From Macrostomum hystrix (Eukaryota > Animalia > Platyhelminthes): a stretch of DNA of 64,000 nt. The first letter of the stretch is position 1. Each line of letters opens with the position of its first letter. The DNA is taken from positions 10,478,001 through 10,542,000 of the forward strand of contig CATNEN010000007.1 in NCBI GenBank assembly GCA_950097015.1, in the 5' to 3' direction. Of this stretch, positions 1 to 64,000 are shown piece after piece. The notes under the pieces were generated by a model, which was not told the DNA's origin, ran no database searches, and was given only the letters and a program-made list of their open reading frames with translations. A program made the translations under genes and the position numbers.

Positions 1-953
1 CGGTTGTCGTGGCCCAGCATGATGCCGACCCGCTCCTCCAGCAGGGTGTCCCAAACGTGGCAGTTGTAGTCGTCGTAGCCGGCAATGAGGAGGCGGCCGC
101 TGCGGGACACGGCTAGGCAGGTGCTGCCGCACTGAATAAATTCGTCGCTGAAGTTGGCGAGCATCTGGTCGGCGCGGATGTCCCACATTCGGCAGCTGCC
201 GTCGTCAGAGGAGGTGGCAAAGGCGTAATCGCACTGCGGAAAGTAGTCAACACCGTTGACGTCCATCTCGTGGCCTTCGTAAGTGGCTCGGCAGTGGCGC
301 TCGCGCAAGTCCCACAGCTTGGCAGTGTGGTCACTAGAGGCGCTGACAAAGTGCCGGTGATTTTCGGCTAATGCAAGTGCATTCACGTCGTTCTCATGAC
401 CTTCGAAGCGGTGAACAATCTTGCCAGTTTCCAAATCCCAGAAGGCGCAGGACTTGTCGCCTGATGAGGTGACGCAATGCTTGGAGTCGGTGAAACGGAT
501 GCAGGCCAGGTAGCCCTCGTGACCAGTGAGTTCCACAGGCTCTGCCTCCGTGTCGTCAAGGTTGTGTATGGACAGCAGGTTGTCAAGTCCACCGCTGGCC
601 ACCCGAGTGTTGTCCGGGTTGAACCGGCAGGACATGACCCAGGCGGTCTTCAGGAAGATGGCGTTCAGCTTGGCGCACGAGAACGCATCCCACAGGAAGA
701 TTTTGCCGTCCTGGCCGGCCGTGATGAGGTTGGTCGACTCGCTGCCCCACTGCAGGTCGGTCAGCTTGGCGAGGTGGCCATGCAGCTCCTTGCGTACCTT
801 GAACTTGAGTCGACCCAGCGGCTGCTGATTCTCAGTGGCCGTCACGTAGTCGGCGTCAGCCACCTCTTTTCGCGCCACTTTGATCTTCGCCTTCATTTCT
901 TTGATCTCCTCCATCAGCTTCTGCTCCTCCTCGCACGGCTGATCGTCGTCCAT
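1..953 (-). CDS. Heterotrimeric G-protein beta subunit (WD40), divergent, intronless in the window, 3' end beyond the window
   Basis: Manual translation from ATG 953: MDDDQPCEEEQKLMEEIKEMKAKIKVARKEVAD...KVRKELHGHLAKLTDLQW...AGQDGKIFLWD...AWVMSC...ASGGLDN...LTGHEGYL...TSSGDKSCAFWD...FATSSDDGSCRMWDIRADQ...SRSGRLLIAGYDDYNCHVWDTL...LGHDNR. These are G-beta hallmark motifs. Absent from the ORF track because there is no stop in the window. Confidence 0.93.
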   Translation of the reverse strand, partial: MDDDQPCEEEQKLMEEIKEMKAKIKVARKEVADADYVTATENQQPLGRLKFKVRKELHGHLAKLTDLQWGSESTNLITAGQDGKIFLWDAFSCAKLNAIFLKTAWVMSCRFNPDNTRVASGGLDNLLSIHNLDDTEAEPVELTGHEGYLACIRFTDSKHCVTSSGDKSCAFWDLETGKIVHRFEGHENDVNALALAENHRHFVSASSDHTAKLWDLRERHCRATYEGHEMDVNGVDYFPQCDYAFATSSDDGSCRMWDIRADQMLANFSDEFIQCGSTCLAVSRSGRLLIAGYDDYNCHVWDTLLEERVGIMLGHDN

Positions 954-3900
954 GCCTGCGCCTTGGCTTCTATTTTGCTGCCTGATCTGCTTCTTCTTCT
1001 TTGTTCTGCGATTGCTGGAACTTGGCTGCCTTGTCCCAAAGGCCGGGCTCCAGTTGATACGGGCTTTAGCAGTAGTTAAGCAGGCAGCGGAAAGTATCGC
1101 AGTGTCAGATTCTTCCCTCCCTGCCTTGCTTTCTTGAACTCTCCAGTCCCTCCCGGTCTCTTGTGTGTATGTGAGCTGTTTCCCCACTCGCCTTGAGAAG
1201 TCGGCTAACGCTAGGGGAAGAGAGAGAGGGAAGTCTGGGCCGATACAAAACAGTCCCAGCGAACACACACTAGACCTGAGCCCCTCTTCCCCATTTCCTT
1301 TCCACTGTCTGTCTGCCCCCGCCGCGTGCGTCCCCCCAGCCCAGCCACAATATCGCGCTGAGGTGGGCGGCGCGGAGTGCAGTCTGGCCGCCGGGGTTTG
1401 AACAGGGAGGGCGTGGGCTGGCGTGGGGCGGCAAGGCGGGCTAGGGGAGGGTTGAGGGGGGTTGCGGATGGCCTGACCAAAAGTTATCGATCGTATTCTG
1501 CAGACAGAAATGCGGGGGGGTCGCTTGGAGGGGTTGAAGGTCTGGAACGGTTAGGCCTAAATGCCCATTCCCCACGGATCAATAACTTTGCGCTCGTTAG
1601 AGCCTTTCTCCTTTTACAGCGCCGGTGCGTACACTGGGGTGGCGCCGCCTTGCGCACAGCAGAAAGCTAAACTAAGGCCCGCATTTTTTCTAATTAAGTC
1701 GTCGCCTAATACCCCACAATCTCTCTTCAGCATCCCCATCAATCTCTGCACTGTCAGATTCCCCTCCCACTCGCCTGGATCCTGCAGCCAGCCAGCCAAC
1801 CGGGGCCGCTGTGGCCAGTCGCACAGCCTGTGCATAGCTCGCGCACCAATAAATGGCTGAATATTAGTTAGAGTTATAGCCTATAGGGGAGTTTATTGGG
1901 GCGGTGGAGTGGGGGTTGCTGAACTCTCCGGCCATTCCGCCCCTCCAAGTCGTGCTGATTCCTCTAGAATTCGTGCGCGCATTAGGCTAGCGTCCTTTTC
2001 CCGCCTGTCCCACCCACCCCACTATCCGTTCCGTCGCCTCGGTCAGTCCACTCGTGCCGTGTCCCCCCGCGCTTCTAAGCTGAAACTTGGGGACTTGAGG
2101 CGTGCCGCACTGGTATGGACTTAGCGGGGGAGTCGAGACGGGCCATGCCAAAACTGCCAACTGACCGGCCATTTCTCTTCCTTAGCGCTCCCAACCTGCT
2201 GTTGCTGCTTCCTGAATCCTGATGGCTCTTAGCCGCGATACCCAGTCCCAAGGCGCAAAATGGTCGTCGTATTTGGGGTCCATTTATTGCTGCAGTCTGC
2301 CCCGCCACCTGTGCACTGCCCTAGTTGGGGGAGGGCAGCCGGTCGGTCAACTTCCGGCTGCAGGTGAACAGTCGAACTCGCGGCTCCAGTGGGCGAGGAA
2401 GGCATGCAGCGTGTCCACCGGGTTGCCTGTACGCAGGCTGCATATGTAGATCTTCTGTTCTTACTTACAATGTGCACCTGGACCATGGTTATGCGCATGG
2501 ACGCTTCCGAATAGTAGGTGACAAATGCAGAGCTGCACCGCGCTCCGTGCCAAGTGGCTTTGGAGTTCTGACTCGTAATCTACTACTAACAACTACTACT
2601 ACCCACATTGGCCGACCCATTCAATTTGGTCAGTGGTAAAACTGTAAAAACGTGAATGTTTACGTGGTTAAATGGTGGGGTTGATTCGAAGGGGTAATCG
2701 GCTACTCTGGTATTACGAGCGTATACCTCACGTGCCTTGACAAAGACTGAGGGCAAAGGCGGTCAGCCTGCAATCATATTTTGTGCCGAATGGGTTTGCA
2801 CGCTGCTGACCTGCTGAATTCGCTTATCTTTGACGGCTGATTTACAGCTCGAATCCGCTTGCCTGCCTCGGGGAAGTGCACTCGAACAGTTGACTTGGCT
2901 TCCCGACTCGGCCTGCGTTCAGCAAAGCAAATAAGCAAGCCTAGGCCTGCCTACTCAAAGGGCTCAAATATTTACCATGTGTTGTTAAACTGAGTGGGTG
3001 GAATCATCGGACAATATGGATATTGGACAACAGGAGAGCCTCGTAGACTGGATTTAAAGAGCATTTCGACATATTTCTCAGTTAAAAAAGTCCAAAACCA
3101 ACAGCAAAGCTTTTCGATTATTAAGAAACAGAAAAGCTGCGTCTCTTAGGCCGTTCGTGGCTTGGCAAGTTATAATCAGCGACCCCCCCGGAGCGACAGG
3201 TGTTGGCGGGTGTTAAACAAAACATCTCACGATCTCAGACTCAAGCCAGAGTCCCGCTGTACAGGCGAGGCGACTAATAGTAGGCCGCGCCTGAGCAAAC
3301 ACGAAGCCCCGATGGCTACAAGGCGAGCACTCACAATGCCCCCAGGCGCTTGGGCTGCTAATCCCATCCGTCAGGGATGTGCGAAGAAAGTGTGGTTAAC
3401 TCACTCTTATTTTATTCGCACTACGGCTGGGATTCCCGTGCTCGGCATGCCGGCACGGCTTCGGTCTCTCATCAATCGCCTCCGGGCGCTAACTGCAAGC
3501 TCCATTCGCCCGAATTGATGGCTGCCCCGACACATTCGCTTAGTCCCGTTGGCAGGGCGCTCTATTCCTCTGACAATTGCTACCTTGGACCAGCATTAAT
3601 TAGCGATGCCTTTGGCCGCTCGCTTCATATAAGATAAATTGGGATTTAATCCCCTCCGTTGGGATTGTGTCGTGCAGTCTATGGAAGAATACGTTTAAGT
3701 TGTACCTCCAGGTCTTCTTGAGGTGTTCTGCTGTGCGATTATTATCGTAGTCACTCTATGCCAGTGAAAAAGAGGGAAGCACGAACTCATGAAAAAGGAA
3801 CTATTTTTTCCTGTGATTTCACTTTACTGCATCCATGCAGTGACAATCTCTCGATTCAGTTGATCGGCGCCCGTGACAACAAACTCAAACAATATACAAG

Positions 3901-5233
3901 GAAGGACTGTTTCACTTAACTTAATCACTATGTGCTACTCAACAAGTAATATGCGTCGCGTCACGATCATTACTTAAGATGATGTTAATTTAACAAAGCT
4001 TACTTCCTTGCTCCAACGGACCTTACGCTCGGTCAGCAGTTCGTCTAGCTCGGCGGTCTGGTACCTGACGTCTGCGAAGATCTGTGGCGTAGCAACATTG
4101 GCGTAACAATGTAGTAATGTTGAAGTTGTAACGATCTGATTTCAGCGGCTTGCCTAATACATAAAGTGGACATCCATCACTGATAACAGACTGAAAACTT
4201 AAAACAGGGTCTATCATCAGATATCATGAAGTTGACGGGCCATCAAAAAATAAAGGAACTGCACTTAGCGAGTGTATTTCAGACTGTAACACGGGGCGGC
4301 ATTCTAGGAAAGTCGCAGTTTTACAGCAAGGAAAATTTTCAAAAATATTAGAATTGGCAAATTTTCTGTCAATAAAAATATCACAAACCTTTAGGAAAAT
4401 ATATTCTTATTTTTTAGCAATGTTCTTTCAGCAAAAGAGCGTGGCTTTGCCCATGTTATTGCATTTTATGAACAGGTGCGAGACAGAAAATACTCCAACA
4501 GACTGGAGGAGGGGCTGAGGGCGCTCAGAACGCTCCAGAAGGCAGAGAGCGGGATCGTGTACAGATTGGTCACAGAAGTGCAGCAGGGGAGCGAGAAATC
4601 TTTCGGGACCAAAGCAGCATTTGTGCGGCCAAAGAGGAGTGAATTTTCTGCACAAGGCATTGTTTGTGCTTCACACGTTTATACAACTAAACAATTAGAG
4701 GAATCTGAATGAGCCACTCAGACTTGCACTTCACAAAAATGAGAAGTGACTCAACAGTTTTTACACATGCCACATGAAAAAGATGCTGTTCTGTGATGAA
4801 TTCGAGTTCAGATAAACTGCGCCATCCAGAAGCATCAATAAGCTGCACAATTCCCTAGTTGGAACTGAAGGATTGTCAATAAAAACTTATTAAGTTCCAT
4901 ATTGGGACAAAACCACAGCAAATTTGCTAAGGCAGCAAGAAAATATTTGGGAAAATTATTGCGGGATGACGCGTAAAGAGAAAATCAATCATAACCGATG
5001 ATGATAGTCAATAAATTTGGGCGGGCTGGAATGACGCAGCAGAGTACGCTCGTTCGTACACGAATGTACATTGCGGGTTTTGGGGTACACACTGGCCAAT
5101 CAGAGCCGAGTCACAAACAACACGCAAAGGTGGAGTTCTAAGCCGTGAACGGCGCTACTGATTCTTTGAATTCTTTCAGAACCAACGCCAAGCAGAGCTC
5201 ATTGTTTCCGACTGCAGGTAGACTATTTCAATG

Positions 5234-8200
5234 TCAGAGAATGGCGCAAACCTCGCTCTCCTCCACCTTGTTGTTCTTGTTCTTCTTCTTGCCGTTGCCC
5301 TTGGACTTGCCGTGCCCGTGGCCGTGCTTCTTCTTCTTCTTCTTAGGCTTCTTGACCGGCTCCTCGGGCGTGGCGCCGGAGTTCTGCGTGTCCACCGAGA
5401 CTATGGTCTCGCCCTCGTCGGAGAACTCGTCCGGCCTTGGCGGCATCTGTCGCGTCTCGCCGGCTGAACTTGGAGCCGCCGCTGCGGCAGCGGCTGTTGC
5501 GGCGGCACCCGCGGCTTCGCTGCGTCGGCTGTTGCGATGCCGCTCGATGTCGTCGGCCAGCTGGTCCATGCCGGCGCTGCGAGCATACTCGTCCGCCTGG
5601 AGGCTCTGCCCACCGGAGTGAACCTGCGGGTTGGGATGAAGGGTCGTATCGGACCAATGCGTGAAGGAAATGTCAGAACAGAAAGGAACCAAATTCTGCA
5701 GGGATCGTCAGGCAAAGGATCCGAACAGTCTGATATCAGAAATCAACACTGATATCCCTGCAGAATTTGCAAGCGCTTGACCGAAGGCTCACTTCCGAAG
5801 GCACTGGCAGGCCGGCCTTGAGCAGCCGGCGACCGAAATCCTCTCGCTCCTTCTCGATGCACAGCGTGATGAGGTTCTTGAACCGGTGCGGCTGGTTTGG
5901 GAAGATTTTGTTCAGCTTAGCCAACGTCTCGAAGCTCAGATCGGACCAGAAGCCATCGATGAGCTGGTTGAACAGGTCTTCGTTGTTCTTGACGACGGCG
6001 TCGTACAGGTTCAGGTAGACAGCCAGCAGGTAGTGAGAGTGGCCGCTGGTGTCCTTGCGCTCCGTTCTGATGGCCTGCCGATAGTGGGACTTCACCATGT
6101 CCGCGTTGCTTAGCAACGGGTAGCCGCCCGACTTGCGCATGTCTGCGTTGGCACTTGCGGACTGTGGACAGGCGCAGAATATGGCGGGTGAATGAGCGAT
6201 TCTTGTGCGAGATGGTTTTGACTTCGATGGACAGTGGTGGGAGATGGTATGCACATGAGGGACAGTGGTGGGAGATGGTATGCACATGAGGGACAGTGGT
6301 GGGAGATGGTATGCACATGAGGGACAGTGGTGGGAGATGGTATGCACATGAGGGACAGTGGTGGGAGATGGTATGCACATGAGGGACAGTGGTGGGAGAT
6401 GGTATGCACATGAGGGACAGTGGTGGGAGATGGTATGCACATGAGGGACAGTGGTGGGAGATGGTATGCACATGAGGGACAGTGGTGGGAGATGGTATGC
6501 ACATGAGGGACAGTGGTGGGAGATGCTATGCACATGAGGGACAGTGGTGGGAGATGGTATGCACATGAGGGACAGTGGTGGGAGATGGTATGCACATGAG
6601 GGACAGTGGTGGGAGATGCTATGCACATGAGGGACAGTGGTGGGAGATGGTATTCGGTTGTTCAGAGGTCGCGGTGCAGCAGATTTTCCTATTTCGGCTC
6701 GAAATCAAGTGTGTTTGAAGTTCACAAAGCTTCAGAAGGAACTGGCGGCTCACATTGTCTGGCAGCTCGGTGTTGGCGCCGGCGCGCACCAGGTTGTTGT
6801 ACATAAACTCCTCGTCGATGCCCTGGGCGTAGTGCAGGGCTGTGCGTGTGTTCTACAATGTTCAAGTTTGCGGGTGTTAGGACATCGTAAGTGCCAAATC
6901 AGACGGAGGTATGACGAGACGATTGCCGATCACCAGGACTCACATAGTCGCGCAAGTCGACTTTGTCAGGGTGCTTGTCGAGGATGTGCTTCAGAATGAA
7001 GCGGCGCTCGTAGATCACCGCCCAGTGGATGAGGCTCTGGCCCTTCTTGTCCGAGACTTCGCAGACGTCCTGCGTGGTGGCGTCCCTGAAGCCGGCGGTG
7101 TTGCCTAGAACAGTCAGCTGGCGGAGGTTCCGGTACTGGGCCTGCGGGAAATTAATTAAAAAAGGCCACGTTGAAAAGGGTCCAGACAGGTCCGAGGACC
7201 ATTGCCATTGGAAACCAGTTGAGTCGATTTGAAAATAGGCAGACGCTGAAGCCAAGGACTTTTTTCTTTTCCTTCGCTCCGTCAGCCAAGGCAGCTTGAA
7301 TTAACAAAGCATTGAATAAGCCATGCGCAGGGGCTGAGTGGGTGAGTCCTTTGTCCCGAGCACACTTTGTTAACTGGAGCTGGGAAAAAAAGAGAATTTT
7401 CGAGAGCAAAAACCCAGAATGAAGCAGCTGCTTTTCAGGTTCCCGGCGATACTCCAGTTCAATGGGAATTTCTTCCCCATCGTAGAGCAGTTTGACGAAT
7501 ATGGCGGTACCGCTGACAGCTGGGGTGGAGCAGAGAGACGAGGAGTTCATTGTGCCTGCCTGAGGCTCAATGCGTGTATGAGACCGCACAAGAGCTCCAC
7601 GGAAACGCACCCAGGTCTTCTCGATGCGGCCCAGCCGCTCCACGAACTGCTTGTCCGCCTTGGCCTTGCTGAGCCGCAGCTTGGCCACGCTGCGCCAGCC
7701 CAAGCAGGGCCAGAAGCCGGAGCCGAGGCAGACGGCACGGAGCTCGTCCTCGGACATGGCTCGCAGCACTGGAAGCAGGGCGGCGTCCAGCTCATCCAGT
7801 GAGTCGAGAATGGCCGCAACATCGAATTGGTCGCGCCGCCTGAGCTCGGCGAGTGTGGCCTGGTCCGCCAGGTTGCGCAGGCGGCTGTCGGCCTGCCAGA
7901 AGCGGTAGCCCATCTTGACCAGGTGGTCGAAGATCTCCCGCTCGTGGGAGAAGAAGGCCAGCATGATTTCGTGGTCCAGGGTGGCCAGGGAGGTCTGGTA
8001 GTCCACACAGTTCTGCACCAGGGGCATCAGAATGTCCTTGTTGGGGTGGTCCGAGGCCTGCAGAAGATGAAGGCGCGGAACAGAATTTCATTACCATTTA
8101 GGGGCTCTCACCTGTAAGGAATATGCTATGAGACAACTCGGAGTGCATGCCTCTGACCCACTGGGCAAAGCTGGCTCGCTTACCCTGAATGCGATCCAGA

Positions 8201-9532
8201 AGGGCACCATCATGCCGCCACCTTCCTGGTCCTCCCGGAAGCGCACCGGAAAGTCCACATGCGGCTGCGTTCGCTCCAGCAGCAGCTGCGCCACCCCCCA
8301 GCTGTAGGGGCAGTCGATGAGCTGTCGCAGCACCGGCTGCCTCTCGGCGCTGCCATCCTCGGCAAGACGGCTTTCATCGATCAAGTCCAGCCTCAGGTCC
8401 GCGTTCTCTTCCAGGGCGGCCCGGAGAGCCGCGGCATCGCCCGCCAGGCAACGGTGGACCAGCGACACGGTGGGCCGCATCTCGATGAGGTAGTCGCGAA
8501 TCTCCGGATGCCGCTTGGCGATGTCCAGGTGATAATTGGTCACCTTCACCCAGTAGCTGAGCAGCTCGGCCACCTGCTGCATGTCGCCCTCTTTGATCGC
8601 CTCATCAAGCGGCGGCGTGAACATCTCGAGGGTCTTTAGCACGGCGCGGTTGCCTGTGCACATGCGGGCGGTGCGACCTTTGTCGTTGGCGAAGCCCGGG
8701 TCGACGCCGATCTTCAGGTGAGGAGGTTCAGGTTCAGGTTTATATTTACTGATCGACAGATCAGACCGCAAAAAGCATCTGCGAGACTCTGGGATCTAAT
8801 ATTATGATGGCTATTTCTCTGCTGGATCATGTGATCCGAGTAGTTAGCGCCTGGGTCATTGGGATCTGGGTAGGTAGACGCTGTTTCTATGGAGACAGAT
8901 GGATCCCCAACAAACTGCGAGAAACTGTGTCAATCAGAGTGTGGCTAAGAAAAATGAGAGGCCTCATCGAATCGAATTTTCTATCCTCAAATTGAAGAAA
9001 TATCCTCACGTACATGAATGCTGAAAAATCGACTCACCTTGAGCAGCGCGTTGATCATGGGCAGCGGGGCTGAGCAGGCCACGGCAAAATGCAGCGCGGT
9101 GTTCTTGGTGAGGTTGCGCATGTTGTAGTTGATGCCCGCCAGCGAATACGCGAACACGGTGGAGGCCAGGCGGCCGGTGTCCAGGGACTGCAGGTTCTTG
9201 GACACGGCCAGCCAGTGCAGCCAGCCGTTTCCGTTCTTGTCCTTGAAGTTGATCTCGGCCTCGGACAGCTCGGGTATCAGCTGATGCAGCCGGTCCAGCC
9301 CTTCGTCAGTCAGGCCTACCAGAATCTCCTTCATCTCCTCCATAGCGGTTGGCGGCGGCGGCGGCTCCTGTGGCAGCGGCTCGGCGGCCTCGTTGAACTC
9401 CTCCTCGAGCTCGGCCTCGGCCTCCGGGGGCTGCAGCTGCTCGGCGGTGCCCGGCCGCTTCTGCAGCTCCGAGGCGGAGCCGGCAGGGGAGGCGGCCGCC
9501 TCGTCCTGCTGCGGGTCGTCTTTGTGCGTCAT
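5234..9532 (-). CDS. Ankyrin-repeat protein (~841 aa) with C-terminal polybasic region and CaaX box; exons 9532-9038, 8711-8184, 8057-7611, 7141-6944, 6852-6754, 6161-5793, 5623-5234
   Basis: GT-AG boundaries join in frame (2526 nt). Ankyrin-like motifs: DKNGNGWLHWLA, NLTKNTALHFAV, NDKGRTA, DKKGQSLIHWAV, DYNTRTALHYA. Ends KKPKKKKKKHGHGHGKSKGNGKKKNKNNKVEESEVCAIL*. Confidence 0.8.
6229..6653. repeat. 31-bp minisatellite (~13.5 copies) in intron 5 of the ankyrin gene
   Basis: Unit GGGACAGTGGTGGGAGATGGTATGCACATGA. Confidence 0.97.
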
Positions 9533-9946
9533 ACCGCAATGCTCAGTGTGCACCAGTGACAAGTTCTCAAACGGTTCGCTCCGACTGCAGCTGTTTGGCA
9601 GTGGAAGCAGATTTCTATGAGGGATTTCTGGCTCCAGCCGGTTGTGCTATTGTTTTCCCGGCCTGTCCCAGCTGCCGGGTTTATGAGCCTCCCCCTCACC
9701 CCAACCCAATTGCACGCGTTATCGATTTTCCGCCGCTCCGTCTCTCCCGGTTGCAGCCTCTCAGTCTGCTGCAGGCCGCTGCTTCTGAGCGGTCTTGAGC
9801 AGCTGAAGAAACTTTTGCTTCTCTTTCTGCCCCGCAGGCGACTCCCCAGCCTCGCTGAGCATAGCAGTACTCTGGACCCAAGCAAACATGCGGAACCTCC
9901 ATGCCAAAGCCTGCGAGACACGCCACTGCGGCGAAACAATGCAAGC

Positions 9947-9960
9947 GTCGTCATGGCAAC
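9947..9960. promoter_or_regulatory. Candidate RFX X-box upstream of the ankyrin/CaaX gene
   Basis: GTCGTCATGGCAAC, ~415 bp upstream of the ATG, resembles the X-box GTTGCCATGGCAAC. A second, weaker match GTTTCTATGGAGAC lies at 8883-8896 in intron 1. Confidence 0.5.
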
Positions 9961-10644
9961 AGATGCAAGCCTCTGGCGCCCTCTCGTGCCCAGCCCTGCC
10001 CCTGTCCAACTCTGGGGCTATGCGGGCAAGACTTGGAAAGGGACTTGGCTCCCAGTTTCTGGGAAGGCTGTGGAAATATGCATGGGACAGAGCGGCCGCG
10101 TGCGCGCGAGTGACGTCAGATTCTGCAAATGCCAGCGGCTGCAACAGCTGGAAATGTAATTTTGCTTGCTGCAACCTGGCAAATTTTAATATGCCATAAT
10201 GACTGGAAACTGGGGCCCAAGCTAGTCACTCAAGTCAATGAAGAGTGCGCAGACCAGGCTTCATCACTTGTCTCTCCCGTGGAAACCGGAGACCTGAAAA
10301 TAAAAGTAAATTTTATATTGGCCTCTGCCCTCAATAGCTTAAATTGCACGACAAGCCTCCAAGCCCTCCCTCATAGACTGCGCCCCAAATCGATGCTGCC
10401 TCGTTGCGGATTCGAGCTCAGGGACCTTGCTGCGAGTTTCAGAGAGCTAAAAACAGTAGAAAGAGCGCGGCAATTCGTTTACCTACACTTTTTCTGCATC
10501 TTCTAAAATATTCAACCAATGGTTGAATATTTTATATCAATGGTCATGAAAATTCAGAAATGGGGTAAAAAATTCCACTTTACCCGATGACAACTTCCAG
10601 AATCACAGAACATCGGCATCTTCGAGATATTCAATGATTCTCGT

Positions 10645-11103
10645 GTGTGTGTGTGTTAGCCTTGGCTCGGTGGGCCAGGGCCAGTACCTGCTCCTGGGAA
10701 AAGCTCGGCGAAGAAGCCCCAGACGGTCTTGGGCTGGGACCAGAGATCCCGCGGGACGAGCGAGGTGGGACGAGCCGGGCAGGCGAACAGATGCGTGACC
10801 GACTCTTCCTCGCCGTGGCAACGCGGGCAGGTGGCAGGCGACTCCTGGTCAAGGAGGTGCTTAAAACTGGCGAAGGCAGAAGGTGAAGGCAGAAACCCGA
10901 CCGTAGTTGGGCTAGCGTGGCCCGGGCGGAGCGCGGCAACTGCGTCTCGGAGGCGTCGATCACAGGCGGCGGCGCGCCGAGGACCCGATTAGGTTGCCGG
11001 TCCAGCAGGCGTTTCTGCACGCAAGCGGTGTGGAGGGCGATGGAAAGCTGGCGGGTGGTGAGCGGGACCGGGGGAAGGACGGAGAAGCGGCTGATGCACG
11101 TTG
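10645..11103 (-). mobile_element. 5'-truncated non-LTR retrotransposon (LINE) 3' end with (AC)n tail
   Basis: Encodes LPRSARATLAQLRSGFC and, after a frameshift, SPATCPRCHGEEESVTHLFACP (C-terminal CCHC), then a stop and an (AC)n tail. Direct repeat ATGATTCTCGT at 10634-10644 and 11104-11114 is the TSD. Confidence 0.85.
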
Positions 11104-12407
11104 ATGATTCTCGTTGGCGTGTCTGGTGGCAAAAACTACCAATATAGGAATAGTTTTTCTGCTCACAAAATATCATCATGTACGAGCCATGTCGGCTATC
11201 ATTGTTGACTATTTTTCATTTATTATATTGTTAATTAGTACATTATTAAAGCATTATGGATTTGCCATAAAGGTTTAAACAGAGCAATGTTAGTTGCCAT
11301 TGTCACAAGGGCTTTCGACAAGAATCACTGAATATCTCTACGCTGACTCGGACGGCTTTGAAAGTAGTTAATCGTAAAGGTAGGAAAATTTTGATCGCTA
11401 TGTGGACTTTAACGAAAATCGGCATTCGGTTTGGGAGCCATCGAGAAGTAGGCAGCGGCTATTTGAAATAGCCCGTGGTCTTTGTACTGTTAATAAACTT
11501 GCAGTACCTCAGCAGCTGTGTACACTCTGGGCACAAAGGCCTGATGAATGGCTTGTGTTGTGTGGATCTATTGCGGCCTTAGTATCCCAACCTATTAGTA
11601 AATTATCTGAAACGTGAAGGAAACTCGGAAGACGAAATGCTGGCTCAGTAAATTCCAGCTTTGCCAAAGCAGAGGTTCAATCGAGAAACACCCAGTCCTG
11701 GATGCAACGCTCCGAGCCATTGCGCGGGCCTCACTTTATTAACAAAATCGCAGATGAAAAAAATCGAGACAAATTCAACCGAGGCTCAACTCAAAATCAT
11801 CCGACTGGAGCGAAAAGCAAAAGCCAGAGAAAACTGACAGGTAGACAAAGGTAGAAAAATTGTTTGCCGGTCAACGCCAAATAAAAACACTGAGGGCACA
11901 ATAAATACGCGCGATAGTTTTCTGCAGTCTAACAAAAAATAGGAAAAATAAACCATCTACCTACTCAGTAGTAAAAGTAGAGTAAAAATGAGAAAATAAC
12001 ATTTGTGTGTGGAGAGAAATAAATGTCAAGTGCCGCGCACAGGAGGTTCCGAAGAATATCATTTTTTACAGAAAATGTACAAAACTGCAAATAATGTCAT
12101 AAGCGAAACAGACTCGCTCGCTGTACAGAAGATGGCCGACTAACTTCTAGTAGTGAAGCGTAAAGCAAGAAACAGTAATTGATCTCAATTTCAGCGGCAG
12201 GCCAAACACCAAAGGATTATTAGGGAGCTGGTCTAAGTCCCACTGGTTAGTAAGGTCGATCGCCGCCTTTTCAGCTTATTTGCCTGCATGAAATATGCCA
12301 CAATGAATTTTATCATTGTGTAGGCAGACAGAGTGCTACAGGCAGGCTCCAGGCATTGTCAGACTGGTGGCCGACAGCTCAACAGTAACGAATTGGGCAA
12401 TGTGGGA

Positions 12408-15181
12408 CACAGTGCTCATGGGAAGTCAAAATGACACAAAAAATTGCCCAAGAAAATGATTTTGTAAACCATATACCAGAGCATCTCGTATACCCAGAAC
12501 AGGTTTTTTTTAAATCGTAAGTGCTTGTCCTAGCGTACAACAGACTTTTTATTTTATTCAGCTTAAACAGGTCCTTTATTGTGAAGTTGCAACGAAAAAT
12601 GAAGCATTCCCATCTTTTTAGTATTTTATGCTGATCCTGCAATGCACAGAGTATTTAGTTTTGATTAGGGACGGCAGGAAAAAGTACAATAAATATTGAC
12701 TGCTGAGATTGTATCATGACTTTTGTGTGATGCATCACAGATGTGATATGGCAGTGTACAAAGTTGTAGAAAGCACTGTACATATGCGGCTAGTCACCTC
12801 ACTTGAAAATAAAGTCTGATATTGTCTGTCCTGTGACATAAATTGTTCCTTGCATCTATGCATAGCTCAAACGTTCTATTCGAATTCAGAAAAATGCCCA
12901 ACAGCCCAAAGAGCCACGATGAGTGCCTTCGTAGTGTGTGCCTGCTTTGCCTACGCAAGGCTGAGCGCTGTGTAAACGATGCAGCAGCGATTGAGCACTA
13001 CATCCTGCCAAACTTCTCATCTGTGCAGCATTTTCTTCCTGCTGGAGTGTGTGAGGGCTGTCGCCGAATCGTGTCTTCGCTAGCTGGCCCATCGCCTCGT
13101 CCTTTGCCGCCAAGACTTCTCTACGAGCAAATGCTTAAAGACTTGAGCAGCATCCCAGTCAGCAGAAGATCACAGCCCGACTGCCCATGTGAGATCTGCA
13201 GGATTGCTCGCAGCAACCTGCACAAAAACTCAGATCCATGCAGTATCTATGCAACTAGTTCGCCAAACTGTACGAGGGGCCGACCATCATCTTGCGGCGA
13301 TGCACCTCAGACTCCTGAACGGCTGTGTTCTGGCTGCCACTCGCCCATTGGTAAAGGAAAGACTCATCGCTGCAACAAGGCGACGCGGCTGATTAACTTG
13401 AGCACCCAGCTGAGCCCTGGAACGACAGAGCAAGTGGCCAGCACCGCAATCGCTGCCAAGCTGCAAGCAGCCGGATCTAGCACAGTGACTTTGAAAAGAC
13501 CACATGGAGGCAGGCCTCTGGCTGTCACTGTGGGTCACTGTGTGGAAGCAGCCAGCAGCTCAGGACAATTGGCTCAAGCGACCACAGCCACGATGCTTCA
13601 ACTGAAAGTCGCACTCAATCTGAGCAACAGGCAAACTCTACGAGCGGCTAGCATCTTGCGGATGGGAGCCGGCACAGTAAAGGCTGTACAATCGAACTTG
13701 GGAGCGAGTCTCGCAGTAAGAAGTCGGCATCTGGAAGATTTTTTTGTGCACAGTCTGCTGAAAGTGGATAGCGAAGGTTCAAAAATTGCTGTCGTTTGCA
13801 ATGATGTTCAAGGCTTAATCGAAAAGGTTGCTTTTGAAAGAGGTCACGACAATATCGATGTGAAGCTTGGACTTGACGGAGGTGGCGAGTTCTTCAAGAT
13901 CTGTGTCAGCTTACTACCTCGAAGTGAGAGCGAACCAAATCAGTCGACCAAGCACAAATTTTTTGCCGATTCTGGAGTCAAGAAGCTGCTGCTGTGCCCG
14001 ACATGGCCGAGTCTTACGACAATATAAAGGCACTCTTCCAGCTCTTGAGCCTTGGAGGCATCACAGTGAATGCAGTAGCCGCCGATATGAAAGTTGCCAA
14101 TCTCATCTGTGGACTGCAATCGCATGCGTCCAGGCATCCATACTGCTACTGCGAGACTCCAGTTCCGCTAGACACTTGCGGTCCAGTGCGGACAATCGGC
14201 AGAATTCGGCAGCTGGCGCTGGATTTCGCCAGCAGTGGCAAGGTGCGAAACACTGCAAAGGATTTTTTCAACTGCGTCGAGGCTCCTCTGCTTCAGGCAG
14301 ATGATGACGCAGAAATTCTCTTCATTCTGCCTCCACCAGAGCTGCACCTGATGCTTGGCATCACAAATCGCATTTTCGATGCTTTGAACACGGCGTGGGG
14401 TGACAACTGCGCTTATCAGTGGGCGCATGATCATAGCATTGTGCGTGTAGGATACCGCAGCGGCAGCATGGAGGGAAACGCGTGTCGCACTCTGCTTCGA
14501 CGATCTGCCGAGCTTCAGAATTGCCTGCCGTGGCAACTGAAGCACTACGGCTCCTGTCTGGTGAGCTTTGATGCAGTAGTCAGCAGCTGCTTTGGCTCCG
14601 AACTGCACGCGGATTTCCAGGACCGAATCGCGCAGTTCAAGGCCACATACGAGCTGCTCGGTTTGCCAATTTCCCCAAAAGTGCATGTGCTGTTGCACCA
14701 CGTGGGAACATTCTGCGCCGTCACTGGGAGACCACTAGGCACGTTTAGCGAGCAAGCCTTCGAGAGCGTGCACCGGGATTTCGCTCTAACATGGCAGCGA
14801 TATGCTGTGCCCATGCAGCACAGCACTTTCCCAAACGAACTGCTCCGAGCTGTTGTTGCTTACAATGGCTTTCATGTGTAGCTCACATTTATGTTTTAAG
14901 GTTATAAGTGACCATTTTTTTCTGAAAAAATACGCTGTTAAAACAGACTACTATGCATAAGCTTTTACTAATTCAATTTTAATAAGTTTTTTCCCATAGC
15001 AACGTCGCAATTAAGAGCCTGTTTTGGCCGAACAAAATAAAAAGTCTGTTGTACGCTAGGACAAGCACTTACGATTTAAAAAAAACCTGTTCTGGGTATA
15101 CGAGGTGCTCTGGTATATGGTTTACAAAATCATTTTCTTGGGCAATTTTTTTTGTCATTTTGACTTCCCATGAGCACTGTG
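12408..15181 (+). mobile_element. Chapaev-type DNA transposon with RAG1-related transposase, ~180-bp TIRs starting CACAGTG, 4-bp TSD GGGA
   Basis: TIRs at 12408-~12590 and ~14999-15181, the first ~150 bp nearly identical. GGGA at 12404-12407 and 15182-15185. Internal DDE transposase. Confidence 0.9.
12894..14881 (+). pseudogene. Chapaev/RAG1-like DDE transposase, frameshifted near 13990
   Basis: N-terminal Zn finger HDECLRSVCLLC...LPAGVCEGC...CPCEIC. Catalytic-type motifs GLDGGG, AADMKVAN, FSEQAFESVH; also PPELHLMLG, MEGNACR, PKVHVLLHH. The two ORFs join at KKLLL/VPDMAESYDN through a frameshift. Confidence 0.85.
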
Positions 15182-15525
15182 GGGAGCCACTTAAGTCTAT
15201 TAAATAATAGAAGATAATGAGGAACAAACCAGCGCTGATCCTGGGGTGCAGCTGCCTGGCTATGCACACAATACAGGCCGTTGCATTACTACTTTTAGTA
15301 GCGAGGAAAAGCAGAATTTAGCAATAAAAAACTCCCAGTCCCATTAGCTTAGATAGTCTCCTTCAGAAAAATTATTAAGAACGCGTGGGTAAAAATAACA
15401 TTCTAGAAGCTAAAACTGAAAATATTTGGTAAAAAAAACTGGAGTTAAAAAACCGGCTGCTCACGCAGTTGCTGATGCCAGAGCTCCCGCAACTGGCCCA
15501 ATCACACCTGGTATCACGCCAGGTA

Positions 15526-18500
15526 TCACACAAGGTGGTTGCCGCCGCGCTGCCTGTTCGGCTGTGCCAACTCGTGATGCACGCTCACGTGCTGCTGAGG
15601 ACCGACGGCTGTTGAAGGGCCTGCATTGCGTGAAAAGGACTACCTGGGTTAACTTGGGATCTGGGAGTTTTGCGGAATTCGTTAGGGATCAGGGAGACTC
15701 GAAGCCTTGACTGGGGATCTGGGATTTCGAAGCCTTGACTGGTGATCTGGGAGATTCGAAGCCTTGACTGGGGATCTGGGAGATTCGAAGCCTTGGTTAG
15801 GGATCTGGGAGATTCGAAGCCTTGACTGGGGATCTGGGAGATTCGAAGCCTTGGTTAGGGATCTGGGAGATTCGAAGCCTTGACTGGGAATCTGGGAGAT
15901 TCGAAGCCTTGACTGGGGATCTGGGAGATTCGAAGCCTTGACTGGGAATCTGGGAGATTCGAAGCCTTGGTTTTTTCCTTACCAGGAGCGGCAAAAGTGC
16001 CTCCGCTGCCACTTTCCACACCGGAGACGCCGCTGCCAAGCAGCGGAGTTCGCTCATCGCTGGCGACGGCCGCTGAAGAACTGGAGCTGCCGTCGGCGCC
16101 CCCGGCGTTCTCCTCGATCTCGGAGGACTCGCTGTCACTGCCGGGTCGGCGAGGAAACACGCGCCGCTTGCACACGGGACACACACTGCGGCTCTTCAAC
16201 AGCCACGGGTCGATGCAAACCTGGTGGTAGGCTGCGAGAGCGAAATGGACCGACATTAAGTGACTTGCTGCTTTGTGTTGGTCAGTAGGGGCGAGTGTTG
16301 GGTGTCAGTAGGGTATGTGTTGGGTGTCAGTAGGGTAAGTGTTGGGTGTCAGTAGGGTAAGTGTTGGGTGTCAGTAGGGTATGTGTTGGGTGTCAGTAGG
16401 GTATGTGTTGGGTGTCAATAGGGTAAGTGTTGGGTGTCAGTAGGGTAAGTGTTGGGTGTCAGTAGGGTAAGTGTTGGGTGTCAGTAGGGTAAGTGTTGGG
16501 TGTCAGTAGGGTAAGTGTTGGGTGTCAGTAGGGTAAGTGTTGGGTGTCAGTAGGGTAAGTGTTGGGTGTCAGTAGGGTAAGTGTTGGGTGTCAGTAGGGT
16601 AAGTGTTGGGTGTCAGTAGGGTAAGTGTTGGGTGTCAGTAGGGTCTATTTTTGGGTGTCAGTAGGGTCTAGTTTTGGGTGTCAGTAGGGTCTAGTGTTGG
16701 GTGTCAGTAGGGTAGTGTTGGATGTCAGTAGGATCTAGTGTTGGGTGTCAGTAGGGTCTAGTGTTGGGTGTCAGTAGGGTAGTGTTGGATGTCAGTAGGA
16801 TCTAGTGTTGGGTGTCAGTAGGGTCTAGTGTTGGGTGTCAGTAGGGTCCACTGTAATAAGTGTTTTGAGTCAGTTGAGTCAGGGATGAGATTAAGGTCAG
16901 TTAGGCCTGGCACAGTGTTATCTAGAGGTCAAAGCCTACCGTGGTTGCAGGGCAGGATCCTGAGCTTGTCGCCCTGCTCATAGTCCTCCAGGCAGATGGC
17001 GCAGCACTCGTACGGATCTGTCGCTTTGTCGAACTTCTTCTGCTGCAGCTTCTTCAGGCTGGATCGGGTCAGGCGATTCTTCTGGCGCTGTCGCCAGTCG
17101 CGGTACCACTTGGCGACCTTCGCGGGGAGAAATTTGCGGGTGAGAGTGGGTTAAAACAGTGAACAGCCTGGGATACTCGCATACTGGGATTCCCCCGTGA
17201 GAATCGCATACTGGGATTCCTACGTGAGAACCACATACTGGGATTCCTACGTGAGAATCGCATACTTGGATTCTCCCGTGAGAATCGTACTGGGTTTCCC
17301 CTTGAGAATCGCATATTTGGGTTCACCGTGATAATTGCATACTGGGATTCCCAGCGAGAATGCCCAACTGGGATTTCCACTGTGATAATAAAATACTCGG
17401 ATTCCCTTCAAATATGGCACACTAAAGGACACAAAATAAGCAAAAGGACAAAAATGGTGCACAGAAGCCAACACTCACCCACAGTGAGGTGAAGAACAAG
17501 AAGCAGACGCAGATGATGGTGATGAAGGGGATGACGTAGGCTCGGAAGTCCAGCGGATATGCCAACCAGAAGGTCAGGTAAAATCTGTTATTGTGTCCGG
17601 CGTATTGGCGCAGCAGGTAGCCACAGGACTCGGTCACCATGGCAGCGGGTATTCGTACACTGTTGCCATCTGTTGGGTTAAAGGAGGGTTGTCGGGAAAG
17701 ATAGCATAAATTAAACGTAGATGAGCATCATAAGAACACGGTTACAATATCTTGAGTGTACAGAGTCTGATCAGGATCCTGAGTGTGAGTAGGATGCTGA
17801 GTGTCAGTAGGATGCTGAGTGTGAGTAGGATCCTGAGTGTGAGTAGGATGCTGAGTGTGAGTAGGATCCTGAGTGTGAGTAGGATGCTGAGTGTGAGTAG
17901 GATGCTGAGTGTCAGTAGGATGCTGAGTGTGAGTAGGATCCTGAGTGTGAGTAGGATGCTGAGTGTGAGTAGGATCCTGAGTGTGAGTAGGATGCTGAGT
18001 GTGAGTAGGATGCTGAGTGTCAGTAGGATCCTGAGTGTGAGTAGGATGCTGAGTGTCAGTAGGATGCTGAGTGTGAGTAGGATGCTGAGTGTCAGTAGGA
18101 TGCTGAGTGTGAGTAGGATGCTGAGTGTGAGTAGGATGCTGAGTGTGAGTAGGATGCTGAGTGTGAGTAGGATGCTGAGTGTGAGTAGGATGCTGAGTGT
18201 GAGTAGGATCCTGAGTGTGAGTAGGATGCTGAGTGTCAGTAGGATCCTGAGTGTCAGTAGGATGCTGAGTGTGAGTAGGATGCTGAGTGTGAGTAGGATG
18301 CTGAGTGTGAGTAGGATCCTGAGTGTGAGTAGGATGCTGAGTGTCAGTAGGATGCTGAGTGTGAGTAGGATGCTGAGTGTGAGTAGGATGCTGAGTGTGA
18401 GTAGGATGCTGAGTGTCAGTAGGATGCTGAGTGTGAGTAGGATGCTGAGTGTGAGTAGGATGCTGAGTGTGAGTAGGATGCTGAGTGTCAGTAGGATGCT

Positions 18501-21500
18501 GAGTGTGAGTAGGATGCTGAGTGTGAGTAGGATGCTGAGTGTCAGTAGGATGCTGAGTGTGAGTAGGATGCTGAGTGTGAGTAGGATGCTGAGTGTCAGT
18601 AGGATGCTGAGTGTGAGTAGGATGCTGAGTGTCAGTAGGATCCTGAGTGTCAGTAGGATGCTGAGTGTGATTAGGATCCTGAGTGTGAGTAGGATCCTGA
18701 GTGAGTACAAGTATATGATCCTGAGTGTGGTTATGAAAGAAAGAAAACGCAAATTAGGAAACTAAAAACAATATTTACAATTTATCTACCGGGTGAGAGA
18801 AACTAAAGTGGCAAAAAATATTTTCAGAAAACTTTCACTTGAGACAGGGTGTCTGCCTGCCTGCAACTCGATAGATTATGATACGAAGGCGCTGAGCCAT
18901 CAGGTACCAGGCAAATGCCATGGTTTTATCAGTCCAAGCTGATATGAAAAGACTTTCACATTACCATGGCGCATTGCAGGGGGTTAAAGGTTAGGACATG
19001 GTAAATTAACATTTCCTAATTCTATTCTGTGGTTGCTGTTTCTTTCAAATTAATAATTATTTTTTGTCGAATTCGGCAAATGATATTCCAGTGCGATTCT
19101 TGATAACTGAGAGTGATAAGATCATATTACCAAGCTAAGGTGAAATATGCGTCCAATATGAAGATGTACATTCAATAGATTTACCACACAAATGCACAGA
19201 AGCCCCCTCACAGAGTTTATAGAATCAGCCACCTGTAACATGTCATCACCTGTTCAGGTATTTCTATAATGAAATTCCAAAGCTTTATAAATTCAGATTT
19301 CTATACTGACATACTGAATACTGAGACTTATGCAAAAGCAGTGTGCTCACGATCAGATGCGTCCATGCCGCTGAGCGTCTCCTCGTAGTTGACGATGAGG
19401 GCCACATCGAAGGCCGCCGCCTGCGCATTCAGCACCTTGGTGTCAAAGTAGCAGGCAGAGCGGCCGGGAAGATCCCGATCAATGACGGCTGCCCAGCCAG
19501 CCGCTGTGCCGTTGCGGCTGTGCGGCGGCCGCTTGATGCCCGTGCAGCCGTTGGACGGCTCCGCGCTCAGCGGGAAGGCCTGCAGCGGCGGCGGGGAGCG
19601 GGATGAGCTCATTGTGTTGATCAAAACTGAATCCTGCGCTAATAAGCATGAGGTAATAAGAACAATGATGCCACAATCACAGGGCAATAATCCGGGATTC
19701 TGTGGGCGAAGGTCCTGAAACCTAGGACTCGGTTGGAAATCCTTGGGCAATGTTATCAAGTCCAGGGATGCAATGATCCTCCAATCCTGGGATGCATTGA
19801 TCCTCCAATCCAGGGATGCAATGATCCTCCAATCCAGGGATGCAATGATCCTCCAATCCTGGGATGCATTGATCCTCCAATCCAGGGATGCAATGATCCT
19901 CCAATCCTGGGATGCAATGATCCTCCAATCCTGGGATGCATTGATCCTCCAATCCTGGGATGCATTGATCCTCCAATCCTAGGATGCATTGATCCTCCAA
20001 TCCTGGGATGCATTGATCCTCCAATCCAGGGATGCATTGATCCTCCAATCCAGGGATGCAATGATCCTCCAATCCTGGGATGCAATGATCCTCCAATCCA
20101 GGGATGCATTGATCCTCCAATCCTGGGATGCAATGATCCTCCAATCCTGGGATGCATTGATCCTCCAATCCTGGGATGCATTGATCCTCCAATCCTGGGA
20201 TGCAATGATCCTCCAATCCTGGGATGCAATGATCCTCCAATCCTGGGATGCAATGATCCTCCAATCCTGGGATGCATTGATCCTCCAATCCTGGGATGCA
20301 TTGATCCTCCAATCCTGGGATGCATTGATCCTCCAATCCTGGGATGCAATGATCCTCCAATCCAGGGATGCATTGATCCTCCAATCCTGGGATGCAATGA
20401 TCCTCCAATCCAGGGATGCAATGATCCTCCAATCCAGGGATGCAATGATCCTCCAATCCTGGGATGCAATGATCCTCCAATCCTGGGATGCAATGATCCT
20501 CCAATCCTGGGATGCAATGATCCTCCAATCCTGGGATGCATTGATCCTCCAATCCTGGGATGCAATGATCCTCCAATCCTGGGATGCAATGATCCTCCAA
20601 TCCTGGGATGCAATGATCCTCCAATCCTGGGATGCATTGATCCTCCAATCCTGGGATGCAATGATCCTCCAATCCTGGGATGCAATGATCCTCCAATCCT
20701 AGGATGCAATGATCCTCCAATCCTAGGATGCAATGATCCTCCAATCCTGGGATGCATTGATCCTCCAATCCTGGGATGCAATGATCCTCCAATCCTGGGA
20801 TGCAATGATCCTCCAATCCTGGGATGCATTGATCCTCCAATCCTGGGATGCAATGATCCTCCAATCCTGGGATGCATTGATCCTCCAATCCTGGGATGCA
20901 ATGATCCTCCAATCCTGGGATGCAATGATCCTCCAATCCTAGGATGCAATGATCCTCCAATCCTGGGATGCATTGATCCTCCAATCCTAGGATGCATTGA
21001 TCCTCCAATCCTAGGATGCAATGATCCTCCAATCCTGGGATGCAATGATTCTCCAATCCTGGGATGCAAACGAATTAAATCCTATGATGCAATGATCCTC
21101 CAATCCTGGGATGCAATGATCCTCCAGTCCAGGGATGCAATGATCCTCCAATCCTAGGATGCAATGATCCTCCAATCCTGGGATGCAATGATCCTCCAAT
21201 CCTAGGATGCATTGATCCTCCAATCCTGGGATGCAATGATCCTCCAATCCTGGGATGCAATGATCCTCCAATCCTGGGATGCAATGATCCTCCAATCCTG
21301 GGATGCATTGATCCTCCAATCCTAGGATGCATTGATCCTCCAATCCTAGGATGCAATGATCCTCCAATCCTGGGATGCAATGATCCTCCAATCCTGGGAT
21401 GCAATGATCCTCCAATCCTGGGATGCATTGATCCTCCAATCCTGGGATGCAATGATCCTCCAATCCTGGGATGCATTGATCCTCCAATCCTGGGATGCAA

Positions 21501-22938
21501 TGATCCTCCAATCCTGGGATGCAATGATCCTCCAATCCTAGGATGCAATGATCCTCCAATCCTGGGATGCATTGATCCTCCAATCCTAGGATGCATTGAT
21601 CCTCCAATCCTAGGATGCAATGATCCTCCAATCCTGGGATGCAATGATTCTCCAATCCTGGGATGCAAACGAATTAAATCCTATGATGCAATGATCCTCC
21701 AATCCTGGGATGCATTGATCCTCCAATCCTGGGATGCATTGATCCTCCAATCCTGGGATGCAATGATCCTCCAATCCTGGGATGCAATGATCCTCCAATC
21801 CTAGGATGCAATGATCCTCCAATCCTAGGATGCAATGATCCTCCAATCCTGGGATGCATTGATCCTCCAATCCTGGGATGCAATGATCCTCCAATCCTGG
21901 GATGCAATGATCCTCCAATCCTGGGATGCATTGATCCTCCAATCCTGGGATGCAATGATCCTCCAATCCTGGGATGCAATGATCCTCCAATCCTAGGATG
22001 CATTGATCCTCCAATCCTAGGATGCAATGATCCTCCAATCCTGGGATGCATTGATCCTCCAATCCTAGGATGCAATGATCCTCCAATCCTGGGATGCAAT
22101 GATCCTCCAATCCTAGGATGCAATGATCCTCCAATCCTGGGATGCATTGATCCTCCAATCCAGGGATGCAAACGAATTAAATCCTATGATGCAATGATCT
22201 TCAAATCCTAGAAAATTAATACCGAATACGCGAGCAATGATCAGAAGTACTAGACCGATTACCCCAAGTCAGCGATAATCCCCTAGTAAACAGATATAAT
22301 CCACTGGTAAACAGCGATAATCCCCTAGCACAACAGTGATAATCCACTGCGGCGATAATCTCTATGTATTACAGTGATAATTCTTAATTACTAGACCGAT
22401 AACCCTGAGACCGAAACTAGACCGAAAATACCAAGTAAAATATTGATGATCCCACACACTACAGAGATTATCTCAATGACTAGTGCGATAATGCTAATTG
22501 CCACAGCATTAATAAGAAATTCCTAGAGCAATTATGCAGATTCCTAGGATTGTCGCTTCGAATCTCTAGTAGTTCAAACATGGGGTTGAGCTGATACTCA
22601 CCCGGAAGCTGCCAAAAAGCTGGATGGGGCCAAAATTAGCGGGCTCGGCATAGCAGGAGTCCACAGTCTGATTGGTGGTACTGTCAACCTGAAATAGGAT
22701 TCATGTGCATGTTAAACAAAGCTATGCGAGTCACAGTTTAACTAAGAAATCAACTTAGGAAACACTTATGGTTGACTAATCACTCTTCCTTTTCTGTGTA
22801 AGGTGCAAATCCTATTTGAAAATATGTTATTATCATGAATAAGTTCATGACACTTACCACAAAAATGCGCAGCTTTGATCCACATAGTGCTGGCCAGGAG
22901 CAACCTAGCAGTACAAGCACCCTAATAATATGTGACAT
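15526..22938 (-). CDS. RNF13: PA-TM-RING E3 ubiquitin ligase, RNF13/RNF167 (godzilla-like), ~369 aa; exons 22938-22858, 22688-22602, 19579-19351, 17669-17479, 17117-16940, 16231-15983, 15620-15526
   Basis: Signal peptide; PA domain ([26 protein letters not shown]); TM segment [16 protein letters not shown]; RING-H2 [43 protein letters not shown]. Exons total 1110 nt. The last exon acceptor is less certain. Confidence 0.9.
15655..15970. repeat. 30-bp minisatellite in RNF13-like intron 6
   Basis: Unit GGGATCTGGGAGATTCGAAGCCTTGACTGG, ~10 copies. Confidence 0.95.
16293..16848. repeat. 22-bp minisatellite in RNF13-like intron 5
   Basis: Unit GTGTTGGGTGTCAGTAGGGTAA, ~25 copies. Confidence 0.96.
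17174..17405. repeat. Degenerate 27-bp minisatellite in RNF13-like intron 4
   Basis: Unit ~ATACTGGGATTCCTACGTGAGAATCGC, ~8 copies. Confidence 0.88.
17773..18730. repeat. 18-bp minisatellite in RNF13-like intron 3
   Basis: Unit GAGTGT(G/C)AGTAGGAT(G/C)CT, ~53 copies. Confidence 0.97.
19760..22200. repeat. 24-bp minisatellite (~100 copies) in RNF13-like intron 2
   Basis: Unit GATCCTCCAATCCTGGGATGCA(A/T)T. A variant unit GCAAACGAATTAAATCCTATGAT recurs at 21066, 21665 and 22168. Confidence 0.97.
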
Positions 22939-24367
22939 CAACCTGAAATTATAACAATTATAATAAGAAATGAAATTCAATTAACATCTTTAGATAATTA
23001 GTACAAGCAAGCAAGCAAGCAAGCAAGATTTTCTTTTTTAGTATATTTTTTTAGTATTATAATTGTAGTAACTGAATAAATTTACTTTGAATCTGGCATT
23101 TTTTCAAAGTTTAGTTAATAATCTTATCACAATATTTAATTTTGTGCTGACCAGAATATGTCAGTGCCAGCGCAGCTGTACTCAAAACCCCTCAACCTCA
23201 GTCTAGTTGAGGTAGGGTTGGTGCGCCCAGCCAGCTGACTCACTAAGCTGGGGGTTTTGCAAAGTCACGCCACCCTTTTGCACATATTTAGGCCTCTCTA
23301 TCTTATTCTTATGTCAATATATAATCATATAGGCAATGCAGCCCACAATTGCTACTGCCATTCAACCTCTCAAAACACTTTTAAACTCTTAAACAAAACA
23401 AAAAAAAAAAAACATATAATATATTATTTGAATCCTTGAGATAAAATTTTTAATGAGTATGCGTTAGGGTATTTAGCAAATATCAAACCCATACAAAGGT
23501 CCCCCAACACAAAAATATGGCATTTTGCACAATGAATAATTGCATCAAGGTAAAAAGTAATTACACAATAAGCAAAAACATACATTTTTGCTAGCAATAG
23601 CATAATTTTTTCTTGTTTCTAGAGAATATAATTTTTATAATACTAACACCATTAGCTAGACACTTAATAAAACTAAACCCTATTGAATGGTGAATGCCCA
23701 ATAATAAATTCAGAAAAATGAAATAGTTTTTTAAAAGTCTAGATAAAAAACTCTATATTCTCAAAGCAATGAAAAATGAAAACAATTAATTATCTGATTA
23801 AATAAGCTGTTTTAACAAATACTCGTACAGCTACAGCTTACTTTAGGGCCATGGTTGATCGAGTTGAATTAGAATGCATAAATTTGACAACATTATGGAA
23901 TTTTCAAAATATTGCACGCGCTATTTGTGACAGATTAAAGCAAATTGTTAAAAAAGTATCATATTAAAAAATAGAAACCAACAATTTTTTTTCCTTTACT
24001 GGAAATTATCACATAGAATAATGTTACATGTCTTTAAGCTGTTGACTGCTTTGTATTTACTTCTGTTTATTATCACTTCTAAATTAGTATTATTCGCTGT
24101 TTTTTATCGCAAATCTATCTTATTAGAAATAAAGAAAGCCTTTCTTGACAACGTCTCATTTCCGCATTACTTCGCCTCATCTCATCTGTTCATTTTGCGT
24201 ATAGATTATATTTTTATACATCAATCGCGCCAACCACATCCCTAGTGATATTTTACTTTTCCTTGCCTTCCAAAGCTTACAGATTTAAGTTTTTCTTTCA
24301 TATACATCCTAGCAAATTCAATGACTTTTCTTTGAATTTTTCTTATGGAACGTGGTTTCAGCACATC

Positions 24368-27300
24368 ATGGACTCAGACAACAACTCCGTGCACAGAGGC
24401 AGTGTCGATGGTAAGCATTTATTATTATATTTTTGAGGTTTTAAAATCCCTTTTTAATAAGGTTTGAATATCTATGTTGATGTCAGTGTCGAAACTCAAC
24501 TGAGGTTTATAAAGCTGGCTCATGTGCTCAACTAAACCAAATTACGAAATAGTACTGTTTAGCATCTGGCTATTAATTTAAACCTAGTTGCTAGTTAATA
24601 CTTAAGTCTCAAGGAGTAGAAGGAAGGCTTCTATATGATTCTACTTTGGTGTCATACCTAAATTAGTAAGTAAAATGGCAAATGAACTTTAATTAACTAA
24701 ATTCTACAGGTCCAGCATAACCAAAATTTCCCATACCTGTATCCATCCATATCTGTATCACAACATTTTTCCTATTGCCTATCTATATATGTATCTATAG
24801 CCATAACAAAAAATTACCATAACTTCATGTAACCTCCATAGCACCTCTGTGTTTATCTGAAAAATGCTTCAGAATTCAAATTTTTGACTAGAGGGACTTT
24901 TTTGTGCCCCTACTTAAATTTGTTTCACACAGACTGAAGTATTTTCACAGAGTTAAGGTTGCCTTTGTAGGCTTTGACATGGTTGGAAATTAAAGAATAA
25001 ATAAAAAGTCGGTTCATTAGTTTTTTATATATAGAAAGTGGAAGTTTAGTAAAATATATTAATTTCGATTTAATTAGTTTTCACTATCTGTAGTAAGTAT
25101 ATAGCTACTATACTGCTAATAGCTAAGTAAACATAGAAATGGCTAATGGCCTATAAACGATTAATAGTTTTTATGGCTAACACTTTTTACTCGTAAGGTT
25201 TGAGTATTTATACCAGGTTCAGCATCAAAGAAAAGTTATAAATTAGAGAAAAAAATTAAAGAACATTAGTAACTAGCAATTTAATTTTATACTGAGCAAA
25301 CTTTATGCCTAAAAGAGTTTAATATAATATAGAGTTGTATAGAGCAAAAATGTTGGTAGCATATTTTATAGCTAGCTAGTCATTTTATTATTTACTAAGT
25401 AAAAAAATTGTTTTCGACTTATTAAATACAACAAAGGGTATATAATTGTTAGATATTGTAGAAGTTTCTAAGAACAAAAAAACTTATTAATACAGTGTGT
25501 AAGGCCTGAATACATCTAAACAAGGGCATGTTGAATATTCAGTACTTTACTACAAGCAGTAGAAAAGTACTTGATCATTTTCATGACTAAATATCAGCAT
25601 CTTGCTAAGTTATTTGGAAGTTCGCTACAGTATTTAATTTTCTGTCTACTTCAGCGGACAATGTCCAGCTCAAGGTTTTGGTGCCATCGATCGCGGCAGG
25701 TGCTATCATTGGCAAAGGGGGAGAGGCCATCACCAAGGTTCAGACTGAGACTGGTGCCAAAGTGAAGATGTCCAAGTCCAACGACTATTATCCAGGTAAG
25801 GCTTGCCTCTGTACAGCTTGTCTCGTGGTGATCTAATGGCTTGCAGTCTATAAAGTCTATCCTGACTGGCTCACAGGCACAACAGAGCGCGTCTGCCTGA
25901 TGCTGGGCAGCCTGGAGTCGGTGAAGGCCGTCTGCTTCTACGTGATGGAAAAAACGCTGGAGAAGCCGGATCCGAACCCGAAGCTGGCTGGCGACGGCAA
26001 GCTCAATGTGGAGCGGCACAAGCAGGTGAGCGGCTGACCTGCCCGAGTTTAGTCGGTTGCCCGCCAGTCCTTCAGTGCATCAGCCCCCAATCCCCAGTCA
26101 TTCAGTGCATCAGCCCCCAATCCCCAGTCATTCAGTGCATCAGTCCCCAATCCCCAGTCCTTCAGTGCATCAGCCCCCAATCCCCAGTCCTTCAGTGCAT
26201 CAGTCCCCAATCCCCAGTCCTTCAGTGCATCAGTCCCCAATCCCCAGTCATTCAGTGCATCAGCCCCCAATCCCCAGTCCTTCAGTGTATCAGCCCCCAA
26301 TCCCCAGTCATTCAGTGCATCAGCCCCCAATCCCCAGTCCTTCAGTGCATCAGTCCCCAATCCCCAGTCCTTCAGTGCATCAGTCCCCAATCCCCAGTCC
26401 TTCAGTGCATCAGTCCCCAATCCCCAGTCCTTCAGTGCATCAGTCCCCAATCCCCAGTCATTCAGTGCATCAGTCCCCAATCCCCAGTCATTCAGTGCAT
26501 CAGCCCCCAATCCCCAGTCATTCAGTGCATCAGTCCCCAATCCCCAGTCATTCAGTGCATCAGCCCCCAATCCCCAGTCCTTCAGTGTATCAGCCCCCAA
26601 TCCCCAGTCATTCAGTGCATCAGCCCCCAATCCCCAGTCCTTCAGTGCATCAGTCCCCAATCCCCAGTCCTTCAGTGCATCAGTCCCCAATCCCCAGTCC
26701 TTCAGTGCATCAGTCCCCAATCCCCAGTCCTTCAGTGCATCAGTCCCCAATCCCCAGTCATTCAGTGCATCAGCCCCCAATCCCCAGTCATTCAGTGCAT
26801 CAGTCCCCAATCCCCAGTCCTTCAGTGCATCAGTCCCCAATCCCCAGTCCTTCAGTGCATCAGCCCCCAATCCCCAGTCCTTCAGTGCATCAGCCCCCAA
26901 TCCCCAGTCATTCAGTGCATCAGCCCCCAATCCCCAGTCCTTCAGTGCATCAGTCCCCAATCCCCAGTCATTCAGTGCATCAGCCCCCAATCCCCAGTCA
27001 TTCAGTGCATCAGCCCCCAATCCCCAGTCCTTCAGTGCATCAGTCCCCAATCCCCAGTCCTTCAGTGCATCAGCCCCCAATCCCCAGTCCTTCAGTGCAT
27101 CAGCCCCCAATCCCCAGTCCTTCAGTGCATCAGCCCCCAATCCCCAGTCCTTCAGTGCATCAGCCCCCAATCCCCAGTCCTTCAGTGCATCAGTCCCCAA
27201 TCCCCAGTCATTCAGTGCATCAGTCCCCAATCCCCAGTCCTTCAGTGCATCAGTCCCAATCCCCAGTCCTTCAGTGCATCAGCCTCAAATCCCCAATCCT

Positions 27301-30300
27301 TCAGTGTATCAGTCCCCAATCCCCAGTCCTTCAGTGCATCAGCCTCAAAAAATCCCCAGTCCTTCAGTGCATCAGCCTCAAATCCCCAGTCCTTCAGTGC
27401 GTGAGTCCCCAATCCCAGGCAATTAGTCCGCCAAAATCCACCTGCGGTTTCGAAGTAGTACATGTCCGTGTGTTAATGAGCGTGTGTGAAAGCGAAAAGT
27501 TTTGATTTCCGCTGCTAGAAGCTGCGCTATGTTATACTTTCTGAGAGTCATCATTCTCAGGTTTGTTTTATGCTCTCGTTAGTTAATGGATACAAAGCAT
27601 GCAAAATTGGTTCAGCTGAAAAAGCATTTCGAGAATTCGTGCAAGCCAAGGCCTGGCAGTGTATAACAAGTACTAACTGGTATAGTATAATGCTATTGCT
27701 ATGCATTGGGGCAGTGAGCAGCCCTGACGAGACGACCTCTCGCATTTTTCCACCCACGCTACGCGTTAAAGCCCTCAGCTGGTCCAGCAGAGAAATGCAA
27801 GAATTGAAAAATACGTAGGCGCTCAGCGGGGACCCTCCCCACCCTGCCCCGTCTCCTGCGCTCGGATACTAGAAGCCGCAGGGCCCTCGCTTATTTAACT
27901 AGTTTTTTATAGTAAGCCTTCTTCTATCGCCGATTCGCCCTCGCCCTGGACTCGCCAGTCGACGCTCTGCGACTGCACTTTCTTGCCTATTTGGGTGCAG
28001 CCAGGCGGGCTGAAGAAATGCAGTTTAATATGGCGCACCTCTGACTGGCCGGCCCTTATCGCCTCGGGCTGGGGTTGGGGCGGGCGACCGCCACTTTTGT
28101 CTGCTGCTGCTGCTGCTGCTGCTACTGAGCCTCTTTAGCAACTATTGTGGGTGGGTGGAATGATTCGGTAGGCACTGGGCCGGGTGGAGACTGGGCCACA
28201 GCTACCGCAGCCTTGCGCCTGTCTCACCAGCTCGCTCGCCAAGTCCTTAATGATTGAATGGACTGGCTGGGGTTGGCCCATGCCCCTGTTGCTGTTTTGT
28301 GTGCTTCAATTGCTTGCCAAGCCGCTCCTGGCCCTTCCCGGCTTCATTCATTAGGCATTTGTTCATTCACAAGGCGGCTCCACCACTGAGTCTGGGCTGG
28401 GTTGGGGGGCCTGACACGAGCTGTGCGACAATATCTCAGTGTTGCGCGGTCTCCGGACTAATTAGTTGGATTTGCTCGGCGGTGGCCGGGCCTGTCTCCC
28501 CCGCCCCACCATCGAGCCCTCTTATGGGGTTCCCCGCATCTCAGCCGCTATCGGCTTAGCAAACCATGGCAACTGGCCGGCTGTTACTCGTTTGCTGCTT
28601 GCTGGCTGTGTGTACTTTAGTGCGGTGCGCACTGATTGGCTGGGTCTGTCAGTCACACCAGCTGGTGTTTATAATTATATTTTTATTTATGGTTATTGAG
28701 CGGCCGTGGGCGGGCAGTTGATGTGCGCAGACTGGCAGGTGTTAGATCACCTGATTTTGTCTACTGTAGCAGGCTAGCTTTGCCAAGTGTAGATCATTGT
28801 CGATTTGGCACTGCCTTTAATTAGACAAGCTTTAACAAACGCCAGAGTTTCGATAACTAAATTGGACATGTGTGCGACTATTTGCCTGCTAGCATCTGCT
28901 GCACATCCGCATTGCGGCGCTACAAAATTCTAACCTAGCAAAACGCTAAGGCATAGCGACACAATATAGCTAGTATTAGTACTAGTATTGTAGTGATGCG
29001 GCACCCGGATAGCTGAATAATATGATTATAATTTGTAATTAAACAATAATTAATCTGCATGGGTGCATCATTTGGTAGATTCTGGCCATTTCGCTGACCC
29101 CTGAGCACACAATCGCTAACATACGTATACTCAGGCACATCTTGGCACAGGTTTTACTGGACACTCACTGTGCTTTGGACCCACCAACCCTCAGGTGAAG
29201 ATCCTGGTGCCCAACAGCACCGCCGGCATGATCATCGGCAAGCAGGGCGCTTACATCAAGGAGATCATGGACAACACCGGCGCCTACGTGCAGATCTCGC
29301 AGAAACCCAAGGAGCAGGCCCTCGCCGAGCGCTGCGTCACTGTGGCCGGCGAGACTCAGCAGGCCCGGGCCGCGGTCAGTCTCATTCTGGACAAGATCGC
29401 CAGCGACCCGCAGTCGGCCAGCTGCCCAAACATCAGCTACGCCAACATGACCGGCCCTGTGGCTAGCGCCTTCCCCACTGGCAGCCCCTACGCGCTGCCA
29501 AGTGGAACCTCCGGTCCCGGCTCCATGATCGGTGGAGCGACCGGCTTGGGCGCCGTCGGCGGCGGCCTTCGGGAGCCGCAGAGTCCAGCCGGGGCTGCAG
29601 CCGCCGCTGCTGCAGCTGCCGCGGCCGCAGCCGCCGCCTGCCCGGTCTCCTTCGAGACTCTGCGCGCCTCGCTGCGCCAAAGCGGCTACACGGACACGGC
29701 TGTGGACGAGATCGTTGGCGCCATGCTCATCCTGGCCAATTACGGCTTCTTCAGCTTGCAGACTCTCGTTGCGGCCGGGCCGCAGGCTCAGTCGCAGCCG
29801 CAGCCACCGGGCCCCGTAGCCCTGCTATCGCCGTCGCCGCATTCGTCATTCAGCCTGAGCCACGGCTCGCTGGCCGCCGCTCTCGCTGCAGCCGCAGCTG
29901 CCGGTCCTCCGCCACCGCCTGACGCGAGCGGTGGTGACTTCACCCTGTTTGCGCCTGGCACCGCCCCACCGCCGTTGTTCGCCGACTCCTTCCTGGCTGA
30001 CGGGCTGGACAAGGCGGCCATGAGCGGGCCCATGGTAAAGCGGGAGCTGGAAGTGCCGGAGCCTCTGATTGGCGCTCTGATCGGCCCGGCCGGCCGTGAC
30101 ATCAGCCAGCTGCAGAGCAGCACGCAGACCTGCATTCAGGTGTCCCGCCGTGTCGCTGGTTCGACGCCCATGTCGCACAGCCGTCTCGTCACAATCACCG
30201 GCTTGCAGGTATGTGTGCTGAGCTGGTTATAGTAATTTTTGCTGAGCAGTTTCTAAGCTGGTCCTTGTGTTTGTGAGCAGTTTCTGAGCTGGTTTTTGTG

Positions 30301-30661
30301 TTGGTGAGCAGTTTCTGAGCTGGTTTTTGTGTTGGTGAGCAGTTTCTAAGCTGGTCCTTGTGTTTGTGAGCAGTTTCTGAGCTGGTTTTTGTGTTGGTGA
30401 GCAGTTTCTGAGCTGGTTTTTGTGTTGGTGAGCAGTTTCTGAGCTATTTCTTGTGTTGTTGAGCTGTTTCTGAGCAGGTTCTAGAGTTTGTTGCAGAGTA
30501 GTCTCCAGCCAGGTTAGTTTGTGTCATGCTACTCAGAACTGGCCGCTAATATTTCGTGCTACTTTCATCGCCCGCAGCCGAACGTACTAAAGGCGGAGCG
30601 GCTCATCCAGCAGAAGGTCAGCCAGGCCGACCAGCGGCGCCAGCAGCACCGGTACCAGTGA
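24368..30661 (+). CDS. NOVA: Nova/pasilla-family RNA-binding splicing regulator (3 KH domains), ~476 aa; exons 24368-24410, 25655-25795, 25877-26025, 29195-30208, 30578-30661
   Basis: KH1 [21 protein letters not shown]...[20 protein letters not shown]2 [18 protein letters not shown]...[30 protein letters not shown], the Nova signature. KH3 [16 protein letters not shown]...VTITG. Exons total 1431 nt. Confidence 0.95.
26062..27418. repeat. 30-bp C-rich minisatellite in Nova intron 3
   Basis: Unit CCCCAGTC(C/A)TTCAGTGCATCAG(C/T)CCCCAAT, ~45 copies. Confidence 0.97.
30243..30478. repeat. 31-bp minisatellite in Nova intron 4
   Basis: Unit GAGCAGTTTCTGAGCTGGTTTTTGTGTTGGT, ~7 copies. Confidence 0.93.
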
Positions 30662-31837
30662 GCCGCGTCCGCCTCCGCCCGCCCGCCCGCCAGCCCTCCC
30701 GACTGACGTCAGCCAGGCAGCCTTCGCCCCGCGGCTGGCGCAGCCGGACCTTTGGCAACCCCCTTCCAAAGGGCTTTCACGCTGAGGCGCGCGGCGGCTT
30801 GATTGTCGGGGCGCGTCCTCCACCTTCCTCTCACCCTCCTCACTTTCTCGTGACAATTTTGTCTCCATGCGTAACAAAAAGCTCTATTTATTTTTCAATG
30901 CAATTGGAGCAGCGGTTCCCAATGTCAACTTGAAGGCTGGGGATCCTCTGACCCTTGCGTCCGACAGACATTGCTGCTCATTGCGCGTATCTTTGCTCTC
31001 ACTCTTCTGCTTTTTTCGTCGCCATCAACCCCTCCCTCCCCTCCAATCGTGAGCAAGCGAATGAGATGCTGCGCACTGAAGCTGGCTGCATTAGTTGGTT
31101 GCAGTTTGTTGCTTGCTGATTCAGATTCAAAATCTCACAACAATTGTAAGATCAAAAGACTGTCTGAATGGCTGTCGAGCTGTCGAGACCGAGTCGGTGT
31201 TTAGTGCTCAGTGTCTTATTCGCCTCAAATTTTGCCTCTCAGCCTGCTGCTGTTTTTGTCACCCGAAGGAATTAGTTTTTTCTCAAGTTAATCGCCTCAT
31301 TTACTCGTTGTTAAGCCCGCGAAGGTCGGGGGTTCGAATCGGTTCGGGTACGGTGGCTGGTATTTCCTTTTTTCAATAATCGTTTTTCTCTCTCCCCTGT
31401 CGCCCGCCTCGGGTTATTTATAACAGTTTTATCTGGCAGTTTGGACTGCCCATGTTTTGTCTGATCTGCGAATCACTAACAATTCAAGCGCTTTATAGAC
31501 AACTATTTTTTGTTCTTTTTTGCTGCCATTTTCTCTTTCTCTCTGTCACTCTCTGCCTCCGAGTTTCACATCGCCCCGGAAACGGAAGCGAATCGCAAAT
31601 CAAGAGAAAGTCCTACAAAATGTGCTCATGTGATAGACGCCGTGTTTTGTCTGCCATTGTCTGGTCCCGCCAGCGGAATGGCTTCTGTGTTTTGTCATGC
31701 TATCCTCTTCACCTGCAACACCTGCCCGGCCTCTGCTGTGATTTTCAACTACTACTATTCTACTACTATATTATTCATATATTATTATTATTTTTTGCTA
31801 GACAAGACAACTAGATCTTTCTGTGCACGCATACTCT

Positions 31838-32730
31838 GAAACTGCGCCAGATCAGCCACGGGCGCCCGCATTTTCCGAGAACTGCGCACCAGATCCGCCC
31901 GCATTCTCCAAGAACTGCGCACCAGATCCGCCCGCATTCTCCAAGAACTGCGCACCAGATCCGCTCGCATTCTCCAAGAACTGCGCACCAGATCCGCTCG
32001 CATTCTCCAAGAACTGCGCGCCACATCAGCCACCGGCGCCCGCATTCTCCGAGAACTGCGCACCAGATCCGCCCGCATTCTCCGAGAACTGCGCACCAGA
32101 TCCGCCCGCATTATCCAAGAACTGCGCACCAGATCCGCCCGCATTCTCCGAGAACTGCGCACCAGATCCGCCCGCATTCTCCGAGAACTGCGCACCAGAT
32201 CCGCTCGCATTCTCCAAGAACTGCGCGCCACATCAGCCACCGGCGCCCGCATTCTCCGAGAACTGCGCGCCAGATCCGCTCGCATTCTCCGAGAACTGTG
32301 CACCAGATCCGCTCGCATTCTCCGAGAACTGCGCACCAGATCCGCCCGCATTCTCCGAGAACTGCGCACCAGATCCGCCCGCATTATCCAAGAACTGCGC
32401 ACCAGATCCGCCCGCATTCTCCGAGAACTGCGCACCAGATCCGCCCGCATTCTCCGAGAACTGCGCACCAGATCCGCTCGCATTCTCCAAGAACTGCGCG
32501 CCACATCAGCCACCGGCGCCCGCATTCTCCGAGAACTGCGCGCCAGATCCGCTCGCATTCTCCGAGAACTGTGCACCAGATCCGCTCGCATTCTCCGAGA
32601 ACTGCGCACCAGATCCGCCCGCATTCTCCAAGAACTGCGCACCAGATCCGCTCGCATTCTCCAAGAACTGCGCGCCACATCAGCCACCGGCGCCCGCATT
32701 CTCCGAGAACTGCGCGCCAGATCCGCCACG
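31838..32730. repeat. 33-bp GC-rich minisatellite with periodic 42-bp variants, downstream of Nova (possibly 3' UTR)
   Basis: Unit GAGAACTGCGCACCAGATCCGCCCGCATTCTCC. Confidence 0.95.
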
Positions 32731-32866
32731 GGCGCGTCTGGCTCCCGCATCAGATCTGCGGCCCCCTATTTCATTATTCAAATTCAGCAGATATCCTTTA
32801 ATTTTAAGCCTATTTATTTACGCGCATAGCTGCAAACAGAAATAAACAAGCAGAATGCTTCGACCG

Positions 32867-35800
32867 TGTAATAACTAAGGCCGAGGCTATTTTTAGTGAG
32901 CAGACAAAACTCTCAATCTTTACTGCCACGCTGAGCGCGCGTCCATATATTATTTGCTAGAACTGGGGTGGCGACACCCACCCCGCTCCGCAACCAATCA
33001 AACGACCCAGGTGTACACCTGGGCCTGGCTCACGTGCGTACGCACACTACATCTCTCCCCCTTCGAACAGAAACTGTGGGGAGACAAAAAAGAACGAATT
33101 CGAGAAGCAAGATGTCGAAAAGAACGAAAAAGAACTCGACCGAAAAAAAAATATGCAGCTATTGGAGGAAATAAAACACTCGAATTGATAGTCGCATCGG
33201 ACTTGCAAAGAAAAGCGTGCATGTGATTGTTAATGTCAGTGGAAAAGTCAGTTCGTTTTCAGTCCTTGGTTTAGTCCTTGTAGATCTTCACGCCACCCCG
33301 TGCAGCGCGGGGGTGCGGGCGCAGCGCCACCGGGGATTCGGCCGGGTTCCGCGCCGCCTCGCCTGGAGTTTCTGGCGCGGCAGCCTGCGGCCTGGCACCA
33401 GCGTCGTCTGATTCTGGGGTGACGACCTTGACCGCCGTGCAATGCCGCCAGCAGGCCGCGCCGTCACGACGCAGCATCAGCGAGTTGCCGGCCACCCGCT
33501 GGACTGTCCAGGCGCCGCTCTCGAATGGCGTTTGCGTCTTGCTGGCACCGACTCGCCGTCGCAGCACCGAATCGCCGACCTGGATTTCGTGCCGCCGTGG
33601 CCGCCTCCTGGCGTCCGCTCGCTGCTTCATCGCGGCCTTGGCGCTCGCATCCATCTCTCGCAGCCGCTGCTCGTTGATGCGGACGCGCTGGGATGGCCGG
33701 GCGGCGGGGATGACATCATTTGGTCGCCGGCCCATCAGCAGCTCGGCTGGCGCGCGGCCCGTGGCTGTGTGCGGCGTGTTCCTGTAGGCCAGCAGCCACT
33801 CGTCCAGAGCAGCCCTCCAGTCGCGCCGCTCCTCGATTGCCGCCCGCACGACCTTGTTGATTGAGCGGTTCAGCCGCTCTGTCATGCCGTTGGCGGCTGG
33901 GTAGTAAGGCGTGATGAGGCGGTGCTTGATGCCGTAGCTTTCTAGGAAACGGCCAAACTCCTTGGATGAAAATGGCGGCCCGTTGTCAGTTACGAGCTCC
34001 TGCGGGATGCCAAATCGCGCGAACATTTCTCGCAGGCGCGGGACCAGTGCCTCGGCCGTCGTTGTCTGCATGAGCTGCACCTCTGGGAATCTCGAGTATC
34101 TGTCCACGCACACCAGCAGCATGTTGTTGTTGATCGGGCCTACAAAGTCAGCCCCAATCGACAACCAGGCGCCCTTAGGGATAGGCGTCGGCTGTAGAGG
34201 CGTAGCCCGGACGGCTGGCGTGTGAGACGTGATGGCACAGCTGCGGCACCGACTGACGAACTCCTCCGCTTGTGTTGCCATTCTCGGCCACCAGACCTTG
34301 CTGCTGAGCCTTGCGGTCGTCTTCTGCGAGCACTGGTGTCCTTGGTGCGCCAGCTCGAGCATCTGCTGCCGTAGAGCTGCTGGCACGACAATCCGCTGAT
34401 GCCGAAGAAGAACTCCGTCTACCGCCGACAGCTCCTCTCGCAGCGCGTGGAGTGACCGCATCTCAGCGCTAGAGCGGTCCCATTGGCCGCCTTGCATCGC
34501 TGCTATTGCTGCCCGGATAACTGGGTCGCTGGCTGAGCTCTTGCGGATGTCTTCGAGCGTGAGCGCCTTCGGGACAGCCGCCTGCGCTACCTCGTTTATG
34601 TAGGCCTCTCTCAGCTGCTCGCTGGTCCTACTTCCTTCAGCGTTTAGAGGCTGCCTGCTGAGTATGTCTGCAGCATTGGACGCTCCTGGCTGGTATTCGA
34701 CCTTGAATACCAGGTGCTGGATACGCAGCGCCATACGCTCGACTCGTGGAGGCGGCCGTGACCCTGGCGCATACATGGCTGTCAGCGGCTTGTGGTCGGA
34801 GATCACCGTGAATTCGGGCGATCCATACAAGTAGTACTCAAACTTCAGGCAGCCGAACTTCACGGCGAGCGCCTCTTTTTCGGTCTGCGAATATCGCCGC
34901 TCTACGTCGGAGAGGGTCCGGCTCGCGTATGCGACTGGCCGCGAACTGCCGTCGTGCTGTACTTGCGCCAGGATTGCGCCGAGTCCGGTTGGTCCCGCGT
35001 CTACAATCAGCTGTGTCCGTAGCCGCTTGTCGTAGAATGCCAGCGTTGTCGGCTCCGCAATGCTGCGCTTTAGCTGCGCAAAGGCGCTGGCCTGGTCGGC
35101 GCCCCACTGCCAGTCGGTGTTCTTCCGGGTCAGGCGTCGCAGCGGCTCCGCCACCTTGGCCAGCTGTGGCGTGAATACTGCGAGATAATTCACGAGGCCC
35201 AAGAACGATCGAAGTTGGCTTATCGTCTCTGGCTCCTTGAATTCTTGAACGGCGGCGACCTTGCTTTCTGTGGCTTGGACTCCTTCGGCCGTCAGTCGCA
35301 TTCCCATAAACTCAATGCTGCTGCGTGCCAACCTGCATTTTCGAGCATTTAGCGTGATGCCGCGTTGCGCCAGGCGGGCCAGGCAGGCCTCGAGGCTGCT
35401 GTTGTGCTCCGCCATCGTGCGGCCGAACACGACCACGTCGTCGTGGATCCATTTTACGTTGGGCAGGCCTGCCAGCACTCTGCACATCACGCTCTGTAGG
35501 ATCTCCTGTGAGGTGGACAGGCCCATGCACAGCCGAGTGAGACGCCGAAGTCCTCGGGGTGTCGAGAATGTCAGCAGATTGCGGCATTCTTCTGCTACAG
35601 GCACCTGGTAGAACGCCTTCGCGATGTCCAGTTCCGAGAAGACGGTGCTGCCGGCCATGTCTCCCGTCACCTCTTCAAAAGTCGGAATCTGGTGACGCTC
35701 GCGGATGACATAGCGATTGACATCGCGGAGGTCCTGTGTGATCCGCACTTCGCCTGGCTCCTTCTTGGGCACAACGACCATCCGCGCGACCCACGGAACT

Positions 35801-37481
35801 GGTCCGTCGACGGGCTCGATGATTCCGAGCTGCTCCAGTAGCTGCAGCTCCTTGTCCACTGCCTCGGCCAGGTGAATCGGTACCTTAGACGGTGCGTGAC
35901 AAACCGGTCGGGCGTTGTCGGTCAGGTGGATGCTGACTGGCGGCCCGGTGAAGCAGCCGATGCCGCTGAGCACGCTGGAGTACTTGCGCAGTATCCTGCC
36001 GATGCTCTCAAGGGCATCTTGCGGCATTCCACTGGATCTCGTGTTGCCGAGGAGGCTGTCGACAGCCGCCTCCGCTTCCGCGACCTGCAGCACCTGATGA
36101 TCGACCGTCGGTGGTGGTCCGATCCGCAGGATTTCCATTTGAGTGGCCGTCTGCCTGCCGATGATGGTGATGCCTCTGCCGTCGACAACGTGAAATGTGG
36201 CGACCGCCCGTCGGCCGAATAAGCGGATGGACATCGCCGCCTTGCCGATGAGTTGCATCGGCCGGTCCGAGCCGTACGCGAACAACCTGTCAGAGGCTGC
36301 TTGCAGACGCGGCCGCTGTTTAAGGCTCTCAAACGTTGCGCGGTTGATCACATTGCGAGCCGCCCCGCTGTCGATCAGCACTGACAGTCTGGTGCCGTTG
36401 ATCTCAGCTACTGTGTGGGCGGATTGCTGCTCCTGGTCGACCTTGAATATGCCAGTGTCCGGGTCGTCCACCTTCTCGTAGCTGGTCTCACCTTGCAGCA
36501 TCGCGACAGCATTCGAATTGCTTTGGGGCGCCTCCTGCCTGGACCTGCAAGCTCGGGCGAAGTGGCCTGGCTTTCCGCACTTTCTGCAGCTCTTGCCTTG
36601 CGCCGCGGCGCACGTGGAGTGCCCTGGCCTGCCGCACCGATTGCAGCGCACCTGCGGCCCTGGTGGCTGCTCGGCTCTCCGGATGGCTGCGAGTTGCTGC
36701 TGCGGCTCACCTGGCCTGCCGCTCTCCATCGCGCTGGCCTGCTGCTCCGCCGCTTCTTTGGCTCTCGCCTTCCTCAGCACATCTGTCAGGGTGATGTCTT
36801 TGCTCTGTAGGAAGTCTCTCCTCAGCCTCTCGGAGTCACAGTAGGCGACGATTTTGTCTCGGATCAGCGAGTCCTTGATCGCTCCAAACTCGCACGGCTC
36901 CGCCGCCTTGCGCAGGCGCTGGTACCACTGGTCGATTGTCTCGCCTTGCTGTTGTCTGCAGGTCTCGAACTTGAAGCGGAGGAACACGATGCTGTTCTTG
37001 CCGTCCCAGAATTCCTTGATATTCTTTGCGAGGCTGCTGTAGTCTTCCCCAGCGTCAATTTCATTCTCTTCGACGATGGTCTGCAGCTCCTCTCCCGCGG
37101 CGTACAACAGCAGGTGCTGCCCTCGCTTTGCGTCATGGATCCCAGCTGCGTTAATGTATGTGGCGAACCGGCGAGCCCATGCAGTCCAGCGCTGTGCAGT
37201 TGAGTGGCAATCGCTATCGATAACAAACTGGCCGGGAGGCGCGAGAGAAATTTGCTCAGTCATGGTGCACTAGGGGTTCGGTGCTTGCGATGCCATTGTA
37301 ATAACTAAGGCCGAGGCTATTTTTAGTGAGCAGACAAAACTCTCAATCTTTACTGCCACGCTGAGCGCGCGTCCATATATTATTTGCTAGAACTGGGGTG
37401 GCGACACCCACCCCGCTCCGCAACCAATCAAACGACCCAGGTGTACACCTGGGCCTGGCTCACGTGCGTACGCACACTACA
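32867..37481 (-). mobile_element. Full-length Ty3/Gypsy LTR retrotransposon (Mag-like)
   Basis: 185-bp TG...CA LTRs at 32867-33051 and 37297-37481, identical by eye. TSD GACCG at 32862-32866 and 37482-37486. PBS TGGCATCG follows the 5' LTR; PPT GGGGGAGAGA precedes the 3' LTR. Confidence 0.97.
33271..37263 (-). CDS. Gag-Pol polyprotein (2 zinc knuckles, protease, RT, RNase H, integrase), 1330 aa
   Basis: CNRCGRPGH and CRKCGKPGHFARAC; LIDSGA; LDIAKAFYQ; IHDDVVVFG; VDAGPTGLGA...YSQTEKEAL; LAHQGH...CRSC; VTDNGPPF...NGMTER. PR-RT-RH-IN order is Gypsy type. Confidence 0.96.
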   Translation of the reverse strand: MTEQISLAPPGQFVIDSDCHSTAQRWTAWARRFATYINAAGIHDAKRGQHLLLYAAGEELQTIVEENEIDAGEDYSSLAKNIKEFWDGKNSIVFLRFKFETCRQQQGETIDQWYQRLRKAAEPCEFGAIKDSLIRDKIVAYCDSERLRRDFLQSKDITLTDVLRKARAKEAAEQQASAMESGRPGEPQQQLAAIRRAEQPPGPQVRCNRCGRPGHSTCAAAQGKSCRKCGKPGHFARACRSRQEAPQSNSNAVAMLQGETSYEKVDDPDTGIFKVDQEQQSAHTVAEINGTRLSVLIDSGAARNVINRATFESLKQRPRLQAASDRLFAYGSDRPMQLIGKAAMSIRLFGRRAVATFHVVDGRGITIIGRQTATQMEILRIGPPPTVDHQVLQVAEAEAAVDSLLGNTRSSGMPQDALESIGRILRKYSSVLSGIGCFTGPPVSIHLTDNARPVCHAPSKVPIHLAEAVDKELQLLEQLGIIEPVDGPVPWVARMVVVPKKEPGEVRITQDLRDVNRYVIRERHQIPTFEEVTGDMAGSTVFSELDIAKAFYQVPVAEECRNLLTFSTPRGLRRLTRLCMGLSTSQEILQSVMCRVLAGLPNVKWIHDDVVVFGRTMAEHNSSLEACLARLAQRGITLNARKCRLARSSIEFMGMRLTAEGVQATESKVAAVQEFKEPETISQLRSFLGLVNYLAVFTPQLAKVAEPLRRLTRKNTDWQWGADQASAFAQLKRSIAEPTTLAFYDKRLRTQLIVDAGPTGLGAILAQVQHDGSSRPVAYASRTLSDVERRYSQTEKEALAVKFGCLKFEYYLYGSPEFTVISDHKPLTAMYAPGSRPPPRVERMALRIQHLVFKVEYQPGASNAADILSRQPLNAEGSRTSEQLREAYINEVAQAAVPKALTLEDIRKSSASDPVIRAAIAAMQGGQWDRSSAEMRSLHALREELSAVDGVLLRHQRIVVPAALRQQMLELAHQGHQCSQKTTARLSSKVWWPRMATQAEEFVSRCRSCAITSHTPAVRATPLQPTPIPKGAWLSIGADFVGPINNNMLLVCVDRYSRFPEVQLMQTTTAEALVPRLREMFARFGIPQELVTDNGPPFSSKEFGRFLESYGIKHRLITPYYPAANGMTERLNRSINKVVRAAIEERRDWRAALDEWLLAYRNTPHTATGRAPAELLMGRRPNDVIPAARPSQRVRINEQRLREMDASAKAAMKQRADARRRPRRHEIQVGDSVLRRRVGASKTQTPFESGAWTVQRVAGNSLMLRRDGAACWRHCTAVKVVTPESDDAGARPQAAAPETPGEAARNPAESPVALRPHPRAARGGVKIYKD

Positions 37482-37999
37482 GACCGTACACCTCACTTTC
37501 CTATTTACATAGATGCTATGGACTATTTAGCGAATTAATTTCTATTATTAACAGGTTCGGTTGTGCAGATTCTGTCTCCAAGTTTCTCATTTTCCGTTGC
37601 TTGCTATTTTGGTTCCCAGAGCCGGGTGGGTCCGCTTTGCATTTGAGAAAGTCGGGGGCGTTCGGCAAGAATCCGGCAGCGCAAGCTCAGTGTCAGAGAA
37701 ATTCGAAGCATTTTAAAAGTTATCGATTGGCCAAGTTGTCCACAGCCCTGCATGATCTGCAGATTCGGCACAGCAGGCAACAGTGGGACAGGGTTTTACT
37801 GTAAACTGCTGTTCTGTTCAGCAAAATACTTGGTGTAGAGAGGCCGAGCCGGTTAGTACACGTATATGCAGGCAGCTTCGAGTGCGGCTGAAGTTGCCAG
37901 TCACCTAGATTTCGGTGAGACATGCAAGACATTACGAAATGCACCTTGTCCTACTGCACGTACTGTTAGGGGAAACTCGACTGAAGGAACACGACCAGA

Positions 38000-38470
38000 G
38001 TTTTCTAGCATAACACACATTCTAGGACTGCATAACACTTTCTAGGACTGCATAACACATTCTAGGACTACATAACACTTTCTAGGACTGCATAACACAC
38101 TTTCTAGGACTACATAACACACTTTCTAGGACTACATAACACATTCTAGGACTACATAACACTTTCTAGGACTGCATAACACATTCTAGGACTACATAAC
38201 ACTTTCTAGGACTGCATAACACAATTTCTAGGACTGCATAACACACTTTCTAGGACTGCATAACACACTTTCTAGGACTACATAACACACTTTCTAGGAC
38301 TGCATAACACATTCTAGGACTACATAACACTTTCTAGGACTGCATAACACATTCTAGGACTACATAACACTTTCTAGGACTGCATAACACTTTCTAGGAC
38401 TGCATAACACATTCTAGGACTACATAACACACTTTCTAGGACTGCATAACACTTTCTAGGACTACATAAC
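38000..38470. repeat. 20-22-bp minisatellite
   Basis: Unit TTCTAGGACT(G/A)CATAACAC(A/T), ~22 copies. Confidence 0.95.
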
Positions 38471-39266
38471 AATGCGATGCTTAATCTGCTTCATTGGTGC
38501 CAACTGTGAAAATAGAGACCAGAATACAATGCATAGTTGATTGTGGCGAATACCAGTAGCAATATGCCAGCTTAATAACCAAAAAGTCATGTTTATTCCA
38601 TAAAACAACACAAAGAATAAGCAAATACAAGATAAACAGGCTAAATATTACGGTCATAACACAGAGGGCATTAGTAGTGAGTCAAGACTCCATGGAATTG
38701 TTTTATTTGTATCTATGGACAACAAAATAGATATATCGCAGGTTGCTCGTACAACAGCAACAACTAGGTACTATGCAGTTGGTAAACAAAGGAAGACGAA
38801 CAAACAAAAGATCACAACAGCCATTAAACATGTCGCGTAGAACAATGGAAACAGCTGACAGGATTATTGTGACTGGCGTCACGAGGCAGTCAGCACAGCT
38901 CTGACGATAATGCAGGCATCGGACATTAGAGGCGCCAACAAATAGCTTGACTACACCTGCTTAGGGCAGCGTACAAGTACATAGCATTTGCACTCCCAAC
39001 AGCAGAGCTGATAACGCTTTATACAACTCCAATATGCTGTTACAGATTCGTGCGTAAGGCATGATATTGGGACTAAATCGGACCAGTTCTGACTGCCTGA
39101 TCAGGCTACAACCAGACAGGACCAGTGCCTGATCAGGCTACAACCAGACAGGACCAGTTCTGACTGTGCCTGATCAGGCTACAATAAGACCAGAAAACTT
39201 ATAAGACGCACCAGTCATAGTCAGGGTAATGCACTCATGACCATGCTCATGCGGTCATCAGACGAG

Positions 39267-42200
39267 TTAGACATCGTCAAAGAAGCCCCCGCGCCCGCTA
39301 ACCGGCTTGTAGGGCGGAGGCGGCTGCGACTGTCGCAGCTGATGATTCCCGGTGCCGCGCCCTGGCGGCTGGGCCGTCGGGAACAGCGGCTGCGTGTCGG
39401 CTTCGAACTCCACCGGCTCGCTGCCCGCCTGCAGCAGGCGCTCAAAAGATCGCGGCGCAGCCGATGAGGCTGCGGCCGACCCGGAGCCACCGGACCGGCG
39501 CGACTGAGCTGGCTTCCGCGCGAACAGCTCGTCCTCTTCGTCGGCACTTTCGTTGGCCTTCAGCAGGCTGACGGAGGCACCGCTACTGGTAGCGCCGAGT
39601 CCGCCACGACTGCGTCTTGCGCGCTCTGGCGGACGGAAATTAGTTAAGGTGAAAATGAAAAATGACTGGGAATTGACAACCAACTCTGAAGCAACTAATC
39701 AAGGTAGCCACTCTCAACCAATCAGATCACTCTGAAAGGGTCCTTGCCAGTTTTAACCAATCAGATCACTCTGAAAGGATCCTTGCCAGTTTTAACCAAT
39801 CAGATCACTCTGAAAGGGTCCTTGCCAGTTTTAACCAATCACATTATTCCGAAAGACTACTTGCCGTATCAGATCAACCAAACCTACCTCTACGCAGCAG
39901 CAACCGTCCCTCCTCCAGCAAGTCAGATGTGAGCTCGTCGTCAGAGCTGATGAACTGCTGCACACCCAAGCAGTGCAGTAGGCGGGTGCCCAGCCGGAAG
40001 TAGGTGGCCAGGGCCAGGAGCAGGATGGCGATGGGGAAGTACAGGTTAACGCCATTCGAGATGATGGCCACAAGGTCCAGGTGTCCCATCAGCTGAGTGT
40101 AGGCAGTCTGGGCGCTGAGGCCGCTGGCCAGGTGGGAGTCGAGGTGCACCAGGCCTAGGAAGTTGAGGCACAGCGGAGGCGTGAGGCGGCAGAACAGCAT
40201 GCCGCTGAAGATGAGGCTGTTCTCGTCCGTGTGGTGGTTGGGTACCAAGCGGAAATAGTTGAACAGTTTCAGCCGGAACACGGTGAAGTAGGTGCAGGCG
40301 CACAGGTAGCCGATGGCCAGCAGGCAGGCCAGCTGCACAGGCAGGGCACCCGGGCCAGCCTGCACCAGCAGGGCTAGCGGGGTGAGCACCGGCGACTTGA
40401 TGAAGAAGGTGCACTCGCACCAGAGCACCAGGGCGGAGGCGGCCAGCAGGAGGCAGGCGGCGCCGCGGAGCAGCCAGTTGCGCGCGTGGCACTTCCAGTA
40501 GAACTCCAGGCCCGGCCCGAGCAGCCGCCGGAGTAGCCCGCCGCAGTCGGCGCCGGTGCTGTCGAAATCGCCATCGCCGCGACGAAAGAAGTGCAGCCGA
40601 GAGCCTCGATTGGACTCGATATCCTCCAGGAAGGCGGCGGAAGCGTAGGCCTCCTATGAAGTGTTGAATATAGTGTTAGGAATACATAATAATAATACTT
40701 GGTGACACTAGACCCGCAGCCAGCGAGGAGGCAATTCAGCCCATTTTGCTGACTCCTGAGCACACAATCACACAGAAACCGTACACAGGCACACTCTCAC
40801 ACAGGCGTGTACATCTGCTCAGAGCTTCTCACCGTCAGGCAGTGTACATTTTCATTGCGCCTTGGAAGTTGGCCCTCAAGGCCGTAAATTACACGACCAG
40901 CCTTCCAGCTGAGAGTTTAGAGATGCATTAGCTACTGACGACTGACAAGTAGCGTGTAGCGAAAAATATCAGAATTACCCTCAGTGACATGTCTCTCATG
41001 AAACCAAACCGAGAACTGAAAGCACAGGTCCCTCAGTGCCATCTTAGTGATCCCATATTCCCTCTCAGCAAATGGGCATCACCTGCAGCAGGCAGCGACT
41101 CTGCTGCTCGCGCTTGATGGCCTTCTTCAGGCGGCAGTGCAGCTTCACCAGCCGCTTGCTTGTCAGGCCGCCGCCGCCCCCGTCCTCGTCCTCGTTGAGT
41201 CGCCGCCTGGCAGCGGCAATTGATGACGCAGTCGGCTTGCCGCGGCTAGGAATGGCGTCGCCTCCGGAGTAGCCGCTGCCCTCTGCCAGGTCGGCAACTG
41301 TCCGGGCGTTGGCGGCCAGCGGGTGCGTCGGGCCGGACACTGTGTCGGCGAGTTGGACGGCCTCGGTGGCCAGATCCTCCAGCTCCTCCTGGTGCTCAAT
41401 GAGCTCGGAGTTGACCTTGGCCAGCCGGAAGTAGGCCCGCTTCAGGCTCTCGCCAGGACAGCCAGCGCTCCAGACGGAGCGGGGCAGCTCAACCAGGCCG
41501 TAGCCGAGAAACAGCACAATGAGCACAAGGCCCCATGTGTTGCTGGCTGTGATGCCGATCACACGAAGCTGGGCGCTGTGCGGTGGTGGATTATGTATGT
41601 ATCGCTCATTGCTAATAAAGCAGTTTGACTAATCATACACCAATAATTTACTAAGAGTTCGACGCACAGCAGCAACTCCTCCTTCGGAGGAAATTATTGC
41701 AAAAAACAAAGATACAAGAGATACGTACAAATCAATGTGAATATCCGGTCGAGTAGCCACGTAGATAAAGCAGATGGCAAATATGAGCAGGTAGGTTGAG
41801 TAGTAGAGCGCATTGTCCACTAAAGCCGCCTTCACCTTGCCTAGAACTGTGAACTCGCCCGCCTTAGCGTAAGACTGCATCATGGGCAGGAAGATCCTGC
41901 GGGATATGCGGGGTGAGACTGGACTAGATGGGGATCTGAGATGGAGCAGACTGGACTAGATGGGATCTGGGATGGAGCAGACTGGACTAGATGGGATCTG
42001 GGATGGAGCAGACTGGACTAGATGGGATCTGGGATGGAGCAGACTGGACTAGATGGGATCTGGGATGGAGCAGACTGGACTAGATGGGATCTGGGATGGA
42101 GCAGACTGGACTAGGTGGGATCTGGGATGGAGCAGACTGGACTAGGTGGGATCTGGGATGGAGCAGACTGGACTAGGTGGGATCTGGGATGGAGCAGACT

Positions 42201-42908
42201 GGACTAGATGGGCAGCAAGAAGTACTCCGCACCAGGTGAGGAACTGGCAGGACCAGTAGATGACGCGCCAGAAGTTGACCAGGAAGCCACGCGGAATATA
42301 GTTCCACGGTTTGCGGCAGGCCGGCGCGGCAGTGCCATTATTCTCCACTGAGGCATTGCTCATCAGGCAGTCCTCATAGAATGTCTTCATAAAGGGTCAG
42401 GGACAATGAGCTAACTTTAGCCGGCAAGATGCTTGGTCATGTGCTTGCCGGCCGGATAATAATCCATCAGCCATCAGGCTGATTACAGACACTCCTATTG
42501 ACCCATCAGGCTGATTACAGACACTCCTATTGACCCATCAGGCTGATTACAGACACTCCTATTGACCTATCAGGCAGATTACAGACTCTTCCATTGACCC
42601 ATCGGGCATATTATAGACTCTTCTACTGAGCCATCAGGCAGATTAAAGACTGTTCTATTGACCCATCAGAGTGATTGCTTAACTCTTTTATGGTGATCGA
42701 GTACAGCCCCACCCACTGCACTCACACAGTTGATGTCTGTGGGCAGGATGAAGACAATGAGGAAACAGAACTGCCAGGCCATGAAGGTGACACCAGTAAC
42801 AACCAGCTGCTGTTTTCGCCAGTTGCCATAGTGATGTAGCAATGATGCTGTGAGCAGGACAACACAGACTATTTCGAATAAAAGAAATGAGTACCCAGCA
42901 CCAGACAT
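39267..42908 (-). CDS. LMBRD2: LMBR1-domain-containing protein 2 (multi-pass membrane protein), ~706 aa; exons 42908-42726, 42384-42233, 41896-41729, 41575-41083, 40653-39888, 39625-39267
   Basis: [11 protein letters not shown]...[16 protein letters not shown]; PWNYIP...[29 protein letters not shown]; ITASNTWGL...[10 protein letters not shown]; [33 protein letters not shown]; C-terminus FFDDV. Exons total 2121 nt. Confidence 0.95.
39716..39845. repeat. 39-bp tandem repeat (~3 copies) in LMBRD2 intron 5
   Basis: Unit AACCAATCAGATCACTCTGAAAGGGTCCTTGCCAGTTTT. Confidence 0.9.
41915..42212. repeat. 31-bp minisatellite in LMBRD2 intron 2
   Basis: Unit GACTGGACTAGATGGGATCTGGGATGGAGCA, ~9.5 copies. 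Confidence 0.96.
42471..42668. repeat. 32-bp minisatellite in LMBRD2 intron 1
   Basis: Unit CCATCAGGCTGATTACAGACACTCCTATTGAC, ~6 copies. Confidence 0.92.
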
Positions 42909-44559
42909 TGTAAGGTACTGAGTGAACAGGCTGCTACTGTAATAAAAAATATTTTTTACAGTTTGTTACATGAAACACACAGGTATATTATCTGATTAGC
43001 TACTTAATTAGATTCTAAATAGATTCTACATACTTGGTTTCTTAAAATACAATTTTTTATTTAATAGGAGTATAAAAACTGCAAAAATAGATAAGAATTT
43101 AACTTTTTTACATTGATGAATTTTTAATATTTAGTAAATATATAAAATGTACAAATTTGAAAGTTGCTATATAGTTCAATAGTGAACTTGAGCAAATATA
43201 CTTTTAACATTAATTGACAATATTATTAATATATGCATAAGCTAGTGGCCAATAATATATAATGATAAATTTTATGCCTATAGTATAAGTAGGGGATTAA
43301 GACATGAATAGCAATAAAAAAGCTATAAATAATAATAGACATATGTTAAATTAACAAATATGAGGGTTAAATATAAAACGAAAGTACAAAACTAGGCCTG
43401 AAAATAGGGCCTATAAATATTAAGGTTGGAGCTCAACAAGCAAGCAATCACAAAATAAAAAACTTGGCTGAAATTTCTTGCTATAAAATGCATGTAGCAA
43501 GTTAAATGATCAAAATTAGGTAAAAATGTAATCATAAATTCTGTGTTTGAACTGAAAGCATATTAAATGTTAATCATAATTTTACTAATTGCTCTAACCA
43601 AAGAACTAACTGCAGTAGGCCTAATATCGGTCCCAAGTCATGCAAGTAAAAAGTCAAGTCACTTTCAGTAATAATTTGGGTGACTTTTAAAAAGCTTTTG
43701 ACAATTTAGCTAGATATGGCCGAATTCAAACTAGAGCTATTATAGCCATAGGCCTCATATCATAGTGTACTTGTAGTACAGTAGGGGCCTAATACTACTA
43801 CCCTGGAGTCTGGACATAAAATTAAATTAAAACTAAGGACTGGTCATGGCTTGTTATAGGGAAATGCACGAAGTACTAACTAATATTCGCAACTCATACC
43901 TTGAAAATAATTCTGATGACTTAAAATCTAACATGTGCATTCCTTCCTTTCTTCCTTCTAATATACTAAAAATGAACTGTTTATTTACTTACTTGGTTGT
44001 AATTGATTTTCTCCCGAACGGCTCAACCGATTTTCACCATTTCTTCACCAAAAGATGCTAAATATGGGGAGAATTATACACGTATTTTTATTAAGCTTAA
44101 CTTTATTGCTAAGGGGATTAAATATTCGAAAAACATGATTTTTTCAAAGGTCAAACCATCTTGGCCTATTGAGAATTTTACTCACTGCCACTGAATTAGA
44201 ATTGCATCGTCAAATTGCGCAACAACCCCTAGCTGATTGAATTTGAAGCCTGCACTCTGGAGACAAATTAGAAATAAATGTACACAACCAACCGCGAGAC
44301 TGAGTGTACTCTATTTTCTTACTTCATTGTACAAAGCCAGAACTTTGAGAATTCATTTTATAAGGCAGATTTTTGCACCCACTAACCAACAGTCGGAATA
44401 GCCGATGTGTAGGCACTAGGAATAGGTTAGGCTAGGCTAGGGTTCGATTCTGCACTGCGTCAAATCATTTAGACTAATTTTCAGCCAGTAGTGATTGAAG
44501 ATTATTTTAATTTATTTTTTTCATTTCGTAAATAAAATATCATAAATCATAGCACACCT

Positions 44560-47500
44560 GAGTTTGAATCATTGCAAAAATAGAGTTTGAATCATGGCTA
44601 AACCAGAGTCTGAATCATGGCTAAACCAGAGTCTGAATCATGGCTAAACTAGAGTCTGAATCATGGCTAAACCAGAGTTTGAACCATGGCTAAACCAGAG
44701 TTTGAATCATGGCTAAACCAGAGTCTGAATCATGGCAAAACCAGAGTTTCAATCATGGCTAAACCAGAGTTTCAATCATGGCTAAACCAGCGTCTGAATC
44801 ATGGCTAAACCAGCGTCTGAATCATGGCTAAACCAGAGTTTGAATCATGGCTAAACCAGCGTCTGTATCATGGCTAAACCAGAGTTTGAATCATGGCTAA
44901 ACCAGAGACTAAATCATGGCTACACCAGGCTTTGAATCATGGCTAAACCAGAGTCTGAATCATGGCTAAACTAGAGTCTGAATCATGGCTAAACCAGAGT
45001 TTGAACCATGGCTAAACCAGAGTTTGAATCATGGCGAAACCAGAGTCTGAATCATGGCAAAACCAGAGTTTCAATCATGGCTAAACCAGAGTTTCAATCA
45101 TGGCTAAACCAGCGTCTGAATCATGGCTAAACCAGCGTCTGAATCATGGCTAAACCAGCGTCTGAATCATGGCTAAACCAGAGTTTCAATCATGGCTAAA
45201 CCAGCGTCTGAATCATGGCTAAACCAGCGTCTGAATCATGGCTAAACCTGAGTTTGAATCATGGCTAAACCAGAGACTAAATCATGGCTAAACCAGCGTC
45301 TGAATCATGGCTAAACCAGAGTTTGAATCATGGCTAAACCAGAGACTAAATCATGGCTAAACCAGCGTCTGAATCATGGCTAAACCAGAGTCTGAATCAT
45401 GGCTAAACCAGCGTCTGAATCATGGCTAAACCAGAGTTTGAATCAGGGCTAAACCAGAGACTAAATCATGGCTAAACCAGCGTCTGAATCATGGCTAAAC
45501 CAGAGTTTGAATCATGGCTAAACCAGAGACTAAATCATGGCTAAACCAGCGTCTGAATCATGGCTAAACCAGAGTCTGAATCATGGCTAAACCAGCGTCT
45601 GAATCATGGCTAAACCAGAGTTTGAATCATGGCTAAACCAGAGACTAAATCATGGCTAAACCAGCGTCTGAATCATGGCTAAACCAGAGTTTGAATCATG
45701 GCTAAACCAGAGTTTGAATCATGGCTAAACCAGAGACTAAATCATGGCTAAACCAGCGTCTGAATCATGGCTAAACCAGCGTCTGAATCATGGCTAAACC
45801 AGAGTTTGAATCATGGCTAAACCAGAGACTAAATCATGGCTACACCAGGCTTTGAATCATGGCTAAACCATCATCATCAGCATGGCTAAACCAGAGTCTG
45901 AATCATGGCTAAACCAGAGACTAAATCATGGCTAAACCAGAGTTTGAATCAGGGCTAAACTAGAGTCTGAATCATGGCTAAACCAGAGTTTGAATCATGG
46001 CTAAACCAGAGTTTGAATCATGGCTAAACCAGAGACTAAATCATGGCTAAACCAGCGTCTGAATCATGGCTAAACCAGCGTCTGAATCATGGCTAAACCA
46101 GAGTTTGAATCATGGCTAAACCAGAGACTAAATCATGGCTACACCAGGCTTTGAATCATGGCTAAACCATCATCATCAGCATGGCTAAACCAGAGTTTGA
46201 ATCATGGCTAAACCAGAGACTAAATCATGGCTAAACCAGCGTCTGAATCATGGCTAAACCAGAGTCTGAATCATGGCTAAACCAGCGTCTGAATCATGGC
46301 TAAACCAGAGTTTGAATCATGGCTAAACCAGAGACTAAATCATGGCTAAACCAGCGTCTGAATCATGGCTAAACCAGAGTCTGAATCATGGCTAAACCAG
46401 CGTCTGAATCATGGCTAAACCAGAGTTTGAATCATGGCTAAACCAGAGACTAAATCATGGCTAAACCAGCGTCTGAATCATGGCTAAACCAGAGTCTGAA
46501 TCATGGCTAAACCAGCGTCTGAATCATGGCTAAACCAGAGTTTGAATCAGGGCTAAACTAGAGTCTGAATCATGGCTAAACCAGAGTTTGAATCATGGCT
46601 AAACCAGAGTTTGAATCATGGCTAAACCAGAGACTAAATCATGGCTAAACCAGCGTCTGAATCATGGCTAAACCAGCGTCTGAATCATGGCTAAACCAGA
46701 GTTTGAATCATGGCTAAACCAGAGACTAAATCATGGCTACACCAGGCTTTGAATCATGGCTAAACCATCATCATCAGCATGGCTAAACCAGAGTTTGAAT
46801 CATGGCTAAACCATCATCATCAGCATGGCTAAACCAGCGTCTGAATCATGGCTAAACCAGAGTTTGAATCATGGCTAAACCAGAGTTTGAATAATGGCTA
46901 CACCAGAGTTTGAATCATGGCTAAACCAGAGTCTGAATCATGGCTAAACCATCATCATCAGCATGGCTAAACCAGCGTCTGAATCATGGCTAAACCAGAG
47001 TTTGAATCATGGCTAAACCAGAGTTTGAATCATGGCTAAACCAGAGTTTGAATCATAGCCAACCAGAGTTTGAATCTTGGCTAAACCAGAGTTTCAATCA
47101 TGGCTAACCCGGCGTTTGAATCATGGCTAAACCAGAGTTTGAATCATGGCAAAAACCGAGTTTCAATAATGGCTAACCCAGCGTTTGAATCATGGCTAAA
47201 CCAGAGTTTGAATCATGGCTAAACCAGAGTTTGAATCATGGCTAAACCAGAGTTTGAATCATGGCTAAACCAGAGTTTGAATCATAGCCAACCAGAGTCT
47301 GAATCATGGCAAAACGAGAGTTTGAATCATGGCTAAACCAGAGACTAAATCATGGCTAAACCAGCGTCTGAATCATGGCTAAACCAGAGTTTGAATCATG
47401 GCTAAACCAGAGACTAAATCATGGCTAAACCAGCGTCTGAATCATGGCTAAACCAGAGTCTGAATCATGGCTAAACCAGCGTCTGAATCATGGCTAAACC

Positions 47501-50500
47501 AGAGTTTGAATCAGGGCTAAACCAGAGACTAAATCATGGCTAAACCAGCGTCTGAATCATGGCTAAACCAGAGTCTGAATCATGGCTAAACCAGCGTCTG
47601 AATCATGGCTAAACCAGAGTTTGAATCATGGCTAAACCAGAGACTAAATCATGGCTAAACCAGCGTCTGAATCATGGCTAAACCAGAGTCTGAATCATGG
47701 CTAAACCAGCGTCTGAATCATGGCTAAACCAGAGTTTGAATCATGGCTAAACCAGAGACTAAATCATGGCTAAACCAGCGTCTGAATCATGGCTAAACCA
47801 GAGTCTGAATCATGGCTAAACCAGCGTCTGAATCATGGCTAAACCAGAGTTTGAATCAGGGCTAAACTAGAGTCTGAATCATGGCTAAACCAGAGTTTGA
47901 ATCATGGCTAAACCAGAGTTTGAATCATGGCTAAACCAGAGACTAAATCATGGCTAAACCAGCGTCTGAATCATGGCTAAACCAGCGTCTGAATCATGGC
48001 TAAACCAGAGTTTGAATCATGGCTAAACCAGAGACTAAATCATGGCTACACCAGGCTTTGAATCATGGCTAAACCATCATCATCAGCATGGCTAAACCAG
48101 AGTTTGAATCATGGCTAAACCATCATCATCAGCATGGCTAAACCAGCGTCTGAATCATGGCTAAACCAGAGTTTGAATCATGGCTAAACCAGAGTTTGAA
48201 TAATGGCTACACCAGAGTTTGAATCATGGCTAAACCAGAGTCTGAATCATGGCTAAACCATCATCATCAGCATGGCTAAACCAGCGTCTGAATCATGGCT
48301 AAACCAGAGTTTGAATCATGGCTAAACCAGAGTTTGAATCATGGCTAAACCAGAGTTTGAATCATAGCCAACCAGAGTTTGAATCTTGGCTAAACCAGAG
48401 TTTCAATCATGGCTAACCCGGCGTTTGAATCATGGCTAAACCAGAGTTTGAATCATGGCAAAAACCGAGTTTCAATAATGGCTAACCCAGCGTTTGAATC
48501 ATGGCTAAACCAGAGTTTGAATCATGGCTAAACCAGAGTTTGAATCATGGCTAAACCAGAGTTTGAATCATGGCTAAACCAGAGTTTGAATCATAGCCAA
48601 CCAGAGTCTGAATCATGGCAAAACGAGAGTTTGAATCATGGCTAAACCAGAGACTAAATCATGGCTAAACCAGCGTCTGAATCATGGCTAAACCAGAGTT
48701 TGAATCATGGCTAAACCAGAGACTAAATCATGGCTAAACCAGCGTCTGAATCATGGCTAAACCAGAGTCTGAATCATGGCTAAACCAGCGTCTGAATCAT
48801 GGCTAAACCAGAGTTTGAATCAGGGCTAAACCAGAGACTAAATCATGGCTAAACCAGCGTCTGAATCATGGCTAAACCAGAGTTTGAATCATGGCTAAAC
48901 CAGAGACTAAATCATGGCTAAACCAGCGTCTGAATCATGGCTAAACCAGAGTCTGAATCATGGCTAAACCAGCGTCTGAATCATGGCTAAACCAGAGTTT
49001 GAATCATGGCTAAACCAGAGACTAAATCATGGCTAAACCAGCGTCTGAATCATGGCTAAACCAGAGTCTGAATCATGGCTAAACCAGCGTCTGAATCATG
49101 GCTAAACCAGAGTTTGAATCAGGGCTAAACTAGAGTCTGAATCATGGCTAAACCAGAGTTTGAATCATGGCTAAACCAGAGTTTGAATCATGGCTAAACC
49201 AGAGACTAAATCATGGCTAAACCAGCGTCTGAATCATGGCTAAACCAGCGTCTGAATCATGGCTAAACCAGAGTTTGAATCATGGCTAAACCAGAGACTA
49301 AATCATGGCTACACCAGGCTTTGAATCATGGCTAAACCATCATCATCAGCATGGCTAAACCAGAGTTTGAATCATGGCTAAACCATCATCATCAGCATGG
49401 CTAAACCAGCGTCTGAATCATGGCTAAACCAGAGTTTGAATCATGGCTAAACCAGAGTTTGAATAATGGCTACACCAGAGTTTGAATCATGGCTAAACCA
49501 GAGTCTGAATCATGGCTAAACCATCATCATCAGCATGGCTAAACCAGCGTCTGAATCATGGCTAAACCAGAGTTTGAATCATGGCTAAACCAGAGTTTGA
49601 ATCATGGCTAAACCAGAGTTTGAATCATAGCCAACCAGAGTTTGAATCTTGGCTAAACCAGAGTTTCAATCATGGCTAACCCGGCGTTTGAATCATGGCT
49701 AAACCAGAGTTTGAATCATGGCAAAAACCGAGTTTCAATAATGGCTAACCCAGCGTTTGAATCATGGCTAAACCAGAGTTTGAATCATGGCTAAACCAGA
49801 GTTTGAATCATGGCTAAACCAGAGTTTGAATCATGGCTAAACCAGAGTTTGAATCATAGCCAACCAGAGTCTGAATCATGGCAAAACGAGAGTTTGAATC
49901 ATGGCTAAACCAGAGACTAAATCATGGCTAAACCAGCGTCTGAATCATGGCTAAACCAGAGTTTGAATCATGGCTAAACCAGAGACTAAATCATGGCTAA
50001 ACCAGCGTCTGAATCATGGCTAAACCAGAGTCTGAATCATGGCTAAACCAGCGTCTGAATCATGGCTAAACCAGAGTTTGAATCAGGGCTAAACCAGAGA
50101 CTAAATCATGGCTAAACCAGCGTCTGAATCATGGCTAAACCAGAGTTTGAATCATGGCTAAACCAGAGACTAAGTCATGGCTAAACCAGCGTCTGAATCA
50201 TGGCTAAACCAGAGTCTGAATCATGGCTAAACCAGCGTCTGAATCATGGCTAAACCAGAGTTTGAATCATGGCTAAACCAGAGACTAAATCATGGCTAAA
50301 CCATCATCATCAGCATGGCTAAACCAGAGTTTGAATCATGGCTAAACCATCATCATCAGCATGGCTAAACCAGCGTCTGAATCATGGCTAAACCAGAGTT
50401 TGAATCATGGCTAAACCAGAGTTTGAATAATGGCTACACCAGAGTTTGAATCATGGCTAAACCAGAGTCTGAATCATGGCTAAACCATCATCATCAGCAT

Positions 50501-52145
50501 GGCTAAACCAGCGTCTGAATCATGGCTAAACCAGAGTTTGAATCATGGCTAAACCAGAGTTTGAATCATGGCTAAACCAGAGTTTGAATCATAGCCAACC
50601 AGAGTTTGAATCTTGGCTAAACCAGAGTTTCAATCATGGCTAACCCGGCGTTTGAATCATGGCTAAACCAGAGTTTGAATCATGGCAAAAACCGAGTTTC
50701 AATAATGGCTAACCCAGCGTTTGAATCATGGCTAAACCAGAGTTTGAATCATGGCTAAACCAGAGTTTGAATCATGGCTAAACCAGAGTTTGAATCATGG
50801 CTAAACCAGAGTTTGAATCATAGCCAACCAGAGTCTGAATCATGGCAAAACGAGAGTTTGAATCATGGCTAAACCAGAGACTAAATCATGGCTAAACCAG
50901 CGTCTGAATCATGGCTAAACCAGAGTTTGAATCATGGCTAAACCAGAGACTAAATCATGGCTAAACCAGCGTCTGAATCATGGCTAAACCAGAGTCTGAA
51001 TCATGGCTAAACCAGCGTCTGAATCATGGCTAAACCAGAGTTTGAATCAGGGCTAAACCAGAGACTAAATCATGGCTAAACCAGCGTCTGAATCATGGCT
51101 AAACCAGAGTTTGAATCATGGCTAAACCAGAGACTAAGTCATGGCTAAACCAGCGTCTGAATCATGGCTAAACCAGAGTCTGAATCATGGCTAAACCAGC
51201 GTCTGAATCATGGCTAAACCAGAGTTTGAATCATGGCTAAACCAGAGACTAAATCATGGCTAAACCAGCGTCTGAATCATGGCTAAACCAGAGTCTGAAT
51301 CATGGCTAAACCAGCGTCTGAATCATGGCTAAACCAGAGTTTGAATCAGGGCTAAACTAGAGTCTGAATCATGGCTAAACCAGAGTTTGAATCATGGCTA
51401 AACCAGAGTTTGAATCATGGCTAAACCAGAGACTAAATCATGGCTAAACCAGCGTCTGAATCATGGCTAAACCAGCGTCTGAATCATGGCTAAACCAGAG
51501 TTTGAATCATGGCTAAACCAGAGACTAAATCATGGCTACACCAGGCTTTGAATCATGGCTAAACCATCATCATCAGCATGGCTAAACCAGCGTCTGAATC
51601 ATGGCTAAACCAGAGTTTGAATCATGGCTAAACCAGAGTTTGAATAATGGCTACACCAGAGTTTGAATCATGGCTAAACCAGAGTCTGAATCATGGCTAA
51701 ACCATCATCATCAGCATGGCTAAACCAGCGTCTGAATCATGGCTAAACCAGAGTTTGAATCATGGCTAAACCAGAGTTTGAATCATGGCTAAACCAGAGT
51801 TTGAATCATAGCCAACCAGAGTTTGAATCTTGGCTAAACCAGAGTTTCAATCATGGCTAACCCGGCGTTTGAATCATGGCTAAACCAGAGTTTGAATCAT
51901 GGCAAAAACCGAGTTTCAATAATGGCTAACCCAGCGTTTGAATCATGGCTAAACCAGAGTTTGAATCATGGCTAAACCAGAGTTTGAATCATGGCTAAAC
52001 CAGAGTTTGAATCATGGCTAAACCAGAGTTTGAATCATAGCCAACCAGAGTCTGAATCATGGCAAAACGAGAGTTTGAATCATAGCCCACCAGGGTTTAA
52101 AACATGTCGAAACCTGAGTTTGAATCTTGGCTAACCCAGCGTTTG
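44560..52145. repeat. 23-bp satellite, ~330 monomers, with higher-order structure
   Basis: Unit ATCATGGCTAAACCAGAGTTTGA. A landmark variant block starts at 47052, 48361, 49624, 50588 and 51805. Confidence 0.98.
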
Positions 52146-52154
52146 AAAAATCAA

Positions 52155-53143
52155 CGTCAACTGGGGAGTCATCATCAAAATGGGGATCATGGTGAACTGG
52201 GGGATAATCGTCAACTGGGGGATCATGGTAAACTGGGGGATAATTGTCAACTGGGGGATCATTGTCAACTGGGGGATCATTGTCAACTGGGGGATCATTG
52301 TCAACTGGGGGATCATTGTCAACTGGGGGATCATTGTCAACTGGGGGATCATTGTCAACTGGGGGTTCATTGTCAACTGGGGGATCATTGTCAACGGGGG
52401 GATCATTGTCAACTGGGGGATCATTGTCAACTGGGGGTTCATTGTCAACTGGGGGTTCATTGTCAACTGGGGGTTAATTGTCAACTGTGGGATCATTGTC
52501 AACGGGCGGGATCATTGTCAACTGGGGGATCATTGTCAACTGGGGGATCGTTGTCAACTGGGGTTCATTGTCAACTGGGGGATCATAGTCAACTGGGGGA
52601 TCATTGTCAACTGGGGGATCATCATCAACTGGCGGATCATTGTCAACTGGGGGTTCATTGTCAACTGTGGGATCATTGTCAACGGGCGGGATCATTGTCA
52701 ACTGGGGAATCATTGTCAACTGGGGGATCATTGTCAACTGGGGGATCATTGTCAACTGGGTGATCATCATCAACTGGGGGATCATTGTCAACTGGGGGAA
52801 CATTGTCAACTGGAGGAACATTGTTAACTGGGGATCATCATCAATGGGGAGTCATCATCAACTGGGGGATCATTGTGAACTGGGGGATCTTTGTTAACTG
52901 GGGGATCATTGTCAACTGGGGGATCATTGTCAACTGGGGGATCATTGTCAACTGGGGGATCATTGTCAACTGGGGGATCATTGTCAACTGGGGGATCATT
53001 GTCAACTGGGGGATCATTGTCAACTGGGGGATCATTGTCAACTGGGGGTTCATTGTGAACTGGGGGATCTTTGTCAACTGGGGGATCATTGTCGACTGCG
53101 GGATCATTGCTAACTGGGGGATCATTGTCAACTGGGGGATCAA
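52155..53143. repeat. 18-bp minisatellite (~55 copies)
   Basis: Unit GTCAACTGGGGGATCATT. Confidence 0.96.
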
Positions 53144-53239
53144 TGTAGAATTAAAAAGCTGTAAATTCAGCTGCTAAAAAGTATATAATAGACGAATTAA
53201 AAATATTTCTGCTCCCCGAAGGGGGGCAAAACTTGCTAG

Positions 53240-54770
53240 TACTATACTAAATCTCTATTTGTTGTTTATTCGTACAAATTAACGCTACAGAAAAACAATG
53301 GCTAGACCATTTTATCCTGTTTTGACCAAAAAGTGCCGATTCATCCAAGGATTAGACTGGTCAAATGACTCAAATTTCATCATTCTGTCTCAATGCTAAG
53401 GGTATTAAAAATTCGAAAAACTAGTTTTCCTATTGTTTTCAATACGAGTCCAAACAAGGTTTAATTCTTGGCTAACTGCAGAATGCTTATTCAATAATGG
53501 TTGCATCTTTTTAAATGATTGCACCATGAATGATAGCAATTAGAAGGCTAGACCAAGCCGGCAACCGTGTGAATTTGTGAATTGACTTTGATATCTATTA
53601 AAATCTGCAGAGTGCGTTGGCGAATTGAAGTGTAAATTGTGTCACTTTTCTGCCTGCACCTGTGTGAATCTGAGTGTCACTTTTCTGCCTGGCTGGCTGA
53701 CTGATTAATTGATTGGTTTATGGAAATAAGTTTTGTCTCAGCGGAGGGTGCAGAGAGAGGGCTAGCTGTGTACATGTTACTATTGCAAAAACACCTAAGC
53801 TATAGGTGGTGCAGCAAGGCCAACTGAATTGATGGTTGGGCGTGTCCTCGCTTAAATATATTGAGGGTCAACGTACGTACTCTTATAAATGCAATATTTC
53901 TGCATTCTATATAGTCTCTTCAATTTTCATTGCAATTCAATTTACTTTCTTTGTCAATAACATGGTTATATAAGCGTGGTATGAAAAGTGCCTTGCAAAA
54001 TAGTCGAGAGGCGAAGCGACGTCGCCGAGAAGAAACTGCTGAAGCACGAGAGCATCGCCTGGAAGACAGTCGGGAGCGTTCTGCTCAGCGTAGGGCTGCC
54101 GAGTCGGCAGAGGAGCGAGAAGTGCGTCTGCAAGACGGTCCGGAGCGTTCGAGGTGGAGGCCTGAATTATCAAGGGAAAGCATGAATTATCAAGGAAAAA
54201 GCATGGGATATCGAGGGATATGCTTGAATTATCGAGGGAGAAGCATGAATTATCTAGGTGGAATTAAGCCTGAATTATCAAACGATAGCATGAGCATGAG
54301 GGAGCATCGATTATCGATGGAGGGCATGAATTATCGATGGGGAGCATGAATAATTTTGGGAAATCAAAATTACCGAGTGGGAATCATAATTTTTTAGGGG
54401 AAAGCATGAATTATTAAGGGAAAAGAATGAATTATTGATGAAAAAGCATGAATTATCGAGGGGAAACGTTATTTATCGAAATGGGTTAGAATGTATTAAT
54501 CAAGGGGGTAGCATGATATATTGAGACTTAAGCATTTTTTAAAGCGATTTTACAACGGTTAGCATGATTAATTAAGGGTGTAGCATATTACGGGCAGCAT
54601 CAGTTATCGAGGAAACAACAGTTATTAGCGAGGGAACTTCATCAAATGTTGAGAGTCGCACGATAGATTGTGGGATTAGCATAAATTATCGAGGGATTAG
54701 CATGCTTTGTCGAGGGATAGCATGATATATCAAAGGGGTAGCATGATTTATCGAAGAGATATCTAGTAAA
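53240..54770 (+). mobile_element. Second, related Helitron-like element in tandem (3' end unclear)
   Basis: Starts TACTATACTAAA right after CTAG. ATGCTAAGGGTATTAAAAATTCGAAAAAC (~53393) is homologous to TTGCTAAGGGGATTAAATATTCGAAAAAC (~44106). Contains an R/E-rich ORF remnant (KRRRREETAEAREHRLEDSRER, ~53981-54150) of the kind seen at RepHel N-termini, then decayed ~21-bp GCATGAATTATCGAGGG repeats. Confidence 0.55.
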
Positions 54771-55503
54771 GATGAGCAGAGTAGTGAAGTTTAATATTTC
54801 GATTTTTTTTTCTTCTTAGGGCTTTAAAGCTAAGCGAATATTTCAACGCTGATCACTTTGCCAGAAAATTACCCCAGGTTTTTTCAATTTCATCAATACA
54901 AAATGATTTAGGCAAAAAAACCGGAAACATGACGAACAGCTTTTATACTCGGTTTAAGCCTGATCATTGGAACCGATTCGGAGCAGTAGCCCGGATCAGC
55001 AGACAAATTCCGGTGACCTAAAAAGTGAACTGTCCGAACTGATCAAGCCGAGATCTAAGTTGATTTCCGGGCGACTTTTTCGAATCAAGGAGAGATCCCA
55101 GTACTTCGTATTTCTGAGCGCACGTCCGGTAAGGGACATCAAGGAGTACCAAAATGTTGCTTTAAACAGGATCCTTGGCCAATGGGAGCATTTGGAACTA
55201 TGCCACAGCACTCATCTATAAGTACCCAGCTGCAATATCAGAGAAAAAAGCATTATTATATTAATACTAGCTTTTTTTGCCCGTTGTTTTTGGGGCAGAA
55301 ATTTAAAGCAAAGCAGTAAGCAATTCACGTCTCTGTATTAACTTTATAGTGAAGGTCACCATTTATTTATTTACTGCATTAATGAAAAGTGAAGAGTTTG
55401 TTTAAGGGCGTTTTAAGTAAAAAATAAGTGAAAAGTTTGTCCAAACAGCCCCCTCTTGATTACTTCTTTAGAAACATGTCTCTTAGCCACTCCTCTATAC
55501 AGT

Positions 55504-55777
55504 CAGTGGCAGATCCAGGAATTTTGTTTTGGGGCGGTCTGTCAGGGGAGCGCCATGAGAATCACAGAGGGGGTGCCAGCGGCCGAAAAAGGGCGCCAGG
55601 AGCCAAGAAAGGGCGCCAGCGGCTGAAAAACGGGAGCCAGCGGCTGAAAAAGGGGCGCCAGCGGCCGAAAAGGGGCGCCAGTGCTGCGACTGGCGCCCCT
55701 GGTGGGGGCATCTTATTCCCATGATTAAAATTTAGGGGGGGCGACTGCCCCCCCGCCCCCCCCTAAATCTGTCTCTG
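55504..55777. mobile_element. hAT-type MITE nested in the Helitron
   Basis: 8-bp TSD TATACAGT at 55496-55503 and 55778-55785. Imperfect TIRs CAGTGGCAGATCCAGG / CCTAAATCTGTCTCTG. Internal GGCGCCAGCGGCTGAAAAA repeats. Confidence 0.85.
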
Positions 55778-55929
55778 TATACAGTATGCATGTACACGCG
55801 TATACATAAGGAAAATAGCCATGGCATAACAATAACAATGTCAAAGAAACAAAACTAAACTGTTTCAGAGTTCAGAGTTAGACAGGTCAAGGTCAATTCG
55901 TGACTACTTTTCTATTAATTGCTTGCGAG

Positions 55930-56895
55930 TCACCTCAAGGCCTGGGGATACACCACATTCTTCGTTCTTCCCCTTGGTGCGAAAATGAATAGGCCAGCTG
56001 GAGTTCCAACACGGGAGCAGGCGACATAAAGCTGCCCATGCGAGAAGCAAGGAGTCTCCAGGTTGATGCCAGCCACCTTCAGCGACTGTCCCTGAGCCTT
56101 GTTAATAGTCATCGCAAAGCACACTCTCACAGGGAACTGCAGTCGCTTGAACTGAAATGGCAGGTCCGTGGGGATAATTGGAATCCGGGGAACGAACACA
56201 GACTCTCCTCTGCCAGATCCAGTCATTATCGTGGCCTCAATCACGTGTGGGAAGAGCCGCCTGACTATCAGTCTGGTGCCGTTACACAGCCTTGGCGCAT
56301 TCAGGTTGCGGAGGAGCATAATTGGTGCCCCAACTTTCAGCTGCAAGTTGTGCGATGGAGTTCCAGGAGGATCTAGAGAGTTCAGAAACTCAACAGGATA
56401 CTCCACAGCGGTGTCATCAGTCAACGTTGTATCAATTGACTTGTAGGTGAAAACTGCACCTGGCAACTCCTGAAGCAGTTGGTAGTTAATTTCGTTGGCG
56501 GCATCATTTCTAGGACACAGAATTGCCCTCTCTGACAGCCAGTCAACGTCAGCATATCGAACCATCAGGTTCGGGTAAACTTTTGCCTTGAGCTCCTGCA
56601 CTGACTGCACAATGGTTCCGATTGTAGCGATCGATGACTGCCCATCCTCGGTGCTAATCTCCAGCAGACCATTGCCGATTCGCAATAGATTGGCAGAGAA
56701 CTCATGAGTTGTTTCGTCTCCTTGAATTGTAGCTCTCATGTTTGTTCGTAGGTGCAACTTCACAACCGATGGCCACAGGTGAGATGATTATAGGCAAGCA
56801 TTAATCTCATCAGCAGGAGTGCCACGCGGAATCACAGGCAGCGTCTGTCTAAAGTCTCCAGACAGCAGCAGAGTGACACCACCCATCAGTTGATC
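55930..56895 (-). pseudogene. Helitron Pif1-family helicase fragment with an in-frame stop
   Basis: GGVTLLLSGDFRQTLPV...NACL*SSHLW...LRTNMR...RAILCPRN...LKVGAPIMLLRNL...LCNGTRL...RLQFPVRVCFAMTINKAQGQSL...FSHGQLYVACSRV. TAA at 56788-56790. Motifs I/II and the Rep domain are missing. Confidence 0.92.
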
Positions 56896-59800
56896 GCCAG
56901 CCTCTCTCTTTCTTCTATCCCAGGCTGGCTGGAGAGAAATATCGACCGGAGAGCCCTGCACACTGGGACGCCACCGCACTCACCACACTCAGTCTCAGTG
57001 CTGCTTGGGGGCCAGTAGACAGTCTAGGGGTTTGGGCTGTGTACATTCACGGCTTGAAATACAATGTACAGTCTGGGGCTTCGGCGCCCGGGGAAGGGAG
57101 GGGGTGGCTGTAATAAAATTTGGCCCGCAGAGTGGCGGAGGGGAGTTGGGGTGGCTGTCCTCGGAAAACAAAAAGTGACTCACTTTGAGATGATGCAGCT
57201 TTGCTCTGGATTGAGTAGAGATGTTCAAAATTGACAGCATTGTTGGAAAACATGTAAAGTGTAAGTGGATCAAATTTGGAGAAAATCTGACAAAGTGGGG
57301 CGACGATATGTCGAATTGAGTGATTTTTTGACGATTTTTGAGCAGTTTTTTGCACTTTTGAGCAGGAAGGAAATGATTTTTCGGGAATTTGAGTAGCCTA
57401 TTGCACTCAGCGTAGGTGGTTTTAGGTATGTGCAAAGTTTGGTGCGATTTGGTTGAGCGGTTTCGGCGTCTATAAAGACAAAAGGTTGCACACAGACAGA
57501 CAGACAGACAGAGTTTTCACTTTTATATATATAGATTACTTATTAATATTACTATGATCAGTGACTACCACCACATACTACTAAGAGTCAAACCCGAGTA
57601 CGCAATAGATGTGCAACACTTTGCATTTATTCTATGAACCCAATACCTGTGAGGAGGGTGGGCACATCCTCACATGATAAATTCTATCCGTGTTTGCGAT
57701 AGACGCAGGAGGAATTAGCGCTGACCAAGCAGATGCAAGGTATTGCCTGACAGCAGCACAGCACAAGTACTGCAGGTGTCAGTTTCCACTGGCCTTTCTG
57801 TCCAAGCTGCGCTCATCGTAGGCTCCCCAAAATAATTAATGGCAGATCGACTTACGTGACCGCGGGATCCCGGATCTGGGTTATTCCGAAACGGTCTTCG
57901 TACAGAATTTGAATCTTAAGGATTAGCCTCGACTCATCGGCCCATCCGCCAGCTTCGCACCCGGCAAATGAATCAGCTTTTTCTGCCAATGCGGCAGGCT
58001 CATGTGTATCACAATAGCCCCGAACAAGCTAGCAGACTTCTGCAACAAGTGCCGCTCATCGCTGCACTCATGTCACACTTCACATACCCAAAATATTTAA
58101 AACTTGCGAAGGCCAGCGGCTCTACATGCTAGGCAAATAAAAAAATAAGCTCCTTCGCCAGCTGCTCTGCCACAAGTTCTAACATTTTTGAGAGACAAGT
58201 AATGCAGCAGAGATCTTACTGCTTTTGATCAATTTAGATTAAGTTTATTTCTCCTCATGGATCTCAAAGGTAACATAAATCAGCGGAGAGTTGAGGACAA
58301 AAATGTCAGTAACTGAATACGCTTCAATAAACCCAAGGGACTCGCGCATTCGAATGGACCACCTCCGACCTCGGATGCGTTGCTTCGGTTTCTATGGCAA
58401 CAAGCCGGCCACAAAGCCGCGCAGCAGCTCGCGATCGTCGTCGCACAGGCGGCCGTCGTGGGCGGCTTTCTGCAATGCGCCAGTCGGTGTTGGAGCAAAT
58501 TCAGGTACTGGCCTGTCACGTGACAACTGCAGATTACCCGCCCGGACCACGCAGAACGCATACCCAATCTCAGCTCCCCAAGAAGTCAATTTTCAGCCTC
58601 TTCAATCTAGCACGCAAACTTTCTAAGACCTACTGAGACACCAAAACATACTTTTGAGAGAGCTGGGCTACCTACTGGGTAAATTTGCCCTTTAGTGTTC
58701 GTCAAGAGAGGCTGCAGTGCTGATTGCTTTACAGTCTAGGCCAAGTCAGCTTACCGCAACGGCTCCGAGCACCTGAGCGACCGCGGGGTCGATCACGCAG
58801 GTGTCCGGCTCCGAGGAATGCTTCTTCAGGCGGAAGAAGTGGTAGCCCTTCTTCAGCCGGAAGATCTGGTGGCCCGAGTGGCCTTCCGAGCCAACTTCCG
58901 CTGAAACATTGTTGGTGGGCGGGTTATCTTAAAAATCCCATCTCATCACATCGCAGAAGCCGAAGTGGTAGCGCTACTCACTCTGAGCTCGGACGGTTGC
59001 CGAGTCCAGGCAGACGAGGCAGACAGCGGCAAACAGCAGAGCCTGCAGAATTCCGTTCATTGTCTCTGTCGGGAGCTTCTTTGGTTTGGAGTGCTTTCTG
59101 AAATTGAAACGCAGACTTTCTCACATTTAAAACGACACCCAAAATTAGCCGCAAACATGCGTACTCAAACACCTGCTTAGGTAGGGAATATTTCCCAGAA
59201 AAGGAAAACTTGCGAAGATGAGGCGTCAGTCACCAGGAAGTCTTAGCGAGTTCCCATAGATGTCTTGGGCTCCCATCGGAGTCCTGACTGACATTGCAAG
59301 CTGTGGCAAGACAATAGTTTGAAGATATTTACTGAGGCCCGCAGCGTCTTGAGAGCTCTGGAAAATTTCGCTCAGAGCAGACAGCAGATATCCACCAGAT
59401 TGAGCAATGGGCGAGCAGATCTACTTAAAATTGGTCATTAAAACTGGGGAAATAACTTGCCTGTTCTAGCCCCTGATTCCGGTGTCGCAGTTGGAATGCG
59501 AATTTCCCGAAGAGAAATCGTCGGGAGCTAAATAGAGAAAAGCGGCACGCAGGGTCAAGGGGAATATTTAATACCCAAAGCGACCTTGTCGACTTCGACC
59601 TGCCTGGCCTCGACCTCGACTCGTGGATCAATAAATGGAGAAGATGGCGCTGTCTGTGAACTATCGCTTGCTCGCATCTCGCATCGCCAGCACCTCACTG
59701 CTCCACTACTCAGCTTATAGCAGCGGCACCGGCCTGGGACCAAGTCCAGCCTCCCACCCTATATGCCGGTCTTGTCCGCTCGGATGCCCGGGCGCTGACT

Positions 59801-61300
59801 TATTCTCTGTGAAGTCGAGGCCCTAATCTCTCATCCCAAAATTGGCTTCTGGATGGGATCAGAAAAGCAGCTTTTGTTAATAATAGATCCAGGTGGCAAG
59901 CCGGGTCCCCTGGGCTTATCGTTGTCTGAGCAGGCAGTGAAAGGCGCCAATGAGCTAATTCAAAGCTGCGAGCTTGACAGATTAACGGGATTAGCTCCAG
60001 AAAGAATCGGATTAGCGCTAATCCGCTTGTTAAAGCGTACATGACGCAAAAAGATAATGGGATTAGCATCGGGGCCAGAAAATCGGGAATCCGGATCGGT
60101 GAAAGCTTCACCGCCGCATGCCAGCGCCTCACGCCCCGCAGCCAGGTGGCGCCACTGCCCAGCGGTGTGCAATGCTTCTATGGTACCTGAGTCTTGTTCC
60201 ACACCTGTTCTGGCAGCTTTTCTTAATTGGCCATTAAAATTGTCGACTATGCATTGTCTGAGCCAACAGGTTGGGCAGTTTCCGTGATGTCGCACCGCTC
60301 CAGTCCTGCTCTGATAGAGCTGTTAAACAAAAAACTCACCTGGTGGATTTGTTGCTGTCGGACTGGGCCGAGGCACTGACAATGACTTCTGGCTGAGCTG
60401 GTTTCTCAGGGCTGAGCGATCCTGGATGTGTGCGAGGGGAGCCTCCGAGAACGCGGCGGACCTCCGGCTTTATGCAGCAGCTGCCGCAGGCCGCCATTGG
60501 CTGGGCGGCCGTCCCAGCCCCCCCCTCCGCCAGGGAACCGGCAGTAGGTGACTTCCCGCCTCCTCAACCCGATCCTCCGTCGTCTTTGAATGGCAAGTTA
60601 CGATGCCCCAAGCAGCTTCAGAGTCTGGCCCACTAGCAATTCCCTTTCTCTGCTCCCCTTGGCCCTTTCACTTGAAAGCTGCATTCTTCCCAGGTGGGGA
60701 GTGCCAAGGCGAAGCTCTTGCGTCAGAGTGAAGCCTGCGGGCCCGTGAAAACAACGCAGCCTTTTCACATTCTCGCGCGACCCAACGGGGAATAAGCGGC
60801 CGAGCCAGTCGGGGAAGACAGTCTGGGAGCAGCGATGACTTTTCAGCTGAGCCTTCTGCCCCCGCCTTATCGGCAGCTGCAGTGCCAGTGCCAATATCCG
60901 GCACAGGAACGGGCGGGCGGGTCGTGGGAACACGGGAAGCCGGCAGGTGTGGTTCCGAGGCTGCCTGTCTGAGCTAGGGATCTGCGAGAGAAAACTTTCT
61001 TCAGCGAGTCTGTTCTCCCTGGGGGCGGCCCCAGGCAGTGAGCTGGCTGGCCTTTGAACTGATGTCTCGCATTGTCAGCTCGCAGGCAAAGAATTTCAGG
61101 CAGGACTCCAGGACTGGGAGGGAGGAGGGCAAACACCGGGCCCGCGCATCTTGGCGGGCTCGGCGGAATCGGCCGCGACTTCCGCGAAATCGCCGGATCA
61201 ATTCGGCGTCACGCGCTGTTTGGCCTGACCCGCGCGCCGCTCATTCAAATCGAAATCTTATTCCGCCTCTGCCGCTGGGTGCTATTTGCGTTCCTTGCTG

Positions 61301-61314
61301 GTTGTCATGGCAAC
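61301..61314. promoter_or_regulatory. Candidate RFX X-box, target gene not identified
   Basis: GTTGTCATGGCAAC, one mismatch from the palindromic consensus, in a GC-rich promoter-like stretch. Confidence 0.4.
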
Positions 61315-62311
61315 CACATGTGTATTTCTCTCGTTAGCATGGAAGAATTAACATCGGAAAACAAATCTTCTGAGAAGAATATTTCTCAGAAGCATTGGGT
61401 CTGATTTTCTGGGCATGCGGAGGGAAAACTGCTTCTGAAAACCCCCGGACTTGCCGCGCGGAGTCACGGAGGCGATCCGGGTGTCATCCGGACAATGCCG
61501 AGGGCCGTCGATGATTGACTCCGGGGAAGTCCAGCTGAAGCTCCAGTCGCAGCTCCTCTAGGACCACTCTGACTCTCAACGCTTCCTGACCGGACTTTCC
61601 TGAGAGCGCTGCTTACAAAACTCGGCGCCGTGGCGACGGCTGCGGCAGCTGGGAGGCATTGTTTGGGCCATAATTAGAAAACAATCAACCATTTAAAATA
61701 ATCGCATTGTCCGGCGTCAGTGCGCCCTTTTTCTAGAAATCGATAGTGACAGCAGGCCGCTAATTTTCGCTCAGGTGTCAATCCACCGCACAGCTGAGCA
61801 CTTCATCAGCACCTGGACCCGGCTCTATTCTCACCTTCAATCACGTCTCTCTAAAGTTATATTTTTCTATTTTCAGTCACATTTTTTCAACTGCCAATCA
61901 GTCAAATCAAGCGAATCTAGCAGCAATTTCGTCTAGGGAATTTTTCCGGGTTTTTCACAAGTGCCACAACGCTAATTAGGTTTCTGCAATTGGAGTAACC
62001 CAGCGCTCTTGATCAGGAGACAGGTAGAGGCTGCGATTATTAAATTTTGTAAAAGGACATCCGCAAATGAAAGAAGAGTATAAATAGTAGAAATGTGGGC
62101 AAAGAACAGGCGCAAAAAATGTTTATCCAGTTATAATCCAATCACTACTCCCGACTCGCAACTGGTCTATAGGTCGGTGGTTCGAATCAGCGAAAAAAAA
62201 TTCACGCGGGTTTTTTGTACAAAGGAAAATGCTTGATAGATTAAAGAGATTTGTCAAAATCCTGCTAATGGAAATCTCATCCCACAACACGATGGCGATA
62301 TCCCTATTGGA

Positions 62312-62949
62312 TCAGTGTTCTTGCTGCCAGCGTTGCCGCCAACGCCGCTCCCTGACGACGAGCAGAGGCACCAGCACCGGGCTGGCCAGCAGCAGCAGCG
62401 GCGAGACGGCGAGGCCGACAATGGCAGCACCACCGACGCCAGCGGCAAGGAGGCCGCGCCGGAGAGCTCGGCGAAGTCGCGGACGGCCGGGCAGGAAGTT
62501 GGCGCTGCAGCCGTAGACGCTGAGCCGGGACTCGTGGCCGCCGAGGAGCCGCTTGGGCAGCAGGCCGAGGAGGCGGCCCCGCTGCCAGAGCCGCTTGCCG
62601 CACAGGTAGCAGAACTCGATGTGGCAGACCATGCAGGTCATGTGGCGGCAGCCGCCGTCCCGCTCAATCAGGGCCCGACACTGAGGGCAGTTGCGCGCCC
62701 GCCGCGTCTCGGCGGCGCCGACAGCCGCGGCGTCTTCGTCCGGCCGCATCTCGCGGCTCCAGGCGGTCAGCAGGCTGCCGTCGGCGTCGGCCAGGTCCAT
62801 GCACGCGTGGCCAGGGTGCGGCCCGTGGCAAGCGAAGCACCACGCGACTCCGCAGGACTCGCATTCGACTTCGTTGCTTTCAGCGTCGGCCGCGGCGCGG
62901 CCGCGAGGTAGATCTCGGCGGCACACGATGTGTGGCATGTGTGGCAACC
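62312..62949 (-). CDS. RNF217: Terminal exon of an RNF217-like RBR E3 ligase (IBR, RING2, C-terminal TM); upstream exons not identified in the window
   Basis: CESCGVAWCFACHGPHPGHAC; RNCPQCRALIERDGGCRHMTCMVCHIEFCYLCG; GHESRLSVYGCSANFLPGRPRLRR, matching the RNF217 post-RING2 motif; then a hydrophobic tail. Confidence 0.8.
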
Positions 62950-63478
62950 CTGCATGATGGGTATCAGGACCCGGTAGCTGATGGATGCGTGACAACCATG
63001 CATGATGGGTATCAGGACCCGGTAGCTGATGGATGCGTGACAACCATGCATGATGGTTATCAGGACCCGGTAGCTGATGGATGCGTGACAACCATGCATG
63101 ATGGGTAGCAGGACCCGGTAGCTGATGGATGCGTGACAACCATGCATGATGGGTAGCAGGACCCGGTAGCCGATGGATGCGTGACAACCATGCATGATGG
63201 GTATCAGGACCCGGTAGCTGATGGATGCGTGACAACCATGCATGATGGGTAGCAGGACCCGGTAGCTGATGGATGCGTGACAACCATGCATGATGGGTAT
63301 CAGGACCCGGTAGCTGATGGATGCGTGACAACCATGCATGATGGGTATCAGGACCCGGTAGCTGATGGATGCGTGACAACCATGCATGATGGGTAGCAGG
63401 ACCCGGTAGCTGATGGATGCGTGGCAACCATGCATGATGGGTAGCAGGACCCGGTAGCTGATGGATGCGTGACAACCC
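62950..63478. repeat. 48-bp minisatellite (~11 copies) abutting the RNF217-like exon acceptor
   Basis: Unit CATGCATGATGGGTATCAGGACCCGGTAGCTGATGGATGCGTGACAAC. Confidence 0.96.
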
Positions 63479-64000
63479 ATCTCGATGGGGATCAGTTGCG
63501 AGGATTCTGTTTGGGATCTTGCCATGAGAGATAGTTCAATAAACCATAAAAGAACCAAACAATTTGACATAGTCACCTGAACCGCTGAAGAGTACAGCTG
63601 CTAACACTGTAAGATGAGAATTTGTTGTAGAAATAGGTTGAAACGTGCGCCTCACAGGACAATATTACGAGCTCGTATGCGCATTGTTTAATGGTTTTCA
63701 AATAGCTCGTATATTTATCATAAAAAATAGGGCATCAAACTGTGAAATACTTAAGGTGTAGTGTACTCAATGTACGAGCCTAAAATAGCGTAAAATACTG
63801 TCGAATGACAAGAGTGTTTCTCAAGATATGTGTAAGATTGTTGGCAACATGTTTGCACACGCTATCTACGTTTGCATGCTGTACAATGATGTACATTCAT
63901 TAATCGTTAAAATATAAGCGAGTGAGTTGACGCCTTAAGTGGCGAGAATTTGGTCTACGCTACAATCTCGTTTTCGGCGGCTTACACTGGTGACAGCGGT

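Follow-up and report, generated by a model that had tools for sequence, protein, structure and literature searches.

The transposon and its genomic copies

The window (the whole stretch of 64,000 nucleotides that was analyzed) carries a transposon of 2,774 bp at positions 12408-15181, with a single gene. The last four nucleotides of its left flank, GGGA (12404-12407), are the same as the first four of its right flank (15182-15185) and form the target-site duplication (TSD). Its terminal inverted repeats (TIRs) are 192 nt long (12408-12599 on the plus strand, 14990-15181 on the minus strand), are 92% complementary and both begin with CACAGTGCT. The terminal heptamer, CACAGTG (12408-12414, plus strand), equals the consensus RSS heptamer of V(D)J recombination, and the right end closes with CACTGTG at 15175-15181. 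At the left end the heptamer is followed by 21 nt and then by ACAAAAAAT, with the pure A-run at element positions 31-36, 23 nt past the heptamer. A subterminal box, AAAAAATTGCCCA, lies at 12438-12450 (plus strand) and the same box is found at the same distance in two related families, L053 and L066, while the A-run and box of the right end are at 15139-15153 in the minus-strand reading. This A-run box is a probable candidate for the transposase-binding site.

The transposase gene is read on the plus strand in two parts. Part 1 (12894-13986) encodes residues 1-364 of the intact 665 amino acid protein and is identical in protein sequence to the intact copy on contig C33 over these 364 residues. 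It contains a putative Chapa-type two-zinc finger (residues 1-110), an AT-hook-like GRP hook (129-131), a CCHC finger (145-160), two helices (162-193), a GGRP sequence (205-208; 13506-13517) and the first catalytic Asp, D328 (13875-13877). Part 2 (13987-14881, stop codon included) is in another frame, encodes residues 368-665 and holds D401 (14084-14086), the C(2)C, LH and EGN motifs, H601/H606 and the catalytic E627 (14762-14764). Alignment of six copies shows that a deletion of 10 nt, TGCTGCTGCT, separates the two parts (13986..13987), and the shifted frame stops at 14025-14027. This deletion is common to the window copy (contig C7) and the C25 copy and is not found in the C32, C33, C31 and C2 copies; the undeleted form is also present in contigs of runs X1 and X2. 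In the C(2)C motif an invariant zinc cysteine is replaced by tyrosine (C420Y, TAC at 14141-14143), a change that is private to the window copy, as position 14142 is G and not A in contigs of runs X1, X2 and X6. Due to the deletion and C420Y the window copy is dead and cannot encode a working transposase. It keeps good ends and is inserted antisense within the 3'UTR of another gene, and its transposase gene is covered by contigs of RNA-like runs. No RAG2-like gene appears in the ORF list of the 2,774-bp element, which has no room for one; its other ORFs do not exceed 188 amino acids, and the longest of them lie within the transposase gene, antisense to it or out of frame with it.

These results agree with the sequence-only reading as to the RSS heptamer at the start of both TIRs, the 4-bp TSD, the frameshift and the lack of a RAG2-like ORF. 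It also placed an A-tract 21 bp from the left heptamer and 19 bp from the right one. The left distance stands, but the right one is not a family trait: it results from a C>A substitution limited to the window copy and its C25 sister copy, and the remaining genomic copies have identical spacer and A-tract sequence at both ends.

Six near-full copies, about 98.8-99.8% identical, and one old copy exist in the genome. Their sites are unrelated, and the majority of the six have frameshifts or stops, the intact frame being that of the C33 copy (684 open codons, 665 amino acid protein). A clean 4-bp TSD is seen at the window copy and at the C31 copy (CCGC). Three copies depart from this: the C25 copy is flanked by TGAT/CGAT (3/4 match), the C32 copy by a 6-bp duplication, and the C33 copy by no duplication. 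A 5-bp TSD was tried on every genomic copy and fits none of them, nor is there one in the related families L045, L053 and L066. Searching the whole genome at the DNA level with the element and its ends revealed no short non-autonomous derivatives, the end matches falling only in the seven known loci, and contigs of four runs, which are unable to show absence, gave no empty-site joint for the window insertion. The insertion is recent, and the young copy belongs to a family with signs of very recent movement. Since the identical 10-nt deletion occurs at a second site (C25) with different flanks, the defective version was moved in trans, and the transposase presumably came from an intact copy like the one on C33.

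The transposase and its kinship with RAG1

The family encodes one DDE transposase of 665 amino acids in an intronless gene. The protein starts with the putative two-zinc Chapa/NZD-type finger, followed by a linker with the AT-hook-like GRP, the CCHC finger and a short helical module. The RAG1/Transib-type core would then comprise a DDBD-like region, pre-RNase H, RNase H (D328/D401/E627), ZnC2 (C420/C423), ZnH2 (H601/H606) and a C-terminal domain. D328, D401, E627, C420-x2-C423, L487-H488 and H601-x4-H606 are invariant among 71 homologues. The same set shows as invariant, or nearly so, the H-x7-CxxC...P-x3-CxxC...CxCxxC ligands, the CCHC finger, DGG, D-x-K, CxxC, LH, EGN, H-x4-H and SEQxxE. The N-terminal finger ligands (H8, C16, C19, C53, C56, C97, C99 and C102), also conserved in these homologues, agree with the type I scheme (bioRxiv 10.64898/2026.01.24.700457), and the finger domain was modeled with a pLDDT of about 90-96. 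Its H8-x7-C16-x2-C19 has the same spacing as H102-x7-C110-x2-C113 of the RAG1 NZD. Fold searches with the N-terminal region yielded only weak ZAD matches (Z 2.2-2.6), with no RAG1 NZD structure among the matches, and Pfam zf-AD matches 8/71 family members.

The nearest proteins are hypothetical proteins of Macrostomum lignano with about 49% identity, and 10,703 representative proteins match the family at E<=1e-3. Pfam at E up to 10 gave no family, RAG1 core families included, for either ORF piece or the intact protein. Single-sequence phmmer against the PDB found nothing relevant, and only profiles reached HzTransib and RAG1/RAG1L. Profile matches to HzTransib are at E 0.075-0.27. A profile of 71 sequences matches BbRAGL (E 1.1e-4), zebrafish RAG1 (3.3e-4) and mouse RAG1 (about 2e-3), and it aligns with RAG1 motif by motif: D-x-K, C(2)C, LH, GN, H(4)H and the catalytic Glu. 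In the predicted structure (core pLDDT high, whole-protein pTM 0.60) the core, residues 227-665, folds like RAG1, HzTransib and amphioxus RAGL. The top Foldseek matches are mouse RAG1 (E 2.6e-11), BbRAGL (3e-8) and HzTransib (1e-6), and the next family is the P element (1.5e-2). VIA-align gave Z 25.1 for RAG1 (rmsd 3.3 over 404 residues, model 229-665 to RAG1 460-996), 22.8 for HzTransib (367 residues, model 227-665 to HzTransib 21-470) and 21.4 for amphioxus BbRAGL, as against 13.5 for the P element and 9.8 for Hermes; identity to RAG1 in structural alignments is 12-14%. The colinearity of the motifs with RAG1, first noticed in the sequence-only reading, is recovered by both HMMER and structure comparison. 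Judged by the model and by the profile (E 1e-4), the core of the transposase has a genuine colinearity with RAG1, and the predicted fold is clear evidence for the kinship with Transib/RAG1 proposed in 2015.

Apart from the fold, the element and RAG1/RAG1L agree in the D-x-K/GL/CxxC spacing, LH, GN, H-x4-H and the catalytic Glu. Yet the element has neither a RAG2 partner nor a RING finger, no NBD was detected in it, its TSD is 4 bp instead of 5 bp, both of its ends are 23-type, and the identity is low. With Transib (HzTransib, PDB 6pqn/6pqx) it shares the core fold, the DDE residues with ZnC2/ZnH2, and ends with a CAC heptamer, about 23 nt and an A-rich nonamer. It differs from Transib in the TSD, which is 5 bp in Transib (PMC1131882), and in the putative Chapa-type finger, which canonical Transib lacks (bioRxiv 10.64898/2026.01.24.700457), and its sequence similarity to HzTransib is seen by profile only.

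The GGRP sequence had been taken as a counterpart of the RAG1 nonamer-binding hook, an assignment that the data do not support. The motif is present, but only its G206 is conserved in the family. In the models it forms a beta-hairpin loop after helices 162-193, about 20 residues before the DDBD-equivalent, whereas in RAG1 the order is opposite and GGRPR comes ahead of the NBD helices. Alignments to RAG1 chains that contain the NBD begin at model 226-229 (RAG1 459-461), and the GGRP segment does not align with the NBD. Fold searches with the N-terminal 230 residues found no NBD, that is, no GGRPR hook with a helical bundle N-terminal of the DDBD as in RAG-like proteins (Foldseek best E 2.1, VIA best Z 2.6; a weak or missing match is no proof that the folds differ). 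These searches gave no significant match, and the equivalence was abandoned.

A new Chapaev family and the layout of its ends

Chapaev elements reportedly go back to Kapitonov and Jurka in 2007 and are said to have been filed under CMC by Yuan and Wessler in 2011, and some classifications keep them with CACTA elements. The element itself is neither CACTA nor Mirage, as it has a CACAG terminus and a 4-bp TSD, whereas those groups have CACTA-type termini and duplicate 3 bp (CACTA) or 2 bp (Mirage). The Chapaev hallmarks are a TSD of 3-4 bp, an invariable 5'-CAC...GTG-3' and the C(2)C, LH and H(4)H motifs (PMC4079192). The window element has CACAGTG at both ends and the related families start with CAC; TSDs of 4 bp are found at the window copy (GGGA), at the C31 copy (CCGC) and in related families (TTAT, GACT and CACC). 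The single transposase has the DDE residues and all three motifs in the family, the window copy itself being C420Y, and carries a putative Chapa domain, a complex zinc finger with type I ligands, H-x7-CxxC...CxxC...C-x-CxxC. The assignment to Chapaev follows from these hallmarks (CAC/GTG ends, 4-bp TSD, C(2)C/LH/H(4)H and the N-terminal two-zinc finger), not from a tree. The Chapaev3 elements of Anolis and Bombyx have the same transposase motif set and CAC-starting TIRs, some of which are heptamer-like and A-rich, for example CACTATGTAACAAAATTT (PMC3014272). They differ in their 3-bp TWA duplications between A and T (PMC4079192, PMC3014272), while the TSDs of the present family are 4 bp without TWA.

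Based on these data, we are highly confident that the locus holds an autonomous-type, cut-and-paste Chapaev element of a flatworm-like genome, in a young copy that has lost its capacity to encode a working transposase. The Chapaev lineage proposed for it earlier is borne out by termini, TSD, motifs and finger ligands. Chapaev was described as a clade of the Transib superfamily that bears the Chapa finger and stands beside Transib and RAG1 (Kapitonov and Koonin, 2015, PMC4411706), and both this kinship and the common N-terminal finger are already published (PMC4411706; bioRxiv 10.64898/2026.01.24.700457). What is new is the family, whose identity to the proteins found does not exceed about 49% and whose terminus happens to equal the exact RSS heptamer; the Chapaev group, its finger domain and its RAG1 link are known, and therefore the family is no conceptual surprise. 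The earlier interpretation holds for the Chapaev lineage, but it overstated the novelty.

A search with a 9-sequence alignment gave 32 related metagenome loci, mostly short contigs cut within the long TIRs, and both ends were recovered for L045 (TSD CACC), L053 (TTAT) and L066 (GACT) only. The ends of L046 and L059 were located by searching for the A-run box and, because this biases them, were left out of the statistic. The A-run starts 21-24 nt past the heptamer at 8/8 ends from three or four families, all found without reference to the A-run, against a background of 0.9% for the CAC sites of these loci; in L045 it lies at element positions 29-37. The spacer sequence varies between families whose proteins are 43-49% identical, and the persistence of the A-run over different spacers indicates constraint. 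The A-tract is therefore conserved among families as well as copies, but the GGRP segment fails to align with the NBD, and the refuting conditions set in the sequence-only reading gave a mixed outcome. The perfect heptamer is also present as described, but it had been given too much weight, being one variant beside the CACAGGT, CACGGGT, CACAGTT and CACTGTG of related families. The layout agrees with the Transib end consensus of CACAATG, 23 nt and AAAAAAATC (PMC1131882). We found no description of a heptamer/23/A-run layout for Chapaev ends in open papers, Repbase Reports being outside the scope.

Alternative readings, mechanism and significance

One alternative is that the element is a canonical Transib, or a RAGL/ProtoRAG/TransibSU element, closer to RAG1 than Chapaev elements are. 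RAG1 chains head both fold searches, slightly above HzTransib, amphioxus RAG1L is the best PDB profile match, and the ends have the Transib/RSS23 layout (PMC1131882). However, RAG1 leads HzTransib by a small margin in Z, with targets of unequal length, identity to RAG1 is just 12-14%, and the Pfam RAG1 core families are unmatched. The 5-bp TSD of canonical Transib is absent from the copies and from three related families, where it is 4 bp, the RAG2-like neighbor gene of RAG-like transposons (ProtoRAG/TransibSU) is lacking, and a putative Chapa-type finger, absent from canonical Transib (bioRxiv 10.64898/2026.01.24.700457), stands at the N-terminus. We consider this reading very improbable. Domestication, with a RAG1-like gene that serves the host and is no longer mobile, can be practically dismissed: one copy has an intact frame and RNA-like contigs cover the gene, but the perfect long TIRs and TSDs, the spread of six near-identical copies over unrelated sites, the majority disrupted by frameshifts or stops, and the antisense position in the 3'UTR of another gene all fit a mobile element.

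A more serious option is that the likeness to V(D)J signals is due to chance and uninformative on RSS origins, as elements with CAC termini and AT-rich subterminal regions will sometimes read CACAGTG plus an A-tract. Heptamer positions 4-7 vary between related families, which makes the perfect heptamer one draw among many in a huge family (the 10,703 proteins above), and both ends carry 23-type spacing, so that there is no 12/23 asymmetry. The position of the A-run is nevertheless non-random (8/8 ends versus 0.9% of CAC sites), the spacers differ between families with proteins 43-49% identical, and the published Transib consensus has the same layout (PMC1131882); we regard chance as rather unlikely. 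Tentatively, and with appreciable doubt, we propose that a design of heptamer, free spacer of about 23 nt and A-run may be no speciality of Transib and RAG but be common to this Chapaev lineage as well, and be read there by another N-terminal module, in which the AT-hook-like GRP, the CCHC finger and short helices replace the RAG1 NBD. As suggested by the end layout that the related families have in common, such a heptamer-spacer-A-run design would predate Transib itself.

If the enzyme works as RAG and HzTransib do, it would engage the CAC heptamer of each end, where cleavage would take place, and may make a second contact about 23 nt further in, on the A-run/TTGCCCA box. A nick would then be placed at the 5'-CAC boundary, the element would probably be released through hairpins on the flanking DNA, and integration would proceed with a 4-bp stagger. 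We infer both the flank-hairpin chemistry and the role of the A-run box from these relatives.

The transposon origin of V(D)J recombination is a classic question, and among the relatives of RAG1/Transib, Chapaev is, to our knowledge, the branch that has been studied least. The present family has a compact gene, free of introns and preserved intact by one copy, as well as good ends and signs of very recent movement, and is a possible bench system. If the proposed end design is true, the RSS layout would be older than the split between Chapaev and Transib, and Chapaev would provide a single-protein outgroup for how recognition of heptamer plus nonamer arose.

The element, its copies and its host gene

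The transposon occupies 12408-15181 (2,774 bp) and is bounded by inverted repeats of 192 nt that are 92% complementary. Both ends start with CACAGTGCT, which bears out the sequence-only reading of a perfect RSS heptamer at both TIRs, and GGGA flanks the element on both sides as a 4-bp direct duplication, the TSD length that had been proposed. A search of the 220-Mb, 42-contig eukaryotic assembly returned six near-full copies, 98.8–99.75% identical, and one old copy at ~90%. Short derivatives were not found, since the whole-element DNA search, ends included, matched only the copy loci. Two other copies depart from a clean 4-bp TSD: the one on contig C32 (L003) has a 6-bp flanking repeat, CGCGGC, and the one on contig C33 (L004/L010) has no duplication (GCTT vs CACA at its flanks) and carries ~1.35 kb of additional DNA close to its 5' end. 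A second, distant member of the transposase family, interrupted by a stop and of 31–42% identity, lies at G000:C5:5195559-5197000 (L037, L041); its ends were looked for and not found.

The element holds a single intronless gene, which in the C33 copy is an unbroken frame of 665 amino acids from its ATG; residue numbers refer to this intact protein. In the window copy a 10-nt deletion (TGCTGCTGCT) after 13986 shifts the frame, and the undeleted form is present in contigs of runs X1 and X2. Only the copy on contig C25 has the deletion too, together with two substitutions, and it sits elsewhere, at an unrelated locus between flanks of its own; the defective version therefore moved after breakage, in trans. 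A private G>A at 14142 (codon 14141-14143) replaces the first Cys of the invariant C(2)C motif by Tyr (C420Y), and is a second inactivating lesion of the window copy besides the frameshift.

Contigs of runs X2, X4 and X6 skip 15621-15982, a minus-strand GT..AG intron with a good donor site, and these runs are therefore RNA-like. The intron belongs to a minus-strand gene at 15463-16256, and the exon preceding it weakly matches a RING finger (about 16167-16227). All three frames of the gene meet a stop no later than 15463, and RNA-like contigs span both element junctions at the depth of the flanks, so the transposon lies antisense in the 3'UTR of this gene. The element interior is also covered in the RNA-like runs, in deleted and undeleted forms, by contigs that carry no assignment to strand or source copy. 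One X2 contig shows 14 T>C changes, all of them within the right TIR (15116-15165), and another shows two in the left TIR (12444-12445). In a transcript of the minus strand they become A>G, the expected signature of A-to-I hyper-editing, in a run whose type is unrecorded; the 192-nt TIRs would form a double-stranded hairpin, a putative substrate for it. The host intron is filled by a tandem array (15611-16015) of about ten 29-bp units resembling GGGATCTGGGAGATTCGAAGCCTTGACTG. In the DNA-like run X1 it is covered about three times as deeply as its flanks, and the unit therefore recurs at other places in the genome.

A RAG1-like transposase core

The closest proteins, ~49% identical, are Macrostomum lignano hypothetical proteins, which points to a probable macrostomid-like flatworm as host, and a Pfam search assigned no family to either ORF piece or to the intact protein. 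With a profile of 13 sequences, 10,703 representative proteins score E<=1e-3 and 1,582 score E<=1e-30, which makes the family very large. Its closest clusters in the ESM Atlas come from eukaryotes and, where the phylum is known, mostly from cnidarians and poriferans; DUF1280 clusters and RAG1-domain clusters rank lower. Pfam describes DUF1280 (PF06918) from functionally uncharacterised Caenorhabditis elegans proteins; it matches 11 of the 71 aligned homologues (best E 6.4e-07) and probably represents part of a Chapaev-type transposase core.

AlphaFold2 models the core of the intact protein confidently, and Foldseek places mouse RAG1 first (E 2.6e-11), followed by amphioxus RAGL (3e-8) and HzTransib (1e-6), the next family being the P element at E 1.5e-2. 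In VIA-align the model matches RAG1 with Z 25.1 (rmsd 3.3 Å over 404 residues), HzTransib with 22.8, BbRAGL with 21.4, the P element with 13.5 and Hermes with 9.8. Since model residues 229-665 align on RAG1 460-996, the predicted structure matches the entire RAG1 core, from the DDBD through the C-terminal domain. A profile of the 71 homologues detects BbRAGL (E 1.1e-4), zebrafish RAG1 (3.3e-4) and mouse RAG1 (~2e-3), and its alignment pairs D-L-K with the RAG1 D-E-K, then GL, CxxC, LH, (E/N)GN and H-x4-H, with the last Glu of SEQxxE opposite the Glu of SEGNE. The RAG1-like motif order noticed earlier is thus confirmed by both profile and predicted-structure alignments. D328, D401, E627, C420, C423, H601 and H606 are invariant in the homologues. 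In the model D328 lies on the first RNase H strand, D401 just past the fourth and E627 within a helix, a predicted placement as expected of a DDE triad.

The N-terminal third and the GGRP motif

Eight ligands, H8, C16, C19, C53, C56, C97, C99 and C102, are invariant or nearly so in the 71 homologues, and a CCHC finger (C145, C148, H158, C160) lies C-terminal to them. At the sequence level, their H-x7-CxxC ... CxxC ... C-x-CxxC pattern appears to mirror the ligands reported for the mouse RAG1 NZD (H102, C110, C113, C175, C178, H206, C210, C213) and likewise the 'type I' Chapa domain (bioRxiv 10.64898/2026.01.24.700457). Residues 1-230, modelled separately, give a confident structure (pLDDT 87.7) that matches no solved structure significantly; weak matches recur for ZAD domains alone (Z 2.2–2.6). 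These agree with the same preprint, which remarks on a likeness of the first zinc module to ZAD, and with Pfam zf-AD matches in 8 of the 71 family members.

The GGRP motif, which had been likened to the nonamer-binding hook of RAG1, is present at residues 205-208. In the model it lies in a β-hairpin loop behind helices 162-193, ~20 residues ahead of the DDBD equivalent, whereas the RAG1 hook is N-terminal to the NBD helices. NBD structures are absent among the fold matches of the 1-230 model, and only G206 of the motif is conserved in the 71 homologues. On these three counts the likeness to the hook is not supported. An AT-hook-like GRP at residues 129-131, in a disordered linker, is better conserved than GGRP; if any motif reads the subterminal A-run of the ends, GRP or GGRP would be the candidates.

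Classification and the two-part ends

Chapaev elements are characterized by a 3–4 bp TSD, CAC/GTG termini and C(2)C, LH and H(4)H motifs (PMC4079192), and Chapaev3 by TWA duplications (PMC3014272). Kapitonov and Koonin (2015) treat both as Transib-superfamily clades with a Chapa finger that is also found in RAG1 (PMC4411706); other authors and RepeatMasker place them under CMC. The TSD, terminus and motif hallmarks of Chapaev were all found in the window family; neither the 5-bp TSD that marks Transib nor the RAG2 partner seen in RAGL elements was. Going by these hallmarks, rather than by a tree, the Chapaev reading is right. The sequence-only reading had described a real element well and named its lineage correctly; its equation of GGRP with the NBD is not supported. 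The novelty of the family is modest.

Among 32 related loci in scanned metagenome contigs, three have both ends readable: L053 (terminus CACAGGT, TSD TTAT), L066 (CACGGGT, GACT) and L045 (CACAGTT, CACC). The L053 element (2349-5309) sits between a second pair of inverted repeats (2246-2330 and 5646-5730; 85 nt, 93% complementary) and the target of its insertion may have been another TIR element. A run of 6–8 A, starting 21–24 nt past the heptamer, is present at all eight ends of these three and the window element. Only 0.9% of the CAC sites in those loci have such an A-run at positions 28-35, and the A-tract is indeed conserved. The 19 bp reported for the right end reflects a private C>A change in the window copy; left and right ends alike are 23-type. 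The window family, L053 and L066 have a common box, AAAAAA(A)TTGCCCA, in elements whose proteins are only 43–49% identical. Two single ends, L046 (CACTGTG, 23 nt, A7) and L059 (CACAGTG, 26 nt, A7), also conform to the layout; they were located via this box and are not independent.

Transib ends read CACAATG, 23 nt and AAAAAAATC, and the 23-RSS has the same layout (PMC1131882), which is also that of the window element and its relatives: heptamer, ~23 nt, A-run. By analogy with RAG and HzTransib we infer what the A-run box would do and how the ends would be cleaved. As the heptamers differ while the A-run is kept at all eight ends, the sequences compared indicate that the exact heptamer is one variant among relatives and that it is the two-part design of the ends that is conserved.
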